64,000 nucleotides of DNA from the NCBI GenBank assembly GCA_903884185.1, contig CAISDV010000171.1:1729-65728 (forward strand), given 5' to 3'. The notes beneath the pieces were generated by a model. It was not told the DNA's origin. It worked only from the letters and a program-made list of their open reading frames with translations, and made no database searches. Shown piece after piece: positions 1 through 64,000 of this stretch. Both the position numbers and the translations under genes were made by a program. The stretch comes from an uncultured Chitinophagaceae bacterium. Lineage in GTDB: Bacteria; Bacteroidota; Bacteroidia; Chitinophagales; Chitinophagaceae. Numbering within the stretch: the first letter of the stretch is position 1; each line of letters begins with the position of its first letter.

Positions 1-1174
1 TATAAAATTCATATTCCACCAACCCATAATGTACCAACAATGCACCACTATGCGCATCTACATTAGGCCATGGATTTTTGATCTTGCCAAGTGATTGCAA
101 TATTGGCGGAACAGTATCATAAATATTCCAAACAGTATTTACCAGCTTATCATCGGGCATATGTTTTTTTCCAAACTCCATCTGCGCTGTAAAACGCGGA
201 TCGGTCTTACGCAATACGGCATGGCCATATCCCGGTACCACTTTACCTGATGTCAAAGTTTTTTGAACATACTCTGCGATCTGTTCTTTGGATGGAGAAT
301 CGCTTCCCAATTCCTGCTGCATTTCAAATATCCATTTGATCACTTCCTGGTTGGCCAATCCGTGCAAAGGGCCAGCCAGCCCATTCATTCCTGCAGCATA
401 ACTTAAATATGGATCGCTTAATGCACTTCCCACCAAATGCGTGGTGTGTGCACTTACATTACCACCTTCATGATCGGCATGAATGGTCATGTACAAACGC
501 ATGAGCTCATGAAAACTTTCATCTTCATATCCCATCATATGTGCAAAATTTCCTGCCCAGTCCAGCAAACCATTGGGATGAATATGTTCTTTGTCCTTGT
601 ATTTGCGGCGATAGATATATGCAGCAATGCGCGGCAACCTGGCTATCAGGTCCATCGCATCATCATACATGGGGTTCCAGTAATCTTTTTTATTGATGCC
701 CTTTGCATATTCTTTTGCAAAATTACTTTCGGTCTGCAATGCCATCACACCCACTACAAACATCGTCATTGGATGTGCGTTCAACGGCAGCTTATCTATT
801 GTTGCAAAAACATGATTAGGAACATGGCTGCGGCGCTGCCAGGTGCTGGTAAGATGGTCTACATCCTCTTTTGTTGGCAACTCACCCAATAACATTAAAT
901 AGAACAAACCTTCCGGCAAAGGTTCTCCTCCTTCAATAGCAGCGGGTAATTTCTGTTGCAGTTCAGGAATAGAATACCCGCGAAAACGAATGCCTTCCTG
1001 TGCATCGAGTAAAGAAGTTTCTGTAACCAATCCCGTAATACCACGCATTCCCTGGTAGACCTGCGAAAGCGTTACTTCGCCTATTTTTTTGCCGCCATGT
1101 TCTTTCAGCATCTCTTTGATCTGCGTATTGGCTGCATCTGCTTTGATCTTGAATGTGTCCTTAATAATTCCCAT
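1..1174 (-). CDS. gltA: citrate synthase (partial, C-terminus beyond left edge)
   Basis: Not in ORF track because no stop lies inside the window. My translation of the minus strand from ATG at 1172-1174 gives MGIIKDTFKIKADAANTQIKEMLKEHGGKKIGEVTLSQVYQGMRGI..., later MTIHADHEGGNVSAHT and GPLHGLANQEV, the citrate synthase signatures. Confidence 0.9.
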   Translation of the reverse strand, partial: MGIIKDTFKIKADAANTQIKEMLKEHGGKKIGEVTLSQVYQGMRGITGLVTETSLLDAQEGIRFRGYSIPELQQKLPAAIEGGEPLPEGLFYLMLLGELPTKEDVDHLTSTWQRRSHVPNHVFATIDKLPLNAHPMTMFVVGVMALQTESNFAKEYAKGINKKDYWNPMYDDAMDLIARLPRIAAYIYRRKYKDKEHIHPNGLLDWAGNFAHMMGYEDESFHELMRLYMTIHADHEGGNVSAHTTHLVGSALSDPYLSYAAGMNGLAGPLHGLANQEVIKWIFEMQQELGSDSPSKEQIAEYVQKTLTSGKVVPGYGHAVLRKTDPRFTAQMEFGKKHMPDDKLVNTVWNIYDTVPPILQSLGKIKNPWPNVDAHSGALLVHYGLVEYEFY

Positions 1175-1335
1175 GATATTGTTGTATTTAGATAAGCCTG
1201 CGCTTAAAATGGTAGCGATCTTATGTGAAATTTTCCCTGTTAAACCCCGTATCACAGAAGGATTTGAACAGGCGTTAAAGGTAAAAGAACTTGCCCTTTG
1301 CAGCAAAAGATTTACACGAGTGACACAGGAATGTG

Positions 1336-2436
1336 CTATTTGGGCGCTCTACGGTAGAGAGCGATCACCACAAATACAAAAATGATATTTGGTGTCCAGG
1401 CCGCTAATATCGGAGGGAAATTTCCTTTGGTGGAAAAGACGGTTGAGAATTTATCAGCCAGTATGAACAAAGCGGCAATGATCAATCCCATGGCGAGATG
1501 CAGCCCACTACCTCCCCTCACTTTTCTGCCCGCAACAATGGCGCCGATAAGTGTTAGCAGGATAACTGTGACGGGGGTGGCATCCCTCCTCCCCATCTCC
1601 ACTTTTAATTCATTCAGTCCTTCCGAACCACGCATTTCTTCGAGATTGATTTGCCTTCGGAGATCCGGGGATTCTAATTTATCTTTTGTGTATTTATCCG
1701 TTTTGAGATCTGAGGGACGAAAATTAAAATCTGTATTCTGTGACTGATAAAAAACAACTTTTTCATGCATTCCGTTGAAATCATGTTTCACCACATAATT
1801 CATTCTCCATTTTTTTGTAGCTGTATCCCAGAAAATATCACTCGCCCGCAAATTTTCGACCACCACATTATTCTTAATGCGATACATAAAAAAAGGCTGG
1901 CCTCTTTTAGAAGCAGTATCATAATTTCCAAGGCTTGCATAGGAAAATGAATCGACCTTGAGATAAATATTATTACTGCCGCCATTCATCCTATTGATGG
2001 CTTCATAAGATGAATTGGGATCAAAATATTTTGTTTCAAATGCCCCGCGTACCTGGTTTGACCTTGGAACAAGATAATGATTGGCGTACCATAGTAGCCC
2101 TGCCAGGAAAACACCACCGATCAAGTAAGGCCGTAACCAACGGTTGAAACTGGCGCCGCTGGCAAGTATGGCAATGATCTCGCTGCGCACCGCCATTTTG
2201 GAAGTAAAAAAGATCACGGCAATAAAAACAAAAAGCGGGAAGAGCAAAGCAGCCATGTAGGGCACAAAAGCAATATAATATTGCAGGATGATGTTTTTAA
2301 CACCAAGGTGCGACTTGACAAAATCATCTGCCTTCTCACTGATGTCCACCACAATTGCAATGACTGTGAATAAAAAGATGGCAAAGAAAAAAGTGAGAAT
2401 GAATTTCTTCAGTATGTACCAGTCTATTTTTTTCAT
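1336..2436 (-). CDS. LptF/LptG family permease (YjgP/YjgQ)
   Basis: 366 aa, ATG start, N-terminus MKKIDWYILKKFILTFFFAIFLF typical of the family, multiple TM segments with large periplasmic loop. Confidence 0.85.
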   Translation of the reverse strand: MKKIDWYILKKFILTFFFAIFLFTVIAIVVDISEKADDFVKSHLGVKNIILQYYIAFVPYMAALLFPLFVFIAVIFFTSKMAVRSEIIAILASGASFNRWLRPYLIGGVFLAGLLWYANHYLVPRSNQVRGAFETKYFDPNSSYEAINRMNGGSNNIYLKVDSFSYASLGNYDTASKRGQPFFMYRIKNNVVVENLRASDIFWDTATKKWRMNYVVKHDFNGMHEKVVFYQSQNTDFNFRPSDLKTDKYTKDKLESPDLRRQINLEEMRGSEGLNELKVEMGRRDATPVTVILLTLIGAIVAGRKVRGGSGLHLAMGLIIAALFILADKFSTVFSTKGNFPPILAAWTPNIIFVFVVIALYRRAPK

Positions 2437-2706
2437 TCTTTACAGCTAACTGCAAAGATAATTGCATAGCGGGATAGCGGGCAGAAAAGGATGTTAATTG
2501 ATTTGCTCAGGCACGCTGTCCGCCTGAGGCGGAACTTCGTAAAAAAATACACCCATGAAGATGGATGTATTAATACGGCATCATAGGTAACGGATTAGTA
2601 AGTGATGTGAAGCTAATAATAACAGGTAAGCATCAGGCTGTTTCATTGTGCAGGTGGATAAAGAAAAAATGGTTTTGCAATTATCCACATCCTGTTTTGC
2701 GGGTGG

Positions 2707-2769
2707 TTTCACGCCCGTCCGAATGGCTTAGCCGGGCGGGCAAAGACGCAAAGGAGCCAAGGCGCAAAG
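2707..2769. repeat. word-hairpin arm, family d (TTCACGCAAAGACGCAAAGG type), interrupted
   Basis: tttcacg + insert + caaagacgcaaaggagccaaggcgcaaag; degenerate partner arm downstream (about 2781-2810). Confidence 0.6.
2714..2740. mobile_element. 27-nt GC-rich palindromic mini-element nested in an intergenic word-hairpin
   Basis: CCCGTCCGAATGGCTTAGCCGGGCGGG splits tttcacg|caaagacgcaaagg; the uninterrupted string tttcacgcaaagacgc occurs at 57623. Confidence 0.6.
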
Positions 2770-2850
2770 TTATTTAGGGATCCTTGCTCTTTTTTTGTTT
2801 TGCTGTCTGGCTAAGTCTAATATTTGGGAAGGATGAGAAGGTGCAGCTAC

Positions 2851-3990
2851 TTATAAACGTTGCTTTAATTGTGGTATCATGGCAGCCTTCCATGAAAGGA
2901 AAGTATCTGCCAGGATATATTTGCGGGCCTCACTTACCAGCCAGAGATAAAAAGAAAGGTTGTGTATGCTGGCTATTTGCAAGCCGAGGATCTCATCGGC
3001 AACAAATAAATGCCGCAGGTAAGCTTTGCTATAATAATTGCTTGTTTCGCAAGGGAAACCTTCATCGATCACGGAAATATCGGTTGCCCATTTTTTATTT
3101 CTTATGTTGATGATACCCTGCGAAGTGAAGAGCATTCCGTTTCTTCCATTACGCGTTGGCATCACACAATCAAACATGTCAACACCGAGGCTGATGGCTT
3201 CGAGGATATTCCACGGAGTACCCACTCCCATTAAATAACGCGGTTTATCCGCAGGCAAAATATCACAACACAATTCAGTGAACTCGTACATCATTTCTTC
3301 AGGCTCTCCCACACTCAATCCGCCAATAGCATTGCCCGCAGCGTGTTTGGAGGCAACATATTCAGAAGAAACTGTGCGAAGGTCTTTATAAATGCCGCCC
3401 TGAACAATTGGGAAAAGATTTTGCGTATGGCCATATTTGCCCTCGGTCTCATTCAGCCTTTCTATACATGCGTCCAACCAGCGATGCGTTAACTCCATGC
3501 TTTGCTTTACATATTTGTATTCGCTGGGATGAGGCGGGCATTCATCAAATGCCATAATAATATCGGCACCAATACTTCTTTGAATGTCCATCACTTTCGC
3601 CGGACTGAATAAATGCCTGCTGCCATCAATATGAGATTGAAACATCACACCTTCTTCAGCGATCTTCCTGTTGGCGGACAAAGAAAATACCTGGTAACCG
3701 CCGCTATCGGTGAGTATGGGCCTGTCCCAACCCATGAATTTATGCAGGCCACCACAGGTTTTCAGTACTTCTATACCCGGCCGCAAATAAAGATGATAGG
3801 TATTGCCAAGAATGATCTGCGCTTTTATTTCTTCCTTCAGTTGCTGTTGTGTTACAGCTTTTACGCTACCCACAGTGCCCACAGGCATAAAGATCGGGGT
3901 CAATATCTCGCCATGATCCGTGCTGATCTTGCCCGCCCTTGCTTTCGTATGGGTATTTGTTGATTCTAATTGAAAACTTAATGCTGCCAT
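2851..3990 (-). CDS. tgt: tRNA-guanine transglycosylase (queuine tRNA-ribosyltransferase)
   Basis: Track ORF 2851..4086 trimmed to ATG at 3990 (MAALSFQLESTNTHTKARAGKISTDHGEILTPIFMPVGT); motifs TDSGGYQVFSL, LFPIVQGG, GLSVGEP. The upstream extension crosses a low-complexity repeat. Confidence 0.9.
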   Translation of the reverse strand: MAALSFQLESTNTHTKARAGKISTDHGEILTPIFMPVGTVGSVKAVTQQQLKEEIKAQIILGNTYHLYLRPGIEVLKTCGGLHKFMGWDRPILTDSGGYQVFSLSANRKIAEEGVMFQSHIDGSRHLFSPAKVMDIQRSIGADIIMAFDECPPHPSEYKYVKQSMELTHRWLDACIERLNETEGKYGHTQNLFPIVQGGIYKDLRTVSSEYVASKHAAGNAIGGLSVGEPEEMMYEFTELCCDILPADKPRYLMGVGTPWNILEAISLGVDMFDCVMPTRNGRNGMLFTSQGIINIRNKKWATDISVIDEGFPCETSNYYSKAYLRHLFVADEILGLQIASIHNLSFYLWLVSEARKYILADTFLSWKAAMIPQLKQRL

Positions 3991-4061
3991 GAATAAGTAC
4001 TGATGGTAAAAGAAAGCAAATTTACATACAAGAAAGCAAAGCATGGTATGATACCGGATAT

Positions 4062-4094
4062 ACATCGTACATCCCACATCTAACATCTAACATC
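4062..4094. repeat. 7-nt periodic stutter tract (ACATCNN)
   Basis: acatcgt acatccc acatcta acatcta acatc, in the divergent tgt / GT2 promoter gap. Confidence 0.8.
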
Positions 4095-4161
4095 AAATGA
4101 ATTCTTTTCCACATACGCACACATACCCCGTTGCAAGATATCTAAACATTATTTTTGCAGA

Positions 4162-5286
4162 ATGACGATACCACCCGAAACCTGGGAGATCCTGTTTTAC
4201 GTTTTTTGCGGCATCATTACTTTCCAGGTGTTTTATTACCTGATATTTTTCTGCAGGCTCGCTTTTTACAAACCCAAGGCAAGACAGGAAAATTTTGATC
4301 ATCCAGTGTCTGTGATCGTTTGTGCAAGAGACGAGGCCAATAACCTTGTGAAAAATCTACCAGGAGTATTGGTGCAGCAATACCAGTCAACCCACGAGAT
4401 AGTGGTTGTAAATGATAATTCTTTGGATGAAAGCAAGTATATATTAGACGAGTTTAAAAAATCATTCAAGAATCTCAATCACCTTGAATTAACACAAGAA
4501 GCAAAATTTATCATCGGGAAGAAATTCCCTTTGTCCATGGGTATCAAAAGCGCGAAGTATGAAACGCTGTTACTGACCGATGCAGATTGTGTTCCCGCTT
4601 CTGAATTGTGGATACAAAAAATGCAGGAGGGTTATGGCGAAGGAATTGAGATCGTATTGGGTTATGGTGCCTATCATAAAAAATCAGGCTTGCTGAATAA
4701 GCTCATTCGCTTTGAAACCTATTTTACAGCGCTCCAGTATTTTTCATTCGCACTTGCAGGCATACCATATATGGGCGTAGGCAGGAACCTGAGTTATAAA
4801 AGAGAAGTATTTATCCGTAACAAAGGGTTTTCATCCATCAACCAGATACCGAGCGGTGATGATGATCTGTTTATTAACCAGGTTGCGACAAGAAAAAATA
4901 CAGCGATCGTGATCGATCATGCGGCGCATACTTTGAGCGAACCGAAAACTTCATGGGGCGAATGGAGCCGGCAGAAATTCAGGCATTATACCACTTCTAA
5001 ATTCTATCGTGCTAAACATAAGTTCTGGTTGGGATTACATTCCATTACTTTATTCTTTTTATATCCTTTGCTGGCCGTGAGTATTATTTTTTATAACTGG
5101 TGGATGCCGCTGGCAGTGTTCGGCGTGCGCTTTTTTTTACAGGCGATGGTATATTATAGGACAATGAAGAAATTAAATGAAAAGGATCTTTGGCCCTGGT
5201 TCCTTTTCTTTGACCTGTGGATGTTCTTCTATTATATTTTCTTTGTTCCCGCCATCTGGAGAAAGCCGAGGAAGAACTGGGAATGA
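4162..5286 (+). CDS. glycosyltransferase family 2, membrane-associated
   Basis: 374 aa; VSVIVCARDEANNL, VVVNDNSLDES, TDADCVP (DxD) motifs, C-terminal TM helices. Confidence 0.8.
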   Translation: MTIPPETWEILFYVFCGIITFQVFYYLIFFCRLAFYKPKARQENFDHPVSVIVCARDEANNLVKNLPGVLVQQYQSTHEIVVVNDNSLDESKYILDEFKKSFKNLNHLELTQEAKFIIGKKFPLSMGIKSAKYETLLLTDADCVPASELWIQKMQEGYGEGIEIVLGYGAYHKKSGLLNKLIRFETYFTALQYFSFALAGIPYMGVGRNLSYKREVFIRNKGFSSINQIPSGDDDLFINQVATRKNTAIVIDHAAHTLSEPKTSWGEWSRQKFRHYTTSKFYRAKHKFWLGLHSITLFFLYPLLAVSIIFYNWWMPLAVFGVRFFLQAMVYYRTMKKLNEKDLWPWFLFFDLWMFFYYIFFVPAIWRKPRKNWE

Positions 5287-5292
5287 TGATAA

Positions 5293-5361
5293 TGTACGAT
5301 GTACGATTTTTGATTACTCTGGAGTGCATGTGTCCCTTGTGTCTTCCTTGGGTCCCTTGTA
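5293..5361. repeat. stutter tracts (GTACGAT x2; GTCCCTTGT words)
   Basis: tgtacgatgtacgat at 5293-5307 and gtgtcccttgtgtcttccttgggtcccttgta at 5330-5361, between the GT2 stop and the rsmG start. Confidence 0.7.
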
Positions 5362-5387
5362 TTTAAATTGATTGCTAATTCTTTCCG

Positions 5388-6017
5388 ATGATAGATATCC
5401 TCTATAAATATTTTTCTGATTTTACCCCGCAACAAATTCAGCAATTTGAAGCGATCGGGCCATTATACAAGGAATGGAATGAAAAGATCAATGTAATCTC
5501 GCGAAAAGATATTGATAGTATTTACCTGCATCATATACTTCATTCATTAAGTATTGCCGCAGTAGCAGAACTGGCTCCAGGTACGCGTGTAATTGATATT
5601 GGCTCTGGTGGCGGTTTCCCGGGAGTTCCGTTGGCTATCTTTTTTCCTGAAGTAAAGTTTCATCTCGTTGATAGTATTGGCAAGAAATTAAAAGTGGTGG
5701 AAGCTGTTTGCGAAGGCGCCAATATCAAGAACATTACCACACAGCATACAAGAGCGGAAGAAATAAAGAACAGAAAATTTGATCTTGCGGTAAGCCGTGC
5801 TGTTGCACCTTTAAAAGATCTGTGGAAATGGAGCGCTCCCCTCCTCACCAAACAAAACAAAGCAGGTAATCATGCCAATGGGCTGATTTGCTTAAAGGGC
5901 GGCGACCTGCACCAGGAAATTTTTGAAAGTGATACCCGGCCAAAAATGATGGGTATCTATTCTATCTTCAAAGAAGAATATTTTCAGGAGAAATTTTTGT
6001 TGTATGTGCCGAAGTAG
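5388..6017 (+). CDS. rsmG: 16S rRNA (guanine527-N7)-methyltransferase
   Basis: 209 aa; IDIGSGGGFPGVPLAI SAM-binding motif and overall GidB-like layout. Confidence 0.85.
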   Translation: MIDILYKYFSDFTPQQIQQFEAIGPLYKEWNEKINVISRKDIDSIYLHHILHSLSIAAVAELAPGTRVIDIGSGGGFPGVPLAIFFPEVKFHLVDSIGKKLKVVEAVCEGANIKNITTQHTRAEEIKNRKFDLAVSRAVAPLKDLWKWSAPLLTKQNKAGNHANGLICLKGGDLHQEIFESDTRPKMMGIYSIFKEEYFQEKFLLYVPK

Positions 6018-6023
6018 TATGCA

Positions 6024-6154
6024 CCGTCATTTCGAACATCGCCAAAGGCGAGTGAGAAATCTCTACGGCAACATGATCACGTTAAGATTTCTCACCCGCG
6101 TATCATGATCCATAAAAAAAATATACTTCGTTTACGCGGGGTTCGAAATGACGG
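6024..6154. repeat. 131-bp nested palindromic element (MITE-like or structured RNA)
   Basis: Outer perfect 14-bp arms ccgtcatttcgaac (6024-37) / gttcgaaatgacgg (6141-54); inner hairpins gtgagaaatct/agatttctcac (6052-62/6085-95) and cgcgta/tacgcg (6097-6102/6133-38). Confidence 0.7.
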
Positions 6155-6162
6155 GCCCGCTT

Positions 6163-8103
6163 TTAATCCGGTATCACCAACTTATTATTCGCCTTATTCA
6201 TATCCGCCATTCTTTGTGTTGGGTCTATCTCAATTGATTTAATATCCCTGATATTTCTGGTCGTTTCAAAAATATATTCCGGATGCGTCCACTTCCATTC
6301 TGTATGAACAATTCTTGGCGTGGCATCTTCTGCAGGTTTTTCGCCATACATCATGTTCAATGGAATATAATGCATCTCCTGAGTTCCATCTTTAAATGTC
6401 AGCAACACATCTATCGGCATGGGCATTTTACCAAGGCGTTTTAAAGTGATCTGCGTTTTGCCATCTTTTAAATTAATATCACCCACCGCATAATCGATTG
6501 TCTTGATGCTGTTCACCCAATATTCCTTATACCATTGCAATTCAAGTCCGCTGACCTTTTCTGCTACGCGGATAAAATCATTGGCATTCGGATGTTTGAA
6601 AGCCCATAAGCGGTAATATTCATGCAAGACATGATTGCGCACTGTATCTCCAATGATATATCCAAGCTGTGCCATGAATGTGGCACCTTTTGAATAAGCA
6701 TCAGCCTGGTATGCAAAATTGGTATTGTAATGGTCTGCATGTGTTGACAATGGCTCTTCTAAGGGGCTTCTCGCCAGGGAAAAATAACCTTCGTAATTAC
6801 TCCATTGTGCTTTTGGTAACCTATTGGTGATCTTTGCGGAATCTAATGTAACCTGCAACCGCTGCTTTGCCCTATCACTCAGATAAGGAGATTTGGTTGC
6901 AAAATTTGCATTGTAATAATCACTCACTTCACTCTCCGCATAACTAGTGAACCCTTCATCCATCCATGAAAATAAACTTTCATTGGTGCCCATCATGTGC
7001 TGGTACCAGCTATGCATCCATTCGTGAAAAACTGTTCCCAGGCTCGCGCTCTTGATAAGCGTGGCCATCGCATATTCCATTCCGCCATCACCACCTTGTA
7101 TAAAAGAATATTGCGGCCATGGATATTTGCCAAACCTGCTTTCCATATAAGGCAGCGCTTTTTCTGCAGCCCATAATACATTGTTCCAACTGCTGTCTGT
7201 GCGTTCGTTGCCAGCTTTATAAAAAGCATGCAGCACCGTTGTTCCAACTTTCTTGGAAATATGTTTGAAATTATTATCAGCCGCCCAAACAAAGTCGTGG
7301 ATATTTTCCCCCTTGAAATTCCAGGTAATCGTGTTGCCTGCAATTGGCGGGACCTTTGTACCCGGTGTTTCAAATCCAAAACCTATCAGGTTCGGGTTTT
7401 GTAAAACACCTGTTGCAGCCACCATATAAGTTTTGTCGAGCGTGATCTTTACATCATAATCACCCCACACACCATAAAATTCGCGGGCTATGTAAGGATT
7501 CGCATTCCATCCCTGGTAATCGTATTCCACCATTTTAGGGTACCACTGGCTCATGCTGTAACGCACGCCTTCGGCATTATCGCGACCGCTCCTGCGTATC
7601 TGTACCGGAACCTGTGCTTCAAAAACAATATCCATCATGGTTTTGCTGTGCGGCAGCAAAGCTTTATCCAGTTTTACTTCCAGTATCGTTTCATATTCGC
7701 GAAGCTTTTGCTCTTTGCCATTGATGATAACGCTCTTCACTCGCTGGTATCCGATCTCTGTCTCACTGAGTTTGCTGATACGGTCTTTTACACGTGCATC
7801 CCAATCGGGAACATCATCTCCTCTCCTGTTTTTGAGCATGATCTTGCCAAGTTCCCTGCTGCGAACATCCATACCACTGTTAGGCTGAAATGCATTCCAG
7901 TATAAATGGAAGAACACATGATTGAGTGTATCGGGGGAGTTATTGGTGTATTCGAGTTTCTCTGTTCCTGTAAAACGGTTGGTGATCACATCCATGTTTA
8001 CATTGATATTGTATTTGATGCGTTGCTGCCATCTTTCGGGTTGTGCAGAAACAAGGGTTGAAAAACACAATAATAACAGGATGAGGGGTAGTGTTATTTT
8101 CAT
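6163..8103 (-). CDS. M1 family metallopeptidase, secreted
   Basis: 646 aa; signal peptide, zinc motif HEWMHSW...WMDEGFTSY (HExxH + E). Confidence 0.85.
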   Translation of the reverse strand: MKITLPLILLLLCFSTLVSAQPERWQQRIKYNINVNMDVITNRFTGTEKLEYTNNSPDTLNHVFFHLYWNAFQPNSGMDVRSRELGKIMLKNRRGDDVPDWDARVKDRISKLSETEIGYQRVKSVIINGKEQKLREYETILEVKLDKALLPHSKTMMDIVFEAQVPVQIRRSGRDNAEGVRYSMSQWYPKMVEYDYQGWNANPYIAREFYGVWGDYDVKITLDKTYMVAATGVLQNPNLIGFGFETPGTKVPPIAGNTITWNFKGENIHDFVWAADNNFKHISKKVGTTVLHAFYKAGNERTDSSWNNVLWAAEKALPYMESRFGKYPWPQYSFIQGGDGGMEYAMATLIKSASLGTVFHEWMHSWYQHMMGTNESLFSWMDEGFTSYAESEVSDYYNANFATKSPYLSDRAKQRLQVTLDSAKITNRLPKAQWSNYEGYFSLARSPLEEPLSTHADHYNTNFAYQADAYSKGATFMAQLGYIIGDTVRNHVLHEYYRLWAFKHPNANDFIRVAEKVSGLELQWYKEYWVNSIKTIDYAVGDINLKDGKTQITLKRLGKMPMPIDVLLTFKDGTQEMHYIPLNMMYGEKPAEDATPRIVHTEWKWTHPEYIFETTRNIRDIKSIEIDPTQRMADMNKANNKLVIPD

Positions 8104-8140
8104 AGAGGTGCTTTTATAGGGGTCAAATATATTATTCTTT

Positions 8141-8216
8141 TCACCGCAGAGACGCAGAGACAGGGAGAAACGGGGAGATATCTCGGCGAACCTCCCCGTC
8201 TCCCCGCCTCCCCGGT
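8141..8216. repeat. word-hairpin, family a (CACCGCAGAGACGCAGAG / CTCCCCGCCTCCCC type)
   Basis: tcaccgcagagacgcagagacagggagaaacggggag ... cctccccgtctccccgcctccccggt; between the M1 peptidase start and the rsmI stop. Confidence 0.8.
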
Positions 8217-8233
8217 AAAAATTATAAAATCTC

Positions 8234-8902
8234 TTATTCTTCTTTTCCTGCTAAAACAATCACGATCTCACCCTTGACTGCTTTTGCACTAAAATGTGCA
8301 CACACTTCTGCCAGGCTGCCGCGCTTATTCTCTTCAAACATTTTGGTAAGTTCCCTTGAAACAGCGCATTGCCTATCAGCTCCAAAATAAATAATGAATT
8401 CTTCGAGTGTTTTTAGCAGCCTCATGGGACTTTCATAAAACACCATTGTTCTTTCTTCTTCCGCCAGTTGCTTTAATAATGTTTGCCTCCCTTTTTTTGG
8501 GGGAAGAAAACCCTCAAATACAAAACGGTTGGTGGGTATGCCGCTATTCACCAATGCAGGAACAAATGCCGTAGCGCCGGGAAGCGATTCTACTTTCACA
8601 TCATTCTTGATACATTCCCTCACCAATAAAAATGCAGGATCCGAAATACCCGGCGTGCCGGCATCTGTTATCAATGCCATTGTTTTACCGGCTTTTAACT
8701 GGGTGACAATATGCTCCACTATCTTATGTTCATTATGCTGGTGATAAGGAGAAACGGGTTTTTGAATATTATAATGATTGAGTAGTTTGGAAGATGTTCT
8801 CGTATCCTCACACAATATCACATCTACCTGTTGCAATATTTCTAATGCACGGAAAGTGATGTCTTTTAAGTTACCGAGAGGTGTGGGAACGAGGTAAAGC
8901 AT
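8234..8902 (-). CDS. rsmI: 16S rRNA (cytidine1402-2'-O)-methyltransferase
   Basis: 222 aa; MLYLVPTPLGNLKDITFRALEILQQVDVILCEDTR, TDAGTPGISDP tetrapyrrole-methylase fold motifs. Confidence 0.9.
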   Translation of the reverse strand: MLYLVPTPLGNLKDITFRALEILQQVDVILCEDTRTSSKLLNHYNIQKPVSPYHQHNEHKIVEHIVTQLKAGKTMALITDAGTPGISDPAFLLVRECIKNDVKVESLPGATAFVPALVNSGIPTNRFVFEGFLPPKKGRQTLLKQLAEEERTMVFYESPMRLLKTLEEFIIYFGADRQCAVSRELTKMFEENKRGSLAEVCAHFSAKAVKGEIVIVLAGKEE

Positions 8903-8909
8903 GGGGCAA

Positions 8910-8940
8910 TTTACGATGTACGATTTGGGATTTACGATTT
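8910..8940. repeat. 7-nt periodic stutter tract (TTACGAT family)
   Basis: ttacgat gtacgat ttgggat ttacgat tt, 8 nt upstream of the rsmI ATG. Confidence 0.8.
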
Positions 8941-8960
8941 ATGTTAATACTCGAAATTAT

Positions 8961-9542
8961 TTATTCTACAATGGTTTTAATTAGACCATAGATATTTAAA
9001 GTATCAGTATATTTTTCTGTCCATGAATAAAACGCTGATACTTTGATAGCAATTTTCCCTTTCAAGCTGTCGGTTTTTTTGTACTCATTTTTATCAAGAA
9101 TGACTGATTGCCCAATAATTTTATAGACCGGTGCTTTGTATGAGCTATCAAGAACGGAAAAAGTTTGATAATAGTCAGAAATAAATTGATTCTTCAGTTT
9201 AAGAATTTTTAGCTCATATCGGCTTGGAGAAAATAGACTATCTGTGAATTGAAGTAAAAGGCTATCATTTTGTAGTGTTGCTTTACAATTTCTTAGAAAA
9301 TATTTTGTAGTGTCTTCGATGATTGTCGTTTCGGAAGTATAGAAATATTTTGTCGAGTCAATTTGCAAATCGCCTCCGTAATTGAAATGAGCTTCTTTGA
9401 AAAATTCTTCGCTAAAATCGGGCTTGAAATAATTGTTCACTGGCTCAAGCTCAAGCACATTTACAAATACCTCTTGCTCTTTAATGTGTCTGCAGGAAAG
9501 GGAACTCGATAAAATAAATATGATAATAAGAAACCTAATCAT
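8961..9542 (-). CDS. hypothetical lipoprotein (AT-rich orphan)
   Basis: 193 aa, ATG start, lipoprotein-like N-terminus IIFILSSSLSC; no recognisable domain; visibly AT-rich relative to neighbours. Confidence 0.55.
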   Translation of the reverse strand: MIRFLIIIFILSSSLSCRHIKEQEVFVNVLELEPVNNYFKPDFSEEFFKEAHFNYGGDLQIDSTKYFYTSETTIIEDTTKYFLRNCKATLQNDSLLLQFTDSLFSPSRYELKILKLKNQFISDYYQTFSVLDSSYKAPVYKIIGQSVILDKNEYKKTDSLKGKIAIKVSAFYSWTEKYTDTLNIYGLIKTIVE

Positions 9543-9562
9543 AAAACTTAATCAACAAGCAA

Positions 9563-9811
9563 TTACCCCACCATCTCTATTTCATACATTTCCATTACCT
9601 GGTTGGCGAGGAGCTTTTTACTGGCTTCGTCTGCGATGGCGCGGGCTGCGGCTTCGGTGTCTGCTTCTATCTGGAGTGTAATATGCCTGCCAATGCGCAC
9701 ATCACCCACTGCAGATATTCCTAAATTTTTCAGTCCGCCCAGCACTGCTTTTCCCTGCGGGTCAAGCAGGTCTTTTAAGGGCATTACTTTTACCTGTACG
9801 TTATATGTCAT
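9563..9811 (-). CDS. purS: phosphoribosylformylglycinamidine synthase subunit PurS
   Basis: 82 aa; KVMPLKDLLDPQGKAV...LGISAVGDVRIGRHITL typical PurS; 4-nt ATGA overlap with upstream pssA stop. Confidence 0.85.
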   Translation of the reverse strand: MTYNVQVKVMPLKDLLDPQGKAVLGGLKNLGISAVGDVRIGRHITLQIEADTEAAARAIADEASKKLLANQVMEMYEIEMVG

Positions 9812-10608
9812 ATTCGGTTTTTGTAGAACAAAGATAAAATCACATAAGCAATAAATACCAAGGGCACTGCCAGCCAGCCGGCTACAACTCCACCCACTAT
9901 TCCTATCACTCCCAAAATAATAAATGGCAACATTTTTTTGAGGTTGATATGGGTAAACTTCAATGCCAGCATCGGCAAACGTGAGACCATCAGCCCACTT
10001 ACTATCAATATCAAACCATACCAGAACCAGGGGCTAATCAATTCCGTCTTCGCCCATCCTATTGAACCATACCAAAAGATCAGTGGAAAGGATGCGATCA
10101 ATAATCCCGCTGCCGGGATGGGTACTCCTTTGAATCCGTTTGAGAGACTTGTATCTATATTAAACCTCGCCAAGCGGTATGCGCCTGCACAGGGAATAAT
10201 GAATGCGGGCAAAAGCAGCAATGCATTGATATTCAATCCGTCTTCCTGTTGCGCATAAGACAATCTTAAAAATTCATACACGATCATTCCAGGCGCCACG
10301 CCAAAACTTACCACATCAGCTAATGAATCCAGTTGCTTGCCCATTTCAGAACTGGCTTTTAATAAACGGGCTACAAATCCATCTAAAAAATCGATCACTG
10401 CCGCTAATCCAATAAAAAGTGAAGCCAGCCATATTTGCGGAGGTATATTGATGTACTGTCTGCCAAAGGGATCAAGATCACCTATAATAAATCCTTGTTC
10501 TGTTAGTTTGAAAACAGGCTGTAATCCTGTTTGCAAAACCGCTACGATGGCTAAACAGCCAAAGAACAAATTGAGTAGCGTAAATATGTTAGGGATCTGT
10601 TTGATCAT
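9808..10608 (-). CDS. pssA: CDP-diacylglycerol--serine O-phosphatidyltransferase
   Basis: 266 aa; CDP-alcohol phosphatidyltransferase motif DFLDGFVARLLKASSEMGKQLDSLAD; multi-TM. Confidence 0.8.
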   Translation of the reverse strand: MIKQIPNIFTLLNLFFGCLAIVAVLQTGLQPVFKLTEQGFIIGDLDPFGRQYINIPPQIWLASLFIGLAAVIDFLDGFVARLLKASSEMGKQLDSLADVVSFGVAPGMIVYEFLRLSYAQQEDGLNINALLLLPAFIIPCAGAYRLARFNIDTSLSNGFKGVPIPAAGLLIASFPLIFWYGSIGWAKTELISPWFWYGLILIVSGLMVSRLPMLALKFTHINLKKMLPFIILGVIGIVGGVVAGWLAVPLVFIAYVILSLFYKNRI

Positions 10609-11894
10609 CGTTTCATTAAGTTTTCAATCTCATCTGCTTCTATCGGAATATTTTTCATCAAATCCGTATTCCCGTTTTTTGTAAGCCATACATTATTCTC
10701 GACGCGCACTCCCATTTGTTCTTCCTCAATATAAATTCCGGGTTCAATGGTTAATACCATTCCGGCTTTGAGCGGTTCTGTTCTTGTTCCCAAATCGTGC
10801 ACATCAATTCCCAAATGATGCGAGATACCATGGTACAAATATTTTCTGTAAGCCCTGTTCTCTTTGTCCTCGTTCTTGACTTCACTCTTGCGGAGCAAAC
10901 CTATTTTCAGAAATTGCTGTGTGGCTTCCTCTCCTACCATATCGGTATAATCAACAATGGTAATGCCTGGTTTCAAAATACTCTTTGCATAATTGTGTAA
11001 ATGCAGGCAGGCATTGTACACTGTCTTTTGCCTGCGCCCGAATTTACCGTTTACGGGAACAGTACGTGTGAGATCGGCATTGTAACCACCGTAACCTGCA
11101 CCAAAATCCATCAGTAATAATTCACCTGCTTTACATTCTTCGCTATTGCTAACATAATGAAGCGTACGCGCCCTGTCGCCACTGGCAATGATACTGCCAT
11201 AAGCTTCGCCCGTAGCACGCTGGCTTAAAAAGCTGTGAACTATCTCAGCTTCGATCTCGTATTCCATTACTCCCGGCCGGATAAATTTCAATAACCGACG
11301 AAAAGTACTTTCTGTAATGTCTATCGCTTTCTGTAATACTTCTATTTCTTCTTTTGTCTTGATGCCGCGCAATGCCTTCATGATCTTTGCAGAACGGAGA
11401 TAATTGTGCAAAGGGTAACGCATTTTCATTTCATCCACCAGCCTGTAATCCCTGCTTCTTATCTGCGAAGCTTTCCTGTCGTTCTCGTTTGTATCTAAAT
11501 AAATATTATCTGCCAGGTGTATCCATCCCTGCAATAACGCATCTATGCTATCGGCCCAAACAACAGTTGCCATCCCTGAAACTGCTTTTGCTTCATTAGC
11601 ACGCAATCTTTTGCCATCCCATTTTTCTTTTAGTTCGTTGGGGCGAATGAGTACCAGTACTTCCTTATATTTTGGATCGGGGCAATCGGGGAATAATACC
11701 ACCATAGAATCTTCCTGTTCAATTCCGGTCAGCCAGAAAAGCCCACTGTTCTGTTTGAATTTGTGGAGTGCATCTCCATTCATTGGCCATTCATCATTGC
11801 TGGTAAAAATGGCAATGCTGTTGGGCTTCATTTCTTTGATAAAGCGGTTGCGGTTATTGATGAAGATTTGGGGGTTCAGTGGAAGATATTTCAT
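10605..11894 (-). CDS. Xaa-Pro aminopeptidase (M24B, aminopeptidase P family)
   Basis: 429 aa; LLMDFGAGYGGYNADLTRT, HGISHHLGIDVHD, TIEPGIY metal-ligand motifs. Confidence 0.85.
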   Translation of the reverse strand: MKYLPLNPQIFINNRNRFIKEMKPNSIAIFTSNDEWPMNGDALHKFKQNSGLFWLTGIEQEDSMVVLFPDCPDPKYKEVLVLIRPNELKEKWDGKRLRANEAKAVSGMATVVWADSIDALLQGWIHLADNIYLDTNENDRKASQIRSRDYRLVDEMKMRYPLHNYLRSAKIMKALRGIKTKEEIEVLQKAIDITESTFRRLLKFIRPGVMEYEIEAEIVHSFLSQRATGEAYGSIIASGDRARTLHYVSNSEECKAGELLLMDFGAGYGGYNADLTRTVPVNGKFGRRQKTVYNACLHLHNYAKSILKPGITIVDYTDMVGEEATQQFLKIGLLRKSEVKNEDKENRAYRKYLYHGISHHLGIDVHDLGTRTEPLKAGMVLTIEPGIYIEEEQMGVRVENNVWLTKNGNTDLMKNIPIEADEIENLMKR

Positions 11895-11960
11895 ATAACA
11901 GATTGAGTGGATGCAAGATAAAGTTTTAAAAGTAATATACCGATACCGGGCATCGAGATG

Positions 11961-12344
11961 TCACCAAAGCAGTCTAATTCCATATTCTGCAAAATGTTTC
12001 TCTTTCGAGATCAGTGTTAACCCATTTGTAATGCTTTGTATGATCAATATTCTGTCGAAAGGGTCTTTGTGATGAAAGGGAAGTTCGGACAGCCGGAGTG
12101 TATCTTTAAAAGTAAGTGGTAATATTTCAAATCCATTCTGCTGTAGCTGCTTTTCTATCGATGCAAAGGGAGCATTGAGCTCAAGCTTGCCAAGACTAAC
12201 CTTGATAGCTATTTCCCAAAGGCTTGCAATACTTATAAAATTGATGGCTTGTTTATCTTCGATTGCTTTCCTGGCCTTATCTGACAACTGCGAATCACCA
12301 TTTACAAACCAGATAAAAGTATGTGTGTCAAGCAGATTCTTCAT
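11961..12344 (-). CDS. vapC: type II toxin, PIN domain (VapC family)
   Basis: 127 aa; LLDTHTFIW...SIASLWEIAIK...HKDPFDRILIIQS PIN acidic residues; 4-nt overlap with upstream antitoxin. Confidence 0.8.
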   Translation of the reverse strand: MKNLLDTHTFIWFVNGDSQLSDKARKAIEDKQAINFISIASLWEIAIKVSLGKLELNAPFASIEKQLQQNGFEILPLTFKDTLRLSELPFHHKDPFDRILIIQSITNGLTLISKEKHFAEYGIRLLW

Positions 12345-12556
12345 TCTGGCATATAGTCTTTAAAGTCCTCTAATGGTTCATCAAACCCCTTGCGCATGGT
12401 AAACATTCCTTTACCACTGCCAAATTTTGCTACGCGACCATTTTGAGAGGATGCTTTCTTCGACTTTGCCGTCAACGAATCAATAAAATCATTCACTTCC
12501 TTTTTGAGGTTTTCGGGAAGTGCCGACAACTTGCTGTATAACAGTGAAGTATTCAT
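12341..12556 (-). CDS. DUF2281-type antitoxin
   Basis: Track ORF trimmed to ATG at 12556 (MNTSLLYSKLSALPENLKKEVNDFIDSL...FDEPLEDFKDYMPE), the usual DUF2281 pattern upstream of PIN toxins. Confidence 0.7.
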   Translation of the reverse strand: MNTSLLYSKLSALPENLKKEVNDFIDSLTAKSKKASSQNGRVAKFGSGKGMFTMRKGFDEPLEDFKDYMPE

Positions 12557-12673
12557 GTTGATTGTAAACGCAAATTTAATAAAAAAAATCGTATGCCAAT
12601 CACCCCGGATGTTCACACATATTAAGCCCCATCAATCACAAATTCATTATCTTACAGTCAAATTATCATCACC

Positions 12674-12856
12674 ATGGGCAAATCAAAATCATCTTCCAAA
12701 TCCGGAAAAAAAGCAGCACCTCAATCAGGAATGGTCGTTAAGAATACCATGCCCGGCGGTAGTGCAAAAGGGTCTTCTTTCTTCCCCAAGATCGCGAACT
12801 CCTTCTCTGCTCCTAAAAAAGGAGGCGCGAAAATGATCCCTCGCAAGACACAATAA
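12674..12856 (+). CDS. possible small Lys/Ser/Gly-rich protein
   Basis: 60-aa ATG ORF in an otherwise empty 370-bp gap; low-complexity basic sequence, no recognisable family. Confidence 0.3.
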   Translation: MGKSKSSSKSGKKAAPQSGMVVKNTMPGGSAKGSSFFPKIANSFSAPKKGGAKMIPRKTQ

Positions 12857-12918
12857 ACTCAGGGTTCCAATAGCCCTTTTTGTTAAAAAATAAAAAAAAA
12901 TATACTCATTTGTAACTT

Positions 12919-12960
12919 TATACGAATTTAATCGTACTATTGTACGAACATAATCGTATA
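12919..12960. promoter_or_regulatory. 42-bp imperfect dyad upstream of 12989..13756
   Basis: tatacga...cgtac tatt gtacg...tcgtata, both arm pairs share the same centre (12939/12940). Confidence 0.3.
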
Positions 12961-12988
12961 ACATATTATTCATCCTAATCATTCTGTT

Positions 12989-13756
12989 ATGAAAAAGAGC
13001 CTCTCCTTTCGCAAAACCCTATTGCTGGCTTGCTTTACAGCCTTTACCCTAACTGTTTCAGCAGCACCCTGGGACAACCTGCCCAATCCTTTTGTTTGGG
13101 GAGAATCAAGCAACCAGGATACTGTTCATCCTAAGAAAAACAAAGTTGAAAAAAATAAAAGCGAGTACAATTCCGATGTTGAGATCGACAAAGCCATGGA
13201 AAAGTTGGACAAAGAAATGGCGAAGCTGGAAGTAGAAATGAAAAAGATAGACTACGCCAAAATTGATAAACAAGTGAAGGAAGCTATCGCTAAAGTGGAT
13301 ATGGAAAAGATCAAAAGGGAAACAGAGAATGCCATAAAAAAAGTGGACTGGCAAAAGATCAAAGTGGAAGTTGAAAAATCCATGAAAGAAGCACAGGAAA
13401 GCATGAAGAACATTGATATGGAAAAAATGCAGCGTGATATAGAAAAAGCACATGCAAATATAAAATCTATAGATGGAGAAAAGATCAAGAAACAAATAGA
13501 AGCCGGCATGGAAAAAGAAAAAGTGGGAATGGAAAAAGCAAAAGCAGACCTGAAGTACCTGAAAGATTTTCCAGATGCGCTGGAAAAAGACGGACTGATA
13601 GATACAAAGAAGGGCTACAAAATAAAAGTGCAGGACGGTGAACTGTTTATCAATGGTACCAAACAATCAAAAGAGACTTACGAAAAATACAAACAATATT
13701 ATAAGAAGGATAATTTTTCGATCAATGTCAACGGAGACAAAATATCATCATTATAA
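12989..13756 (+). CDS. secreted Lys/Glu-rich coiled-coil protein
   Basis: 255 aa; signal peptide, repeated xMEKIK/KIDxxK heptad-like units; followed by a strong terminator. The antisense ORFs 13106..13666 and 13252..13509 are mirror artefacts. Confidence 0.7.
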   Translation: MKKSLSFRKTLLLACFTAFTLTVSAAPWDNLPNPFVWGESSNQDTVHPKKNKVEKNKSEYNSDVEIDKAMEKLDKEMAKLEVEMKKIDYAKIDKQVKEAIAKVDMEKIKRETENAIKKVDWQKIKVEVEKSMKEAQESMKNIDMEKMQRDIEKAHANIKSIDGEKIKKQIEAGMEKEKVGMEKAKADLKYLKDFPDALEKDGLIDTKKGYKIKVQDGELFINGTKQSKETYEKYKQYYKKDNFSINVNGDKISSL

Positions 13757-13814
13757 ATATAGATGACTTTACGAAACCAGCCCGACAGAGTCGGGCCGGA
13801 TATTCTTTACTTAT

Positions 13815-13850
13815 AGAGCCCCGACTCCGTCGGGGCTCTACTTTTTAATT
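13815..13850 (+). terminator. rho-independent terminator of 12989..13756
   Basis: agagccccgac-tcc-gtcggggctct (11-bp stem) followed by actttttaattt. Confidence 0.8.
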
Positions 13851-13871
13851 TCTGATATTATTCCCGTTGGC

Positions 13872-14366
13872 TCATATTCCAAGATCATCACTTGTAAAAC
13901 GCAACGGCAATAACATACTCGCTTTTTCAATCACATACACCTTACCATCCTGCCCGCTTAAGATCAAACGGATAGGATGATCAACAATACTCTCATATTC
14001 TGATAAACTCTGCCGGCACATGCCGCAGGGAGATATGGGGTGACTGTTATTTCCGTTCTTATTGTGGTTGTGGTAACTGATGGCCATGGTATCTATCGCC
14101 ACCTTCGGGAACAAAGCTGATGCCGATGCCAGCAAAGTACGCTCTGCACAAATACTTACCGGGAAACTGGCGTTCTCCTGGTTGCTGCCGGTTACGGTCT
14201 CACCATTCATTAACCTGGCAACAGCGCCAACAAAAAAATTGGAATAAGGTGCATACGCCAGTTTGGTTGCTTCCCTTGCTTTGGTAAGAAGCGCTGCATC
14301 TTCTTTGGAAAGTTCATCAATGGAATCGTATTCCTCAAATCCAAAATTGTATTGCTGATTTTTCAT
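13872..14366 (-). CDS. cdd: cytidine deaminase
   Basis: 164 aa; zinc motifs CAERTLL and PCGMCRQ. Confidence 0.85.
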   Translation of the reverse strand: MKNQQYNFGFEEYDSIDELSKEDAALLTKAREATKLAYAPYSNFFVGAVARLMNGETVTGSNQENASFPVSICAERTLLASASALFPKVAIDTMAISYHNHNKNGNNSHPISPCGMCRQSLSEYESIVDHPIRLILSGQDGKVYVIEKASMLLPLRFTSDDLGI

Positions 14367-14406
14367 ACGGTGTGATTTAATCTATCTGCACACGATCATT
14401 ATTAAC

Positions 14407-14436
14407 GAAAAAAGCCCCCAAAGTGTTGTGGGGACT
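14407..14436 (-). terminator. rho-independent terminator of lepB
   Basis: Minus strand GTCCCCAcaacacttTGGGGGC followed by TTTTTTCG. Confidence 0.65.
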
Positions 14437-14460
14437 TTCTTCAATGGGACTGAAAGATAA

Positions 14461-15954
14461 TTATTTTATACCATTAAACAAGCGTTTCCAGCGTGGGCCG
14501 CCATCCCAGCTAAACCAGATAAGAGAAGCTTTTCCAACAATATGTGTTTCAGGAACAAAGCCCCAGAAACGGCTGTCCTGGCTGCGGTGCCTGTTATCAC
14601 CCATCATCCAGAAATAATCATACTTGGTTGTATAGGTAGTAGTTTCTTTTTCATTGATAAAAAACTTTCCATCTTTTTCCTCCAGCTTATTTCCTTCATA
14701 CACCTGGATCAAGCGACTGTATACCGCAATATTTTGATGAGTAAGTGTGATTGTCTCTCCCTTCTTTGGAATCGAAAGTGGACCATATTGATCTCTTGTC
14801 CACCCTGCTGCTGTTGAATCAAATGGGAATACCGGGAAATCTTTTTTGTATTGCGCAATGGTAGCTGTACAATGCAGGTATTGTTCCACCTTAATTTTTT
14901 CTGCAGCAGTCATGTTCAGGATAATGTTTCCTGGCTCAGCCTGTATTTGTGAATCATTGATCACATTGATTCCCAATTCTTCATTCAGGCTTTCGGCACT
15001 TACATTTTTCCCGTTCAAAGGAAAATTGTAATCGATCTGTGAAGAAGCAGGCATAGGTGATAAAGTGCCGTTCACATATAACAATCCTTCTTTTACCTGT
15101 ATGGTTTCTCCATGCACTGCTACACAACGTTTAATATAATTATCTGTCTTGTCGTACGGATGAACTAAAAGTGGGAACTCAGCCGCCAATGCCTCACGGT
15201 TGCCTTTAAACTGATCGCGTAGAACATCATAATAAGGTTGTTCTGAACCGTAGCCAGGTAAATTGATGATCGTATCACCTGCAGGGAAATTAAACACTAC
15301 TACATCATTTCTCTTCACTTCAGTAAAACCAGGCAAACGTTTATAAGGTAATTGTATCCATTTAAGGTATGAAGGTGTTGTTTCACTGAAAGGCATGGTA
15401 TTATGAACAAAAGGAAAAGACAAAGGCGTAGTAGGTATGCGTGGGCCATAACTCATCTTGCTCACAAATAAAAAGTCGTGTACCAGCAATGTTTTTTCCA
15501 TACTGGGCGTGGGTATCACATAGGCTTCAAATACAAAAGTGCGGATGATGGTGGCAGCTACTACCGCAAACACACCAGCATCTATCCATTCACGCGATCC
15601 GGGTTTTTTGTATAAACGAAATACTTTTTCTCCACCCCATTTTGGTTTATCAGAAAATCCGAGATAGGGCAGATAAATAAAAGGAACAAAGACAACCAAT
15701 GTATGCTGCGGTACAGTGACTTTTCCAAAATGCATCACAAACAATATCGTTATCCAGATAGTGATGAATTGACCCATCACAGGGATCAGTTGTAACCAGA
15801 ACCATATTTTCCTGATCTGGCAGATCTCTACCATTAACCAGGTATTGTATAAAGGGATCAGGGCTTTCCACGGTGCGATACCTGCTTTTTTAAACAGGCC
15901 GTACAATCCAACATGCCAGCCAACGATCCAGAGAATGAGGAAAAATAATCCCAT
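14461..15954 (-). CDS. lepB: signal peptidase I
   Basis: 497 aa; IPTPSMEKTL (catalytic Ser), YIKRCVAV, GDNRHRSQDSRFWGFVP boxes; long N-terminal TM extension. Confidence 0.9.
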   Translation of the reverse strand: MGLFFLILWIVGWHVGLYGLFKKAGIAPWKALIPLYNTWLMVEICQIRKIWFWLQLIPVMGQFITIWITILFVMHFGKVTVPQHTLVVFVPFIYLPYLGFSDKPKWGGEKVFRLYKKPGSREWIDAGVFAVVAATIIRTFVFEAYVIPTPSMEKTLLVHDFLFVSKMSYGPRIPTTPLSFPFVHNTMPFSETTPSYLKWIQLPYKRLPGFTEVKRNDVVVFNFPAGDTIINLPGYGSEQPYYDVLRDQFKGNREALAAEFPLLVHPYDKTDNYIKRCVAVHGETIQVKEGLLYVNGTLSPMPASSQIDYNFPLNGKNVSAESLNEELGINVINDSQIQAEPGNIILNMTAAEKIKVEQYLHCTATIAQYKKDFPVFPFDSTAAGWTRDQYGPLSIPKKGETITLTHQNIAVYSRLIQVYEGNKLEEKDGKFFINEKETTTYTTKYDYFWMMGDNRHRSQDSRFWGFVPETHIVGKASLIWFSWDGGPRWKRLFNGIK

Positions 15955-16071
15955 AATAATGTTTTAGTGTGACAAAAATAACGGTAACCGCGATTGGTTG
16001 GGCTTTATTTTAGTTAAACCCGTGTAGCGAAGATGATGATGAATTTGTTAAATATTGTCTAAACAGAGAAC

Positions 16072-17232
16072 CTATTTCGGTAATACATAGTTCACCACAT
16101 CGTCTGCAGTAATGTTCTTACCCGAAAGGATGATCAACCTCTCTACCACATTCCGGAGCTCACGCACATTGCCCGTCCAGTTGTGCTTCTGCAAAGTATC
16201 CATCGCTTTTTTATCAATTGATTTTTTAGGCTGCCCGTATTCGGCTGCTATATCAATCAAAAATTTATCTACTAATAATGGAATATCATCTTTACGGTCG
16301 TTCAAAGACGGTACATGTACCAGTATCACGCCCAAACGGTGATACAGATCAAGCCGGAAGTTTTTATTCTCCACTTCTTTCAACAGGTCCTTATTCGTAG
16401 CTGCCACCACACGTACATCTACATTAATTTCTTTGTCACCCCCCACCCTTGTGATCCGCCCTTCCTGTAATGCACGCAAAACTTTTGCCTGTGCACTCAG
16501 GCTCATATCGCCGATCTCATCTAAAAATAAAGTGCCACCGCTTGCCTGTTCAAATTTTCCGATACGTTGTTTGATAGCCGATGTAAAGGATCCTTTTTCA
16601 TGCCCGAATAATTCACTCTCGATCAGTTCGCTGGGAATGGCAGCGCAGTTTACTTCCACCAGCTGCGACGATGCGCGGTTACTTTTTTCATGCAACCATC
16701 TTGCTACCAGTTCTTTTCCGGAGCCATTCTCACCGGTTACCAATACTCTTGCATCAGTAGCAGCTACTTTCTCGATTGTCTCAATTATTTTTTTTATCGC
16801 TTCGCTTTCTCCAATGATCTCCTGCACTTTACTCACTTTCCGTTTCAGCATTTTCGTTTCCTTCACCAGTGTGTTTTTGTCCATTGCATTGCGGATGGTG
16901 ATCAACAAACGGTTCAGGTCGGGTGGCTTGGAGATATAATCAAACGCACCTTTCTTTACAGCCTCCACTGCAGTTTCAATATTACCGTGCCCGCTGATCA
17001 TGATCACAGGTATTTCAGGATTGATCTCAGTTGCTTTGTGCAAAAATTCCATGCCATCCATCTTAGGCATCTTAATATCACAGAGTACCAGGTCAAAGGA
17101 ACCAGTGGAGAATTTCTTAAATCCTTCTTCGCCATCTGCCGCTTCGTCTGTTTTATAACCTTCGTTGGTTAAGATATCTTTCAATACGCTGCGGATAGAG
17201 CGCTCGTCGTCAATGATCAGGATATTGGCCAT
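16072..17232 (-). CDS. sigma-54-dependent response regulator (receiver + AAA+, no obvious C-terminal HTH)
   Basis: 386 aa; receiver DLVLCDIKMPKMDG, Walker A GENGSGKE, loop GHEKGSFTSA, Walker B LFLDEIG, R-finger region; ORF ends about 15 aa after the AAA+ lid. Confidence 0.85.
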   Translation of the reverse strand: MANILIIDDERSIRSVLKDILTNEGYKTDEAADGEEGFKKFSTGSFDLVLCDIKMPKMDGMEFLHKATEINPEIPVIMISGHGNIETAVEAVKKGAFDYISKPPDLNRLLITIRNAMDKNTLVKETKMLKRKVSKVQEIIGESEAIKKIIETIEKVAATDARVLVTGENGSGKELVARWLHEKSNRASSQLVEVNCAAIPSELIESELFGHEKGSFTSAIKQRIGKFEQASGGTLFLDEIGDMSLSAQAKVLRALQEGRITRVGGDKEINVDVRVVAATNKDLLKEVENKNFRLDLYHRLGVILVHVPSLNDRKDDIPLLVDKFLIDIAAEYGQPKKSIDKKAMDTLQKHNWTGNVRELRNVVERLIILSGKNITADDVVNYVLPK

Positions 17233-17355
17233 ACACGCATTTTAATTTGCGCTAAGGTAGGTGTAAGTTTTTTAGGAAGCGGGCTGGGGTATTTCAACCC
17301 GACTTTTCTTGCGTCGCACACTTGCGCACCTGTATTGCTATTCGGTGGTTATAAA

Positions 17356-17405
17356 TTATGAGTTATGAGTTGCAGGCAACCCTTTGCGACTTTGCTCCTT
17401 AGCGG
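17356..17405. repeat. stutter tract (TTATGAG x2) plus family-d-like arm
   Basis: ttatgagttatgagttgcagg followed by caaccctttgcgactttgctccttagcgg. Confidence 0.6.
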
Positions 17406-17409
17406 AAAC

Positions 17410-17473
17410 AAACCCCGAGGATTTAATAGTTTAAAAGCATTGCACAAAATAAACGAGTAAATCCTCGGGGTTT
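17410..17473 (-). terminator. large-loop hairpin downstream of TonB-dependent receptor 17484..19529
   Basis: aaaccccgaggattta / taaatcctcggggttt 16-bp arms, 32-nt loop; on the minus strand followed by gtttgtttcc. Confidence 0.4.
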
Positions 17474-17483
17474 AGTGCAATAT

Positions 17484-19529
17484 TCACCAGTTAACCGAAG
17501 CTCCCAGATAAAAATTTGCCGGGGCGGCAGTATTATAAAACCGCCTTCCTGCAGCATTGATATCATTGCCAAGGCTATAGCGCTCATTGAGAAGATTGTC
17601 TACGCCAAAGAATAATTGAAGCGGAGTACTATTCCAGGTTGTTTTTTTCACCACTTTGAACTGCACTAAATGATAGGCATCAGCAAACTCATCATTGGCA
17701 TCCGTGAGTGGTATTTTGGAAACGGCATTATAAGTGATATGGAGATACCATTCTTTGTCCATCGCAGCATCCACTCCCAGCAGGAATATATTTTGCGGTA
17801 CGCCTGTTACCCTGTTACCAGAATAATTACTAGTTCCCTGCTGATACGATGAGAAGAAATAAGGCTGGTAACTATAACTGCTCCATACATTGAGTGTCTT
17901 CACAAATTTAAATGGCTTTACCAGCGCATGGTATTCACCCCAGGCTTCTATTCCTTTTTCAACAGCACCACCGGCATTCACAAAGTATGCCTGGTTCAAT
18001 GAATTATTCCGTTGCACAATAGCATCTTTCAATTCAAGATAATAAGCAGCAAAGTCAAACAACAACCTGTTATGCAAAGTGCCGCCCTTCACCCCTAATT
18101 CATAATTCCATCCATACTCCGGCTGCAGGTCGCCATGAAATAATTTATCTGCAGGGTGTACTTCGGCGATCGTGGGTGGAGAAAACCCTTTTGCCACAAT
18201 TAAATAAAGAGTGAGATGATCATACACTTCGTAAGAGAATGCAAGCCGTGGCGCTACTATATCTTCAGTAGAAGTATGCATATACGGCAGGTTAGAAGCA
18301 TCTGTAAATCTTTTATACCGGTAACTCTGGCTATTTAGGCTCACTCCCGCATTCAGGCTGAATCTTGCAACTGTCCACTGAAATTGTGAAAACATAAACC
18401 ACAATGCAGAATACACATCATCTTTAAATTGCACAGTATCTATATTCCCGTTCCTGTTGCCATAATCATCTATCAAGGAATGATTATTCAACCATTCGCC
18501 ACCTGTTACCCAGTGAATATTTGTTTTGCCCGAGGTCTTATCATAGATGAGCTTGCCCCTCACTCCAACATTTGTTTCATCCCTGTTCTCATAATCTGTG
18601 ATAAAAGGATTTTTAAAACCAGTATGGCTTGAAACGAAAGAGGCTTCTGTGCTAAAATGAGCACTAATGTTATATGAATGAGCCACACCCATAAAAAGTG
18701 TACGGTTATAAATAGCAGCCTGTTGTTGTACCGATCCCGGCAATGCACCTGCGGGTTGCCTTGCCAGTTGCGGGTTCTGGTCCATCTGTGCTTTAGTGAT
18801 ACCACCGGGTGTCTGGTAATACATATCAGTATAAAAAGCAAGAAAATGAAATTCCTGATTTTTCAGTTTAAGCGCTCCATCCCATTTCAGTACATCTTTT
18901 CGCAAAGCAGATTCCTGCCGGTAACCATCAGATTGCAAATGTGTTTGTTGCAAGCTCATGGAAAAATTTTTCTGGTTCCTTTCCCAACCAGCCTGCTCAT
19001 CAATTAATCCGAATGAACCACCAAACAGAGAGGCAGAATATTTATTTTGTTTAGTGTCAGAGTAAGGATGAACAGAACTCAGCAAAACAGCGCCACCTGT
19101 TCCTGCACCATATACACTTGCAGCAGGGCCTTTGATGATCTCAATACCTGTCAACTGGCTCATATCAACCACTTGCAGGTAAGTGTTGCCACCACCGTCT
19201 GTGAGCGGAATATCATTCCAGTAAATTTTTACATTTCTTACTCCAAAGGGAGAACGCAAAGTGCTTCCCCGAATAGATAAACGGTAGCTGCCGGGTGAAC
19301 GCTCTTCCATGCGAACACCGGGAACGGCATTAAAAACCTGCACAAGCGAAGCATCGTTTCCACGCTGCATATTCTTTTGTGTGATAATGGCCACTGCCGC
19401 GGGAACATCTTCCCATTTTTTGTTGGAGTTAAATGCCTGGACTGTTACCTGCTGCAAAGTATCTGTTTGCTGTGCATTGCATACAGTTGCAAATAAGAAC
19501 AGGCTTATTAGGAAAGGGGTCAGCTTCAC
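17484..19529 (-). CDS. TonB-dependent receptor
   Basis: 681 aa; GTG start is the only in-frame start after an upstream stop; signal peptide, plug region VEERSPGSYRLSIRGS, C-terminal beta-barrel ending ...GASVNW. Confidence 0.85.
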   Translation of the reverse strand: MKLTPFLISLFLFATVCNAQQTDTLQQVTVQAFNSNKKWEDVPAAVAIITQKNMQRGNDASLVQVFNAVPGVRMEERSPGSYRLSIRGSTLRSPFGVRNVKIYWNDIPLTDGGGNTYLQVVDMSQLTGIEIIKGPAASVYGAGTGGAVLLSSVHPYSDTKQNKYSASLFGGSFGLIDEQAGWERNQKNFSMSLQQTHLQSDGYRQESALRKDVLKWDGALKLKNQEFHFLAFYTDMYYQTPGGITKAQMDQNPQLARQPAGALPGSVQQQAAIYNRTLFMGVAHSYNISAHFSTEASFVSSHTGFKNPFITDYENRDETNVGVRGKLIYDKTSGKTNIHWVTGGEWLNNHSLIDDYGNRNGNIDTVQFKDDVYSALWFMFSQFQWTVARFSLNAGVSLNSQSYRYKRFTDASNLPYMHTSTEDIVAPRLAFSYEVYDHLTLYLIVAKGFSPPTIAEVHPADKLFHGDLQPEYGWNYELGVKGGTLHNRLLFDFAAYYLELKDAIVQRNNSLNQAYFVNAGGAVEKGIEAWGEYHALVKPFKFVKTLNVWSSYSYQPYFFSSYQQGTSNYSGNRVTGVPQNIFLLGVDAAMDKEWYLHITYNAVSKIPLTDANDEFADAYHLVQFKVVKKTTWNSTPLQLFFGVDNLLNERYSLGNDINAAGRRFYNTAAPANFYLGASVNW

Positions 19530-19591
19530 TACTCAAAATTATACTTATCGGGTCATCTGTGAAATACAAAATCAAGTGCAACTGAAAATAC

Positions 19592-20578
19592 CTATTTCTT
19601 CATATACATCACTTCCTTCACCAGCTTCACTGTTCTTGCAGTATCTGGTATGGCAAGTGCGGCAAGGTTGGGTGCATAATGCATGGGCGCATCTGCACTG
19701 GTGATACGGCGTATAGGAGCATCTAAATAATCGAATCCTTCTTTTTGTATACGGTAAGTGATCTCAGAACTTACAGAAGCAAATGGCCATTGTTCTTCTA
19801 CGATCACCAGGCGGTTGGTCTTCTTCACACTTTCAAGAATGGTCTGCCAGTCGAGCGGGCGGATAGTACGCAGGTCAATCACTTCAGCGCTCACGCCTTC
19901 TTTTTCCAGTTCGCCTGCAGCTGCCAGTGCAACTTTCATCATCTTGTTATAAGATACGATCGTTACATCGGTACCTGGCCTTTTCACATCGGCCTTTCCC
20001 AGTGGGATATAATATTCTTCATCTGGCACATCACTTTTATCACCATAAGTTGTTTCGCCTTCCATAAATATTACAGGATCTTCCTCATACCTGATGGCTT
20101 GTTTCAATAATCCTTTTGCGTCATAACCATTGGAAGGGGAAACCACTTTTAACCCGGGTATATTGGCATAATAACTTTCGAATGCAGTAGAATGTTGTGC
20201 ACCTAACTGTCCGGCACTACCATTTGGCCCACGTAACACAATTGGGCAACCGATCTGCCCGCCACTCATGGCAAGCATTTTCGATGCGGTATTTAAAACC
20301 TGGTCGAGTGCCAGTACGGCAAAATTCCATGTCATGAATTCCACTATCGGGCGAAGGCCGTTCTGGGCAGCACCTACAGCTACTGCGGTAAATCCTAGCT
20401 CAGATATAGGCGTATCTATTATTCTTTTGGCGCCAAATTCGGCCAGCATTCCCTGGCTTACTTTATAGGCACCGTTATATTCGGCTACTTCTTCCCCCAT
20501 CAGGAAAACCCTTTCATCCCTTCTCATTTCTTCTGTCATGGCCTCACGCAAGGCCTCCCTGAAAGCTATTGAACGCAT
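19592..20578 (-). CDS. pdhB: pyruvate/2-oxoacid dehydrogenase E1 component beta subunit
   Basis: Trimmed from TTG at 20590 to ATG at 20578 (MRSIAFREALREAMTEEM...); transketolase-like pyrimidine-binding and C-terminal domains. Confidence 0.9.
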   Translation of the reverse strand: MRSIAFREALREAMTEEMRRDERVFLMGEEVAEYNGAYKVSQGMLAEFGAKRIIDTPISELGFTAVAVGAAQNGLRPIVEFMTWNFAVLALDQVLNTASKMLAMSGGQIGCPIVLRGPNGSAGQLGAQHSTAFESYYANIPGLKVVSPSNGYDAKGLLKQAIRYEEDPVIFMEGETTYGDKSDVPDEEYYIPLGKADVKRPGTDVTIVSYNKMMKVALAAAGELEKEGVSAEVIDLRTIRPLDWQTILESVKKTNRLVIVEEQWPFASVSSEITYRIQKEGFDYLDAPIRRITSADAPMHYAPNLAALAIPDTARTVKLVKEVMYMKK

Positions 20579-20679
20579 AATATGATACAATTAAAATGAG
20601 TTGCAAAAATATACGATTATGAAGTACCAAAGAAAGCGATTTTTAAGAACCCAAATTGCCGGTTATGGCCATATTCCTC

Positions 20680-20716
20680 CAAAAAAATATCCCCCCGGGT
20701 AAGCCGGGGGGATATT
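20680..20716 (-). terminator. rho-independent terminator of TonB-dependent receptor 20737..23637
   Basis: atatccccccgg / ccggggggatat 12-bp stem; on the minus strand followed by TTTTTTTGG. Confidence 0.8.
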
Positions 20717-20736
20717 TTACTTACTAACGGTTATGG

Positions 20737-23637
20737 TTAAAATACGTTATATCCAAAGCTTACATAATATACGCCACCTACCTGGGCATTACCAAATCCA
20801 TTATTATAATAGCTATTGAGCACATTAGAAGCACCCAATTTCAACAATGACCTGATTGCCGGGAACTTGTAACTAACAGCTCCATCAATTGTTCCGAAAG
20901 ACGACATCTGGCCTGCGCCAAAAGTACCTTCATAATAGAAACTGTCCTGGTAACGCCACACCATGCTAAAGCCTACCCTGTTATGATACAGGAAACCGGT
21001 GTTGCTGAAACCAATATTTGCGCGGTATTGCGGTGTGTTGAAATAAGAAGAAAATCCAACAGGAAGTGCACCGATATTATCTGAATAAATATTACCTGTG
21101 AGTGAGAAGTTATTACGCATCAGCCATTCAGCCGATACACCCCATCCCATTGTATTTACAGTTGTTGGGCTATTCACAGAAATACTATATACTGTGGCTG
21201 AAGTAGCCAGGCCCGCAGCGGTACCATTATTAGATTGTACTGCAGTAACACTGCTTAAGAAATTCGTGTATTGGCCCCAATAGAAATACAGATCGATCAG
21301 TAATCTCTTTCCAAATAATCCTTTATAGCCAGCTTCAAAAGAATTAGATGATTCAGGTTTGAAATCACCAAAGGTCTGTGCCTGAAGAACTGAAGAATTA
21401 CCCGATGCCAGGTAAGCCTGGTAGCTTGCCAGAGTATAAGCAGGATTTGATGCAAAGTGATAGTAGTCCCTGAATTGCGGCAGGCCACCGATCAAACGTG
21501 TACCTGAACCCACAGCAAGGTTGATCCATTGGTTCTGTGTAGTAGGAAAACGATAAGCTGTCTGGTAAGAGAAGCGCAGGTTATGATCCTGTGCCAGTTT
21601 CACCACTGCAGAGAACCTGGGTGTGAAGTGCCCGTCAAAATTGCTGTTCTTGTCGTAACGGCCTGATGCAGTCAGTTTCAGGTAATCATCAAAATATCTT
21701 TTGGATACCTGTGCATAAACACCTGTTTCATTGATATTGATCTTACCGGATGTATCTGCAAATAAAGTACCCTGTGAATTCAGTACATATTGTTTCAGGT
21801 TACCTCCTATTAACAGATCGATCTTGCGTTTTCCAAGATCAAGGATATTTGTTAAATCAAGTTGTCCTTCATAATTATAAAGGTTTGTCTGGTCGAGGAA
21901 CAAACCACCACCCTTAGAGATCGGTGTTGTAGCAATTTTCTGGAATAAAGGATTATTATAAAGAGGTCCTGAAGGCCTGCCAGCATCTGCAGTAGCTCTT
22001 GCAGCAACATGTGCAGCAGCAGGAGTTAAGCCGGCAGCCACATACTGTGTAAATGCAGAAGTATAAGTAGGGTACCAGTTAGTGCTCGGGTTCACAGCTT
22101 CATTAAAATACCGTGTAGTAATCGTAGCATCGTATGATTGGCCTGCATCTTCCTGTGTAGTGTATGCACGCAGGTACCAGTCTTTATGCCTCAATTCAAG
22201 TTTATACTGTCCTATTCTCAGGTCTTTCAAAGAATACCTGTCCGTTCCGGTATATACAGAACTACCTGTTCCAAAATAAGCTGAAAACGAAGCAGTCACT
22301 TTATCAGAGAGTTTATAATATAAACCTCCTGTTAATTTAAAGTTGACAGTTGTAGGGTTGATGATATCTTTTTCATCATAACCTGTCCGGCTCACATTCA
22401 CACCGGTATAATAATTACGGATGTTACCATATAAGAAAGTTGAGTAACCACCACTAACCAGTCCGGCTCCGCCAATACCATTTAGAAAAGTATTGTATTG
22501 AGCTATGGTAGCAGTAGGCGTTCCGGTCAGGTAAGCATTTGATGCACCATATATTGCATTAAATGTTGGCGCACCTAATGATGCGGTAAGCCCATTTATA
22601 ACAGAGCCTGCCACACCTGATAAACTGGAAGTAGTTTCATCACCATAAACATTTACGCCATCATAGTTAGGGTCTGTGTTCCTGTCGCCCGAAACCACTT
22701 GCCCAAGAGGTGTTCCTGTTGTTCTGGAATAATCTCTTTTATCATTTGCCAGCCAGTCCTGGGCCTGGATCATTTGTGCATTGATCTTATATGCAAACCT
22801 GTCTGATACTTGTTTTGCCCAACGAATGCTCCAGTCATAATAAGAGGCCAATTGGCGCTGGAAATTATCAACGTGGTTCACACCGCCTTTTATCTGGAAA
22901 CTTAATCCCTGGTATTTAAAAGGGTCTTTACTGTTGATGAGTACAGTTCCGTTCATGCCACCTGAGCCATATAGAGCCGAAGAAGCACCTGGAAGAAGTT
23001 CCATGCTTTCTACATCCAATTCAGTTAACCCAACAATACCACCTACAGAAAAATTGAGGCCCGGAGCCTGGTTATCCATTCCATCTACTAATTGGTTAAG
23101 GCGTGAATTACCATTTACGTTAAAACCACGTGTTCCAACAGATTTAAAAGTAAGACTGGAGGTAACTACATCCACTCCCTTTAAATTTCCAAGCATATCA
23201 TAATATGTTGCTGCTGCTGCATTGCGAATTTGTCCAATACCCAACCTTTCAATAGAAACCGGTGATTCCAGTATTCTTTCAGGCACACGTGATGCAGATA
23301 CTACAATTTCACTTCCGAGTGAATATGCAAAATCCATTTTAACATCTACGGTCAGGTTGCTGCCATTTACCACAGATTCTTTGGTGGCAAAACCAATAGA
23401 TGAAAATACAAGTGTGAATGGGGGCCTCTGAGAGGTTGTAAACTTAAAATTCCCATTATCATCAGTATAAGTACCTGATGTACCGCCTTTAACGGCCACT
23501 GATACAGCCGGGATAGATTCGCCGGTTTTACTGTTTTTAACGCTTCCTGATACAGTAGTCGATTGTTGTGAAAAAGCTGAAAATGAACATAATACAGCTA
23601 TAGCTGCTAATGCCCAGGAACTAAAGGGTCGTCTCAT
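20737..23637 (-). CDS. TonB-dependent receptor with N-terminal carboxypeptidase-regulatory-like domain
   Basis: 966 aa; signal peptide, VSGSVKNSKTGESIPAVSVAVKGGTSGTYTDDNGNFKF CarboxypepD_reg motif, plug, barrel ending in aromatic residue. Confidence 0.85.
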   Translation of the reverse strand: MRRPFSSWALAAIAVLCSFSAFSQQSTTVSGSVKNSKTGESIPAVSVAVKGGTSGTYTDDNGNFKFTTSQRPPFTLVFSSIGFATKESVVNGSNLTVDVKMDFAYSLGSEIVVSASRVPERILESPVSIERLGIGQIRNAAAATYYDMLGNLKGVDVVTSSLTFKSVGTRGFNVNGNSRLNQLVDGMDNQAPGLNFSVGGIVGLTELDVESMELLPGASSALYGSGGMNGTVLINSKDPFKYQGLSFQIKGGVNHVDNFQRQLASYYDWSIRWAKQVSDRFAYKINAQMIQAQDWLANDKRDYSRTTGTPLGQVVSGDRNTDPNYDGVNVYGDETTSSLSGVAGSVINGLTASLGAPTFNAIYGASNAYLTGTPTATIAQYNTFLNGIGGAGLVSGGYSTFLYGNIRNYYTGVNVSRTGYDEKDIINPTTVNFKLTGGLYYKLSDKVTASFSAYFGTGSSVYTGTDRYSLKDLRIGQYKLELRHKDWYLRAYTTQEDAGQSYDATITTRYFNEAVNPSTNWYPTYTSAFTQYVAAGLTPAAAHVAARATADAGRPSGPLYNNPLFQKIATTPISKGGGLFLDQTNLYNYEGQLDLTNILDLGKRKIDLLIGGNLKQYVLNSQGTLFADTSGKININETGVYAQVSKRYFDDYLKLTASGRYDKNSNFDGHFTPRFSAVVKLAQDHNLRFSYQTAYRFPTTQNQWINLAVGSGTRLIGGLPQFRDYYHFASNPAYTLASYQAYLASGNSSVLQAQTFGDFKPESSNSFEAGYKGLFGKRLLIDLYFYWGQYTNFLSSVTAVQSNNGTAAGLATSATVYSISVNSPTTVNTMGWGVSAEWLMRNNFSLTGNIYSDNIGALPVGFSSYFNTPQYRANIGFSNTGFLYHNRVGFSMVWRYQDSFYYEGTFGAGQMSSFGTIDGAVSYKFPAIRSLLKLGASNVLNSYYNNGFGNAQVGGVYYVSFGYNVF

Positions 23638-23783
23638 AATGGCTCTTTTAGGGTTAAATTGTTAGGCAAAATAGCGATTGTTATATTTATCTGAAAATTT
23701 AATTTTAACAGGGGTGCTTAGCCTGTTTATAAAAAAATGCCTTCCTGCACAGATAATTGTTTTACAGGGTGTTACTTTGACCC

Positions 23784-24713
23784 ATGTCAATATTTCAATT
23801 TCCCCGCCAGACACGTTTTTATAGTGGCAAAGTGAGAGATGTTTATTCCATTGGTGAAGAGCTTCTCGTCATGATCGCCAGTAACCGTATCTCTGCATTT
23901 GATGTGATCTTACCACGCCCTATTCCCTTCAAAGGACAAGTACTGAACCAGGTGGCTGCGTATATGTTAGAGGCTACGAGCGATATCTGTCCAAATTGGT
24001 TGTTAAGCACTCCCGCTCCCAATGCTGCCATTGGCAAAAGATGCGAGCCTTTTAAGATTGAAATGGTGGTAAGAGGAAATTTAACCGGCCATGCCTGGAG
24101 AACCTATTCATCAGGCAAAAGAGAATTATGTGGTGCCGCCATGCCGGAAGGAATGAAAGAGAATGATGCTTTCTCCTCACCTATTATTACACCCAGCACC
24201 AAAGCATCTGAAGGGCATGATGAAGATATCAGCAAAGAAGAGATCATTCGCACAGGTTTATGCACTGCGTCCGAATGGGAGATGCTTGAAAAATATGCAC
24301 TGCAATTATTTGCACGCGGAAAAGAGATCGCTGCAAAAAGAGGATTGATACTGGTTGATACAAAATATGAGTTTGGGAAATTGGGCGATGAAATTTATTT
24401 GATGGATGAGATACACACACCCGATTCCTCGCGCTATTTTTATGCTGATGAATTTGCAGAGAGACAAGCTACAGGCGAACGCCAGAAACAATTAAGTAAA
24501 GAGTTTGTACGCGAATGGCTGATCGCAAATGATTTTATGGGCAAGCACGGACAAACCGTTCCAACCATGAGTGATGAATGGGTAGATACCATTTCAAAAA
24601 GATATATTGAATTATACGAACAGGTGACAGGTGAAAAATTTGTTCCGGAAGAATGGAGTGAGGAGAAAACCTATGATGCCGTGATGGGGGCAATAGAAAA
24701 GACCGCTCAATAG
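23784..24713 (+). CDS. purC: phosphoribosylaminoimidazole-succinocarboxamide synthase
   Basis: 309 aa; [37 protein letters not shown] synthetase motifs. Confidence 0.9.
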
Positions 24714-25552
24714 CTTACAGAGATTGAAATGCCCGGTACATCATAAAAACCTGTAAATGATCTCGGTGGTGTTTCATGAATCCACCTGATCTCTTTATAG
24801 TTTAAATAAGTGTAAATTTTTTCCGCATAAGCATTTCCAATTAAATGCGGGAGGTTTTTATCTCCGTTGGCCAAACCCTTTAGCGGTATCAACTCAAATG
24901 AAACAAAAACACCTCCTTCAGGAAATTCTATATTTTTAGACCTAGTAGAAAAGATATTCTTTCGTTTCAGTTGATGGCTTGGCAGAATATTATCTTCAAA
25001 CAAAAGATCTTCACCAGGTAATTGTGTCACCGGGTTTTTATCAAATAGCCTGATCCTTAGTAAGTAGGTTGCTTTCCGGGGGCTTTCGAGTTTAAATCTT
25101 ATATCATCAATATAGCCCTTAACCTTAGTTTCATTAGGGATATAAACAGCATCTTGAATATCAGGTTCCAAAATTTCCCAAAAATTTTCTTTGCCATCAT
25201 CATGCCCCAATAATATTTTTGCTGTTGTGTTCCTTCTTGATCTAACAGAGACTGCATCCAGGCTTGTATATGCTTCTTTTAATTCTACTTGCAATTGATT
25301 GGTCAGTTCAGTGATCACAATCGTTACAGGCTGGTATCCAAGTGCCGAAACCTTGATAGAATCACCGGTAATTTTCTTTATACGGAACACACCAATCGAG
25401 TCGCTATTGTCGCCTATCCTGGAATGATAATAACCAATAGCCGCGAAGGCTATTGGTTTTTGCTTAGCATCTAAAATTCTACCACTCAAGATTGCCTGAG
25501 CAATTAGAATATTAGGTAAAAAGATTAAGATGAGTATAATAAACAATTTCAT
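24707..25552 (-). CDS. secreted CarboxypepD_reg-like domain protein, paralog A
   Basis: 281 aa; signal peptide + [18 protein letters not shown]... domain; tandem paralog of 25632..26477; its stop overlaps the purC stop by 7 nt (convergent). Confidence 0.7.
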
Positions 25553-25631
25553 GTTTTAGATTTAAAAAAGGGCTTTCGCCCTATAAAATCAAGTGTTTGG
25601 AATTGTTGGCCCTGTGGCGGGGTGACTTACC

Positions 25632-26477
25632 TTAATAGCTTATAGTGATTGATATATTAGGCACACCATATAAATTAGTCATGGGCGACCTTGGATAATC
25701 AACCACCCATTCAATTTCTTTATAATTCAGATACAAGTAAGGCTTTTCGGCATAAGCATTTCCAACTAAACGTGGAATGGTCTTAAAGTCATTGATAAAG
25801 CCCGTCTGTGGTAACAACTCGAATGATACAAAAACACCTTCTTCGGGATATTCAATGTTTTTTGCCCTTATCGAAAAAATATTATTTCGTTTTAGTTGGC
25901 TACTCGGCACAATATTATCCTCAAATAACAGGTCTTCACCTGGAAGCTGATTTTTGGGGTTTTTATAAAATAGTCCGATCCTTAACAAGTAATTGGTCTT
26001 CCTGGGATTTTCCAACTTGAATCCTATTTCATCAATATAGCCACTGATCTTTTTTTCATTAGGTATATAAATTCCTTTTTGAATATTATCCTCCAAATTG
26101 ACTAAAAAATTTTCCCTGCTATTAAGGTGCCCTAATAAGATAGTACCGGTTGTTTTTCTTCTCGATCTTACAGAGACTGCATCCAGGCTTGTATATGCTT
26201 CTTTTAATTCTACTTGCAATTGATTGGTTATTTCAGTGATCCCAATCGTTACAGGCTGGTATCCAAGCGCCGAAACTTTGATAGAATCACCGGCAATTTT
26301 CTTTATATGGAACACACCAATCGAGTCGCTATTGTCGCCTATCCTGGAATGATAATAACCAATAGCCGCGAAGGCTATTGGTTTTTGTTTTGCATCTACA
26401 ATTCTACCACTCAGCAATGTCTGAGCAATTAGAAAACCTGGAAAAGAAAAGAAAATCAGTGCAATAAATCTTATCAT
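25632..26477 (-). CDS. secreted CarboxypepD_reg-like domain protein, paralog B
   Basis: 281 aa, same length and architecture as paralog A. Confidence 0.7.
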   Translation of the reverse strand: MIRFIALIFFSFPGFLIAQTLLSGRIVDAKQKPIAFAAIGYYHSRIGDNSDSIGVFHIKKIAGDSIKVSALGYQPVTIGITEITNQLQVELKEAYTSLDAVSVRSRRKTTGTILLGHLNSRENFLVNLEDNIQKGIYIPNEKKISGYIDEIGFKLENPRKTNYLLRIGLFYKNPKNQLPGEDLLFEDNIVPSSQLKRNNIFSIRAKNIEYPEEGVFVSFELLPQTGFINDFKTIPRLVGNAYAEKPYLYLNYKEIEWVVDYPRSPMTNLYGVPNISITISY

Positions 26478-26689
26478 AAAATTTTAATATCTACAATAGT
26501 ATCTTTCCATGACTCATAATCCAAGGATTATTTTGCAACAACTTGAACTATTTCAATTTTCTTAAAAATAGTTTTGCATAATGACCTGTTTCTGGCTTGC
26601 AAATAATGCTTTATTATTTTTTTCGTACCTTCGCATTCTCTTACGGGATATTGTTTGCCAGTGAAATGATTTTGTAATCCAAAAAACAA

Positions 26690-26959
26690 ATGATCATGGC
26701 AACGCAAAGTGAAAAACTAAGGAATGCTTGTTTTAAAGCATTCGAAACCTTCAAAAAAATCAGTGACCCTGCAAACGATGAGATCCAATCCAAGCTTGAG
26801 TTTGTGGTAGGCAGCTACGATTTCGATCAAAACCCTGTGGGCTTGTATGAATTCGGCAAAAAGGCGCTGAAGATCCTGAAGAAGATCAAGGAAAAAGAAA
26901 CAAAGAAAGTGACCAAGTTATTGCTGACAGATTTGGAGAAAGCTTTAGTAGTGAAGTAG
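26690..26959 (+). CDS. hypothetical small protein
   Basis: 89 aa ATG ORF with non-repetitive composition; stop is 1 nt from the convergent trhO stop. Confidence 0.5.
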   Translation: MIMATQSEKLRNACFKAFETFKKISDPANDEIQSKLEFVVGSYDFDQNPVGLYEFGKKALKILKKIKEKETKKVTKLLLTDLEKALVVK

Positions 26960-26960
26960 G

Positions 26961-28109
26961 TTACTCTTTCGTCTCTCCCAGTTTAGGGCGCAGCCTTTTC
27001 GACTTACTGAAAATATTCTGTCCTTTATCAATTCCGCTGCGAATGGCTTTCTGTCGTTCCAATGGCATAGCTATGGTGTTTTTGCATTCAATACTGCAAC
27101 AACCATCATATTGTTTTGCACAATCTTCGCATTGAATAAAGAGTAAATGGCAGCCATGATTTTTACAGTTGGTATGAGTGTCGCACGACTTACCGCATTG
27201 GTGGCATTTAGCGATCACATCTTCTGTAATGCGTTCACCCAGCCGTTCATCAAACACAAAATTCTTCCCGATGAATTTGCTTGGAGCTTCGTTCTCTTTT
27301 ATTTCGCGGGCATAATTAATGATGCCCCCCTCGAGATGAAATACATTTTTAAATCCTTTATGCAGCATGTAGGCGCTGGCCTTTTCACAACGGATACCAC
27401 CTGTGCAGTACATGATGATATTGTTGTCCTCTTTGCCCTTCATCATATCCGCAGCCATGGGCAACTGTTCACGAAAAGTATCTGAAGGGATCTCCACTGC
27501 ATTTTCAAAATGTCCCACTTCATATTCATAATGATTGCGCATGTCTATCACCACTGTGCCGGGATCTTTCATCAGTTCATTCATCTTCAGCGCATTCACA
27601 TATTTTCCTTTTTGAAACATATTGAAGGAAGGGTCCCTGATACCATCTGCCACAATTTTATCCCGCACTTTAATTCGTAATACCCAGAAACTCTTACCCT
27701 GCCCGACTGAATCGTTCAGGCGGGCCTGCCCGACTGGATCGTTCAGGCGGGCCTGCCCGACTGGATCGTTCAGGCGGGCCTGCCCGACTGGGTCGTTCAG
27801 GCGGGCACCATCATCCACTGCAATATTCAATCGCAAACCATTCAATGGTTCAATAGAATATAAAAATGTTTTGAATGATTCAAATTGAGAAGCAGGTACA
27901 CTCACCTGTGCATTGATGCCTTCCTTTGCCACATAGATCCTTCCGTATACTTTGAGGGCATTCAAATGCAGGTATAACTGATCACGAAAAGCTTTGGGAT
28001 CCTCTACAGAAAAGTAATGATAGAAACTAAGCGTTACGCGCTGCTCATTTTCTTCCATGAGGCGTTGCTTGAGTTCTAAGTTATTGATGCGGTTGTGTAA
28101 TACTGCCAT
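26961..28109 (-). CDS. trhO: rhodanese-domain tRNA uridine(34) hydroxylase (UPF0176/YceA family) carrying a 36-aa repeat insertion
   Basis: Trimmed to ATG at 28109 ([33 protein letters not shown]); rhodanese active site [11 protein letters not shown], Cys-rich C-terminus; contains ARLNDPVGQ x4. Confidence 0.85.
27699..27806. repeat. 4 x 27-bp tandem repeat (CTGCCCGACTGGATCGTTCAGGCGGGC) in frame within trhO
   Basis: Units 27699-27725, 27726-27752, 27753-27779, 27780-27806 differ only at the two central positions (tgAAtc, tgGAtc, tgGAtc, tgGGtc). Confidence 0.95.
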
Positions 28110-28125
28110 GATCGCTGCAAAAATA

Positions 28126-30501
28126 CTAATTACCCCGCCCAGAAGCAAACAAAGGCAATGAAAACCTTACCCCGCTGATGGTAGAACCATTTGGCTGGAA
28201 TCCCTGGATAAAGTCTAACCTCACAATTTTAAAGATATTTTCAAGCGAGATAAACGCTTCATAATAATGCGAGTTCTTATCAATATATAAAGCATTGCCA
28301 CCGAAAACAAGGAACCAGTTGAGCCTTCTGAACCCGGGTATCTTGTTTGTGAGCAAACCATTCAAATGATATTCTGCATGTGCCGTGGTATAAACATTCG
28401 CGATATTACTGTATTGATAATAAGGCAACAATTGAAAACTGCTCAGGTATTGGCTGGCAAATACAGTTTGGTTACCGAGATAATGCTGGTAATCAACATT
28501 CGAAACATTTTTTGCATTTAAGAAACCACCCACTTCCAGGCGATAATTGAAACGGCCGCCTAATTTAAAGTTCAGGTCGTCCGACATACCCAAATGCCAT
28601 TTGGTAAAATCAGCATTACTTCCAAAAGGCCCGTTCAACCCTTCTGTAACAGATAGATTGAATGTGGGGTATTTTGAACGGATGCCGATCTTCCTGTCGG
28701 GGAACTCAATATATTTTCCACCCGGCCTCCAGGTAATATTTTCAGTGATGGCGAATTCTTTATTGGAAATGATGCTGTTAGCCAGTGGTACCCTGTCCTG
28801 GTATTGTGCAGATATGGAAGCAGTAAATCCATCACCCAAACTCTTTGAATAACCCAGGCGAAGAAAATTGGCTTCATAAATTTTAAGGTAATCGCGTTTG
28901 TAATAAAAAGTGTTTTCAAGTCCGCTGATAGGGTCTGCATTATTTACCTGGAACACTTTTCGTCCGCCGGCAAAATTAAAACTGCTGTTATATTTTGTAC
29001 CAAAATTATACCGTCCCGCAACAGAAGCATTCAGGTGCGTGTTACCAAAACCATAACGAAGAGTGGGTGTAATAGATAACGATTTTCTTCCCTCCCATCG
29101 TTTAAAATAAGTGCCTGAAAAATTGGTCACATAGCCTTCAATATTATTATAACTATCAAAACTGGTCAACAATGGGTTGATAGAAATATTGCTTTTATTT
29201 TTTTCTGAATTGAAATTTTGTCCAAACAAAAGGAGTTTGGGTATGGTTACTTTATTTCTGCGCCTGTCGAGCGAATCCATGTACCGCGGCGATTTCCTTA
29301 CCTGTTCCAGGCTATCTTTTTTCACATAATCCCTGGCCTCAGCAGGAAGCAGTGGTATTGGGCGAATGCTGTCCCAATAAGCCAGTGTTCTTTTATTAGA
29401 GCTGTCCAAAAATTTGATGATCGTATTCCCAAAGAATTTCTTTTCATACACAGGCTCAATATTGTACTTATCATACACCTGCACAAAATTTCCAAAGAAA
29501 TCAAAATTGAATATTTTACCTGCGGGATAAATGACCTGCTGTTTCATCACCCAAACATTTTTTAAAGGCACGTATAATTGCTCAATTGTAAGGGTATCGA
29601 GGAATTGCATTTGCTGTTCCTTCAATGCCGTGAGCTGCACACTTTGCAGGCGCCACTCATCTTCAACAATATTTATATAGCCTGTAAATAATGGTTCATA
29701 TTTTCTTCTCGGTATCACTTTAATACGGCTTACTTCCCTTCCATTCTCAAAAAATGTTCCTTCAAAATGATATTTATAATAATTGAGTGCATTATTAGAG
29801 ATGGGTGAAATAAAACCGCGCGGGTTAAGTCCCTGTCCTATTGAAATATTATTCTCATAAAAAGAAAAGATCTGCGGAACGCTGAAACCAAACCCACCGG
29901 TTTGCCCGCTTACTTTGGTGGATATCACTTCCACCTTTTTTTTATTCTTTCCGTCAACCGAGTAATTGGCCAATCCTTCAGAGAGAAAGATCATCTTGCG
30001 TTTGCTGGTATCGCCATCTTCAAAATCCACTGTTTCGCCCAAAAATCTTTTGGGATAATTGCGGAGTTGTAATTGCCCTTTCAGATACACTTCACACTGA
30101 AATTGTTTCAATTCATTCAAATGCTCTTCGCGTTTTTTTATTGCCTGGCGGATGATCTCATAAGCCGGGTCTTCGCCACCGCTTTTTACTGTTACATTTT
30201 GCAGGTTATATTGCTGTTCCTGTAATTGAAAATCAATTTGTGAATCTGTTTTGCCTACGGTAATCTTTTTTTCTTCGGTGGCGTAACCTACATGCTGGCA
30301 AACAAGGGTATGTTCGCCGGGTTCAATGGGCAAACTATATTGGCCCTTGCTGTTGGCGGTGGTGCCTCGTGCCGTTCCTTTAATTAAAACCGATGCAAAG
30401 GGAAGTGGTTTTCCTTTTCCGTCTTTGACAATACCGGTGATGGTAGCAGCCCAGATAAATTGGGGGATGATGAATAACAGGCAGGATAAAGTTCTTTTCA
30501 T
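28126..30501 (-). CDS. CarboxypepD_reg-like + DUF5686-type large outer-membrane-like protein
   Basis: 791 aa; signal peptide, [37 protein letters not shown] motif, long beta-rich C-terminal region. Confidence 0.75.
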
Positions 30502-30661
30502 GGTTGGTAGAACGAATATAAGTCCATGCAGGTTACAATGAAAGGGGCTGATAATATTGTATGATTATTTTAACGTATGGGTGTTGGGCCGGGCTATAGC
30601 ATTTTATGCATCACCTCTTACAGTTTGCCAGCCATACTTAATTATTTTTTTATTTATAAAA

Positions 30662-30686
30662 ATTGTAATTACTTTGTACCTACAAT
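30662..30686. promoter_or_regulatory. candidate MazE operator dyad
   Basis: attgta-N13-tacaat ending 9 nt upstream of the mazE ATG. Confidence 0.3.
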
Positions 30687-30694
30687 ACATAAAT

Positions 30695-30940
30695 ATGGAC
30701 ATTGCAATTATCCCCATCGGCAATTCAAAAGGAATTCGATTAAACAAGACATTATTAGAGAAATACAATATTACAGATATCGTGGAGCTTATACTTGAAA
30801 AAGAATATATCATTATAAAACCCAAGACTGCAGCAAGAGCCGGTTGGGAAAAATCATTCAGGAAAATGCATGAGAATGGAGATGATAAATTGCTCATGCC
30901 GGATGTATTTGATGACGAAAATTTTGAAGAATGGAGTTAA
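30695..30940 (+). CDS. mazE: AbrB/MazE/SpoVT-family antitoxin
   Basis: Trimmed to ATG at 30695 (MDIAIIPIGNSKGIRLNKTLLEKYNI...); 10-nt overlap with the toxin gene. Confidence 0.75.
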   Translation: MDIAIIPIGNSKGIRLNKTLLEKYNITDIVELILEKEYIIIKPKTAARAGWEKSFRKMHENGDDKLLMPDVFDDENFEEWS

Positions 30941-31254
30941 AACAATACCAGGTTGTTTTGGTTAACCTTGACCCTACTGTTGGAAGTGAAATGAAAAAGA
31001 CACGCCCATGTGTTATTCTCTCACCAGACGAAATGAATAAATATTTACAGACAATTGTTATCGCGCCAATGACGAGTAGTTCGAAATCTTATCCTACAAG
31101 GGTCGAGGTGAGGCATAACAGAACAAAAGGTTGGGTTGTCTTAGACCAGATCAGGACAATTGACAGGCAAAGAATCATTAAAGTAGCTGGTATTCTGACT
31201 GACAAAGAGATAGGTAAAATAAAAGCAATTCTCAGAGAAACCTATGTTGATTAG
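30931..31254 (+). CDS. mazF: PemK/MazF-family endoribonuclease toxin
   Basis: 107 aa; VVLVNLDPTVGSEMKKTRPCVILSPDEMN...IVIAPMTS...LDQIRTID typical MazF. Confidence 0.85.
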   Translation: MELKQYQVVLVNLDPTVGSEMKKTRPCVILSPDEMNKYLQTIVIAPMTSSSKSYPTRVEVRHNRTKGWVVLDQIRTIDRQRIIKVAGILTDKEIGKIKAILRETYVD

Positions 31255-31319
31255 AATAGCAGCTGGATAAATTGTCAAATAATGTTTCTTAATTTTAATC
31301 ATACCTCAAATCCATCGCC

Positions 31320-31640
31320 ATGTTCAAAATAGTGCGGGTCATCTACACAGCAAAACCTGAGTATGTATCCCACAACAAAGAAAACATTGAAAGAGTGATG
31401 AAGGACCTTCGCGCAGCGAATCATTCCGGCATTAAATACGCTACTTACATACAGGAAGATGGCAAAACATTTATGCACTTCACTCATTTTGAAAATGAAG
31501 AAGCGAGTAAATTACTGAACAGCCTGCCATCATTCAAACAATTCCAGGACGAATTAAAAGCCAATGGGATTGAAGTTCCACCCAAAGCAGATCATTTATC
31601 ATTGGTAGATTCTTCGTATGATATCTTCAATAAATCTTAA
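31320..31640 (+). CDS. hypothetical small protein, possibly ABM/dimeric alpha-beta-barrel-like
   Basis: 106 aa ATG ORF; pattern of a ferredoxin-like small enzyme but no diagnostic motif. Confidence 0.45.
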   Translation: MFKIVRVIYTAKPEYVSHNKENIERVMKDLRAANHSGIKYATYIQEDGKTFMHFTHFENEEASKLLNSLPSFKQFQDELKANGIEVPPKADHLSLVDSSYDIFNKS

Positions 31641-33936
31641 CTGTTGTACTGTTGACATTATTTTCACAAGATTGTTATTTCACCGCGGAGACAGGGAGGC
31701 GGGGAGGTTCGCAGAGTTAAAATTCAGTAAATCAATACTCTGGTTCAAATTATATACAGTTGATGCTTCTTTACACCAGCCCCTCGATATGAGTAAAGTG
31801 GCGTACATTGAAATACTCGACAATAATAACAAACCCGTGATACAGGCCAAGATTGCTTTGAAGAATGGGGATGGCAATGGTTCCTTACCTCTCCCTGTTT
31901 CTATCGGCTCAGGAAAATATAAACTGCGCGCTTATACCAACTGGATGAAGAATTTTGGTGCAGATCATTTCTTTGAAAAAATTATTACTATCGTCAATAC
32001 ACAAAAAGCAAACGAAACTATTTCTTCTCCTAAACCGGATCAGTATGATATCCAGTTCTTCCCAGAGGGAGGTAACCTCGTAAATGGTATCCAGAGCAAA
32101 GTGGCTTTTAAAGCTACAGATCAAACCGGTAAGGGAGTTGCGTTTACAGGCTCCTTGTTAGATGAACAGGATAATGTCATCATTAAATCTTTCCAGCCTC
32201 TCAAATTTGGTATGGGTAATTTTAGTTTTACTCCAACCAGCGGGCATCATTATAAAGCCATAATAGATATCGCAGGAAAAAACAAGATCACGAAAGAATT
32301 GCCTTCTGTATATGCTGAAGGATATGTAATGAAAGTAACTACAGGTCAAAGTATCATTACTGTTACCGTTCAGACAAACATTAGTACAGCTGCCGAATTA
32401 TACCTTTTTGTCAATACTGGTCAGTCGGCTAAGTTCTCCTGGGCTGGCTTTATGCGAAATGGTATAGCGCATTTTTTGATAACAAAAGACAAACTCGGAG
32501 ATGGTATTTCACATTTTACTGTTTTTAACAGCGAACGCCAACCGGTATGTGAACGTTTATATTTTAAAGTTCCACAGGAATACTTGCAGATGTATGCATC
32601 TACTGACAATCCAGGTTATGCTCCAAGAAAAAAAGTAACATTGAACATTCTCGCTGCAACGCAAGCCGGGAAAACAAGCGAAGCAGATATGTCGATGTCT
32701 GTTTACAGATTAGACTCATTACAATCACCAGATGAAAATAATATCAGCAGTTACTTGTGGCTGAATTCAGAACTAGCCGGTACTATTGAATCGCCACAAT
32801 ATTATTTTGATAGTACCAGTATCCCTGAAGCAGCAGATAATCTAATGCTCACGCAAGGATGGAGAAGGTTTCGCTGGGAAGATGTTCTTCAGAATAAAAA
32901 ACCTTCCTTCACTTATGCTCCTGAATACAACGGGCATATCATTACCGGGAAAGTGATCGATACCCGCACAGGCTCCACCGCTGAAAATATAGAGAGTTAT
33001 CTTTCAGTTCCGGGAGTACGGACACAATTCTCACCGTCGCGCAGTGATGCATCCGGACAGGTGAAATTTGAAATGAAAGAAATGTATGGCTCATCTGAGA
33101 TCATTGTACAGACCAATTCGCGTGTCGACAGCTTGTATCGTGTAGACATTGCAAATCCGTTCTTTGAAAGCTATTCATCGCGCAAATTGCCATCGTTTCA
33201 TTTTACTTCGGATAACGCCACAAATTTTCTTACACATAGCATTGGCTCACAGGTACAGAATATTTACCTGGGCGACATGTTACAGCAATTCGGCATTCCT
33301 GCTTTAGATACCAATCCTTTGCAGGTACCTCGCGAATCAAGGTACTTACTGGACAACTATGTTCGCTTTGTTACTTTGGAAGAAGTACTACGCGAATATG
33401 TTTTGTCTGTGAATGTCCGCAAGAGAGAAGATAAATTTCATGTGTTGCTGTACGACCTTGCCAACAAAGTGTATTTTGAAAATGATGGATTGGTATTGCT
33501 GGATGGCGTGCCTGTTTTTGACCAGGACAAATTCATGAAATTCGATCCGTTAAAGATCAGGAAGGTGGAAGTGGTGGATAACAAGTATTTCCTTGGTGGT
33601 AATTATTTTGATGGAATATTAAATTGCTCAACGTACAAAGGAAACCTCGCAGATTTTGAGCTTGACCCGCATGCAACCGTGATAGACTATGATGGGTTAC
33701 AATTGCAAAGAGAATTTTATTCACCTCAATACGCCACAGAACAACAGTTAAACAGCCATCTCCCCGATTTCAGGAATGTGTTGTACTGGTCTCCGAATAT
33801 ACATACCAATACTTTGGGTAAGCAAACTACCAGTTTCTATACTTCCGATGTAAAGGGTAAATATGCAGTTGTATTGCAAGGGATTGCTGCCGATGGAAAA
33901 AGCGGGAGTAATGTGGTTACATTTAATGTGAAGTAA
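31618..33936 (+). CDS. large MG2/alpha-2-macroglobulin-like protein homolog, native 5' end apparently replaced by a repeat (possible pseudogene or neo-N-terminus)
   Basis: 772 aa; family-like sequence starts at ILWFKLYTVDASLHQPLDMSKVAYIEILD...YKLRAYTNWMKNFG; residues 20-36 are translated from a half hairpin repeat (31676-33); no signal peptide; alternative ATG at 31789. Confidence 0.55.
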   Translation: MISSINLNCCTVDIIFTRLLFHRGDREAGRFAELKFSKSILWFKLYTVDASLHQPLDMSKVAYIEILDNNNKPVIQAKIALKNGDGNGSLPLPVSIGSGKYKLRAYTNWMKNFGADHFFEKIITIVNTQKANETISSPKPDQYDIQFFPEGGNLVNGIQSKVAFKATDQTGKGVAFTGSLLDEQDNVIIKSFQPLKFGMGNFSFTPTSGHHYKAIIDIAGKNKITKELPSVYAEGYVMKVTTGQSIITVTVQTNISTAAELYLFVNTGQSAKFSWAGFMRNGIAHFLITKDKLGDGISHFTVFNSERQPVCERLYFKVPQEYLQMYASTDNPGYAPRKKVTLNILAATQAGKTSEADMSMSVYRLDSLQSPDENNISSYLWLNSELAGTIESPQYYFDSTSIPEAADNLMLTQGWRRFRWEDVLQNKKPSFTYAPEYNGHIITGKVIDTRTGSTAENIESYLSVPGVRTQFSPSRSDASGQVKFEMKEMYGSSEIIVQTNSRVDSLYRVDIANPFFESYSSRKLPSFHFTSDNATNFLTHSIGSQVQNIYLGDMLQQFGIPALDTNPLQVPRESRYLLDNYVRFVTLEEVLREYVLSVNVRKREDKFHVLLYDLANKVYFENDGLVLLDGVPVFDQDKFMKFDPLKIRKVEVVDNKYFLGGNYFDGILNCSTYKGNLADFELDPHATVIDYDGLQLQREFYSPQYATEQQLNSHLPDFRNVLYWSPNIHTNTLGKQTTSFYTSDVKGKYAVVLQGIAADGKSGSNVVTFNVK
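31676..31733. repeat. half word-hairpin, family a, inverted orientation
   Basis: tatttcaccgcggagacagggaggcggggaggttcgcagagttaaaattcagtaaatc matches the reverse complement of 39481-39540 at roughly 53 of 57 aligned positions (hand alignment). Confidence 0.8.
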
Positions 33937-33940
33937 AAAT

Positions 33941-34034
33941 TCACCGCAGAGTCGCAGAGACGGGGAGGTCCGCAGAGATAATTAACCATACTAAAGGCAC
34001 TCTGCGAAACTCCCCGCCTCCCTGTCTCCCCGGT
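33941..34034. repeat. word-hairpin, family a, complete
   Basis: tcaccgcagagtcgcagagacggggaggtccgcagag ... ctctgcgaaactccccgcctccctgtctccccggt; starts 5 nt after the stop at 33936. Confidence 0.85.
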
Positions 34035-34042
34035 AAAAAAAA

Positions 34043-34390
34043 TTAATGCTTTCGTAGATAACTCCCCGTCAGCGCCCCAAAACCCGCTACGAGTCCGCCT
34101 ACAAAAGCTGTGACCAGTATCAGGAGGACGTATGATCCACCCAGAGGGAGAATATGCGCCACTTTTTGAGAAAGAATATGTTCATTTGGATAATCCAAAA
34201 GCAAAGCCAGTATTCCCCATAATAAAAACAAAGAAAGAAACCCCGATACAAATGCTTTCCATGGCTTTTGGTGAATAGCTAAGGCTACTATCAACGCACA
34301 GAATACAAAACTCCACCAGGGCAGTGTAGTGTACAATCCGGCGGCATAACTTAATAATGCGGTGAGTATGATGGTTGTGATAAATTTCAT
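34043..34390 (-). CDS. small integral membrane protein
   Basis: 115 aa, four predicted TM helices, ATG start, 10 nt downstream of the acylase gene. Confidence 0.6.
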   Translation of the reverse strand: MKFITTIILTALLSYAAGLYTTLPWWSFVFCALIVALAIHQKPWKAFVSGFLSLFLLWGILALLLDYPNEHILSQKVAHILPLGGSYVLLILVTAFVGGLVAGFGALTGSYLRKH

Positions 34391-34400
34391 GATAAAAGAT

Positions 34401-36857
34401 TTATGCTTTTACAAAACTAATATGCCATTTCACCCTGTTGTTATGAGTGGCTTCTTCTTTTTTCAGGAATAGCAATGAATAATATTTTCCCTGCACCCAT
34501 GTGTCAAGAAACGTGTCATAATATTTGCTGCCGGGGTTTCCGCTTTGTCCGCCGGGGTACACAGCATACGCTTCCACGTTATCTGTCATGTGTACCACCA
34601 TACGCCAGCTTGGGCCATGATCGCCGGTAGTAGCATTGATGATATGAGTTCCGCCACCAACGGGCAAATGCAACCTGCTCAGTGCTGCCTGTTTCGTTAA
34701 ATGCATCACGTGCGTGTCTTTGAATGCAGACCAGTTCAGCTTGCCATCTTTTTCGATCTTCGTTAAACTATCTACTGCTTTTTTAAATGCTGCTGAAACA
34801 ATATCCGCCACATTCTCCACTTTATCTTTCGTAGTAATATCATCTGCAAATTTGTAAGTGCTGTCTTTGATGATGCTTTCTATCAGAACCGATTGATCAG
34901 GCCATGGCATGGGCAAAGTGGTTTGAGCAAACTCATCATCCCACATACCATGCTCAATATCATCCCACCATACTTTAAAAACAGTGGGCGCTTTTTCAGC
35001 CGTATCGTTTCTGAGGTTCCAGTTCTTAAATATGTCGAGGTATTTTTTAGAATTTTCATCCAATCCATTTTGCCTGAGATATTTCAATAACACCGGCCTG
35101 CATATTTCGGCAAACACATTATAGTTATCTGTTTGCAAAGCCTCCATATCCTGCGGTGTGATATCTTTCATGGCCGCAAGCCTGCGGTTAATGATATAAC
35201 CACGGTAAGGTGGAAAGGCAGTAGATTTTCCCAGATAATAAGGATAGGATTCATCAACAGGCTTCTGGTTGGCACTGCTTACAAAGCCACGTGCAGGATT
35301 CAGCATTTGCGGATTTTCTTCAACAGGAATAAAACCCTGCCACATATAAGACGAATCCGTTCCGGGCATGGCAAAATCGCCCTGCGATTTCCACTTTGCA
35401 ACAAATGCGCCCTGCTGTTTAATGGCAATGTCACCATTGTGGCAAGCAAACACAAAGTTTTGTCCGGGGCAATGGAAAGTAGATATGGCCATGCTGTAAT
35501 CGGCATAATTCTTTGCACGGTTCAGGTAATAAAATGTTCGCAGTTCATTGCTTGAATCATGTGCACTCCAGCGAAGGGCGTATGCTTTTGTTGTTTTATC
35601 AGATGACTTATAATTTTTATCATACATCACGGGGCCAAATACTGTCATTGCAATATTTTCAACATCATCGGGTTTGCCTTTTACTTTGATGGTCTCTTTT
35701 CTCCATTCTGATTTTACCCATTGTTTGTTGAACCAATATTCCTGCATGGTAGAATCCCTGAACTGTATCTCATAAAAATCTTTTACATCACGCCCTGCAT
35801 TGGTCTCACCCCAGGCACAACTATCATTAAAACCAATGATCACTGCCGGTGAACCCGGGAATGTAGCGCCATAAGTGTTGTGCGTAGGTGTGGTGATCTG
35901 CATTTCGTACCACAAAGAAGGAAGATTCAGTCCCAAATGCGGATCATTACAAAGAATGGGCTTACCGCTTTTTGTTTTGCTGCCTGCTACTGCCCAGTTA
36001 TTACTGCCATTATTTTTATTGGGGATGATGGGAACTTTCTTTGTAAAAGTATCTTTTCTTCCGAAGTAAGCAGAATCAATATTGGATGGCATTTTTACCT
36101 TGATACCCGGTTTTGCAAAAGCAGTCCCGCGGGGGATAATAGGATCCAGTGTATCCTGCTTATCAGGAAACAATTTCATATAATCGGCATAACCAAAAAC
36201 ATTTTTTGCATTGGTATATAAGAGGTCGTTGGATTGCCCGCTAAGATCATAACTCATGAATTTAAGAAAAAGGGCCGTCTTTAAATTCGTCCACGGCTCC
36301 GGCTTATAATCCATCATCTTATATTCAAACGGTATTTCATTCGGCTTGAGTGAAGAAATGTATGCATTCACTCCCGCTGTATATGAATCACAAACTTCTT
36401 TCATAACAGGGTCAGCTTCCGTGATGGCCAATGAATGTTCTGCAGCATATACCATTCCCAAGCGCCTGAAAAACTGGTCGGTGCTCAAACGTTCCTCTCC
36501 CACTATCTCGCTTAATCTTCCTGCAGCCACATACGTTTGAAATTCCATCTGCCATAAACGGAATTTCGCATGCAGGTAACCTTGTACATAATAGGCATCC
36601 GCATCATTTTCTGCATATACATGAGGAACAAGACGATCATCTATATAAACATCCGTAGTTGACTTAATGCCGGGTAGTTTAGTATTCTTATCGAAGGAAG
36701 TATTAGTGGGTTCGGCGTTCTGCCAGAATCCATATTGCGGCGAAAGAAAATAACCCAGCCTGGGGGTTTTGCTTCCCGCAACAGGCAATTGGGTATTCAG
36801 GGCTATGACCAGCCCTGTTGTTACTGCAGCAGAAACAATAAAGGGAACAATACGCAT
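34401..36857 (-). CDS. penicillin acylase family (S45 Ntn-hydrolase) protein
   Basis: 818 aa; autoprocessing site GSNNWAVAGSKTKSGKPILCNDPHL. Confidence 0.85.
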   Translation of the reverse strand: MRIVPFIVSAAVTTGLVIALNTQLPVAGSKTPRLGYFLSPQYGFWQNAEPTNTSFDKNTKLPGIKSTTDVYIDDRLVPHVYAENDADAYYVQGYLHAKFRLWQMEFQTYVAAGRLSEIVGEERLSTDQFFRRLGMVYAAEHSLAITEADPVMKEVCDSYTAGVNAYISSLKPNEIPFEYKMMDYKPEPWTNLKTALFLKFMSYDLSGQSNDLLYTNAKNVFGYADYMKLFPDKQDTLDPIIPRGTAFAKPGIKVKMPSNIDSAYFGRKDTFTKKVPIIPNKNNGSNNWAVAGSKTKSGKPILCNDPHLGLNLPSLWYEMQITTPTHNTYGATFPGSPAVIIGFNDSCAWGETNAGRDVKDFYEIQFRDSTMQEYWFNKQWVKSEWRKETIKVKGKPDDVENIAMTVFGPVMYDKNYKSSDKTTKAYALRWSAHDSSNELRTFYYLNRAKNYADYSMAISTFHCPGQNFVFACHNGDIAIKQQGAFVAKWKSQGDFAMPGTDSSYMWQGFIPVEENPQMLNPARGFVSSANQKPVDESYPYYLGKSTAFPPYRGYIINRRLAAMKDITPQDMEALQTDNYNVFAEICRPVLLKYLRQNGLDENSKKYLDIFKNWNLRNDTAEKAPTVFKVWWDDIEHGMWDDEFAQTTLPMPWPDQSVLIESIIKDSTYKFADDITTKDKVENVADIVSAAFKKAVDSLTKIEKDGKLNWSAFKDTHVMHLTKQAALSRLHLPVGGGTHIINATTGDHGPSWRMVVHMTDNVEAYAVYPGGQSGNPGSKYYDTFLDTWVQGKYYSLLFLKKEEATHNNRVKWHISFVKA

Positions 36858-36931
36858 ACCGTTAGTTTAGAGAATTGAAAATAATGAATTTTTTATTATA
36901 CCCGCTGAAGAATTACTATGCATCAAAGGTT

Positions 36932-36994
36932 GCCACAGAAACACAGAGACACAGAGGGTTGAGCCATTCTTCTGTGTTTCTGTGCCTCTGTGGC
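36932..36994. repeat. word-hairpin, family b (GCCACAGAAACACAGAGGCACAG type)
   Basis: gccacagaaacacagagacacagaggg ... ttctgtgtttctgtgcctctgtggc. Confidence 0.85.
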
Positions 36995-37011
36995 TAAAAT
37001 GTCTTGAACAA

Positions 37012-37042
37012 GATTATCGGATTACTGGATGGGCAGGATTAG
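37012..37042. repeat. 8-nt periodic stutter tract (GATTANNG)
   Basis: gattatcg gattactg gatgggcag gattag; a related string (gatcggcaggatta in reverse complement) occurs at about 46665-46680. Confidence 0.7.
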
Positions 37043-37119
37043 CTTACGTTTACCCATCAGATCTATCTTAAACAAATAATCGTGTTCAGACCGACGAAAT
37101 GTATACTGTATTACCTTAA

Positions 37120-37503
37120 TTATAAATGCCCTTGCTTAATAAATACTATAATTGGTATTGAAACAATCAATACAACTATATAAATAATCAAAAAAAAATT
37201 CCCCCGTTTAATATCGAGTGGCGAATAATACATTTTCTTTAAATCTGATTTTTTTACAACAAAAGAAAGTATTAAAAAAATTGGAATGCTGCATAAGGCA
37301 ATTATTGCAAAATTTTGGCCTCTAGAATTATCGCTCTTCATAGGTAATAAATTTATTAAATCAAAAAGCACTACAATTTGAAAAAAATGAAGGCACACCA
37401 ACATAAAAAGGGCAATTAATGTACTAACATATGGAATATCCTTAGTAGAACCAGAAGAGTAGTACTTGTAAAGTAAGTAGCTAGCAAATTTTATTGTTTT
37501 CAT
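37120..37503 (-). CDS. hypothetical membrane protein (AT-rich orphan)
   Basis: 127 aa, 3-4 TM helices, very AT-rich codon usage compared with flanking bioF and acylase genes. Confidence 0.5.
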   Translation of the reverse strand: MKTIKFASYLLYKYYSSGSTKDIPYVSTLIALFMLVCLHFFQIVVLFDLINLLPMKSDNSRGQNFAIIALCSIPIFLILSFVVKKSDLKKMYYSPLDIKRGNFFLIIYIVVLIVSIPIIVFIKQGHL

Positions 37504-37552
37504 TATTAATTATTTATCCATCCTCGGTTTCATATCACAAACCGAATAAAGG

Positions 37553-38704
37553 TTATTTCAGCATCTCTGTTAATATTCCTACTTCATCATTTGTATTAAA
37601 CGCATGCAGCACAATCCTCAACCTTTCCTTTCCTTTTGGAACAGTAGGATATAAAATAGGCCGCACATCCAGGTTATTCTCCTGTAATTTTTCTGCCAGC
37701 GTTTTTACATTTTCATTTCCTGGAATGATCACCACCTGTATCGCCGTTTGAGAAGATAATTTTTCATAAGAGATATTGGCTGATTGAAATTGCTGTATTA
37801 ATCCCTGCAATTGCTTTCTCTCCGCCTGCATGGTTGGAAATAATTTGTAAGCTTCACTGATCATCGCAACCGCATGTGGGGGCAGTGAAGTAGAATACAC
37901 AAAGCTTCTTGAAAAATTAATCAGATAATCGCGTAAAGTAGCGCTACCCAATATTACAGCACCATGGCAGCCACAGGCTTTTCCAAAACTATGCATCCTT
38001 GCAAATACTTTATTCTGCAAACCAAGATGCTGTACCAGGCCTTCTCCCCTTTCACCTATCACTCCAGTAGCATGCGCTTCATCAACCACCAGATGAGCAC
38101 TGTATTTTTCACAAAGAGCAACCAGTTCGTTCAGCGGACAAAGATCACCATCCATGCTAAACACGGTTTCTGTTACTACAATTATATTTCCTTTACTATC
38201 TCTTGTATGTTGTAATCTTTTTGCAAGTGCCTCCATATCATTATGCGCAAAAGAGAACGATTCGGCAAAAGATAAACGGATTCCATCACGGATAGATGCA
38301 TGGCATAAAGCATCGTATAAAATAGTATCGCCTCTTTGTGCAATGGCTGCGATCGATCCAATATTAGCATCATAACCGGAATTGAAGATGAGCGCAGTAT
38401 CTGATTGATGGAAAGAAGCGATTTGTTTTTCAGTTTGTTCTATCAATTGATAATTACCTGCGAGTAAACGAGAGCCTGTAGAACCGGTTGCCCCCGCCCC
38501 GCTACGCAGGTCGGGCAGGAGTTGCCCCTGCCCGACTATGTCATTCAGGCGGGGGTTACTTTCCGTTAATTTATTGTCATGTACGATACCGAGATAGTCA
38601 TTTGAGCAGAAGTCGATTTTACCTTCGGGTAGTTTTAGTTGACGAAAAGAGCCCTCTTTTTTTCGTTCATCCAGCTTTTTATATAAGAAATCGTCAGCGT
38701 ACAT
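37553..38704 (-). CDS. bioF: 8-amino-7-oxononanoate synthase family PLP enzyme with repeat-derived insertion
   Basis: 383 aa; FCSNDYLG, GSTGSRLLAGN, DEAHATG, SFGKACG (PLP lysine); about 18 extra residues PRLNDIVGQG..LPDLRSGAG between the first two motifs. Confidence 0.8.
   Translation of the reverse strand: MYADDFLYKKLDERKKEGSFRQLKLPEGKIDFCSNDYLGIVHDNKLTESNPRLNDIVGQGQLLPDLRSGAGATGSTGSRLLAGNYQLIEQTEKQIASFHQSDTALIFNSGYDANIGSIAAIAQRGDTILYDALCHASIRDGIRLSFAESFSFAHNDMEALAKRLQHTRDSKGNIIVVTETVFSMDGDLCPLNELVALCEKYSAHLVVDEAHATGVIGERGEGLVQHLGLQNKVFARMHSFGKACGCHGAVILGSATLRDYLINFSRSFVYSTSLPPHAVAMISEAYKLFPTMQAERKQLQGLIQQFQSANISYEKLSSQTAIQVVIIPGNENVKTLAEKLQENNLDVRPILYPTVPKGKERLRIVLHAFNTNDEVGILTEMLK
38493..38519. 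mobile_element. 27-nt GC-rich palindromic mini-element, inverted partner, inside bioF
   Basis: CCCGCCCCGCTACGCAGGTCGGGCAGG; separated by 7 nt from the copy at 38527; GTCGGGCAGG/CCTGCCCGAC form a perfect 10-bp inverted repeat. Confidence 0.5.
38527..38553. mobile_element. 27-nt GC-rich palindromic mini-element, same subtype and reading frame as trhO units, inside bioF
   Basis: CCTGCCCGACTATGTCATTCAGGCGGG; minus-strand translation (P)RLNDIVGQ versus ARLNDPVGQ in trhO. Confidence 0.55.
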
Positions 38705-38744
38705 TCATCAAATCTAAAAGTTTGTACTCATATTTGCTGTCCAA

Positions 38745-38776
38745 TTACCGGTAACTGGTAACCGGCAACTGGTAAC
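38745..38776. repeat. stutter tract, family f (CCGGTAACTGGTAAC)
   Basis: ttaccggtaactggtaaccggcaactggtaac, in the divergent bioF / miaE gap. Confidence 0.8.
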
Positions 38777-38780
38777 AAGA

Positions 38781-39389
38781 ATGGAATTATCCAATCATAC
38801 TAAGAACATCCTCGGCCTGCAACTTCCCACCGACCCACGCTGGGTAGATCTTGCCGGCATTAGCCTCGAAGCCATCCTCACTGATCATGCCTATTGCGAA
38901 CAGAAAGCAGCCACTACCTGCATTTCATTGATACAACGTTACCCTGATAAAGAGATGCTGGTGCGCGAGCTCTCACCCCTTGTTACAGAAGAATGGGGGC
39001 ATTTCCGGCTGGTATTAAATGAACTGGAGAAACGAAAACTCAAACTTGGCAAACAAAGAAAAGATGAATATGTGAACCAGTTAATTGCATTCCAGCACAA
39101 AGACGGAAGCCCGGAAGACCGTTTCTTAGATAAAATGTTGACCATGGCATTGATAGAAGCCCGTAGCTGCGAACGTTTTAAAAGGCTGAGTGAAGGATTG
39201 AATGACGAATACCTCCGCAATTTTTACCGCCGTTTTATGGAAAGTGAAGCAGGGCATTATACTCTTTTTATTGAACTGGCGGAAACCTATGTTGATAAAG
39301 AAAGAGTACGCAAGCGCTGGGCAGAGTGGTTAGAGTTTGAAGCAACAGTGATGGATAGTTCGGAGGTGAGGGGGGATAGGATACATTGA
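38781..39389 (+). CDS. miaE: tRNA-(ms2io6A)-hydroxylase
   Basis: 202 aa; DHAYCEQKAA, EEWGHF, EARSCERF, ESEAGHY di-iron ligand motifs. Confidence 0.8.
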   Translation: MELSNHTKNILGLQLPTDPRWVDLAGISLEAILTDHAYCEQKAATTCISLIQRYPDKEMLVRELSPLVTEEWGHFRLVLNELEKRKLKLGKQRKDEYVNQLIAFQHKDGSPEDRFLDKMLTMALIEARSCERFKRLSEGLNDEYLRNFYRRFMESEAGHYTLFIELAETYVDKERVRKRWAEWLEFEATVMDSSEVRGDRIH

Positions 39390-39426
39390 TTATATCTTCC
39401 TCCTTCTTTTACGTAAATGAAAAGAA

Positions 39427-39537
39427 TTACCGCAGAGTCGCAGAGACAGGGAGAAACGCAGAGAGAGCTACTGTTGCCTTAAAGGTTTACTGAATTTAGC
39501 TCTGCGAATCTCCCCGCCTCCCTGTCTCTGCGGTGAA
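39427..39537. repeat. word-hairpin, family a, complete
   Basis: ttaccgcagagtcgcagagacagggagaaacgcagagag ... ctctgcgaatctccccgcctccctgtctctgcggtgaa; between convergent miaE and the GSCFA gene. Confidence 0.85.
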
Positions 39538-39572
39538 ATAACACTTTTATAAACATACTAGTAATATTTTTT

Positions 39573-40607
39573 TCAGCAACCCTTCAATGCTCCTTCAAAA
39601 TATTTTTTTTCTTCTTTCATATCTAAAAATGCATTAACCTTTTCAAGAGCCATCGTCTTTTCAAGATAACCTGCCAGGAATTTTTTATGCTGTGAGGATT
39701 GGGAATTAAACGGCTTATGGCTTACTGCCAGGTTGATCTCGGCAATATGTTTCATCAATTCTCTTGTCTCTTCATTCATACATGCCGCTGTAAATTTCTC
39801 CCACACATATTCTGTTGCAGCATAATTGGGATGCACCAGGTCTTCTGCATAAAAACGGTAATCACGCAGATCATCAATCACTAATTCGTATGCAGGAAAA
39901 TAATACGCCCGCTCATATTTTTCAATAAGCTGGTGTACCGCCTGTATCAATACCGCTTTGCTGCGGTTGTTTTCTATTACCCCTTCGCGTAGGTGGCGTA
40001 CCGGGCTAATTGTGAATATGATTGAAATCTTGGGATTGAATCCCGCCCGGCCATGCCGTTCGGACGGGGATTGAAGATTTTGCACCATTGCATCCAAAAC
40101 ACTGAATGTTTCTTCAGCACTTAGTAATTTCTTTTCAAACCAATCTGAGGGTGCTTTGTGGTTATTGGCTGCAACCGAACCCGGTTGTACATTGGCAGCT
40201 TTAGATGTGAGTGTATAAGTCCATGAGGAACCGAGTGTGATCATCAGGTAATCGGCCTCTTTTAAATATTGATGTGTTTCAGCAATAGAATCATTTATTT
40301 TTTTGAGTGATTCTTCAACACTCATTCCCGAAAAACGGCTATGGTGTTTCCAGCTATGCCAGGATTCGTTAAGACAGAACAGATCGTTATTGCTATAAGT
40401 TTTATTATTTATGCAATCACCCACTGCTTCTGCTACACTCACGGGGTTGAATAATATTCCGTGCGAATTTTCCAGTACATTGAATTTATGCTTGCGCAGT
40501 TTTGCGCCAATGTTTTCTGTAAAGCAGGAACCGATCAACAGCATTTTATGCTTGTGGTTGATAGGCTGATGCAATTTTTTAATATCAAATTCGAAATGAA
40601 ATTTCAT
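39573..40607 (-). CDS. GSCFA domain protein with 9-aa repeat-derived insertion
   Basis: 344 aa; LLIGSCFTENIG motif, ISPVRHL motif; PSERHGRAG encoded by the 27-nt element. Confidence 0.8.
   Translation of the reverse strand: MKFHFEFDIKKLHQPINHKHKMLLIGSCFTENIGAKLRKHKFNVLENSHGILFNPVSVAEAVGDCINNKTYSNNDLFCLNESWHSWKHHSRFSGMSVEESLKKINDSIAETHQYLKEADYLMITLGSSWTYTLTSKAANVQPGSVAANNHKAPSDWFEKKLLSAEETFSVLDAMVQNLQSPSERHGRAGFNPKISIIFTISPVRHLREGVIENNRSKAVLIQAVHQLIEKYERAYYFPAYELVIDDLRDYRFYAEDLVHPNYAATEYVWEKFTAACMNEETRELMKHIAEINLAVSHKPFNSQSSQHKKFLAGYLEKTMALEKVNAFLDMKEEKKYFEGALKGC
40042..40068. mobile_element. 27-nt GC-rich palindromic mini-element inside GSCFA gene
   Basis: CCCGCCCGGCCATGCCGTTCGGACGGG; its reverse complement matches 2714-2740 at 24 of 27 positions. 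Confidence 0.6.
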
Positions 40608-40687
40608 TATACAAATTTTTTCTATTTATCAGAGTCATCCCATCCGCTATGCAGCGGACCGGGAGAGACTCTGAAGAACAACTTTCA

Positions 40688-41545
40688 TCACACAAATATT
40701 TCTGATACAATCAATAAACTTTCTCTTAATGCTTCTTTATTCAATCCGTGCAATAAATTTTTGTCTTCCAGCCAGGCAATCATCCATTCGGAGTCTATAT
40801 TGCCTACCAGTTCATCCTGTGCCATCGGGCAACCGCCAATCCCTTTCAGGGCTCCATCAAACCTGGCACAACCCGCATCCAGCGCTGCTTTCAGTTTTTC
40901 CTTCCGGTTGAAGGGGGTAGAATGTAAGTGAACACCAATCGTTGTGGAAGGGTATTTGGGAATTAATGTATTCAATGTAAAACTGATCTGTGCAGGTGTA
41001 GCTATTCCCACTGTATCAGCCAGTGAAATAATATGTATCTCCCGCTTTACCATTTCATCAGCCCAATGCAATAATATTCCTTCATTATAAATATCGCCAT
41101 AAGGATTCCCAAAGCCCATGCTCAGGTAAATGACCAGTTGTTTATTATTTTTCAAACACAATTCCTGTATCTCTTCTACCCTCACCAGGCTTTCTTCCAT
41201 CGTGCTATTGGTATTGCGTAACTGGAAATTCTGTGAAATAGAAAAAGGGAAGCCCAGGTATCCTATCGTATCATATAATACTGCTTCTTCTGCACCGCGC
41301 AGGTTCGCTATAATAGCCAGCAATTTTGTTTTTGAATCTGCCATATCAATTTTGGAAATCACCTCCGCTGTATCTGCCATCTGAGGAATGGCTTTATGCG
41401 ATACAAAGCTTCCAAAGTCAAGCGTATCAAATCCTACCTTTAATAATGAATTGATATACCTGATCTTTTGTTCGGTTGGAATGAAATGTTTCCACCCCTG
41501 CATGGCATCACGCGGACATTCTATTAATTGTATCTGGCTTTGCAT
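40688..41545 (-). CDS. hydroxymethylglutaryl-CoA lyase
   Basis: Trimmed from TTG to ATG at 41545 (MQSQIQLIECPRDAMQGW...); HMGL-like TIM barrel motifs LADTVG, GVHLHS, GIGGCP. Confidence 0.85.
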   Translation of the reverse strand: MQSQIQLIECPRDAMQGWKHFIPTEQKIRYINSLLKVGFDTLDFGSFVSHKAIPQMADTAEVISKIDMADSKTKLLAIIANLRGAEEAVLYDTIGYLGFPFSISQNFQLRNTNSTMEESLVRVEEIQELCLKNNKQLVIYLSMGFGNPYGDIYNEGILLHWADEMVKREIHIISLADTVGIATPAQISFTLNTLIPKYPSTTIGVHLHSTPFNRKEKLKAALDAGCARFDGALKGIGGCPMAQDELVGNIDSEWMIAWLEDKNLLHGLNKEALRESLLIVSEIFV

Positions 41546-41633
41546 AGTGTTAATCAATTCAAAATTATCATTCCCCGTAGAATTAATTAAAATTGTTTGT
41601 TATAACTTTCCTTCCATCACCAATACTCGCTTT

Positions 41634-42122
41634 ATGAAAAGCATTTTTAGTATTGTACTTCTTTTCTCCTTTTCCTTTACCCAGGCGCAAAAGCATCTTT
41701 TTTTGCGGGTCTATGATCTTTCAGGCAGCAAGATTGCCAAAGGAGAATTCATCTCAGCCTCTGATTCCTCACTGACCCTAAAGAACGGCAAAAACATTAC
41801 AATCCCATACAATAATATTGGCAATATCAAGACCGGGCGAACTATCGGCCATTATGTTTGGAAGTCTGCATTCCCACTGGCAGTCACAAATGCCATTACT
41901 ACTTCTATTGTCACCAATAATTATCCCACTTCCCAGACCAGGAATTATTGGGGCGGTGAATCTGCATTGATTGGTGGCGTATCTGGGGCAGCTGTAGGAT
42001 TTATCATCTGTTGGATCGATGGAAAATTAAAAGGCGTAACGCCGTTAGAAATAAATGGTGATATGGCTCAATGGCAAAAAACAAGGGCGGCTTTGAACAA
42101 ACTTGTACAAGCTAAACCATAG
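41634..42122 (+). CDS. hypothetical secreted/membrane-anchored protein
   Basis: Track ORF 41388.. overlaps the lyase gene; trimmed to ATG 41634 (MKSIFSIVLLFSFSFTQAQ signal peptide); Gly-zipper TM near C-terminus. Confidence 0.6.
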   Translation: MKSIFSIVLLFSFSFTQAQKHLFLRVYDLSGSKIAKGEFISASDSSLTLKNGKNITIPYNNIGNIKTGRTIGHYVWKSAFPLAVTNAITTSIVTNNYPTSQTRNYWGGESALIGGVSGAAVGFIICWIDGKLKGVTPLEINGDMAQWQKTRAALNKLVQAKP

Positions 42123-42132
42123 CTTCATTGAA

Positions 42133-42876
42133 TTATACCCCCCGCTGTTTCATCGCTTCGTAAAAAACAATGCCGGTAGCAACAGACACATTAAATGAAT
42201 CGAATTTCTCCGCCATGGGAATAGAGAAAAAATAATCTGCTGCTTTGGCAACATAAGCCTGCACACCTTTCTCTTCACTCCCCATTACTATGCAACAGGG
42301 CTCTTTGAAATCGAGTTCAAATACTTTTTTCTCTGCACGCATTTCAGTAGTAAATATTTTGATGCCATTCAAATGCAAAGTGTCTATCGCTTTTAATAAA
42401 CTGTTCACACGGCAGATATGAAGATGCTCTAATGCACCCGCACTGCTTTTCATGGCCTCTTCATTTAATGCACCAATGCCTTTATCGGGAATGATGATGG
42501 CCTGTGCACCACAACATAAAGCGCTTCGTGCAATGCCGCCAATATTACGTACGTCAGTGATACCATCCAGCATCAGGAACAAAGGCAGCTCGCCTTTTGA
42601 TACTACAAAATCTATCACCTGCTGCAGGTCCATATAATTTACCAGCGCAGCAAACGCAATAACACCCTGGTGATTGGCTTTGGTGAGATAATTTAATTTT
42701 TCTCCCGGCACTACTTGTATAGGAACATTTAGCTCACGCGATAATTTTCGGATAACCTCTAATGCATCGCCACTGGTATTTTTTTGCAGGAGTATCTTAT
42801 CAATGGCACGCCCAGATTGAAGCGCTTCTACCAGTGGCTGTCGCCCGATGATCATGGAACTTTGTTTAGGAGGCAT
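42133..42876 (-). CDS. rlmB: 23S rRNA (guanosine2251-2'-O)-methyltransferase (SpoU/TrmH family)
   Basis: Trimmed from TTG to ATG at 42876; DGITDVRNIGGIARSA, LVMGSEEKG-like CIVMGSEEKG, NVSVATGIVFYE SpoU motifs. Confidence 0.85.
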   Translation of the reverse strand: MPPKQSSMIIGRQPLVEALQSGRAIDKILLQKNTSGDALEVIRKLSRELNVPIQVVPGEKLNYLTKANHQGVIAFAALVNYMDLQQVIDFVVSKGELPLFLMLDGITDVRNIGGIARSALCCGAQAIIIPDKGIGALNEEAMKSSAGALEHLHICRVNSLLKAIDTLHLNGIKIFTTEMRAEKKVFELDFKEPCCIVMGSEEKGVQAYVAKAADYFFSIPMAEKFDSFNVSVATGIVFYEAMKQRGV

Positions 42877-42884
42877 ACTCAAAA

Positions 42885-43457
42885 TTACAGTTTCAGTTTT
42901 CCCTGCAGCAATAAGAGCTGAACTTTCTGCAAGGCAATGATAGTTACAGCATCTGTGATCTCACCGCTTTCTATCATCTCAATGGCTTCTTTTAATGGTA
43001 TTTTTTTCAGGCACAGTTCTTCTGTTTCTTCAGGTGCAGCTTCATGCTGGGTTAATTCAGTTGCAAGATAGAACACGCTATTCTCATCGGTTATAGAATT
43101 GGAAAGATGCGCTGTTCCCAATATCAGCCACCTGGCAGCTTTCAACCCTGTCTCTTCAAGTAGTTCTCTTTTTGCAGCTACCAATGGGTTTTCATTTACC
43201 GGGCAACCGCCTTCGGGTATCTCCCAGCTATATTCGTTGAGAGTAAAACGATATTGTCCAACCAGCCAAACATTCATCTCATCATCCAACGCAACAACAC
43301 CTGTACCCTGGTTCTTAAAATGCACTTTGCCATAAATGCTTTCACCACCGCCCGGGTTGATCACATTATAATGTGTAACAGATATCCAATCGTTATCATA
43401 CACGATCTCTTCATCAATTACTTTCCAGGGATTCTTATGTGGATCGGTTTCATTCAT
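42885..43457 (-). CDS. NUDIX hydrolase
   Basis: Trimmed from TTG to ATG at 43457; Nudix box GGCPVNENPLVAAKRELLEETG. Confidence 0.8.
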   Translation of the reverse strand: MNETDPHKNPWKVIDEEIVYDNDWISVTHYNVINPGGGESIYGKVHFKNQGTGVVALDDEMNVWLVGQYRFTLNEYSWEIPEGGCPVNENPLVAAKRELLEETGLKAARWLILGTAHLSNSITDENSVFYLATELTQHEAAPEETEELCLKKIPLKEAIEMIESGEITDAVTIIALQKVQLLLLQGKLKL

Positions 43458-43464
43458 ATCGCTC

Positions 43465-43503
43465 AAAAATAAATAATCCCCCGTTGGGTGCGGGGGATTA
43501 TTT
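43465..43503 (-). terminator. rho-independent terminator of metK
   Basis: aataatcccccg / cgggggattatt 12-bp stem; on the minus strand followed by tatttttg. Confidence 0.8.
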
Positions 43504-43504
43504 T

Positions 43505-44758
43505 TTATTTGATACCAAAAGCTTTTTTCACTTTCGGTACATAGTCTAATTTTTCCCAGGTAAACAATTCCACTTTTACTTTCTTTACTTTACCACCGGG
43601 TGATTTGAATTCTTTTATCACTGTTTCATTCTTGCGGCCCATGTGCCCATAAGCTGCTGTTTCGCTGTAGATGGGGTTACGCAGTTTTAAACGCTGTTCA
43701 ATAAAGTAAGGGCGCATATCAAACACACTTTCTACTATCTTATCAATTTCACTGTCGCTCATTTTTACTTTAGCCGTTCCAAAAGTTTTTACATTGATGG
43801 AAGTAGGCTGCGCCACTCCAATGGCATAAGATACCTGCACCAGTACTTCGCTCGCAACACCTGCTGCCACAAGGTTCTTGGCAATATGGCGGGTAGCGTA
43901 TGCTGCGCTCCTATCTACCTTGCTTGGGTCCTTTCCACTGAAAGCGCCACCACCATGAGCACCTTTACCGCCATAAGTATCTACGATGATCTTACGGCCT
44001 GTTAAACCTGTATCACCATGCGGGCCACCGATCACAAATTTGCCCGTTGGGTTAATATGGTATTTGATCTTGTCGTTAAAAAGTTTGGCATATTTTTTAT
44101 ACTTTGCTTTTACACGCGGGATCAGTATTTCAATGATATCTTTTTTGATCTTTTCCTGCATCTTCTGTTCCGTATCAAAATCATCGTGCTGTGTAGAAAC
44201 AACGATCGCGTCTATGCGAACAGGTTTGTTATTATCATCATATTCCAAAGTCACCTGGCTCTTTGCATCCGGGCGCAGGTATTTGATCTGCTTGTTCTCT
44301 CTTCTCAAAACAGCTAACTCTATCAATATTTTATGAGCGAGGTCGAGCGCCAATGGCATATAGTCATCTGTTTCATTGGTAGCATAGCCAAACATCATAC
44401 CCTGGTCGCCGGCGCCCTGTTCTTCTTTCTTCTTGCGGTCAACTCCCTGGTTTATATCAGATGATTGTTCGTGAATAGCCGATAAGATACCGCAGCTATT
44501 TGCTTCAAACATGTATTCACTTTTTGTATAGCCGATCTTGCGGATCACTTCCCTGGCAATTTCCTGTACATCCAGGTATGCTTTGCTCTTTACTTCACCT
44601 GCCAGTATCACCTGGCCTGTTGTTACCAATGTTTCGCAAGCCACTTTTGACTGTGCATCAAATGCAAGAAAGTTATCGATCAATGCATCAGATATCTGGT
44701 CAGCCACTTTATCCGGATGACCTTCGGAAACGCTTTCAGATGTAAATAGGTAAGACAT
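43505..44758 (-). CDS. metK: S-adenosylmethionine synthetase
   Basis: 417 aa; [49 protein letters not shown]. Confidence 0.95.
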
Positions 44759-44849
44759 AAATAGTATAATTAATTAACGGGTGCAAATATAGGTTGCACA
44801 GGATAAATAAATCGTTTGAAAAGTAGAAATAAAGATTTATGTGGATAGC

Positions 44850-45662
44850 TTATGAAGACAATGACTGGTAAAGCTCCAGGTATTCACTCAAATCGGTATC
44901 CCATCCTTTAAATGGAACCACTTTTTTGCCTTTAACCTTCGAGAATTCATCGGCCAGTTTCTTTTCTACCTTTTCAGCGCCGAATGTAATGGCATCTGCA
45001 TAAGTAGCCCCGCCACGGAACATGGCGGTATTGTTATTTTCCTTGAATGCTTCCAGGTCTTTTTCCTTGATATTGGCATTGATCAGCGCTTTCTTGATAA
45101 AATCGGCGCCCATCTTTTCCTTAAAGGTATTCTGGCCAATGGTATATACCACTTTACTGTTGCTGAAAACGGCTTCTTTCTTGTATGCCGTTTTAATATA
45201 AGCGGGAACCAGGGCAGTCATCCAGCCGCTGCAATGGATAATATCGGGAGGCCATCCAAATTTTTTGACCGTTTCCAATGCACCCTTGCAAAAGAAGATC
45301 GTGCGCAGAGCATTGTCATCAAACCATTTTTCCTGTTCGTCGTGGAATATCTGCTTGCGTTTAAAGAAATCTTCGTTCTCTAGAAAATACACCTGCAGCC
45401 TTGCATTGGGCAGGGAAGCCACTTTGATCTGTAAAGGATAATCGTCATTATCTACTGATACATTGATACCCGATAAACGCACCACTTCATGCAGGCGGTG
45501 GCGGCGTTCATTGATCACACCAAAACGTGGCATGATACAGCGTACTTCCAGTCCACTGTCATTGCTCTTGATAGCCAGTTTATTCACCATCTCGGCAAAT
45601 TCCGTGAGCTCCAAATAAGGCGACATTTCTGTAGCTATGAATAAAATTCTCTTCTTCGACAT
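44850..45662 (-). CDS. glycogen/starch synthase catalytic-domain protein (short Bacteroidota form)
   Basis: 270 aa; KRILFIATEMSPY...RCIMPRFG...IIHCSGWMTALVP matches GlgA N-terminal domain only. Confidence 0.75.
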   Translation of the reverse strand: MSKKRILFIATEMSPYLELTEFAEMVNKLAIKSNDSGLEVRCIMPRFGVINERRHRLHEVVRLSGINVSVDNDDYPLQIKVASLPNARLQVYFLENEDFFKRKQIFHDEQEKWFDDNALRTIFFCKGALETVKKFGWPPDIIHCSGWMTALVPAYIKTAYKKEAVFSNSKVVYTIGQNTFKEKMGADFIKKALINANIKEKDLEAFKENNNTAMFRGGATYADAITFGAEKVEKKLADEFSKVKGKKVVPFKGWDTDLSEYLELYQSLSS

Positions 45663-45762
45663 CGGTTCGGACAGTTTAGGGGGACATTAAAATTCAGTGG
45701 GCAAAGGTAAAGAAATTAGGGGGAAAGGCAATGTTGATAATAAAGAGGGGCGTTTTTAAGAA

Positions 45763-45794
45763 GTTGCTGGTTACCGGTTACTGGTTGCCAGTTA
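45763..45794. repeat. stutter tract, family f (reverse orientation)
   Basis: gttgctggttaccggttactggttgccagtta, about 100 nt upstream of the glycogen-synthase-like gene. Confidence 0.8.
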
Positions 45795-45814
45795 AGGCGT
45801 AGGCATGTCAAACA

Positions 45815-45853
45815 TTCAAAAAAGAAGGGCGTAAGGTGAAAACCCTACGCCCT
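45815..45853 (-). terminator. rho-independent terminator of DUF2911 gene
   Basis: Minus strand AGGGCGTAGGGttttcACCTTACGCCCT followed by TCTTTTTTG. Confidence 0.8.
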
Positions 45854-45886
45854 GTGACGCCCTTCTGAGGCGGGTAAAGAGCTAAA

Positions 45887-46408
45887 TTATTTTATAGAAA
45901 CAGGGATATCCCAGTTTTCCCAACTGAGTGTAAGCCCTTTTTTGTCGAATGTGTACACCAGGCTTTCATTCATCTTGGCAGATTTCTTAGGCTTTACGTT
46001 TACACGCAATACATCATTAGCCGGATCTTCTGTGGTAGAACCATCGCGGTTAATGCCCCATTGGCCTGTTTTAGAATTAATGATAACGGTACATTCAGTT
46101 TCATTTACAAGCAGGTACAAAGTGTATTTGCCGGCAGGTAGTTTCTTGCCTTCGATTGTAATATCCTTGTCGGTCTCAAATTTTGTCGCCTCGTTTGCAC
46201 CGGCTCTCCAAACTTTGCCAAAAGGAACAAGGTCTCCCCATATTTTTCTTCCTTTCACAAACGGGCTGTTGTAGTTAACAGTAATGTTGGCACTACCAAT
46301 TGTTCCGGTAGCAGTAGCTTTTGGGCTTGCCTGCGACCAGCCAAAAGAAGCCATACAGGCCATGATAGAGCCCATGAGTAAGCCTTTCATCCATGTTGTT
46401 TTTTTCAT
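45887..46408 (-). CDS. DUF2911 domain protein, secreted
   Basis: 173 aa; signal peptide; ITVNYNSPFVKGRKIWGDLVPFGKVWRAGANEAT pattern. Confidence 0.75.
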   Translation of the reverse strand: MKKTTWMKGLLMGSIMACMASFGWSQASPKATATGTIGSANITVNYNSPFVKGRKIWGDLVPFGKVWRAGANEATKFETDKDITIEGKKLPAGKYTLYLLVNETECTVIINSKTGQWGINRDGSTTEDPANDVLRVNVKPKKSAKMNESLVYTFDKKGLTLSWENWDIPVSIK

Positions 46409-46500
46409 AGTGCTGAAATTTTTAGGTTACAATAGTTTTAGTTGAAGCGAAAGTTACAAATTCTGTGATAAGATGATATGAAATTTATATGGGTGGTTGG

Positions 46501-46535
46501 GGGGATGCGGGATATGGGATGCGGGATACGAGATT
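46501..46535. repeat. 7-nt periodic stutter tract (GGGATNC)
   Basis: gggatgc gggatat gggatgc gggatac gagattg, about 95-130 nt upstream of the DUF2911 gene. Confidence 0.8.
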
Positions 46536-46729
46536 GTCTCGTCCTGAAAAAGAATTTTCACTTTTTGATCAGTTCAAAATCTTTACTGCGAATAGCCGGA
46601 GGGGCTCTGAGGAAACAGGGCACGATCACTGGATTGTAAGATAGACACGATTTGTGAGTATAAATAATCCTGCCGATCTTGTAACCTCAATCTCAGGGAC
46701 CCTTTTATCTGCTTAGCAACATCCATTCT

Positions 46730-47086
46730 TCAATACTCACGCACAAGTGTTTCATAAGAAATGTGCAGATATTCATGCAATTTCCGTATCATACCCAAAT
46801 TCAGTTTTCGGTGCCGGTTAAAAAGATCAGTCACCCGGCTTTTATATCCAAGGATTTCGGCTAGGTCATTGTTGGTGAGTCCTTGCTGTTCCATCCGGTA
46901 CCTGATTGCATCTAACGGATCAGGGGTTTCTAATTTGAAATGCTTGTCATCGTAATCTTTGATTAGTAGTGACAAAACATCAGCTTCATCACTTTCATTT
47001 GTGCCTGCTTCAGCCTGGAATATCTTTTCAAACCTTGCAAGGGCCGCCTGGTAATCCTTTTTTGTCCTGATCATTTTCAGTTGCAT
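46730..47086 (-). CDS. higA: HigA-type HTH antitoxin
   Basis: 118 aa; N-terminal helical region + XRE-type HTH LTNNDLAEILGYKSRVTDLFNRHRKLNLGMIRKL; 9 nt downstream of higB. Confidence 0.75.
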   Translation of the reverse strand: MQLKMIRTKKDYQAALARFEKIFQAEAGTNESDEADVLSLLIKDYDDKHFKLETPDPLDAIRYRMEQQGLTNNDLAEILGYKSRVTDLFNRHRKLNLGMIRKLHEYLHISYETLVREY

Positions 47087-47095
47087 ACAATGAAT

Positions 47096-47398
47096 TTAAA
47101 ACATTTCAATAGTTGTGGCATTTACTTTATCATAAGCTGCATGGGTGCCAATAAATTTCATAAATACCCAACCTTTCAAGTAATTAATCTCAGCAATCAA
47201 TCTATAATCATTCTCATTGATCCTGAATATTACCCGGTTATTCTTTATTGTCCGGGCAGTATTAAAATCGCGGGTAATCTCCCCAGGTTTCTTCCAATTT
47301 TTAGCCCGCACATCGTGGTACCATTTTTCAAGTGTCATTTTGCAGTCCGGGTGCTTTTCATAAAATCGAATCAACGAACTCCGGTTATATATATTCAT
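47096..47398 (-). CDS. higB: HigB-type mRNA interferase toxin
   Basis: Track ORF 47096..47770 trimmed to ATG at 47398 (MNIYNRSSLIRFYEKHPDCKMTLEKWYHDVRAKNWKKPGEI...RVIFRINENDYRLIAEINY...MKFIGTHAAYD), 100 aa, E. coli HigB/YgjN-like. Confidence 0.8.
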   Translation of the reverse strand: MNIYNRSSLIRFYEKHPDCKMTLEKWYHDVRAKNWKKPGEITRDFNTARTIKNNRVIFRINENDYRLIAEINYLKGWVFMKFIGTHAAYDKVNATTIEMF

Positions 47399-47431
47399 AC
47401 TGCTAAAATTAGCCTTCCACACAAAGGTACG

Positions 47432-47460
47432 AAAAAAGTAACCAAATTGGTTACTTTTTT
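47432..47460. promoter_or_regulatory. candidate HigA operator palindrome
   Basis: aaaaaagtaaccaaattggttactttttt, near-perfect 29-bp dyad 34-62 nt upstream of the higB ATG. Confidence 0.5.
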
Positions 47461-47526
47461 CAATTTCAGCCCTATCCCTACCTGCTGCGCCGAACGAGAC
47501 TCTGGTCGAACGGAAATTACATTTAT

Positions 47527-47572
47527 AACCCGCAACCAGTAATCTGTAACTGGAAACTGGTAGCCCGCAACT
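47527..47572. repeat. stutter tract, family f variant
   Basis: aacccgcaaccagtaatctgtaactggaaactggtagcccgcaact, between higB and the divergent membrane-protein gene. Confidence 0.7.
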
Positions 47573-47642
47573 ATTTAAATTCCTCCTAAAAGGCGTAGTT
47601 TTCATCCCGGCTGGTGTAAATTCGCCAACGAATTCCTGCTGC

Positions 47643-48662
47643 ATGGATAAAAGGCTTGTTTCTTTTTTTAAATATGCTTTCTTTTTGGGGCTGGGCGTCT
47701 TCCTGGTATGGTGGAGCCTGCAACAGATACCCGATTCTGAGTGGAGTAAATTCAAGGAAGCATTGGCCAACGCACACTACATGCTGATCATACCGGTATT
47801 CCTTATCCTGGCATCCAGCCATTTGATCCGTGCCCTCCGCTGGCGGATTTTGATAGAACCCATGGGCTACAAACCCGCCCTCCCCAATACTTTTTTTGCA
47901 GTTATGATAGGCTACCTGGCTAACCTTGCCGTGCCGCGCCTGGGTGAAGTATTAAAATGTACCATCCTTGCCAAATATGAAAAGATCCCCGCACAAAAAA
48001 TAGTGGGCACCATTGTTACAGAAAGGGCTTTTGATGTGGTATGCCTTGGCGTTGTTTTTCTTTTGGCATTAATATTCCAGTTTGATGTGGTGACGCATAG
48101 CTACCAGCAGGTAAAAAAATTCCCGGGAGCACAGGTGCATCATGCCATGCCTTTGTATCAAATAATTATATTGGCCGTTATTGGTGCAGCTATACTTTCT
48201 TTTATTGCCTGGGTGATCATCAGTAAAAAATGGAAAATATTTATTGCGAAAATGAAACGCATCATCCTGGGTGTATGGGAAGGGTTGATCAGCGCAGGAA
48301 GATTAAAACAGAAATATACTTTTATACTTTATTCTATTCTTATCTGGGCGCTTTATCTCGGAGGCACCTGGATAGGGCTGTATGCTACAGATGGCACCGC
48401 GGGCTTTGGTGTGAAGGAAGCCATCTCCTGCCTGGCTTTTGCAAGTATTGGTATGATCCTTACACCCGGTGGCATTGGCGCTTATGCTTATCTTCTTGCC
48501 AAAGTGCTGGAACAAAGTGGTATTGATTATACCATTGGTTATGCCAATGGCACCCTGCAATGGTTTGCACAATTTCTTTTGGTAGTTGTGGTTGGTTTTG
48601 TCTGTATGGGATTATTGCCCTGGTACAATAAAAGAAAAGAAAAAGAATATGAAACAAGCTGA
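47643..48662 (+). CDS. flippase-like/lysylphosphatidylglycerol-synthase TM-domain protein (UPF0104)
   Basis: 339 aa, 8 TM; LIRALRWRILIEPMGYKP...YLANLAVPRLGEVLKC pattern. Confidence 0.75.
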   Translation: MDKRLVSFFKYAFFLGLGVFLVWWSLQQIPDSEWSKFKEALANAHYMLIIPVFLILASSHLIRALRWRILIEPMGYKPALPNTFFAVMIGYLANLAVPRLGEVLKCTILAKYEKIPAQKIVGTIVTERAFDVVCLGVVFLLALIFQFDVVTHSYQQVKKFPGAQVHHAMPLYQIIILAVIGAAILSFIAWVIISKKWKIFIAKMKRIILGVWEGLISAGRLKQKYTFILYSILIWALYLGGTWIGLYATDGTAGFGVKEAISCLAFASIGMILTPGGIGAYAYLLAKVLEQSGIDYTIGYANGTLQWFAQFLLVVVVGFVCMGLLPWYNKRKEKEYETS

Positions 48663-49143
48663 TGCCATACAAAAAAAAATACTGGCACTTCCCGCACTAC
48701 TGAGCCAGGTGCGTGGATGGAGAGTAACATCAAAGACCATCGCTTTTACCAATGGCTGTTTTGACATCCTGCACGAAGGGCATATCTATTCTTTATCTCA
48801 AGCAGCTAAAGAAGCGGATTTTTTAATTGTGGGAGTGAACAGCGATGCAAGCACAAAAAAATTAAAAGGCGAAGGCCGCCCTGTGAATAATGAACATAGC
48901 CGCGCATTATTATTAGCCTCTCTTGCCATAGTTGATGCGGTAGTAATATTTGAAGAAGATACACCACTGGAACTGATCAATGCCATACAACCTGATGTTT
49001 TGGTAAAAGGTGGCGACTATACCATTGAACAGATCGTTGGCGCTAAAGAAACCATTGCCCGTGGCGGCAAAGTAGCAATCAATCCGATTGTGGAGGGGTT
49101 TTCTTCTACGGGAATTCTCGAGAAGATCAGGCTATTAGGGTAA
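48649..49143 (+). CDS. rfaE2: D-glycero-beta-D-manno-heptose 1-phosphate adenylyltransferase (RfaE domain II)
   Basis: Trimmed to ATG 48649 (MKQADAIQKK...); cytidylyltransferase motif FTNGCFDILHEGH, VNSDAS. Confidence 0.85.
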   Translation: MKQADAIQKKILALPALLSQVRGWRVTSKTIAFTNGCFDILHEGHIYSLSQAAKEADFLIVGVNSDASTKKLKGEGRPVNNEHSRALLLASLAIVDAVVIFEEDTPLELINAIQPDVLVKGGDYTIEQIVGAKETIARGGKVAINPIVEGFSSTGILEKIRLLG

Positions 49144-49149
49144 ATTTTT

Positions 49150-49189
49150 TTAACCACAAGGAGCGCAAAGAAGGCACAAGGACCACAAA
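49150..49189. repeat. half word-hairpin, family c (AACCACAAAGAACACAAGG type)
   Basis: ttaaccacaaggagcgcaaagaaggcacaaggaccacaaa, starts 7 nt after the rfaE2 stop. Confidence 0.7.
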
Positions 49190-49315
49190 AAATCTTTCCC
49201 TAACCTGTAAGTCTGAACAATCAGGTTAATCAGGCCAATCATATAAAATCATAGTCAAGACTTAACATTCCACACAACCTCCCTTCCTTATATTTGAAGG
49301 CAACGATCTTAGTCT

Positions 49316-51409
49316 ATGCCAAAAAAACAATTCATCCAGAGAGATATCAGCTGGCTTAGTTTTAATGCAAGGGTTTTGCAGGAAGCAAATGATCCCAGTG
49401 TTCCGCTGAAAGAGCGTATCCGTTTTCTTGGCATCTTCTCCAATAATTCAGATGAGTTCTTCCGTGTGCGCGTAGCTACATTAAAACGCATGGAAGAGTT
49501 TTCTGAAAAGAACAAGAAGTTGAATATGCACCTGGAAGAAGACCCGCAGAAGATACTGGAACAGATACAGACCATCGTACTACAGCAACAGAATGAGTTC
49601 AACAGGATATGGGCTGGCATTCTCAGAGAATTAAAAAAAGAAAAGATATTCCTGGTAGATGAGAAACATCTTACTAAAGAGCAGCAAAAATTTGTAACTG
49701 TTTATTTTGATGAACAGGTACGTTCTAATGTGATCCCCCTGATGATCGAAAGCCTTCCTCAATTACCTTACCTGCGCGATAAAAGTATTTACCTGGGTGT
49801 GGTAATGCGAAGGCAATCTTCGGCCTACCAACAGAAATATGCATTAATAGAAGTGCCGTCAAAAGCAATAGGGCGTTTTGTTTTATTGCCTTCAAAGCCA
49901 GGTGAGCAACATATTATTTTACTGGAAGACGTGATCCGTTTTAACCTGCCTAATATCTTTTCTTATTTTGATTATGATTATTTTGATGCTTATGTTTTTA
50001 AAGTGACGAAAGATGCAGAGATAGATATCGACAATGATCTCTCCACCACGTTTGTTGAAAAGATGGAGAAGGGTTTGAAGAACCGCCGCAAAGGGAAACC
50101 CGTTCGTTTTGTATATGACAAGGAAATGGATTCGGGCCTGCTGGAGTACCTCATCCGCCGGCTGAGTCTTTCCAGGAAAAGCAACCTGATACCGGGCGGG
50201 CGCATTCATAATTTCCGCCACTTCATGGATTTCCCGGATGTGTTTGCCACCAAAAAACCAAGGCGTGCCGCTTTTACACATCCGTCTTTACAAAAGTCGG
50301 CACGCGTAACAGATGTGATCCTGAAACAGGACCTGATGCTGCATTTTCCATATCATTCATTTAACGCGCTGATTGATCTTTTACGTGAAGCAGCCATGGA
50401 CCCCGATGTGATATCGATCAAAATAACTGCATATCGCCTTGCACCGGATTCTACTATTGTGAATGCATTGATCAATGCCGCACGTAATAATAAAGAAGTG
50501 GTAGTGATGCTTGAATTGAAAGCAAGGTTTGATGAAGAGGCCAACCTGGTTTGGAAAGAGATCCTGGAAGAAGAAGGTGTGAAAGTATTGCTGGGCGTAC
50601 CGTCTATGAAAGTGCACGCCAAACTTTGTATCATCAAAAAAAGAAAAGGAAACAAGACCATTCAATATGGCTTTGTAAGCACAGGCAACCTCAATGAACG
50701 AACGGCAAGGGTGTATGGAGATCATTGCCTGCTTACTGCCAATAGGCATGTAATGGCTGACATCAACAGGATATTCCACTATTTAGAACATTGGAAGACA
50801 GGTATTGAACACCTGCGTGCCTGCAAGACATTACTGGTATGTCCAACAGGTATGCGCAAAGGGCTTGTCTCTCTCATCAACCGTGAAATAAAAAATGCAA
50901 AGGATAAAAAACCTGCTGCTATCACTGTAAAAGTGAATTCGCTTAGTGATGTAAAACTGATCGGCAAACTCTATGAAGCAGCGCTGGCAGGCGTTGAAAT
51001 AAAAATGATCGTAAGAGGTATTTTCTGCGCGATGCCTTTCAACAAAAAATTCAAAAAGCCCATCTCTGCCATAAGCATTGTAGACGAATACCTGGAACAT
51101 GCGCGCGTGCTGATCTTTCATAATGGCGGAAAAGAAAAAATTTATCTCTCTTCTGCCGACTGGATGGTGCGCAACCTCGACCATAGAATTGAAGCAGCCA
51201 TACCCGTTATGGACCGCGACATCTGCAACGAACTCAAAGAGATTATCCACATTCAATTAAGAGACAATGTAAAGGCAAGGTTATTAGATAATGAACTCTC
51301 TAATTACTATGTAACTTTCGCCGGTAAAAAGAAAGTGCGTTCACAGATCGAGACGTACCTCTATCTCTATCAAAAAATCATAAAACCAGGTGCGGTTAGC
51401 AGCAATTGA
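49316..51409 (+). CDS. ppk1: polyphosphate kinase 1
   Basis: 697 aa; RDISWLSFNARVLQEA, FFRVRVA, two PLD-like HKD regions (KVHAKL, EHARV). Confidence 0.9.
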   Translation: MPKKQFIQRDISWLSFNARVLQEANDPSVPLKERIRFLGIFSNNSDEFFRVRVATLKRMEEFSEKNKKLNMHLEEDPQKILEQIQTIVLQQQNEFNRIWAGILRELKKEKIFLVDEKHLTKEQQKFVTVYFDEQVRSNVIPLMIESLPQLPYLRDKSIYLGVVMRRQSSAYQQKYALIEVPSKAIGRFVLLPSKPGEQHIILLEDVIRFNLPNIFSYFDYDYFDAYVFKVTKDAEIDIDNDLSTTFVEKMEKGLKNRRKGKPVRFVYDKEMDSGLLEYLIRRLSLSRKSNLIPGGRIHNFRHFMDFPDVFATKKPRRAAFTHPSLQKSARVTDVILKQDLMLHFPYHSFNALIDLLREAAMDPDVISIKITAYRLAPDSTIVNALINAARNNKEVVVMLELKARFDEEANLVWKEILEEEGVKVLLGVPSMKVHAKLCIIKKRKGNKTIQYGFVSTGNLNERTARVYGDHCLLTANRHVMADINRIFHYLEHWKTGIEHLRACKTLLVCPTGMRKGLVSLINREIKNAKDKKPAAITVKVNSLSDVKLIGKLYEAALAGVEIKMIVRGIFCAMPFNKKFKKPISAISIVDEYLEHARVLIFHNGGKEKIYLSSADWMVRNLDHRIEAAIPVMDRDICNELKEIIHIQLRDNVKARLLDNELSNYYVTFAGKKKVRSQIETYLYLYQKIIKPGAVSSN

Positions 51410-52280
51410 TATCGGGAGTAATGCAGCAAGGCTTTTAATAGCCGATGTGATACACGATAAAGACGGCTATACCCAATTCAACAAGTTGAACCTTGTGCGC
51501 GTACCACTGCGACTGGGTTTTGATGTGTTTGAAAATGGCGAGATCTCCAAACAGAAGCGTGGCATGATCCTGCAAACCATGAAAGCATATGGCCACCTGA
51601 TGAAAGTATATGATGTGCAGTATATCAAGGCATGTGCCACCAGCGCCATGAGGGATGCGGTAAACAGTGAAGACATCATCCGTAAAGTAAAACTGGAAGC
51701 GGGTATCGAGATAAAGATCATCAGCGGTGATGAAGAAGCTGCGTTTATTTACGAGAACCATATCGCTGAAAATTTAGACAAGGAACATTCCTATTTATAT
51801 ATTGATGTGGGTGGCGGCAGTACCGAACTCACCTTTTTTGCCGATGGGAAACTTCGCTACAAAGAGTCTTTCAATATTGGCACCATTCGCTTATTGAAAG
51901 GGCAGGTGGAAGAAAGTACCTGGGATGAAATGAAAGACCATCTTAAAAACAATACTAAAAGTTCATTGCCAATGATCGCTATTGGTAGTGGCGGCAATAT
52001 CAATAAAGTGTTTTCAATCAGTAAGAAAAAAGAAGGCAAACCCCTTTCACTGGAATTGCTGAAAGACTATTACAAAGAACTTTCCGGGTTTACATTGGAT
52101 GAACGCATTCGTATTTACAAGATGCGGGAAGACAGGGCTGATGTGATCGTTCCCGCATTGCAGATATATATTAATGTGATGCGCTGGTCTGATATGGACG
52201 AAATATATGTTCCCAAAATAGGCCTGGCAGACGGCCTGATCCAAAGCCTGTATGAGGAAGTGAAAAAAATCAAGAATTAG
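51390..52280 (+). CDS. ppx: exopolyphosphatase (Ppx/GppA family)
   Basis: 296 aa; GTG start giving (M)RLAAIDIGSNAARLLI, DVGGGSTEL; 20-nt overlap with ppk1. Confidence 0.85.
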   Translation: MRLAAIDIGSNAARLLIADVIHDKDGYTQFNKLNLVRVPLRLGFDVFENGEISKQKRGMILQTMKAYGHLMKVYDVQYIKACATSAMRDAVNSEDIIRKVKLEAGIEIKIISGDEEAAFIYENHIAENLDKEHSYLYIDVGGGSTELTFFADGKLRYKESFNIGTIRLLKGQVEESTWDEMKDHLKNNTKSSLPMIAIGSGGNINKVFSISKKKEGKPLSLELLKDYYKELSGFTLDERIRIYKMREDRADVIVPALQIYINVMRWSDMDEIYVPKIGLADGLIQSLYEEVKKIKN

Positions 52281-52290
52281 AGTGTTGTTT

Positions 52291-52377
52291 TTAACCACAA
52301 TGGCCACAAAGGATGCACAAAGAACACAAGCGGTCTTTGTGCCCATTGTGACTTCCTTGTGTTCTTTGTGGTTAAAT
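52291..52377. repeat. word-hairpin, family c, complete
   Basis: tttaaccacaatggccacaaaggatgcacaaagaacacaagcgg ... tctttgtgcccattgtgacttccttgtgttctttgtggttaaa; 11 nt after the ppx stop. Confidence 0.85.
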
Positions 52378-52588
52378 AAAACTCATTTGCAACTGTCTGT
52401 AATTAGTATTATTTTGTCCGGTGAATTCAGGCACATGAGTTCTCCCTAACCGGTTGTGAAGTGAATAAATGCCCTGGCATACGTACGGTGTTCACCGATT
52501 AATGAACTTTATTCACCCATATTCTCCGTTAAAGGCTTGTGTACCTGGTTAGTTTTGATTTAATAACCCTCCATAAAAATTAAACTGT

Positions 52589-53422
52589 ATGAAAAAGATC
52601 TTTTTTATTGCGGCGGTTTCGCTTGTCCTGTTCTCATTTAGAAGCCCAGTGGCCAGGCATAACTCTATCAGTTCAACTTCTACTGATACAGTTAAGGTAA
52701 TGCATGTACCGGACGGTGATATCAGTGAATGGCCGGGAGACAAGTTTGCACAGGATAAAGAAACTGAAATATGGTATGCAGTTGATAATGATGCTACCGC
52801 TTTGCATATTGCTATGAAGATCCCTAACACAAAAACGCAGGTAAAGTTGATGCGCCAGGGAATGGATCTCTATATAGATGTGAAGGGAAGAAAAAGGGAA
52901 GCAACAGGTGTTTCTTTCCCAATGAAAATAAAACAAGCGGGATCAGGCGGCTTTAATCCAAGGCAGATGGCGGCTGAAACCGAATCAAAACCAGAGATGA
53001 AAGAGTTCAGGCAATCTATGGCGGCCAATCTTATTTTCCTGAAATCATTCGGGATGGATGGCCAAGATGATATGATACAGCCTCTTGCAAAAGAAAAAGG
53101 CGTGTCATTAGGTTATGCCTGGGATGAAGCAGATGTGATGTATATAGAATATTCAGTTCCGGTTACTCTTTTAGGTGGCAATGCTGCATTGGCAGGTAAA
53201 AAAATAAGCCTGGGATGCAAGATCAATGGTATTGATATACCTACTTCAGCTCCTTCAACTACAGCCACACCGGCTGGCGGTGGCGGAAGAGGTGGTGGTG
53301 GAAGAGGTGGTGGCCCTCCACAACAGTCAAGCGGCGCATTCGGCCCTGGCGCTGCAACACAGGGAGGTATGGCTGCATTGCAGGAACAGAGTTTTTGGGT
53401 AAAATATGATGTTAAACTATAA
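52589..53422 (+). CDS. hypothetical secreted protein with Gly/Arg-rich tract
   Basis: 277 aa; signal peptide; C-terminal GGGGRGGGGRGGGPPQQ low-complexity tract. Confidence 0.6.
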   Translation: MKKIFFIAAVSLVLFSFRSPVARHNSISSTSTDTVKVMHVPDGDISEWPGDKFAQDKETEIWYAVDNDATALHIAMKIPNTKTQVKLMRQGMDLYIDVKGRKREATGVSFPMKIKQAGSGGFNPRQMAAETESKPEMKEFRQSMAANLIFLKSFGMDGQDDMIQPLAKEKGVSLGYAWDEADVMYIEYSVPVTLLGGNAALAGKKISLGCKINGIDIPTSAPSTTATPAGGGGRGGGGRGGGPPQQSSGAFGPGAATQGGMAALQEQSFWVKYDVKL

Positions 53423-53473
53423 AGAATTTTTTCTCTGAAGAAGACCAGAAAAATAATCGTTGTCATAATACAT

Positions 53474-54682
53474 GTGTCGGCATGTGCCTGCTTTTTTTTG
53501 CTGCCTTATATTTTATATCCGCAGCTGCCAAAAGATATCCCTGCTCCTGCACTTAGCAAACACATACTTGTACAGGCTATTGCGATCGACTTATTCCTGG
53601 TGGGGTTTTATTATCTCAACACACTACTCCTGATCCCTAAACTATTGTTCAGAAGAAAATGGTTCTTATATATTTTATTGATCATTAGTTCTTTTGCCGC
53701 ATTTTTTTATATACCCAAACAGGTATCGCACTGGATCACGGGAAATGATGAAGAGATCATTCACCAGGAATTTGTTCAGATGCGCGCGCAGCAGCGTTCG
53801 CTGAACGATAGTTTGAGTCCAAAACATTCACAGCAACGTCCACCGAGGTCTACTGATACCTTATCCAGGCGCCCACGCCAGCATCCAGCTGAACTTACTA
53901 CAGATACTTCCAAACACGATACGTCTACTCTGAGGTCGGATGATCCAAGACGAAATGGTTTCAGAAGAAGGCCCGGCAATGGTGTTGATTATTTTCCTGG
54001 TTCTTATGCCCTATTCATCCTGGTATTTGCGATAGGTACCTTTATTGCTGTGATGCAGCAGTGGCTAAAAACGGAACATACACGCCAGCAGATCGAGCAT
54101 GAAAAAATTAATACCGAATTGTCTTTCCTCCGGTCGCAGGTAAACCCGCATTTCTTTTTTAATACACTCAATAATATTTATTCACTTGCTATCACCGGCA
54201 GCCAGGATACTGCCCCCGCAGTGATGAAACTTTCATCTATCATGCGGTATATCCTTACAGAAACAGAGGCCAACCTGGTGCCTTTGCAGAATGAAATTGA
54301 TTTTCTGAGGAATTTTATCGACCTGCAATTAGTAAGGCTGACAGATAAAGTGGAAGTAAATTTTACTGCAGAAGGAAATACCGAAAATAAGCAGGTAGCT
54401 CCTCTCCTTTTCATACCATTTGTTGAGAACGCATTCAAATACGGTGTGAGTACCAAAGAGAGGTCAGCCATCAAAATCAAAATCACATCCAGCGCCGATC
54501 ATATTTTACTGGATGTGTCCAATACCCTTGTAAAAGCCGATAATGGTATTCATGAAACAACCGGGATCGGTATCAATAATGTAAAAAGAAGGTTGCAGTT
54601 GTTATATCCTGGCAAACATAATTTAACTGTAAAAGAGGAAGACAATCAATTTAAAGTTCATTTAGACATCCATATAAAATGA
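53474..54682 (+). CDS. LytS/YehU-type sensor histidine kinase
   Basis: 402 aa (GTG start, uncertain); TM helices, long Arg/Ser/Pro-rich linker, LSFLRSQVNPHFFFNTLNNI His-kinase box, HATPase region. Confidence 0.8.
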   Translation: MSACACFFLLPYILYPQLPKDIPAPALSKHILVQAIAIDLFLVGFYYLNTLLLIPKLLFRRKWFLYILLIISSFAAFFYIPKQVSHWITGNDEEIIHQEFVQMRAQQRSLNDSLSPKHSQQRPPRSTDTLSRRPRQHPAELTTDTSKHDTSTLRSDDPRRNGFRRRPGNGVDYFPGSYALFILVFAIGTFIAVMQQWLKTEHTRQQIEHEKINTELSFLRSQVNPHFFFNTLNNIYSLAITGSQDTAPAVMKLSSIMRYILTETEANLVPLQNEIDFLRNFIDLQLVRLTDKVEVNFTAEGNTENKQVAPLLFIPFVENAFKYGVSTKERSAIKIKITSSADHILLDVSNTLVKADNGIHETTGIGINNVKRRLQLLYPGKHNLTVKEEDNQFKVHLDIHIK

Positions 54683-55377
54683 TCTCCTGTATTGCCATTG
54701 ATGATGAGCCACTGGCGCTTCAACTGATACACCAGTATTGCGAAAAGATCCCTTTCCTGCAACTGGAAAAAGTATTTACCAACCCCGATGAAGCAAAGAA
54801 TTATTTACAGCAGCATTCGGTAGACCTGCTTTTCCTGGATATACAGATGCCGGATATCAATGGTGTACAGTTCTATAAAAGTTTGGCGGTTAAACCTCTT
54901 GTAATATTTACCACTGCTTTTAAAGACTTTGCTGTGGAAGGATTTAATGTGGATGCTATTGATTATCTCCTCAAGCCTTTTGAGTACAACCGCTTTTTAA
55001 AATCCGTTTATAAAATAAAAGAATATATGGAATTCTTGTCCTCGCAGGAGTTACAAATGAACTCCCTTTATGTAAAAGTGAACTATGAAATGATGAAGAT
55101 CAATTTAAAGGATATTGAATTGGTGGAAGCGCTGGATGACTATATCAAGATACATATAAAACCCAATCCTGTCCTCACTCTAATGACATTGAAGTCGATG
55201 CAGGAAAAGCTGCCTGTAAAAGAATTCGCCCGTGTTCACCGCTCGTATATTGTGCCGCTCAGCAAGGTGGAAAAGTTTAGCAAGAACAAGCTGATCGTGG
55301 CCGGAAAAGAAGTGCCAATTGGCAGTAGTTATGCCGATATTTATGACAAATTGCTGACACTCTCCAAACAACAATAA
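54679..55377 (+). CDS. LytTR-family response regulator
   Basis: 232 aa; receiver DLLFLDIQMPDINGV, C-terminal LytTR DNA-binding domain; ATGA overlap with the kinase gene. Confidence 0.85.
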   Translation: MISCIAIDDEPLALQLIHQYCEKIPFLQLEKVFTNPDEAKNYLQQHSVDLLFLDIQMPDINGVQFYKSLAVKPLVIFTTAFKDFAVEGFNVDAIDYLLKPFEYNRFLKSVYKIKEYMEFLSSQELQMNSLYVKVNYEMMKINLKDIELVEALDDYIKIHIKPNPVLTLMTLKSMQEKLPVKEFARVHRSYIVPLSKVEKFSKNKLIVAGKEVPIGSSYADIYDKLLTLSKQQ

Positions 55378-55504
55378 TTCCCCGATAGATAATTTGGTTT
55401 CACCTAATTATTTTTTTGGCGCTCACATCTCTTCCTACTTTTATTTCCTAGCGATTCAGTGCCAGTTTAAGATATTTTAGCTTTTTTCATGCAGGGTTAC
55501 ATTC

Positions 55505-55552
55505 AAAGGTATTGCCGGTTGATCTCAACGTTGGTAATACCTTTTGATTTTT
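55505..55552 (+). terminator. candidate rho-independent terminator downstream of the LytTR operon
   Basis: aaaggtattgcc ... ggtaataccttt (12-bp stem with one G-T) followed by tgatttttat. Confidence 0.5.
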
Positions 55553-55584
55553 ATGCCATCCCCCGGCAAAAACTTAGATTTGCC

Positions 55585-55617
55585 AGACCTATAAGGTTTT
55601 ATAAACCTTATAGGTCT
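55585..55617. promoter_or_regulatory. 33-bp palindrome immediately upstream of ALDH7-like gene
   Basis: agacctataaggttt-tat-aaaccttataggtct, 15-bp perfect arms, ends 20 nt before ATG 55638. Confidence 0.45.
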
Positions 55618-55637
55618 ATCTGACTAAAATTCTTCCA

Positions 55638-57161
55638 ATGGAATTCCTTCAATCTTTAGGCATTAAAAAAAACAACCCCGGCTCATCAACGGGTACACAA
55701 TGGCTCGAAAGCCAGGGTGCAGAATTAGCAAGCCACTCACCTGTTGACGGCAAGCTCATAGGCTCAGTAGTTTGCGCCGATAAACGATCATATGAACTGG
55801 CAATTGCAAAAGCGCAGGAAGCTTTTATTGAATGGAGAAAATGGCCGGCGCCTAAACGCGGCGAGATCGTGCGGCAGGTGGGCGAGGCATTACGCGCGCA
55901 TAAAGAACCACTCGGAAAATTAGTGAGTTATGAAATGGGAAAGAGTTTGCAGGAAGGTTATGGCGAAGTGCAGGAGATGATAGATATCTGCGATTTTGCT
56001 GTTGGGCTTTCCCGCCAGTTATATGGATTAACGATGCACAGCGAAAGGCCTATGCATCGCATGTATGAACAATGGCATCCGCTTGGCATCGTTGGAATTA
56101 TCTCTGCTTTTAATTTCCCGGTGGCGGTATGGAGCTGGAACGCTGCACTTGCCTGGGTTTGCGGAAATGTATGCATTTGGAAACCGAGTGAAAAAACACC
56201 TCTCTGCGGAATTGCTGTTCAAAATATTGTTGCCGAAGTGTTTAGAAAGAATCATGTTCCCGAAGGAGTGAATGGTTTGATAGAAGGTGGCCGTGAAGTA
56301 GGCGAATGGCTGAGTCATGATACGCGTATACCACTTATTTCTGCAACGGGTTCTACAAGAATGGGCAAAGCCATCAGCGCCGCAACAGGTGCCAGGCTGG
56401 GGAAAAGCATACTTGAACTGGGCGGTAATAATGCCATCATCATTTCAAAGGAGGCAGACCTGGATATTGCATTGATCGGTTGTTTGTTTGGTGCGGTAGG
56501 AACTGCCGGCCAGCGCTGCACTACCACAAGAAGGCTGATCATTCATACAGATGTGTACGATGCATTCAAACAAAAATTAGTGAAAGCATACCAGCAGCTC
56601 AGCATAGGCGATCCATTAAATAGCAAAAATCATGTGGGCCCATTGATAGATACAGATGCGGTAAAGATGTACCTCTCCTCTATCGATCAATGTAAAAAAC
56701 AAGGCGGGCATTTTATTGTGGAGGGAGGTGTGCTGGAAGGTGCCGGTTATGAAAGCGGTTGTTATGTACAACCCTGCATTGCCGAAGTAAAAAATGAAAT
56801 GCAGATCGTACAGCATGAAACATTCGCTCCTATTTTATATTTGATGCAATATACTACACTGGATGAGGCCATTGCTTTACAGAATGGTGTTCCGCAGGGA
56901 TTATCGTCTTCTATCATGACATTGAACATGCGCGAAGCGGAGCAATTTCTTTCACATGCCGGAAGCGATTGCGGCATCGCGAATGTAAATATAGGTACCA
57001 GCGGGGCTGAGATCGGTGGTGCTTTTGGCGGAGAAAAAGAAACTGGCGGCGGGCGCGAGAGTGGCAGCGATGCATGGAAAGCCTATATGCGCAGGCAAAC
57101 AAATACTATTAACTGGAGTACGCAATTGCCGCTTGCTCAGGGAATTGAATTTAATTTATAG
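55638..57161 (+). CDS. aldehyde dehydrogenase, ALDH7/piperideine-6-carboxylate dehydrogenase-like
   Basis: 507 aa; ELGGNNAII, GTAGQRCTTTRR (catalytic Cys), N-terminal LGI..NNPG pattern seen in alpha-aminoadipic semialdehyde dehydrogenases. Confidence 0.8.
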   Translation: MEFLQSLGIKKNNPGSSTGTQWLESQGAELASHSPVDGKLIGSVVCADKRSYELAIAKAQEAFIEWRKWPAPKRGEIVRQVGEALRAHKEPLGKLVSYEMGKSLQEGYGEVQEMIDICDFAVGLSRQLYGLTMHSERPMHRMYEQWHPLGIVGIISAFNFPVAVWSWNAALAWVCGNVCIWKPSEKTPLCGIAVQNIVAEVFRKNHVPEGVNGLIEGGREVGEWLSHDTRIPLISATGSTRMGKAISAATGARLGKSILELGGNNAIIISKEADLDIALIGCLFGAVGTAGQRCTTTRRLIIHTDVYDAFKQKLVKAYQQLSIGDPLNSKNHVGPLIDTDAVKMYLSSIDQCKKQGGHFIVEGGVLEGAGYESGCYVQPCIAEVKNEMQIVQHETFAPILYLMQYTTLDEAIALQNGVPQGLSSSIMTLNMREAEQFLSHAGSDCGIANVNIGTSGAEIGGAFGGEKETGGGRESGSDAWKAYMRRQTNTINWSTQLPLAQGIEFNL

Positions 57162-57167
57162 ATTATT

Positions 57168-57241
57168 GCCACAGAAACACAGAGGCACAGAAGAGAGAAG
57201 GAATGATTGAACTATTTTCTGTGTTTCTGTGCCTCTGTGGC
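57168..57241. repeat. word-hairpin, family b
   Basis: gccacagaaacacagaggcacagaag ... ttctgtgtttctgtgcctctgtggc; starts 7 nt after the ALDH stop. Confidence 0.85.
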
Positions 57242-57291
57242 AGCCTTTTAAAATTGCAAAAAACATTTTATAATTAATAAAAAATACAAAT

Positions 57292-57621
57292 ATGCCATTA
57301 GTAGAACTCGACAATATCCCTACAAAAGAAATTGGAACAGGTTACCAGGCAAGGTTCATACATACCGGCCGCATGACCATATCCTATTTACTGGATGTAA
57401 AAGCAGGAAGCACTTTCCCCGAACATTCACACATGCATGAACAGGTAGCACAGGTGCTGGAAGGAAAATTTGAATTGACGGTGGGTGGAGAAAAATTGTT
57501 ACTGGAACCAGGCAAAGTGGCGGTAGTGCCATCCAATGTATTGCATTCAGGTGTTGCTATCACCGATTGCAAACTAATGGATGTGTTTTCGCCGGAGAGA
57601 GAAGATTATAAAATGAAGTAG
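57292..57621 (+). CDS. cupin domain protein
   Basis: 109 aa; [20 protein letters not shown] ... VPSNVLHSG cupin metal motifs. Confidence 0.75.
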
Positions 57622-57622
57622 A

Positions 57623-57701
57623 TTTCACGCAAAGACGCCAAGTTAAAAAAGGCGCCAAGTTGTTTCCGATTTTTTTTGCTCCTTTGTCTCTTTGCGTGAA
57701 A
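57623..57701. repeat. word-hairpin, family d, complete
   Basis: tttcacgcaaagacgccaag ... ctcctttgtctctttgcgtgaaa; starts 2 nt after the cupin stop. Confidence 0.85.
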
Positions 57702-57766
57702 CAGATTTAACTGATCAAATAATGTTGGGTCAGTAAAAATTTGTAAGTTTGTCTATTACAAAAAAT

Positions 57767-57997
57767 ATGCGGACTCTTAACGTTTCCATATCTGATCTTG
57801 AATACACCAAATTCGGTTTGCATACCGACAAATTCCCCTTTTCTGACCTTGTTGAAATTATCAGCAAGGAACTTTCCCGACAGGCTTTAAATGATTGTGT
57901 TCAGCTTGCTGAAAAACACGGCCTTTCAGGAATGTCTATGGAAGATATTTCCAAAGAAGTAAAAGCGGTGAGGGAAAATGCAAAAAATAATCATTGA
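57767..57997 (+). CDS. putative antitoxin of PIN-family TA pair
   Basis: Trimmed from TTG to ATG 57767 (MRTLNVSISDLEYTKFGL...); 76 aa; overlaps the toxin gene by 20 nt. Confidence 0.55.
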   Translation: MRTLNVSISDLEYTKFGLHTDKFPFSDLVEIISKELSRQALNDCVQLAEKHGLSGMSMEDISKEVKAVRENAKNNH

Positions 57998-58397
57998 TAC
58001 GAATGTTTTCGTTTCAGCAATAATACAGCGTGGTTTTTCGCATTATATCGTTGCTGAATTATTTTCCACAAGCAATATTGAGCTTTGTGTCTCTTTTGAG
58101 CTCTTTAAGGAATATTATGATGTTTTGAATCGGGGAAGATTCGCAAAATACCCTGACTTTGTTTCAAAGTCGAAAGTATTACTTGCTGGTATTGAGAAGA
58201 AGGCGATGAAATATTTTCCAACTGTAAGACTTGATATCATTAGTGACCGGGATGACAACAAATTATTAGAACTTGCAGAAACTTGTCGCGCCCAATATTT
58301 AATTACTGGAAACACTAAAGATTTTACGATGCCGATTTATAAAGGAACAAAAATTGTAACGCCAAAAGAATATTGGACAAAGCACATTTTTCTATAA
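57978..58397 (+). CDS. PIN-family toxin component (TIGR00305-like)
   Basis: 139 aa; IIIDTNVFVSAI ... DRDDNKLLELA ... YLITGNTKDF. Confidence 0.75.
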   Translation: MQKIIIDTNVFVSAIIQRGFSHYIVAELFSTSNIELCVSFELFKEYYDVLNRGRFAKYPDFVSKSKVLLAGIEKKAMKYFPTVRLDIISDRDDNKLLELAETCRAQYLITGNTKDFTMPIYKGTKIVTPKEYWTKHIFL

Positions 58398-58418
58398 AGA
58401 CTTTCTAATAAATCAATC

Positions 58419-59207
58419 ATGAACCTCAACTTATCCAATAAAACAGCCATCGTCTGCGGCGGCTCACAGGGACTGGGATTAGCATCTGCCATTGAATTGT
58501 CATTACTCGGTGCTAATGTTATTCTCGTTTCCCGCAATAAAGAAAAATTAGAAGCAGCCCTCACCCAATTGGATACTTCCAAAGGACAACAGCATGGTTT
58601 TCTAACAGCTGATTTTTCAGAACCGGCACAGGTAAAAGAAATGATAGAAGCTTTTCTGCAAAAAGGTAAATCAATCCATATCCTTATTAATAATACCGGT
58701 GGCCCCGCAGGCGGAAATATTCTTGACGCAGAAACGGCTTCCTTTGAAAAAGCATTTCAGATGCATATCGTCTGCAATCAAGTATTGGTACAAGCCACCT
58801 CTCCCGGCATGAAAAAAGAAGGCTATGGCCGCATCATCAATATCATTTCAACATCTGTCAAGCAACCCATCGATGGGCTCGGTGTTTCCAATACCATTCG
58901 TGGCGCTGTTGCCAGCTGGTCAAAGACCCTGGCCAATGAACTGGGTGCGTTTGGTATTACTGTTAACAATGTATTACCGGGTTTTACAGAAACAGAGAGA
59001 CTGGATTATGTATTGGGACAAAAAGCATTAAAAACGGGCACTGAACTAAAGGAAGAAAAAGAAAAAGCAGCTGCATCTATTCCTGCACGCCGGCTGGGTT
59101 TGCCGCATGAATTCGGCGCGGTTGTTGCATTTTTATGTTCTCCCGCCGCTTCTTATGTCAACGGTATTAACCTGCCGGTGGACGGGGGCAAATTATCCTG
59201 CCTGTAG
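58419..59207 (+). CDS. SDR family oxidoreductase
   Basis: 262 aa; AIVCGGSQGLG, NNTG, S...AVASWSK variant of YxxxK region, PG motif. Confidence 0.8.
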   Translation: MNLNLSNKTAIVCGGSQGLGLASAIELSLLGANVILVSRNKEKLEAALTQLDTSKGQQHGFLTADFSEPAQVKEMIEAFLQKGKSIHILINNTGGPAGGNILDAETASFEKAFQMHIVCNQVLVQATSPGMKKEGYGRIINIISTSVKQPIDGLGVSNTIRGAVASWSKTLANELGAFGITVNNVLPGFTETERLDYVLGQKALKTGTELKEEKEKAAASIPARRLGLPHEFGAVVAFLCSPAASYVNGINLPVDGGKLSCL

Positions 59208-59274
59208 AACCTAACAATTTCATAAAAAAGTGCAGGCGGTTCTGTAATATCAGTATCATTTCACAAATTTGTGT

Positions 59275-60984
59275 ATGCACAATTTTATTCCTTCTTTCCG
59301 GCGCCACATCCTTCTTTTCATAACAGTATGGATGCTTTCTTTTTCGTTGGTTACTGCGCAAACCGCTCCCAAAGGCTGGCATTTATTAAGCCCTGCCAAA
59401 GATTCTTTTTTTGGTATCAATCTCGACAAAGCTTATACCTTCTTAAAAAGCAAGGATAAAAAATCAAAACCTGTGATCGTAGCGATAATAGATTCAGGTG
59501 TTGATACCACACATGAGGATTTGAAAGGTGTTTTCTGGCGCAACCCCAAAGAAATACCGGGCAATGGCATTGATGACGACGGCGATGGTTATATAGATGA
59601 TGTATATGGTTGGAATTTTATTGGTGGAAAAGATGGTGCCAACTTTAAAAAATCCGGTGCCGAGAATATGCGGGTGTACAATCGTTTTAAAGAACGGTTT
59701 TTTGGAAAGCCAATTGATACAACCCTGTTGAGCAAAGACGAAAAATATCTTTATAGTACCTGGCTGAGAGCATCAAATGACCTGAACATGAGTAATGAAG
59801 AGCAGATGCAGGTGGCATATCTTGAAGTAACAGGCAAAGCATTGAAACGCCATGATAAAGTGATTCGCGAAGAAATGAGCAAGGAAGAATATACGCCAGA
59901 GCAACTCGAAAAGTTTGAACCCAGGACCAAACAAGGAAGGGAAGCAAAATATGGCTACCTCACTCTTAGCAAAATGCTGGGAATAGAACCCGATGAAAAA
60001 AACTCAAGCACACTCTCACAGATCGATGAATATGTTGAGGGAAAAAAAGAAGCCATGGAGGCAAATGACAAGCCTTATCATGACTACCGTGCTGATATCA
60101 TCCGCGATGATTACAATAATATAAACGATAAATTTTATGGCAATGGCGATGTGATGGGCCCCGGCCCTGTGCATGGCACGCATGTAACAGGTATCATTGC
60201 TGCCAACCGCAATAATGGCATTGGCATGAACGGTGTTGCGGATAATGTACAGATCATGATGATACGCGCAGTGCCCGATGGAGATGAATATGATAAGGAC
60301 ATAGCCCTGGGTATCTTTTTTGCAGTAGACCATGGCGCAAAAGTGATCAACATGAGTTTTGGAAAATATTTTTCGCCTGAGAAGAAATGGGTGGACAGTG
60401 CGATACGTTATGCAGAAATGAAAGATGTGCTCATTGTTCATGCAGCAGGAAATGAATCAACCAATCTTGATGAAAAAGAAGGTTTTCCCAGTCCTTATTT
60501 TTTAAACTCCGGTGGAGAAGCATCTAATTTTATTTCTGTTGGTGCCAGTAGTGACCCATCTATCAATGGCAGCCTGGTGGCCGATTTCAGTAATTATGGA
60601 AAGAAGAGCGTGGATGTATTTGCACCCGGTGTAAAAATATATTCTACTATCCCTCACGGCAACCAGTACAGCAATCTGCAGGGAACCAGTATGGCGGCAC
60701 CCATTGTTAGCGGCGTTGCAGCATTGATACGCTCTTATTTTCCTGATCTGTCTGCACAGCAGGTTATAGAAGCGATCGAAGGGTCTGTTTCCGTTCCTGA
60801 TTCTACCGTGAAAGTGTTAAAGCCTGGTACAAAAGAAGTGGTGCCTTTCAGCAGCCTGAGTAAAAGCGGCGGTATCGTAGATGCCGGTGGTGCGGTGGAA
60901 CTTGCTTATAGAATGCAAGCCGCGAAAAAAAGTAACGATAAGCTACCCAAATCCAGTTTTAAAAACATAAATCCCAACCAATAA
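59275..60984 (+). CDS. S8 family serine peptidase (subtilisin-like), secreted
   Basis: Trimmed from TTG 59269 to ATG 59275; catalytic triad motifs AIIDSGVD, HGTHVTGIIAA, GTSMAAPIVSG. Confidence 0.85.
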   Translation: MHNFIPSFRRHILLFITVWMLSFSLVTAQTAPKGWHLLSPAKDSFFGINLDKAYTFLKSKDKKSKPVIVAIIDSGVDTTHEDLKGVFWRNPKEIPGNGIDDDGDGYIDDVYGWNFIGGKDGANFKKSGAENMRVYNRFKERFFGKPIDTTLLSKDEKYLYSTWLRASNDLNMSNEEQMQVAYLEVTGKALKRHDKVIREEMSKEEYTPEQLEKFEPRTKQGREAKYGYLTLSKMLGIEPDEKNSSTLSQIDEYVEGKKEAMEANDKPYHDYRADIIRDDYNNINDKFYGNGDVMGPGPVHGTHVTGIIAANRNNGIGMNGVADNVQIMMIRAVPDGDEYDKDIALGIFFAVDHGAKVINMSFGKYFSPEKKWVDSAIRYAEMKDVLIVHAAGNESTNLDEKEGFPSPYFLNSGGEASNFISVGASSDPSINGSLVADFSNYGKKSVDVFAPGVKIYSTIPHGNQYSNLQGTSMAAPIVSGVAALIRSYFPDLSAQQVIEAIEGSVSVPDSTVKVLKPGTKEVVPFSSLSKSGGIVDAGGAVELAYRMQAAKKSNDKLPKSSFKNINPNQ

Positions 60985-61493
60985 TGGCAAGGCCCCAACC
61001 CGGAGAATATGCTGAATATTACCAGCGTTATATTGATAAAGCAGAAGGAGCAGATATCAATGCAGTAATGGCAAAATATTCTAACGACCTGAATCATTTC
61101 GTGAATAACCTGCCCGCTTCCAAAGCTGAACACAAGTATGCAGAAGATAAATGGACTGTCAAAGATCTTCTGCAGCATATCATTGATGCCGAAAGGATAT
61201 TCACTTACCGTGCTTTGCGTTTTGCAAGAAAAGATCAAACGCTCCTTCCAGGTTTTGAAGAAAACGATTATGCTGCCAATGCCAATACAAGTGCAAGAAG
61301 TTTGCAGGAACTTAAAGATGAGTTTGTTGCAGTAAGAAAATCAACAGATCTTTTTCTTTCTTCCTTAAATGAGGAACAGTTACAGCAAACGGGAAAGGCA
61401 AATAATCATTCCATTACTGTAAATGCTATTGCGTTTATCATATTCGGTCATATTATTCATCATAAGGGGGTTTTGGAAGAGAGATATTTGTAG
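60984..61493 (+). CDS. DinB family protein
   Basis: 169 aa; DinB_2-like pattern WTVKDLLQHIIDAERIF ... FGHIIHHKG; start overlaps the peptidase stop (TAATG). Confidence 0.8.
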   Translation: MARPQPGEYAEYYQRYIDKAEGADINAVMAKYSNDLNHFVNNLPASKAEHKYAEDKWTVKDLLQHIIDAERIFTYRALRFARKDQTLLPGFEENDYAANANTSARSLQELKDEFVAVRKSTDLFLSSLNEEQLQQTGKANNHSITVNAIAFIIFGHIIHHKGVLEERYL

Positions 61494-61501
61494 TACGTAT
61501 T

Positions 61502-61527
61502 GCCACAGAGGCACAGAAACACAGAGG
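61502..61527. repeat. family b arm, left half of split hairpin
   Basis: gccacagaggcacagaaacacagagg, perfect reverse complement of 62080-62105. Confidence 0.9.
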
Positions 61528-61548
61528 ACATCATTTCGTTTCCAAATA

Positions 61549-62067
61549 ATGAGACAATTTGTAATACTCATTTTGACATTATTTTTTGTCAGTTCTTACG
61601 GACAGACAAAACCTATTATTTTTAAGACGACGGATTTTATTAACGGGAGTTTTTATCGTGATGTTTATGATACAATTCATATGAAGAATGAAAAGATTGA
61701 CATTTATTTTTTAAATGCAATTTTTTTAGAACCACGTCATTTACCGCCCAATTTAATCGATAAAAAATATAAAAATGAAACAATAAAAATCTGGAACGAT
61801 AACGAACATCGACTATGGATAAATACTTATACATATGATAGTTTATCCCGAATAACGGATTTTACATATTCAAGTTGCACGATTTGTTCAAGTATGGCTT
61901 ATGAATATAAAGTCATATATAACTCTGCCGGGCAAGTTGAAAAGATCTACAACATTGGGGTTATGAAAGATAAATACAAATTTTATTACAACAACAAAGG
62001 CAATATTCAGAGGTTGGAAAAATACAATTTCGATGACTTAAATTTAAGGATATCATTGGTTGATTAG
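61549..62067 (+). CDS. hypothetical secreted protein (AT-rich orphan inside split hairpin)
   Basis: Track ORF 61423.. trimmed to ATG 61549 (MRQFVILILTLFFVSSYGQ signal peptide); 172 aa; lies entirely between 26-bp perfect inverted repeats. Confidence 0.55.
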   Translation: MRQFVILILTLFFVSSYGQTKPIIFKTTDFINGSFYRDVYDTIHMKNEKIDIYFLNAIFLEPRHLPPNLIDKKYKNETIKIWNDNEHRLWINTYTYDSLSRITDFTYSSCTICSSMAYEYKVIYNSAGQVEKIYNIGVMKDKYKFYYNNKGNIQRLEKYNFDDLNLRISLVD

Positions 62068-62079
62068 CTGTTTACAATC

Positions 62080-62105
62080 CCTCTGTGTTTCTGTGCCTCT
62101 GTGGC
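62080..62105. repeat. family b arm, right half of split hairpin
   Basis: cctctgtgtttctgtgcctctgtggc; identical to the right arms at 36970-94 and 57217-41. Confidence 0.9.
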
Positions 62106-62111
62106 TAAAAA

Positions 62112-62930
62112 CTAATAATCATACTTATAAAAATCACAAAATTCCTCATCACACAACAATCTTTTATAAACAGGATTCGCAAGCACTTCTGTATAATCCA
62201 TTTCTTTTCCATCCACCCATACTTTTTTATACACCAGCCGGATGCCGTGGCTATAATCTACCCACCAGTTGATATGCCCTATGTATAAAGGTTGTATCGC
62301 TTTGCCATCCAGCTTATGCCATCCGTAAATAGCTTCATGCCCGGGTTTGGGATATCTTGAAACGCCACCGGAGAGCACCACATCTTTTTTTATTCCTGCT
62401 ATCAATCCTTTACGGAGTTTTCTTTGTCCTTCTACTATTAAATGATGCTGCCACATGGTAATGCTGCTGTCGCGGAAAGCATACATTGGCACCGGCTCTA
62501 ATTTTACTACCGCCTGCAGGTAAATATCATCCACCATTTTTCTTGTTGGAAGAAAACAGCCAAATGCATCTGCTATCTTCTGCGCTGCCATTGGTGTCAT
62601 TGGCACCCTGGCCCAGTCATCATTAGTACCAATACTTAAATAATCAGGTGCTACAAAATAATATGCTTTGATGGTCTTTCCAGTTGAAGAATCAACCATA
62701 GAAATATTGATGCGCACAAATTTTTGCAGGAAAGAAGGGATATTGCCCGATAAAATTTCCTTCACTGTCAAAGAATCCCTCTCTTTCCATTTCCAGGCAA
62801 CTGCAGTTTTGAAGAATTGATTACCACCCATTCGTGTGGCAGGTGCTTCGGGCACAGCAAGATGATACGATTTTTGTGCCTCGCCTATATTAAAAGCAAA
62901 CAACAGGCAGAGTGAGAGGATATATTTCAT
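62112..62930 (-). CDS. hypothetical secreted protein
   Basis: 272 aa, signal peptide, normal composition, no domain I can name. Confidence 0.65.
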   Translation of the reverse strand: MKYILSLCLLFAFNIGEAQKSYHLAVPEAPATRMGGNQFFKTAVAWKWKERDSLTVKEILSGNIPSFLQKFVRINISMVDSSTGKTIKAYYFVAPDYLSIGTNDDWARVPMTPMAAQKIADAFGCFLPTRKMVDDIYLQAVVKLEPVPMYAFRDSSITMWQHHLIVEGQRKLRKGLIAGIKKDVVLSGGVSRYPKPGHEAIYGWHKLDGKAIQPLYIGHINWWVDYSHGIRLVYKKVWVDGKEMDYTEVLANPVYKRLLCDEEFCDFYKYDY

Positions 62931-62998
62931 TCACACAAGGTAATAAAAAACCCTACTTCGGAAGAAGCAGGGCTTATAACAAATATGTTTTGTGTTAT

Positions 62999-63559
62999 TT
63001 ATTTAGCAGCTACCAATGTTACATTTATTGCAACATCATTATTTACCCTTCCTGGTCCCCAGGTAATTCCTACAAGGGTTCTGTCGATATTGAAGGTTGC
63101 TGTTGCAGAAAATTTCTTGTCGTCAGCACCCGTAATGGTAGAACTGAATTTTACAGGGGCACTCACTCCTTTCAAAGTAAGTTTACCTGCGATATCTGCA
63201 GCAGTTGCAGAGGTATAAGTAACGCCTGTAATTTCAAAAGTGGCCTGTGCAAATGTTTCCACTTCAAAAAAATCTTTTGTCTTTAAATGGGTTGTCAAAC
63301 CATCTGCATCAGCTTTCAGGTTAGTGAGGTCAATAATGAATGTTCCGCCGGTGAGTTTACCACCGTCAACATTCAATTGTCCGCTTTTTAATGGAAAAGT
63401 GCCTGAATGAGGTCCGCCTGCATTGGCAGCTTTCCATTCTATCTTACTTGCATCTGTAGACACAGTATAAACAGCAGCTTTTTTAGAGGTTACAGAAACA
63501 AACGCATACATGCTTACCAAAGCAACAGCGCCAAGGATCACGGGGAGGACTCTTTTCAT
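62999..63559 (-). CDS. YceI family protein
   Basis: 186 aa; signal peptide; KIEWKAANAGGPHSGTFPLKSGQL..., beta-barrel lipid-binding pattern. Confidence 0.8.
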   Translation of the reverse strand: MKRVLPVILGAVALVSMYAFVSVTSKKAAVYTVSTDASKIEWKAANAGGPHSGTFPLKSGQLNVDGGKLTGGTFIIDLTNLKADADGLTTHLKTKDFFEVETFAQATFEITGVTYTSATAADIAGKLTLKGVSAPVKFSSTITGADDKKFSATATFNIDRTLVGITWGPGRVNNDVAINVTLVAAK

Positions 63560-63733
63560 AAAATGATTGTTATTTATTAATAATGTGAGGGTTAAAAGTA
63601 ACCAAATAAGCGTTTCAACAGTAATCGCTCATCATATTTTCCCTATTTCAAAAATTTGGGAGGGCGTTTTGCCCCTCAATTTAGCCTGTTTTCAAAGACA
63701 GTTTCTCTTATCTTCGCCCTTTAAATCTGAGCC

Positions 63734-64000
63734 ATGAACTTACATGAATACCAGTCGAAGGAATTACTAAAAAAATACAATGTACAAGTGCAGGAAGGCA
63801 TTGCTGTTGATACCGTGATGGCTGCAGAAGAAGCCTACCGCCGGCTGAAGACCCAGACGCATAACAATTTTGCTGTTATCAAGGCGCAGATACACGCAGG
63901 TGGCCGCGGCAAAGGCAAGATCGTGGGAAGCGAACAACGCGGAGTGGCCGTGGGCAAAAGCCTGGAAGATATCAGCACTATTGCAAAAAATATTCTCGGA
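63734..64000 (+). CDS. sucC: succinate--CoA ligase beta subunit (partial, N-terminal part)
   Basis: My translation from ATG 63734: MNLHEYQSKELLKKYNVQVQEG...VIKAQIHAGGRGKGK; runs off the right edge. Confidence 0.9.
   Translation, partial: MNLHEYQSKELLKKYNVQVQEGIAVDTVMAAEEAYRRLKTQTHNNFAVIKAQIHAGGRGKGKIVGSEQRGVAVGKSLEDISTIAKNILG

What the first reader, a model, noticed from the sequence alone, without database searches (positions are those of the whole stretch)
61502..62105. Perfect 26-bp hairpin arms split by a 552-bp AT-rich segment carrying an orphan ORF
gccacagaggcacagaaacacagagg (61502-61527) is the exact reverse complement of cctctgtgtttctgtgcctctgtggc (62080-62105). Elsewhere in the window the same family-b arms are separated by only about 12-25 nt (36932-36994, 57168-57241) and sit right after stop codons. 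Here the left arm begins 9 nt after the DinB stop, and the right arm ends 7 nt before the stop of the convergent gene 62112..62930. That is where a shared post-gene hairpin would be expected. The 552 bp between the arms contain one complete signal-peptide ORF (61549..62067) of visibly lower GC, with long A/T runs. This looks like a gene-sized cassette that landed in, or was captured by, the loop of a hairpin element. Unlike the intact copies, whose arms carry 4 non-Watson-Crick positions, this split copy has perfectly complementary arms.
Basis: partly seen in the sequence, partly recalled or inferred. Interest (0 to 1): 0.7.

Follow-up and report, generated by a model that had tools for sequence, protein, structure and literature searches.

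The report
Gene sitting inside a palindromic repeat element
Two perfect 26-base inverted copies of a repeat that normally forms a small hairpin after genes here enclose a real, foreign-looking gene for a small secreted protein, so this is one case of a gene gained between the arms of a REP/MITE-like repeat, not a new kind of system.

Summary
Arms 61502-61527 and 62080-62105 are 26/26 complementary and 552 nt apart, and they enclose one ORF (61549-62067). A second metagenome assembly shows both junctions with identical sequence.

Twelve syntenic relatives have DinB and the 272-aa gene stop-to-stop (2 nt apart in the two closest). None has the ORF or the arms, so the whole arm-ORF-arm block is a lineage-specific insertion.

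The ORF is not an orphan. A full HMMER scan finds 119 related cluster representatives. AlphaFold gives pLDDT 93, with a weak resemblance to Rhs/YD repeats.

The arms are three CACAGARR octamers. They belong to a hairpin repeat that is expanded in this genome and absent from about 0.9 Mb of relatives' loci. A related form is widespread in high-GC viral contigs, typically about 11 nt after a stop codon, with spacers of 14-124 nt. At least five other copies hold one small ORF between the arms.

Compact copies in this window pair a left-type arm with a right-type arm, one octamer out of phase. The split copy has two right-type arms, which explains its perfect complementarity.

Best reading: a foreign gene captured between the arms of a resident REP-dimer/MITE-like element. 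I could not resolve the order of events or identify the enzyme that moves the repeat.

The parts
60984..61493 (+). Left flank: DinB_2-family gene, the last gene of the S8-peptidase/DinB pair
   Evidence: Pfam DinB_2 E 2.5e-17. In 12 relatives it converges directly on the 272-aa gene.
61494..61501 (.). 8 nt (TACGTATT) between the DinB stop and the left arm. All three family-b sites have TT directly before the arm.
   Evidence: The two closest relatives have only 2 nt between the two stop codons.
61502..61527 (+). Left arm GCCACAGAGGCACAGAAACACAGAGG: three octamers of the 'right-type' series (AGG, AAA, AGG), in flipped orientation
61528..61548 (+). 21-nt spacer between the left arm and the ATG. 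There is no Bacteroidetes -7 box (TAnnTTTG) within 250 nt upstream.
61549..62067 (+). Cargo gene: 172-aa secreted protein with a signal peptide ending SYG|Q, invariant P66, C110xxC113, and a YD-repeat-like beta-hairpin fold
   Evidence: 119 related cluster representatives; alignment A1; AF2 pLDDT 93; weak Foldseek hits to Rhs/teneurin shells; no Pfam or PHROG match.
62068..62079 (+). 12-nt spacer between the ORF stop and the right arm
62080..62105 (-). Right arm, the exact reverse complement of the left arm. As at 36994, it is followed by TAAAA.
62112..62930 (-). Right flank: convergent 272-aa conserved hypothetical gene, with no Pfam match
36932..36994 (.). Compact family-b copy: left-type arm, 11-nt spacer, right-type arm, 22/26 complementary
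57168..57241 (.). Compact family-b copy starting 6 nt after the aldehyde dehydrogenase stop; 21/26 complementary, 22-nt spacer

Best explanation
The 604-bp block is a copy of a resident palindromic repeat that behaves like a REP dimer or MITE. Its constant part is a pair of inverted arms, each made of three CACAGARR octamers. Its variable spacer here holds a horizontally acquired gene instead of the usual 11-25 nt.

The repeat has expanded in this Chitinophagaceae lineage and normally sits just after stop codons. At the DinB/272-aa-gene junction, ancestrally stop-to-stop, DNA carrying a gene for a small secreted YD-repeat-like protein became enclosed by two arms of the same type.

Shown:
- The block is an insertion relative to relatives.
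- The arms are the resident type.
- The gene is real and has atypical composition.
- Spacer length in the family is free, and other copies hold ORFs.

Inferred:
- The gene was captured between the arms (DNA inserted between dimer partners, for example after breakage at the hairpin tip) rather than imported with them.
- With no promoter of its own, the gene is read through from the S8-DinB transcript.
- On that RNA the arms close a 26-bp perfect stem around the cistron. The stem could end or process transcripts from both convergent genes.

The enzyme that spreads the repeat is not in the window and remains unknown.
For: - **Insertion.** Twelve syntenic relatives have DinB and the 272-aa gene adjacent, without the ORF or arms.
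- **Resident arms.** The window has 14 octamer arms in 64 kb; there are no convincing matches (only a few 2-mismatch hits) in about 0.9 Mb of relatives' loci. The AAA-containing subtype is absent from IMG/VR. The split arms match the right arms of the two local compact copies in their first two octamers.
- **Foreign-looking interior.** GC z is -3.6.
- **Real gene.**
- **Free spacer.** In 59 arm pairs the gap runs 14-124 nt, with a tail at 214, 556 and (mis-paired) 839.
- **Other ORFs between arms.** L094, L124, L082, L227 and L228.
- **Post-stop position.** 35 of 58 compact copies lie within 15 nt after a stop codon, against 10% for random positions. The two split arms keep that spacing from both stops.
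- **RNA fold.** The 26-bp stem closes the ORF in both the MFE and the centroid structure.
- **Literature.** PMC3733652 states that DNA gets inserted between REP dimer partners, and that homodimers and heterodimers coexist.
Against: - No intermediate allele (compact hairpin or empty site) was found in the same species. The nearest relatives are at or below 80% identity.
- All five compact copies in the window are heterotypic. A pre-existing homotypic perfect hairpin at this site would have been atypical here.
- There is no clear target-site duplication and no remnant of an old loop. Only a weak ACATC/ACAATC similarity exists at the inner ends.
- The viral-contig family has high GC (median 0.63), so its homology to the window's family rests on a 26-nt simple motif.
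- Transcription, processing and mobility are all untested.
Confidence: 0.5

Rival explanations
1. Arm-bounded cassette moving as one unit, like a mobile insertion cassette. The two identical arms are terminal inverted repeats. A trans-acting transposase, the one that spreads the compact copies, moved arms plus gene together into the 2-nt gap between the two stop codons from another site in this or a closely related genome.
For: - The arms are perfect and homotypic, unlike the five heterotypic compact copies.
- The whole block is absent from relatives.
- The outer ends are the same as in a compact copy: TT before and TAAAA after.
- MICs with passenger genes are known (knowledge; papers listed).
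Against: - No second copy of the unit is known. ORF172's best relative is 48% identical.
- There is no target-site duplication.
- No transposase was found among 25 window proteins scanned with Pfam or in the precomputed Pfam labels of the neighbouring genes.
- ORF172 relatives elsewhere are not arm-bounded: L056, L060, L222 and L223.
Confidence: 0.25
2. Two unrelated half-elements. The gene arrived on its own, and two separate solo or truncated arms came to lie on either side of it by chance.
For: - Solo arms exist. The family-a arm at 31675-31717 is solo or truncated.
- About 20% of strict arms in viral loci have no partner within 2 kb.
Against: - The two arms are identical at all 26 positions, including the variable R positions.
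- They face each other and keep canonical spacing from both stops.
- They bracket exactly one ORF.
- Both arms and the ORF are missing in all relatives.
Confidence: 0.08
3. The arrangement is kept for an RNA-level function. The long-range 26-bp stem brackets the cistron so that a double-strand-specific RNase excises it, or so that translation is limited. This would resemble rRNA or T7 intercistronic processing stems. It could hold alongside any DNA-level origin.
For: - The stem forms in the MFE and centroid structures.
- In phage copies the purine arm ends in GGAGG, 7-8 nt before the loop ORF's ATG, so pairing would hide the ribosome-binding site.
- PMC3733652 notes that REP homodimer and heterodimer hairpins may differ in RNase sensitivity.
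Against: - There are no expression data.
- Bacteroidetes do not rely on Shine-Dalgarno pairing (knowledge), and here the ATG is 21 nt from the arm.
- It is a single case in this genome.
- Mismatches in compact copies are symmetric (A.C and G.U on both strands), so there is no strand-specific RNA signature.
Confidence: 0.1
4. Invertible segment. A recombinase flips the 552 bp between the inverted repeats, placing the ORF downstream of one or the other convergent gene.
For: Perfect inverted repeats flank a promoter-less ORF that sits between two convergent genes.
Against: - The window contig and the two scaffolds of the second sample (L047, L221) all show the same orientation at their junctions.
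- No invertase or integrase was found near the element.
- The arms are an ordinary dispersed repeat.
Confidence: 0.03

Closest known systems
REP dimers / BIMEs / REPINs (mobilised by RAYT Y1 transposases)
   Same: - Short extragenic inverted-repeat pairs that form a hairpin.
- Many copies per genome, and lineage-specific expansion.
- Position just after genes.
- Variable spacers of 20-100 bp.
- Homo- and heterodimers.
- DNA sometimes inserted between partners (PMC3733652, PMC3116915).
   Different: - Each arm is a run of three octamers, not itself a palindrome.
- There is no GTAG or CGTC tag.
- No RAYT gene was seen.
- The spacer here is a whole gene.
- The motif is not in the REP list of PMC6006769.
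MITEs and mobile insertion cassettes (MICs, e.g. MIC231 of Bacillus cereus)
   Same: - Terminal inverted repeats of about 26 bp.
- No transposase inside.
- A size of about 0.6 kb.
- A passenger gene between the repeats.
- Absence from orthologous sites.
   Different: - No target-site duplication.
- No parent IS with the same ends.
- No second copy of the unit.
- The compact copies have unrelated spacers, unlike copy-paste MITE families.
Integron gene cassettes with attC hairpins
   Same: - Imperfect hairpin sites of variable length placed directly after ORFs.
- A gene associated with a hairpin.
   Different: - No RYYYAAC/GTTRRRY core sites, no integrase and no array.
- The gene lies inside the hairpin rather than beside it.
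Correia elements of Neisseria and intercistronic RNase III hairpins of phage T7
   Same: Transcribed inverted repeats near gene ends that fold into long stems, which can be cut or can end transcripts (knowledge).
   Different: Those hairpins are compact. A stem enclosing a full cistron resembles rRNA processing stems more closely. Nothing has been tested here.
PeSL promoter-stem-loop cassettes of T4-type phages
   Same: Repeated stem-loop sequences at gene boundaries that bracket small accessory ORFs in phage genomes (knowledge).
   Different: PeSLs are direct repeats that act through recombination and mini-circles. Here the repeats are inverted.

Membership tests
MITE / mobile insertion cassette | Terminal inverted repeats bounding a short element without a transposase | tested here: met
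   26/26 inverted repeat. The only ORF inside is a secreted YD-like protein.
MITE / mobile insertion cassette | Target-site duplication flanking the element | tested here: inconclusive
   The flanks are TACGTATT and TAAAAA. The empty sites in L003 and L006 have only 2 nt. No direct repeat is evident.
MITE / mobile insertion cassette | Several copies with the same ends in one genome, and absence from orthologous sites | tested here: met
   Three family-b sites in 64 kb. None was found in relatives.
MITE / mobile insertion cassette | An autonomous IS or transposase with the same ends | not testable with these tools
   Only 64 kb of the genome is available. No transposase was found among the window proteins scanned or in the neighbours' annotations.
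REP / REPIN-RAYT | High-copy extragenic palindromic units arranged as inverted pairs that form a hairpin | tested here: met
REP / REPIN-RAYT | Conserved 5' GTAG (or CGTC) tag at the foot, and each unit itself a stem-loop | tested here: not met
   The arms are GCCACAGARR octamer runs with no internal palindrome and no conserved tag.
REP / REPIN-RAYT | A single-copy RAYT gene flanked by the repeats | not testable with these tools
   The rest of the genome is not available. PMC6006769 reports Bacteroidetes TnpA_REP subclass 2.6 with atypical structures, but its tables hold no CACAGAG.
Integron cassette / attC | attC core sites plus a nearby integrase and a cassette array | tested here: not met
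   No core sites in the arms. Neighbours are housekeeping genes.
Invertible DNA switch | Both orientations present in the population, and a site-specific recombinase nearby | tested here: not met
   Same orientation in the window contig and in the two scaffolds of the second sample. No recombinase was found. No read-level data were available.
Intrinsic terminator | GC-rich stem with a short loop, followed by a T run | tested here: not met
   0 terminator-like sites in 60900-62300. The arms are followed by TAAAAA, not by a T run.
Rfam RNA families | Match at the gathering score to any curated family | tested here: not met
   No hit in the window. The only hit in 12 viral loci with hairpins is a tRNA.

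The most novel reading that the evidence does not exclude
The (CACAGAGR)n hairpins are an undescribed cross-phylum class of post-stop-codon palindromic elements. Their loop would act as a socket for single genes. Arms conserved from a 41%-GC Chitinophagaceae chromosome to 50-70%-GC phage contigs would let genes be captured, and possibly exchanged, between arm pairs. The purine arm would supply a ribosome-binding site, and the closing stem would control or process the enclosed cistron. That would make it a hairpin-bounded gene cassette system without an integrase.
Probability: 0.12. Interest if true: 0.8.

Novelty: new variant of a known kind. Interest (0 to 1): 0.48.

Why it matters
It gives a clean, dated example of gene gain in a bacterial chromosome. 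A real secreted-protein gene sits exactly between the arms of a dispersed palindromic repeat, at a junction where relatives have no spacer at all.

If the recurrence seen in phage contigs holds up, REP/MITE-like hairpins would be entry points or carriers for small accessory genes as well as genome litter or terminators. The repeat family is not in Rfam and was not found in the literature searched, so it may deserve a description of its own.

Tried and rejected
- **Close relatives.** The genome-contig scan with the 272-aa protein, the metagenome scan with DinB and the protein search found only the same population (99-100%) or relatives at or below 80%. No intermediate allele is available.
- **Orphan status.** The word-index search found only the query itself, which would have supported 'orphan'. 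The exhaustive HMMER scan overturned this.
- **Are ORF172-family genes generally bracketed by inverted repeats?** One of the homolog contexts checked for flanking repeats has a 14-nt bracket (L048). L056, L060, L222 and L223 have none. Rejected as a family property.
- **Mobile context for the cargo.** ORF172 has no homolog in the phage or plasmid collections.
- **Second 'split' pair, 31675-31717 / 33999-34041.** This is a solo arm plus a complete hairpin, not a second clean case.
- **Relatives of the L124 phage.** I looked for a compact hairpin at the site of its loop ORF. The phages are too mosaic and lack both the arms and the neighbouring genes.
- **Window-specific arm subtypes in IMG/VR.** No hits.
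- **A viral hairpin against GenBank phages.** No match.
- **Literature search with the arm sequences.** Nothing found.
- **Promoter search.** The sigma-70 scan was at background. There is no Bacteroidetes -7 box upstream of the ORF.
- **Technical failures.** Alignment A1 was too diverse for the search for related loci. Two adjacent variable gaps were not accepted in a pattern.

Full report
**1. The observation**

The sequence shows GCCACAGAGGCACAGAAACACAGAGG at 61502-61527 and its exact reverse complement at 62080-62105, with 552 nt between them. With up to 3 mismatches the 26-mer occurs five times in the window and never in 100 shuffles. The other four occurrences form two compact hairpins, at 36932-36994 and 57168-57241.

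The left arm starts 8 nt after the stop of a DinB_2-family gene (60984-61493). The right arm ends 6 nt before the stop of a convergent 272-aa gene (62112-62930). The interior holds one complete ORF, 61549-62067. Its GC is 0.285, against 0.409 +/- 0.039 for 54 window genes (z -3.6), and its GC3 is 0.30 (z -1.8).

The structure is not an assembly artefact. Two scaffolds from another ENA sample carry DinB/left arm/ORF 5' half and ORF 3' half/right arm/272-aa gene. They are identical to the window and overlap each other by 19 nt inside the ORF.

**2. It is an insertion**

A scan of species-representative genomes with the 272-aa protein places the window in freshwater or soil Chitinophagaceae; the best hit is 79% identical. 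Eight of those loci and four metagenome loci keep the order S8 peptidase - DinB -> <- 272-aa gene. None has the ORF or the arms.

In the two closest relatives the two stop codons are 2 nt apart. In the others the gap is about 6-230 nt of unrelated sequence. No relative between 80% and 99% identity exists in any collection I could search. An allele with a compact hairpin, or with the ORF alone, therefore could not be looked for.

**3. The cargo is a real gene, not an orphan**

The word-index protein search found only the query itself. The exhaustive HMMER scan of 1.84 billion cluster representatives found 119 relatives at E <= 1e-3 and 77 at E <= 1e-10. Most are full-length proteins of 170-190 aa, up to 48% identical.

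The alignment shows a signal peptide, invariant P66, C110xxC113, Y124 and Y147, and a TYTYDSLSR motif. AlphaFold2 with this alignment gives pLDDT 93.2 and pTM 0.83, an almost all-beta fold. Foldseek finds only weak partial matches to Rhs/teneurin YD shells (best E 5.6e-3, TM 0.33). One relative carries a weak PF25023 TEN_YD-shell label. There is no Pfam or PHROG match.

Relatives sit in unrelated contexts: after mnmA, next to ppk, between a TPR gene and an HNH gene, and inside a DUF5655-X-AIPR block. None was found in the phage or plasmid collections. The family is a sporadic accessory gene for a small secreted protein of unknown function.

**4. What the arms are**

Each arm is three CACAGARR octamers after a GC. 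The window holds 14 octamer-type arms at 7 sites:
- Family b at 36932, 57168 and the split copy.
- Family a at 8129-8230, 33939-34041 and 39428-39539, plus a solo arm at 31675-31717.

About 0.9 Mb of loci from related Chitinophagaceae and DinB-bearing contigs holds no convincing arm. The repeats have therefore expanded in this lineage, which points to a spreading element rather than a general terminator design.

A degenerate arm pattern hits at least 80 IMG/VR contigs, which is the output cap. There the consensus is (A)CCACAGAGRCACAGAGRCACAGAG - spacer - CTCTGTGYCTCTGTGYCTCTGTGG(T). Spacers run continuously from 14 to 124 nt and often carry their own GC palindrome. They are similar within a contig but not between contigs. 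Those contigs have a median GC of 0.63, so they come from quite different hosts, and the link to the window's family rests on the arm motif and the placement.

Of 58 compact copies, 35 lie within 15 nt after the stop codon of an ORF of at least 90 aa that points at them (median 11 nt). The figure for random positions is 10%. No Rfam family matches, no paper in the library contains the arm sequences, and the REP tables of PMC6006769 lack the motif.

**5. Why the split copy is perfect**

Aligning the six family-b arms shows two types:
- Left arms read (AAA, AGR, ARG).
- Right arms, reverse-complemented, read (AGG, AAA, AAR). This is the same alternating series shifted by one octamer.

A compact copy pairs one type with the other, which produces its 4-5 A/G mismatches. 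Both arms of the split copy are right-type (AGG, AAA, AGG), so they are identical. Family a behaves the same way, and its solo arm at 31675-31717 is also a right-type arm in flipped orientation.

In the REP literature this corresponds to heterodimers and homodimers, and the same paper notes that DNA gets inserted between dimer partners (PMC3733652). In the wider family, perfect compact copies do exist (26/26 in L085, L114, L116 and L120). Perfection is therefore not a hallmark of split copies. All five compact copies in the window have the same orientation on the + strand, whatever the gene direction. With n = 5 this is only a hint of strand-specific spread.

**6. ORFs between arms recur**

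Cases found in viral contigs:
- **L094:** left arm, 7 nt, a 60-aa CxxC..CxxC ORF, 17 nt, right arm.
- **L124:** after an endolysin gene, a left arm, a 57-aa membrane ORF and a degenerate right arm.
- **L082:** a pyrimidine arm, a 96-aa ORF and a purine arm, each arm abutting a start codon.
- **L227 and L228:** a gap-constrained scan (152-211 nt) of all of IMG/VR found five new split pairs. These two hold ORFs of 51 and about 60 aa that start 7-8 nt after an arm-derived GGAGG or AAGGAG.

The cargo ORFs are unrelated to each other and unannotated.

Solo arms are also common. Of 138 evaluable strict arms, 96 are in compact pairs, 9 pair at 131-2000 nt, 6 have a weak partner and 27 have none. In the window, the family-a solo arm is followed by only 6-7 nt of its partner before an apparently 5'-truncated 772-aa ORF, which suggests a deletion at the hairpin.

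**7. How it most likely works**

The arms are the resident subtype. The AAA-containing arm and the family-a right arm are absent from IMG/VR and from relatives. The interior is compositionally foreign. I therefore favour capture of foreign DNA between the arms of a resident element over import of a ready-made unit (confidence 0.5). Movement of the arm-bounded unit from elsewhere in the same lineage is the main rival (0.25).

Two independent half-elements are unlikely (0.08). The arms agree at all variable positions, face each other, keep canonical spacing from both stops and enclose exactly one ORF. An invertible switch is unsupported (0.03), because the window contig and both scaffolds of the second sample show the same orientation and no recombinase is nearby.

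The ORF has no sigma-70-like promoter above background and no Bacteroidetes -7 box within 250 nt, so it probably depends on read-through from S8-DinB. On such an RNA the 26-bp stem closes the whole cistron in both the MFE and the centroid structure (z -6.5). It might terminate or process transcripts. That step is inference only.

**8. Comparison with known systems and verdict**

The element works like a REP dimer/REPIN or MITE whose spacer carries a passenger gene, the closest analogue being a mobile insertion cassette. It fails defining features of each:
- **REPs:** no GTAG/CGTC tag, no palindromic unit, and no RAYT seen.
- **MITE/MIC:** no target-site duplication and no parent IS.
- **Integron cassettes:** no core sites or integrase, and the gene is inside rather than beside the hairpin.

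The block is real and inserted, and its arms are those of a hairpin element. However, the ORF is not an orphan, the perfect arms have a simple explanation, and the order of events is unknown.

I rate it a new variant of a known kind and of moderate interest. The repeat family itself, and its habit of enclosing single small genes in phage contigs, is the part most worth following up.

Noticed in passing
window 31675-31717 (with 31618-33936): A solo family-a arm of the right type, in flipped orientation, is followed after 19 nt by only ACTCTGG of a partner arm. The sequence then runs straight into a 772-aa ORF that seems to lack its N-terminal signal region. This looks like a deletion that removed half a hairpin and the gene's 5' end.
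   Followed up: partly
window 39428-39539: A third compact family-a hairpin lies between the MiaE gene and a convergent GSCFA-family gene.
   Followed up: partly
window 8129-8230, 33939-34041, 36932-36994, 39428-39539, 57168-57241: All five compact hairpins have the left-type arm first on the + strand, whatever the direction of the neighbouring genes. This could reflect spread tied to the replication strand, but n = 5.
   Followed up: partly
window 24707-25552 and 25632-26477: Two tandem 281-aa paralogues (CarboxypepD_reg-like) each carry the identical 33-nt sequence AATAACCAATAGCCGCGAAGGCTATTGGTTTTT (25429-25461 and 26354-26386), which contains an internal palindrome. The two copies sit inside the 5' parts of the two ORFs as called, about 92-124 nt from their starts.
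   Followed up: no
window 37120-37503: This is the lowest-GC gene of the window (0.268): 127 aa, membrane-like, no Pfam match. It lies 126 nt from compact hairpin b1. It is another small foreign-looking gene next to a family-b element.
   Followed up: no
window 30931-31254: A PemK/MazF-type toxin gene (E 1.3e-30), with a small upstream ORF as the likely antitoxin, lies just before the region with the solo arm.
   Followed up: partly
L048 2985-2998 / 3532-3545 (also L049-L055): A marine homologue of ORF172 is bracketed by a 14-nt inverted repeat (GTTGGGCACAATTA / TAACTGTGCCCAAC, 13/14) that hugs its ATG and stop. It lies in a DUF5655 - X - AIPR block whose upstream neighbours differ between contigs. 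Other palindromic repeats flank it.
   Followed up: partly
L124 3628-3640 and 3882-3893: The 10-11-nt direct repeat (G)ACTTTCCATG occurs at the start of the loop ORF and again at the start of the next gene after the right arm. This would fit insertion or duplication at a microhomology.
   Followed up: no
L065 5767-6094: Three left arms in tandem at 120-nt spacing are followed by a single right arm.
   Followed up: no
L229 4410-4615: The spacer of a CACAGAG hairpin contains a nested hairpin built from a different octamer (CACGAAGG / CTTCGTG). This suggests related octamer families that insert into each other.
   Followed up: no
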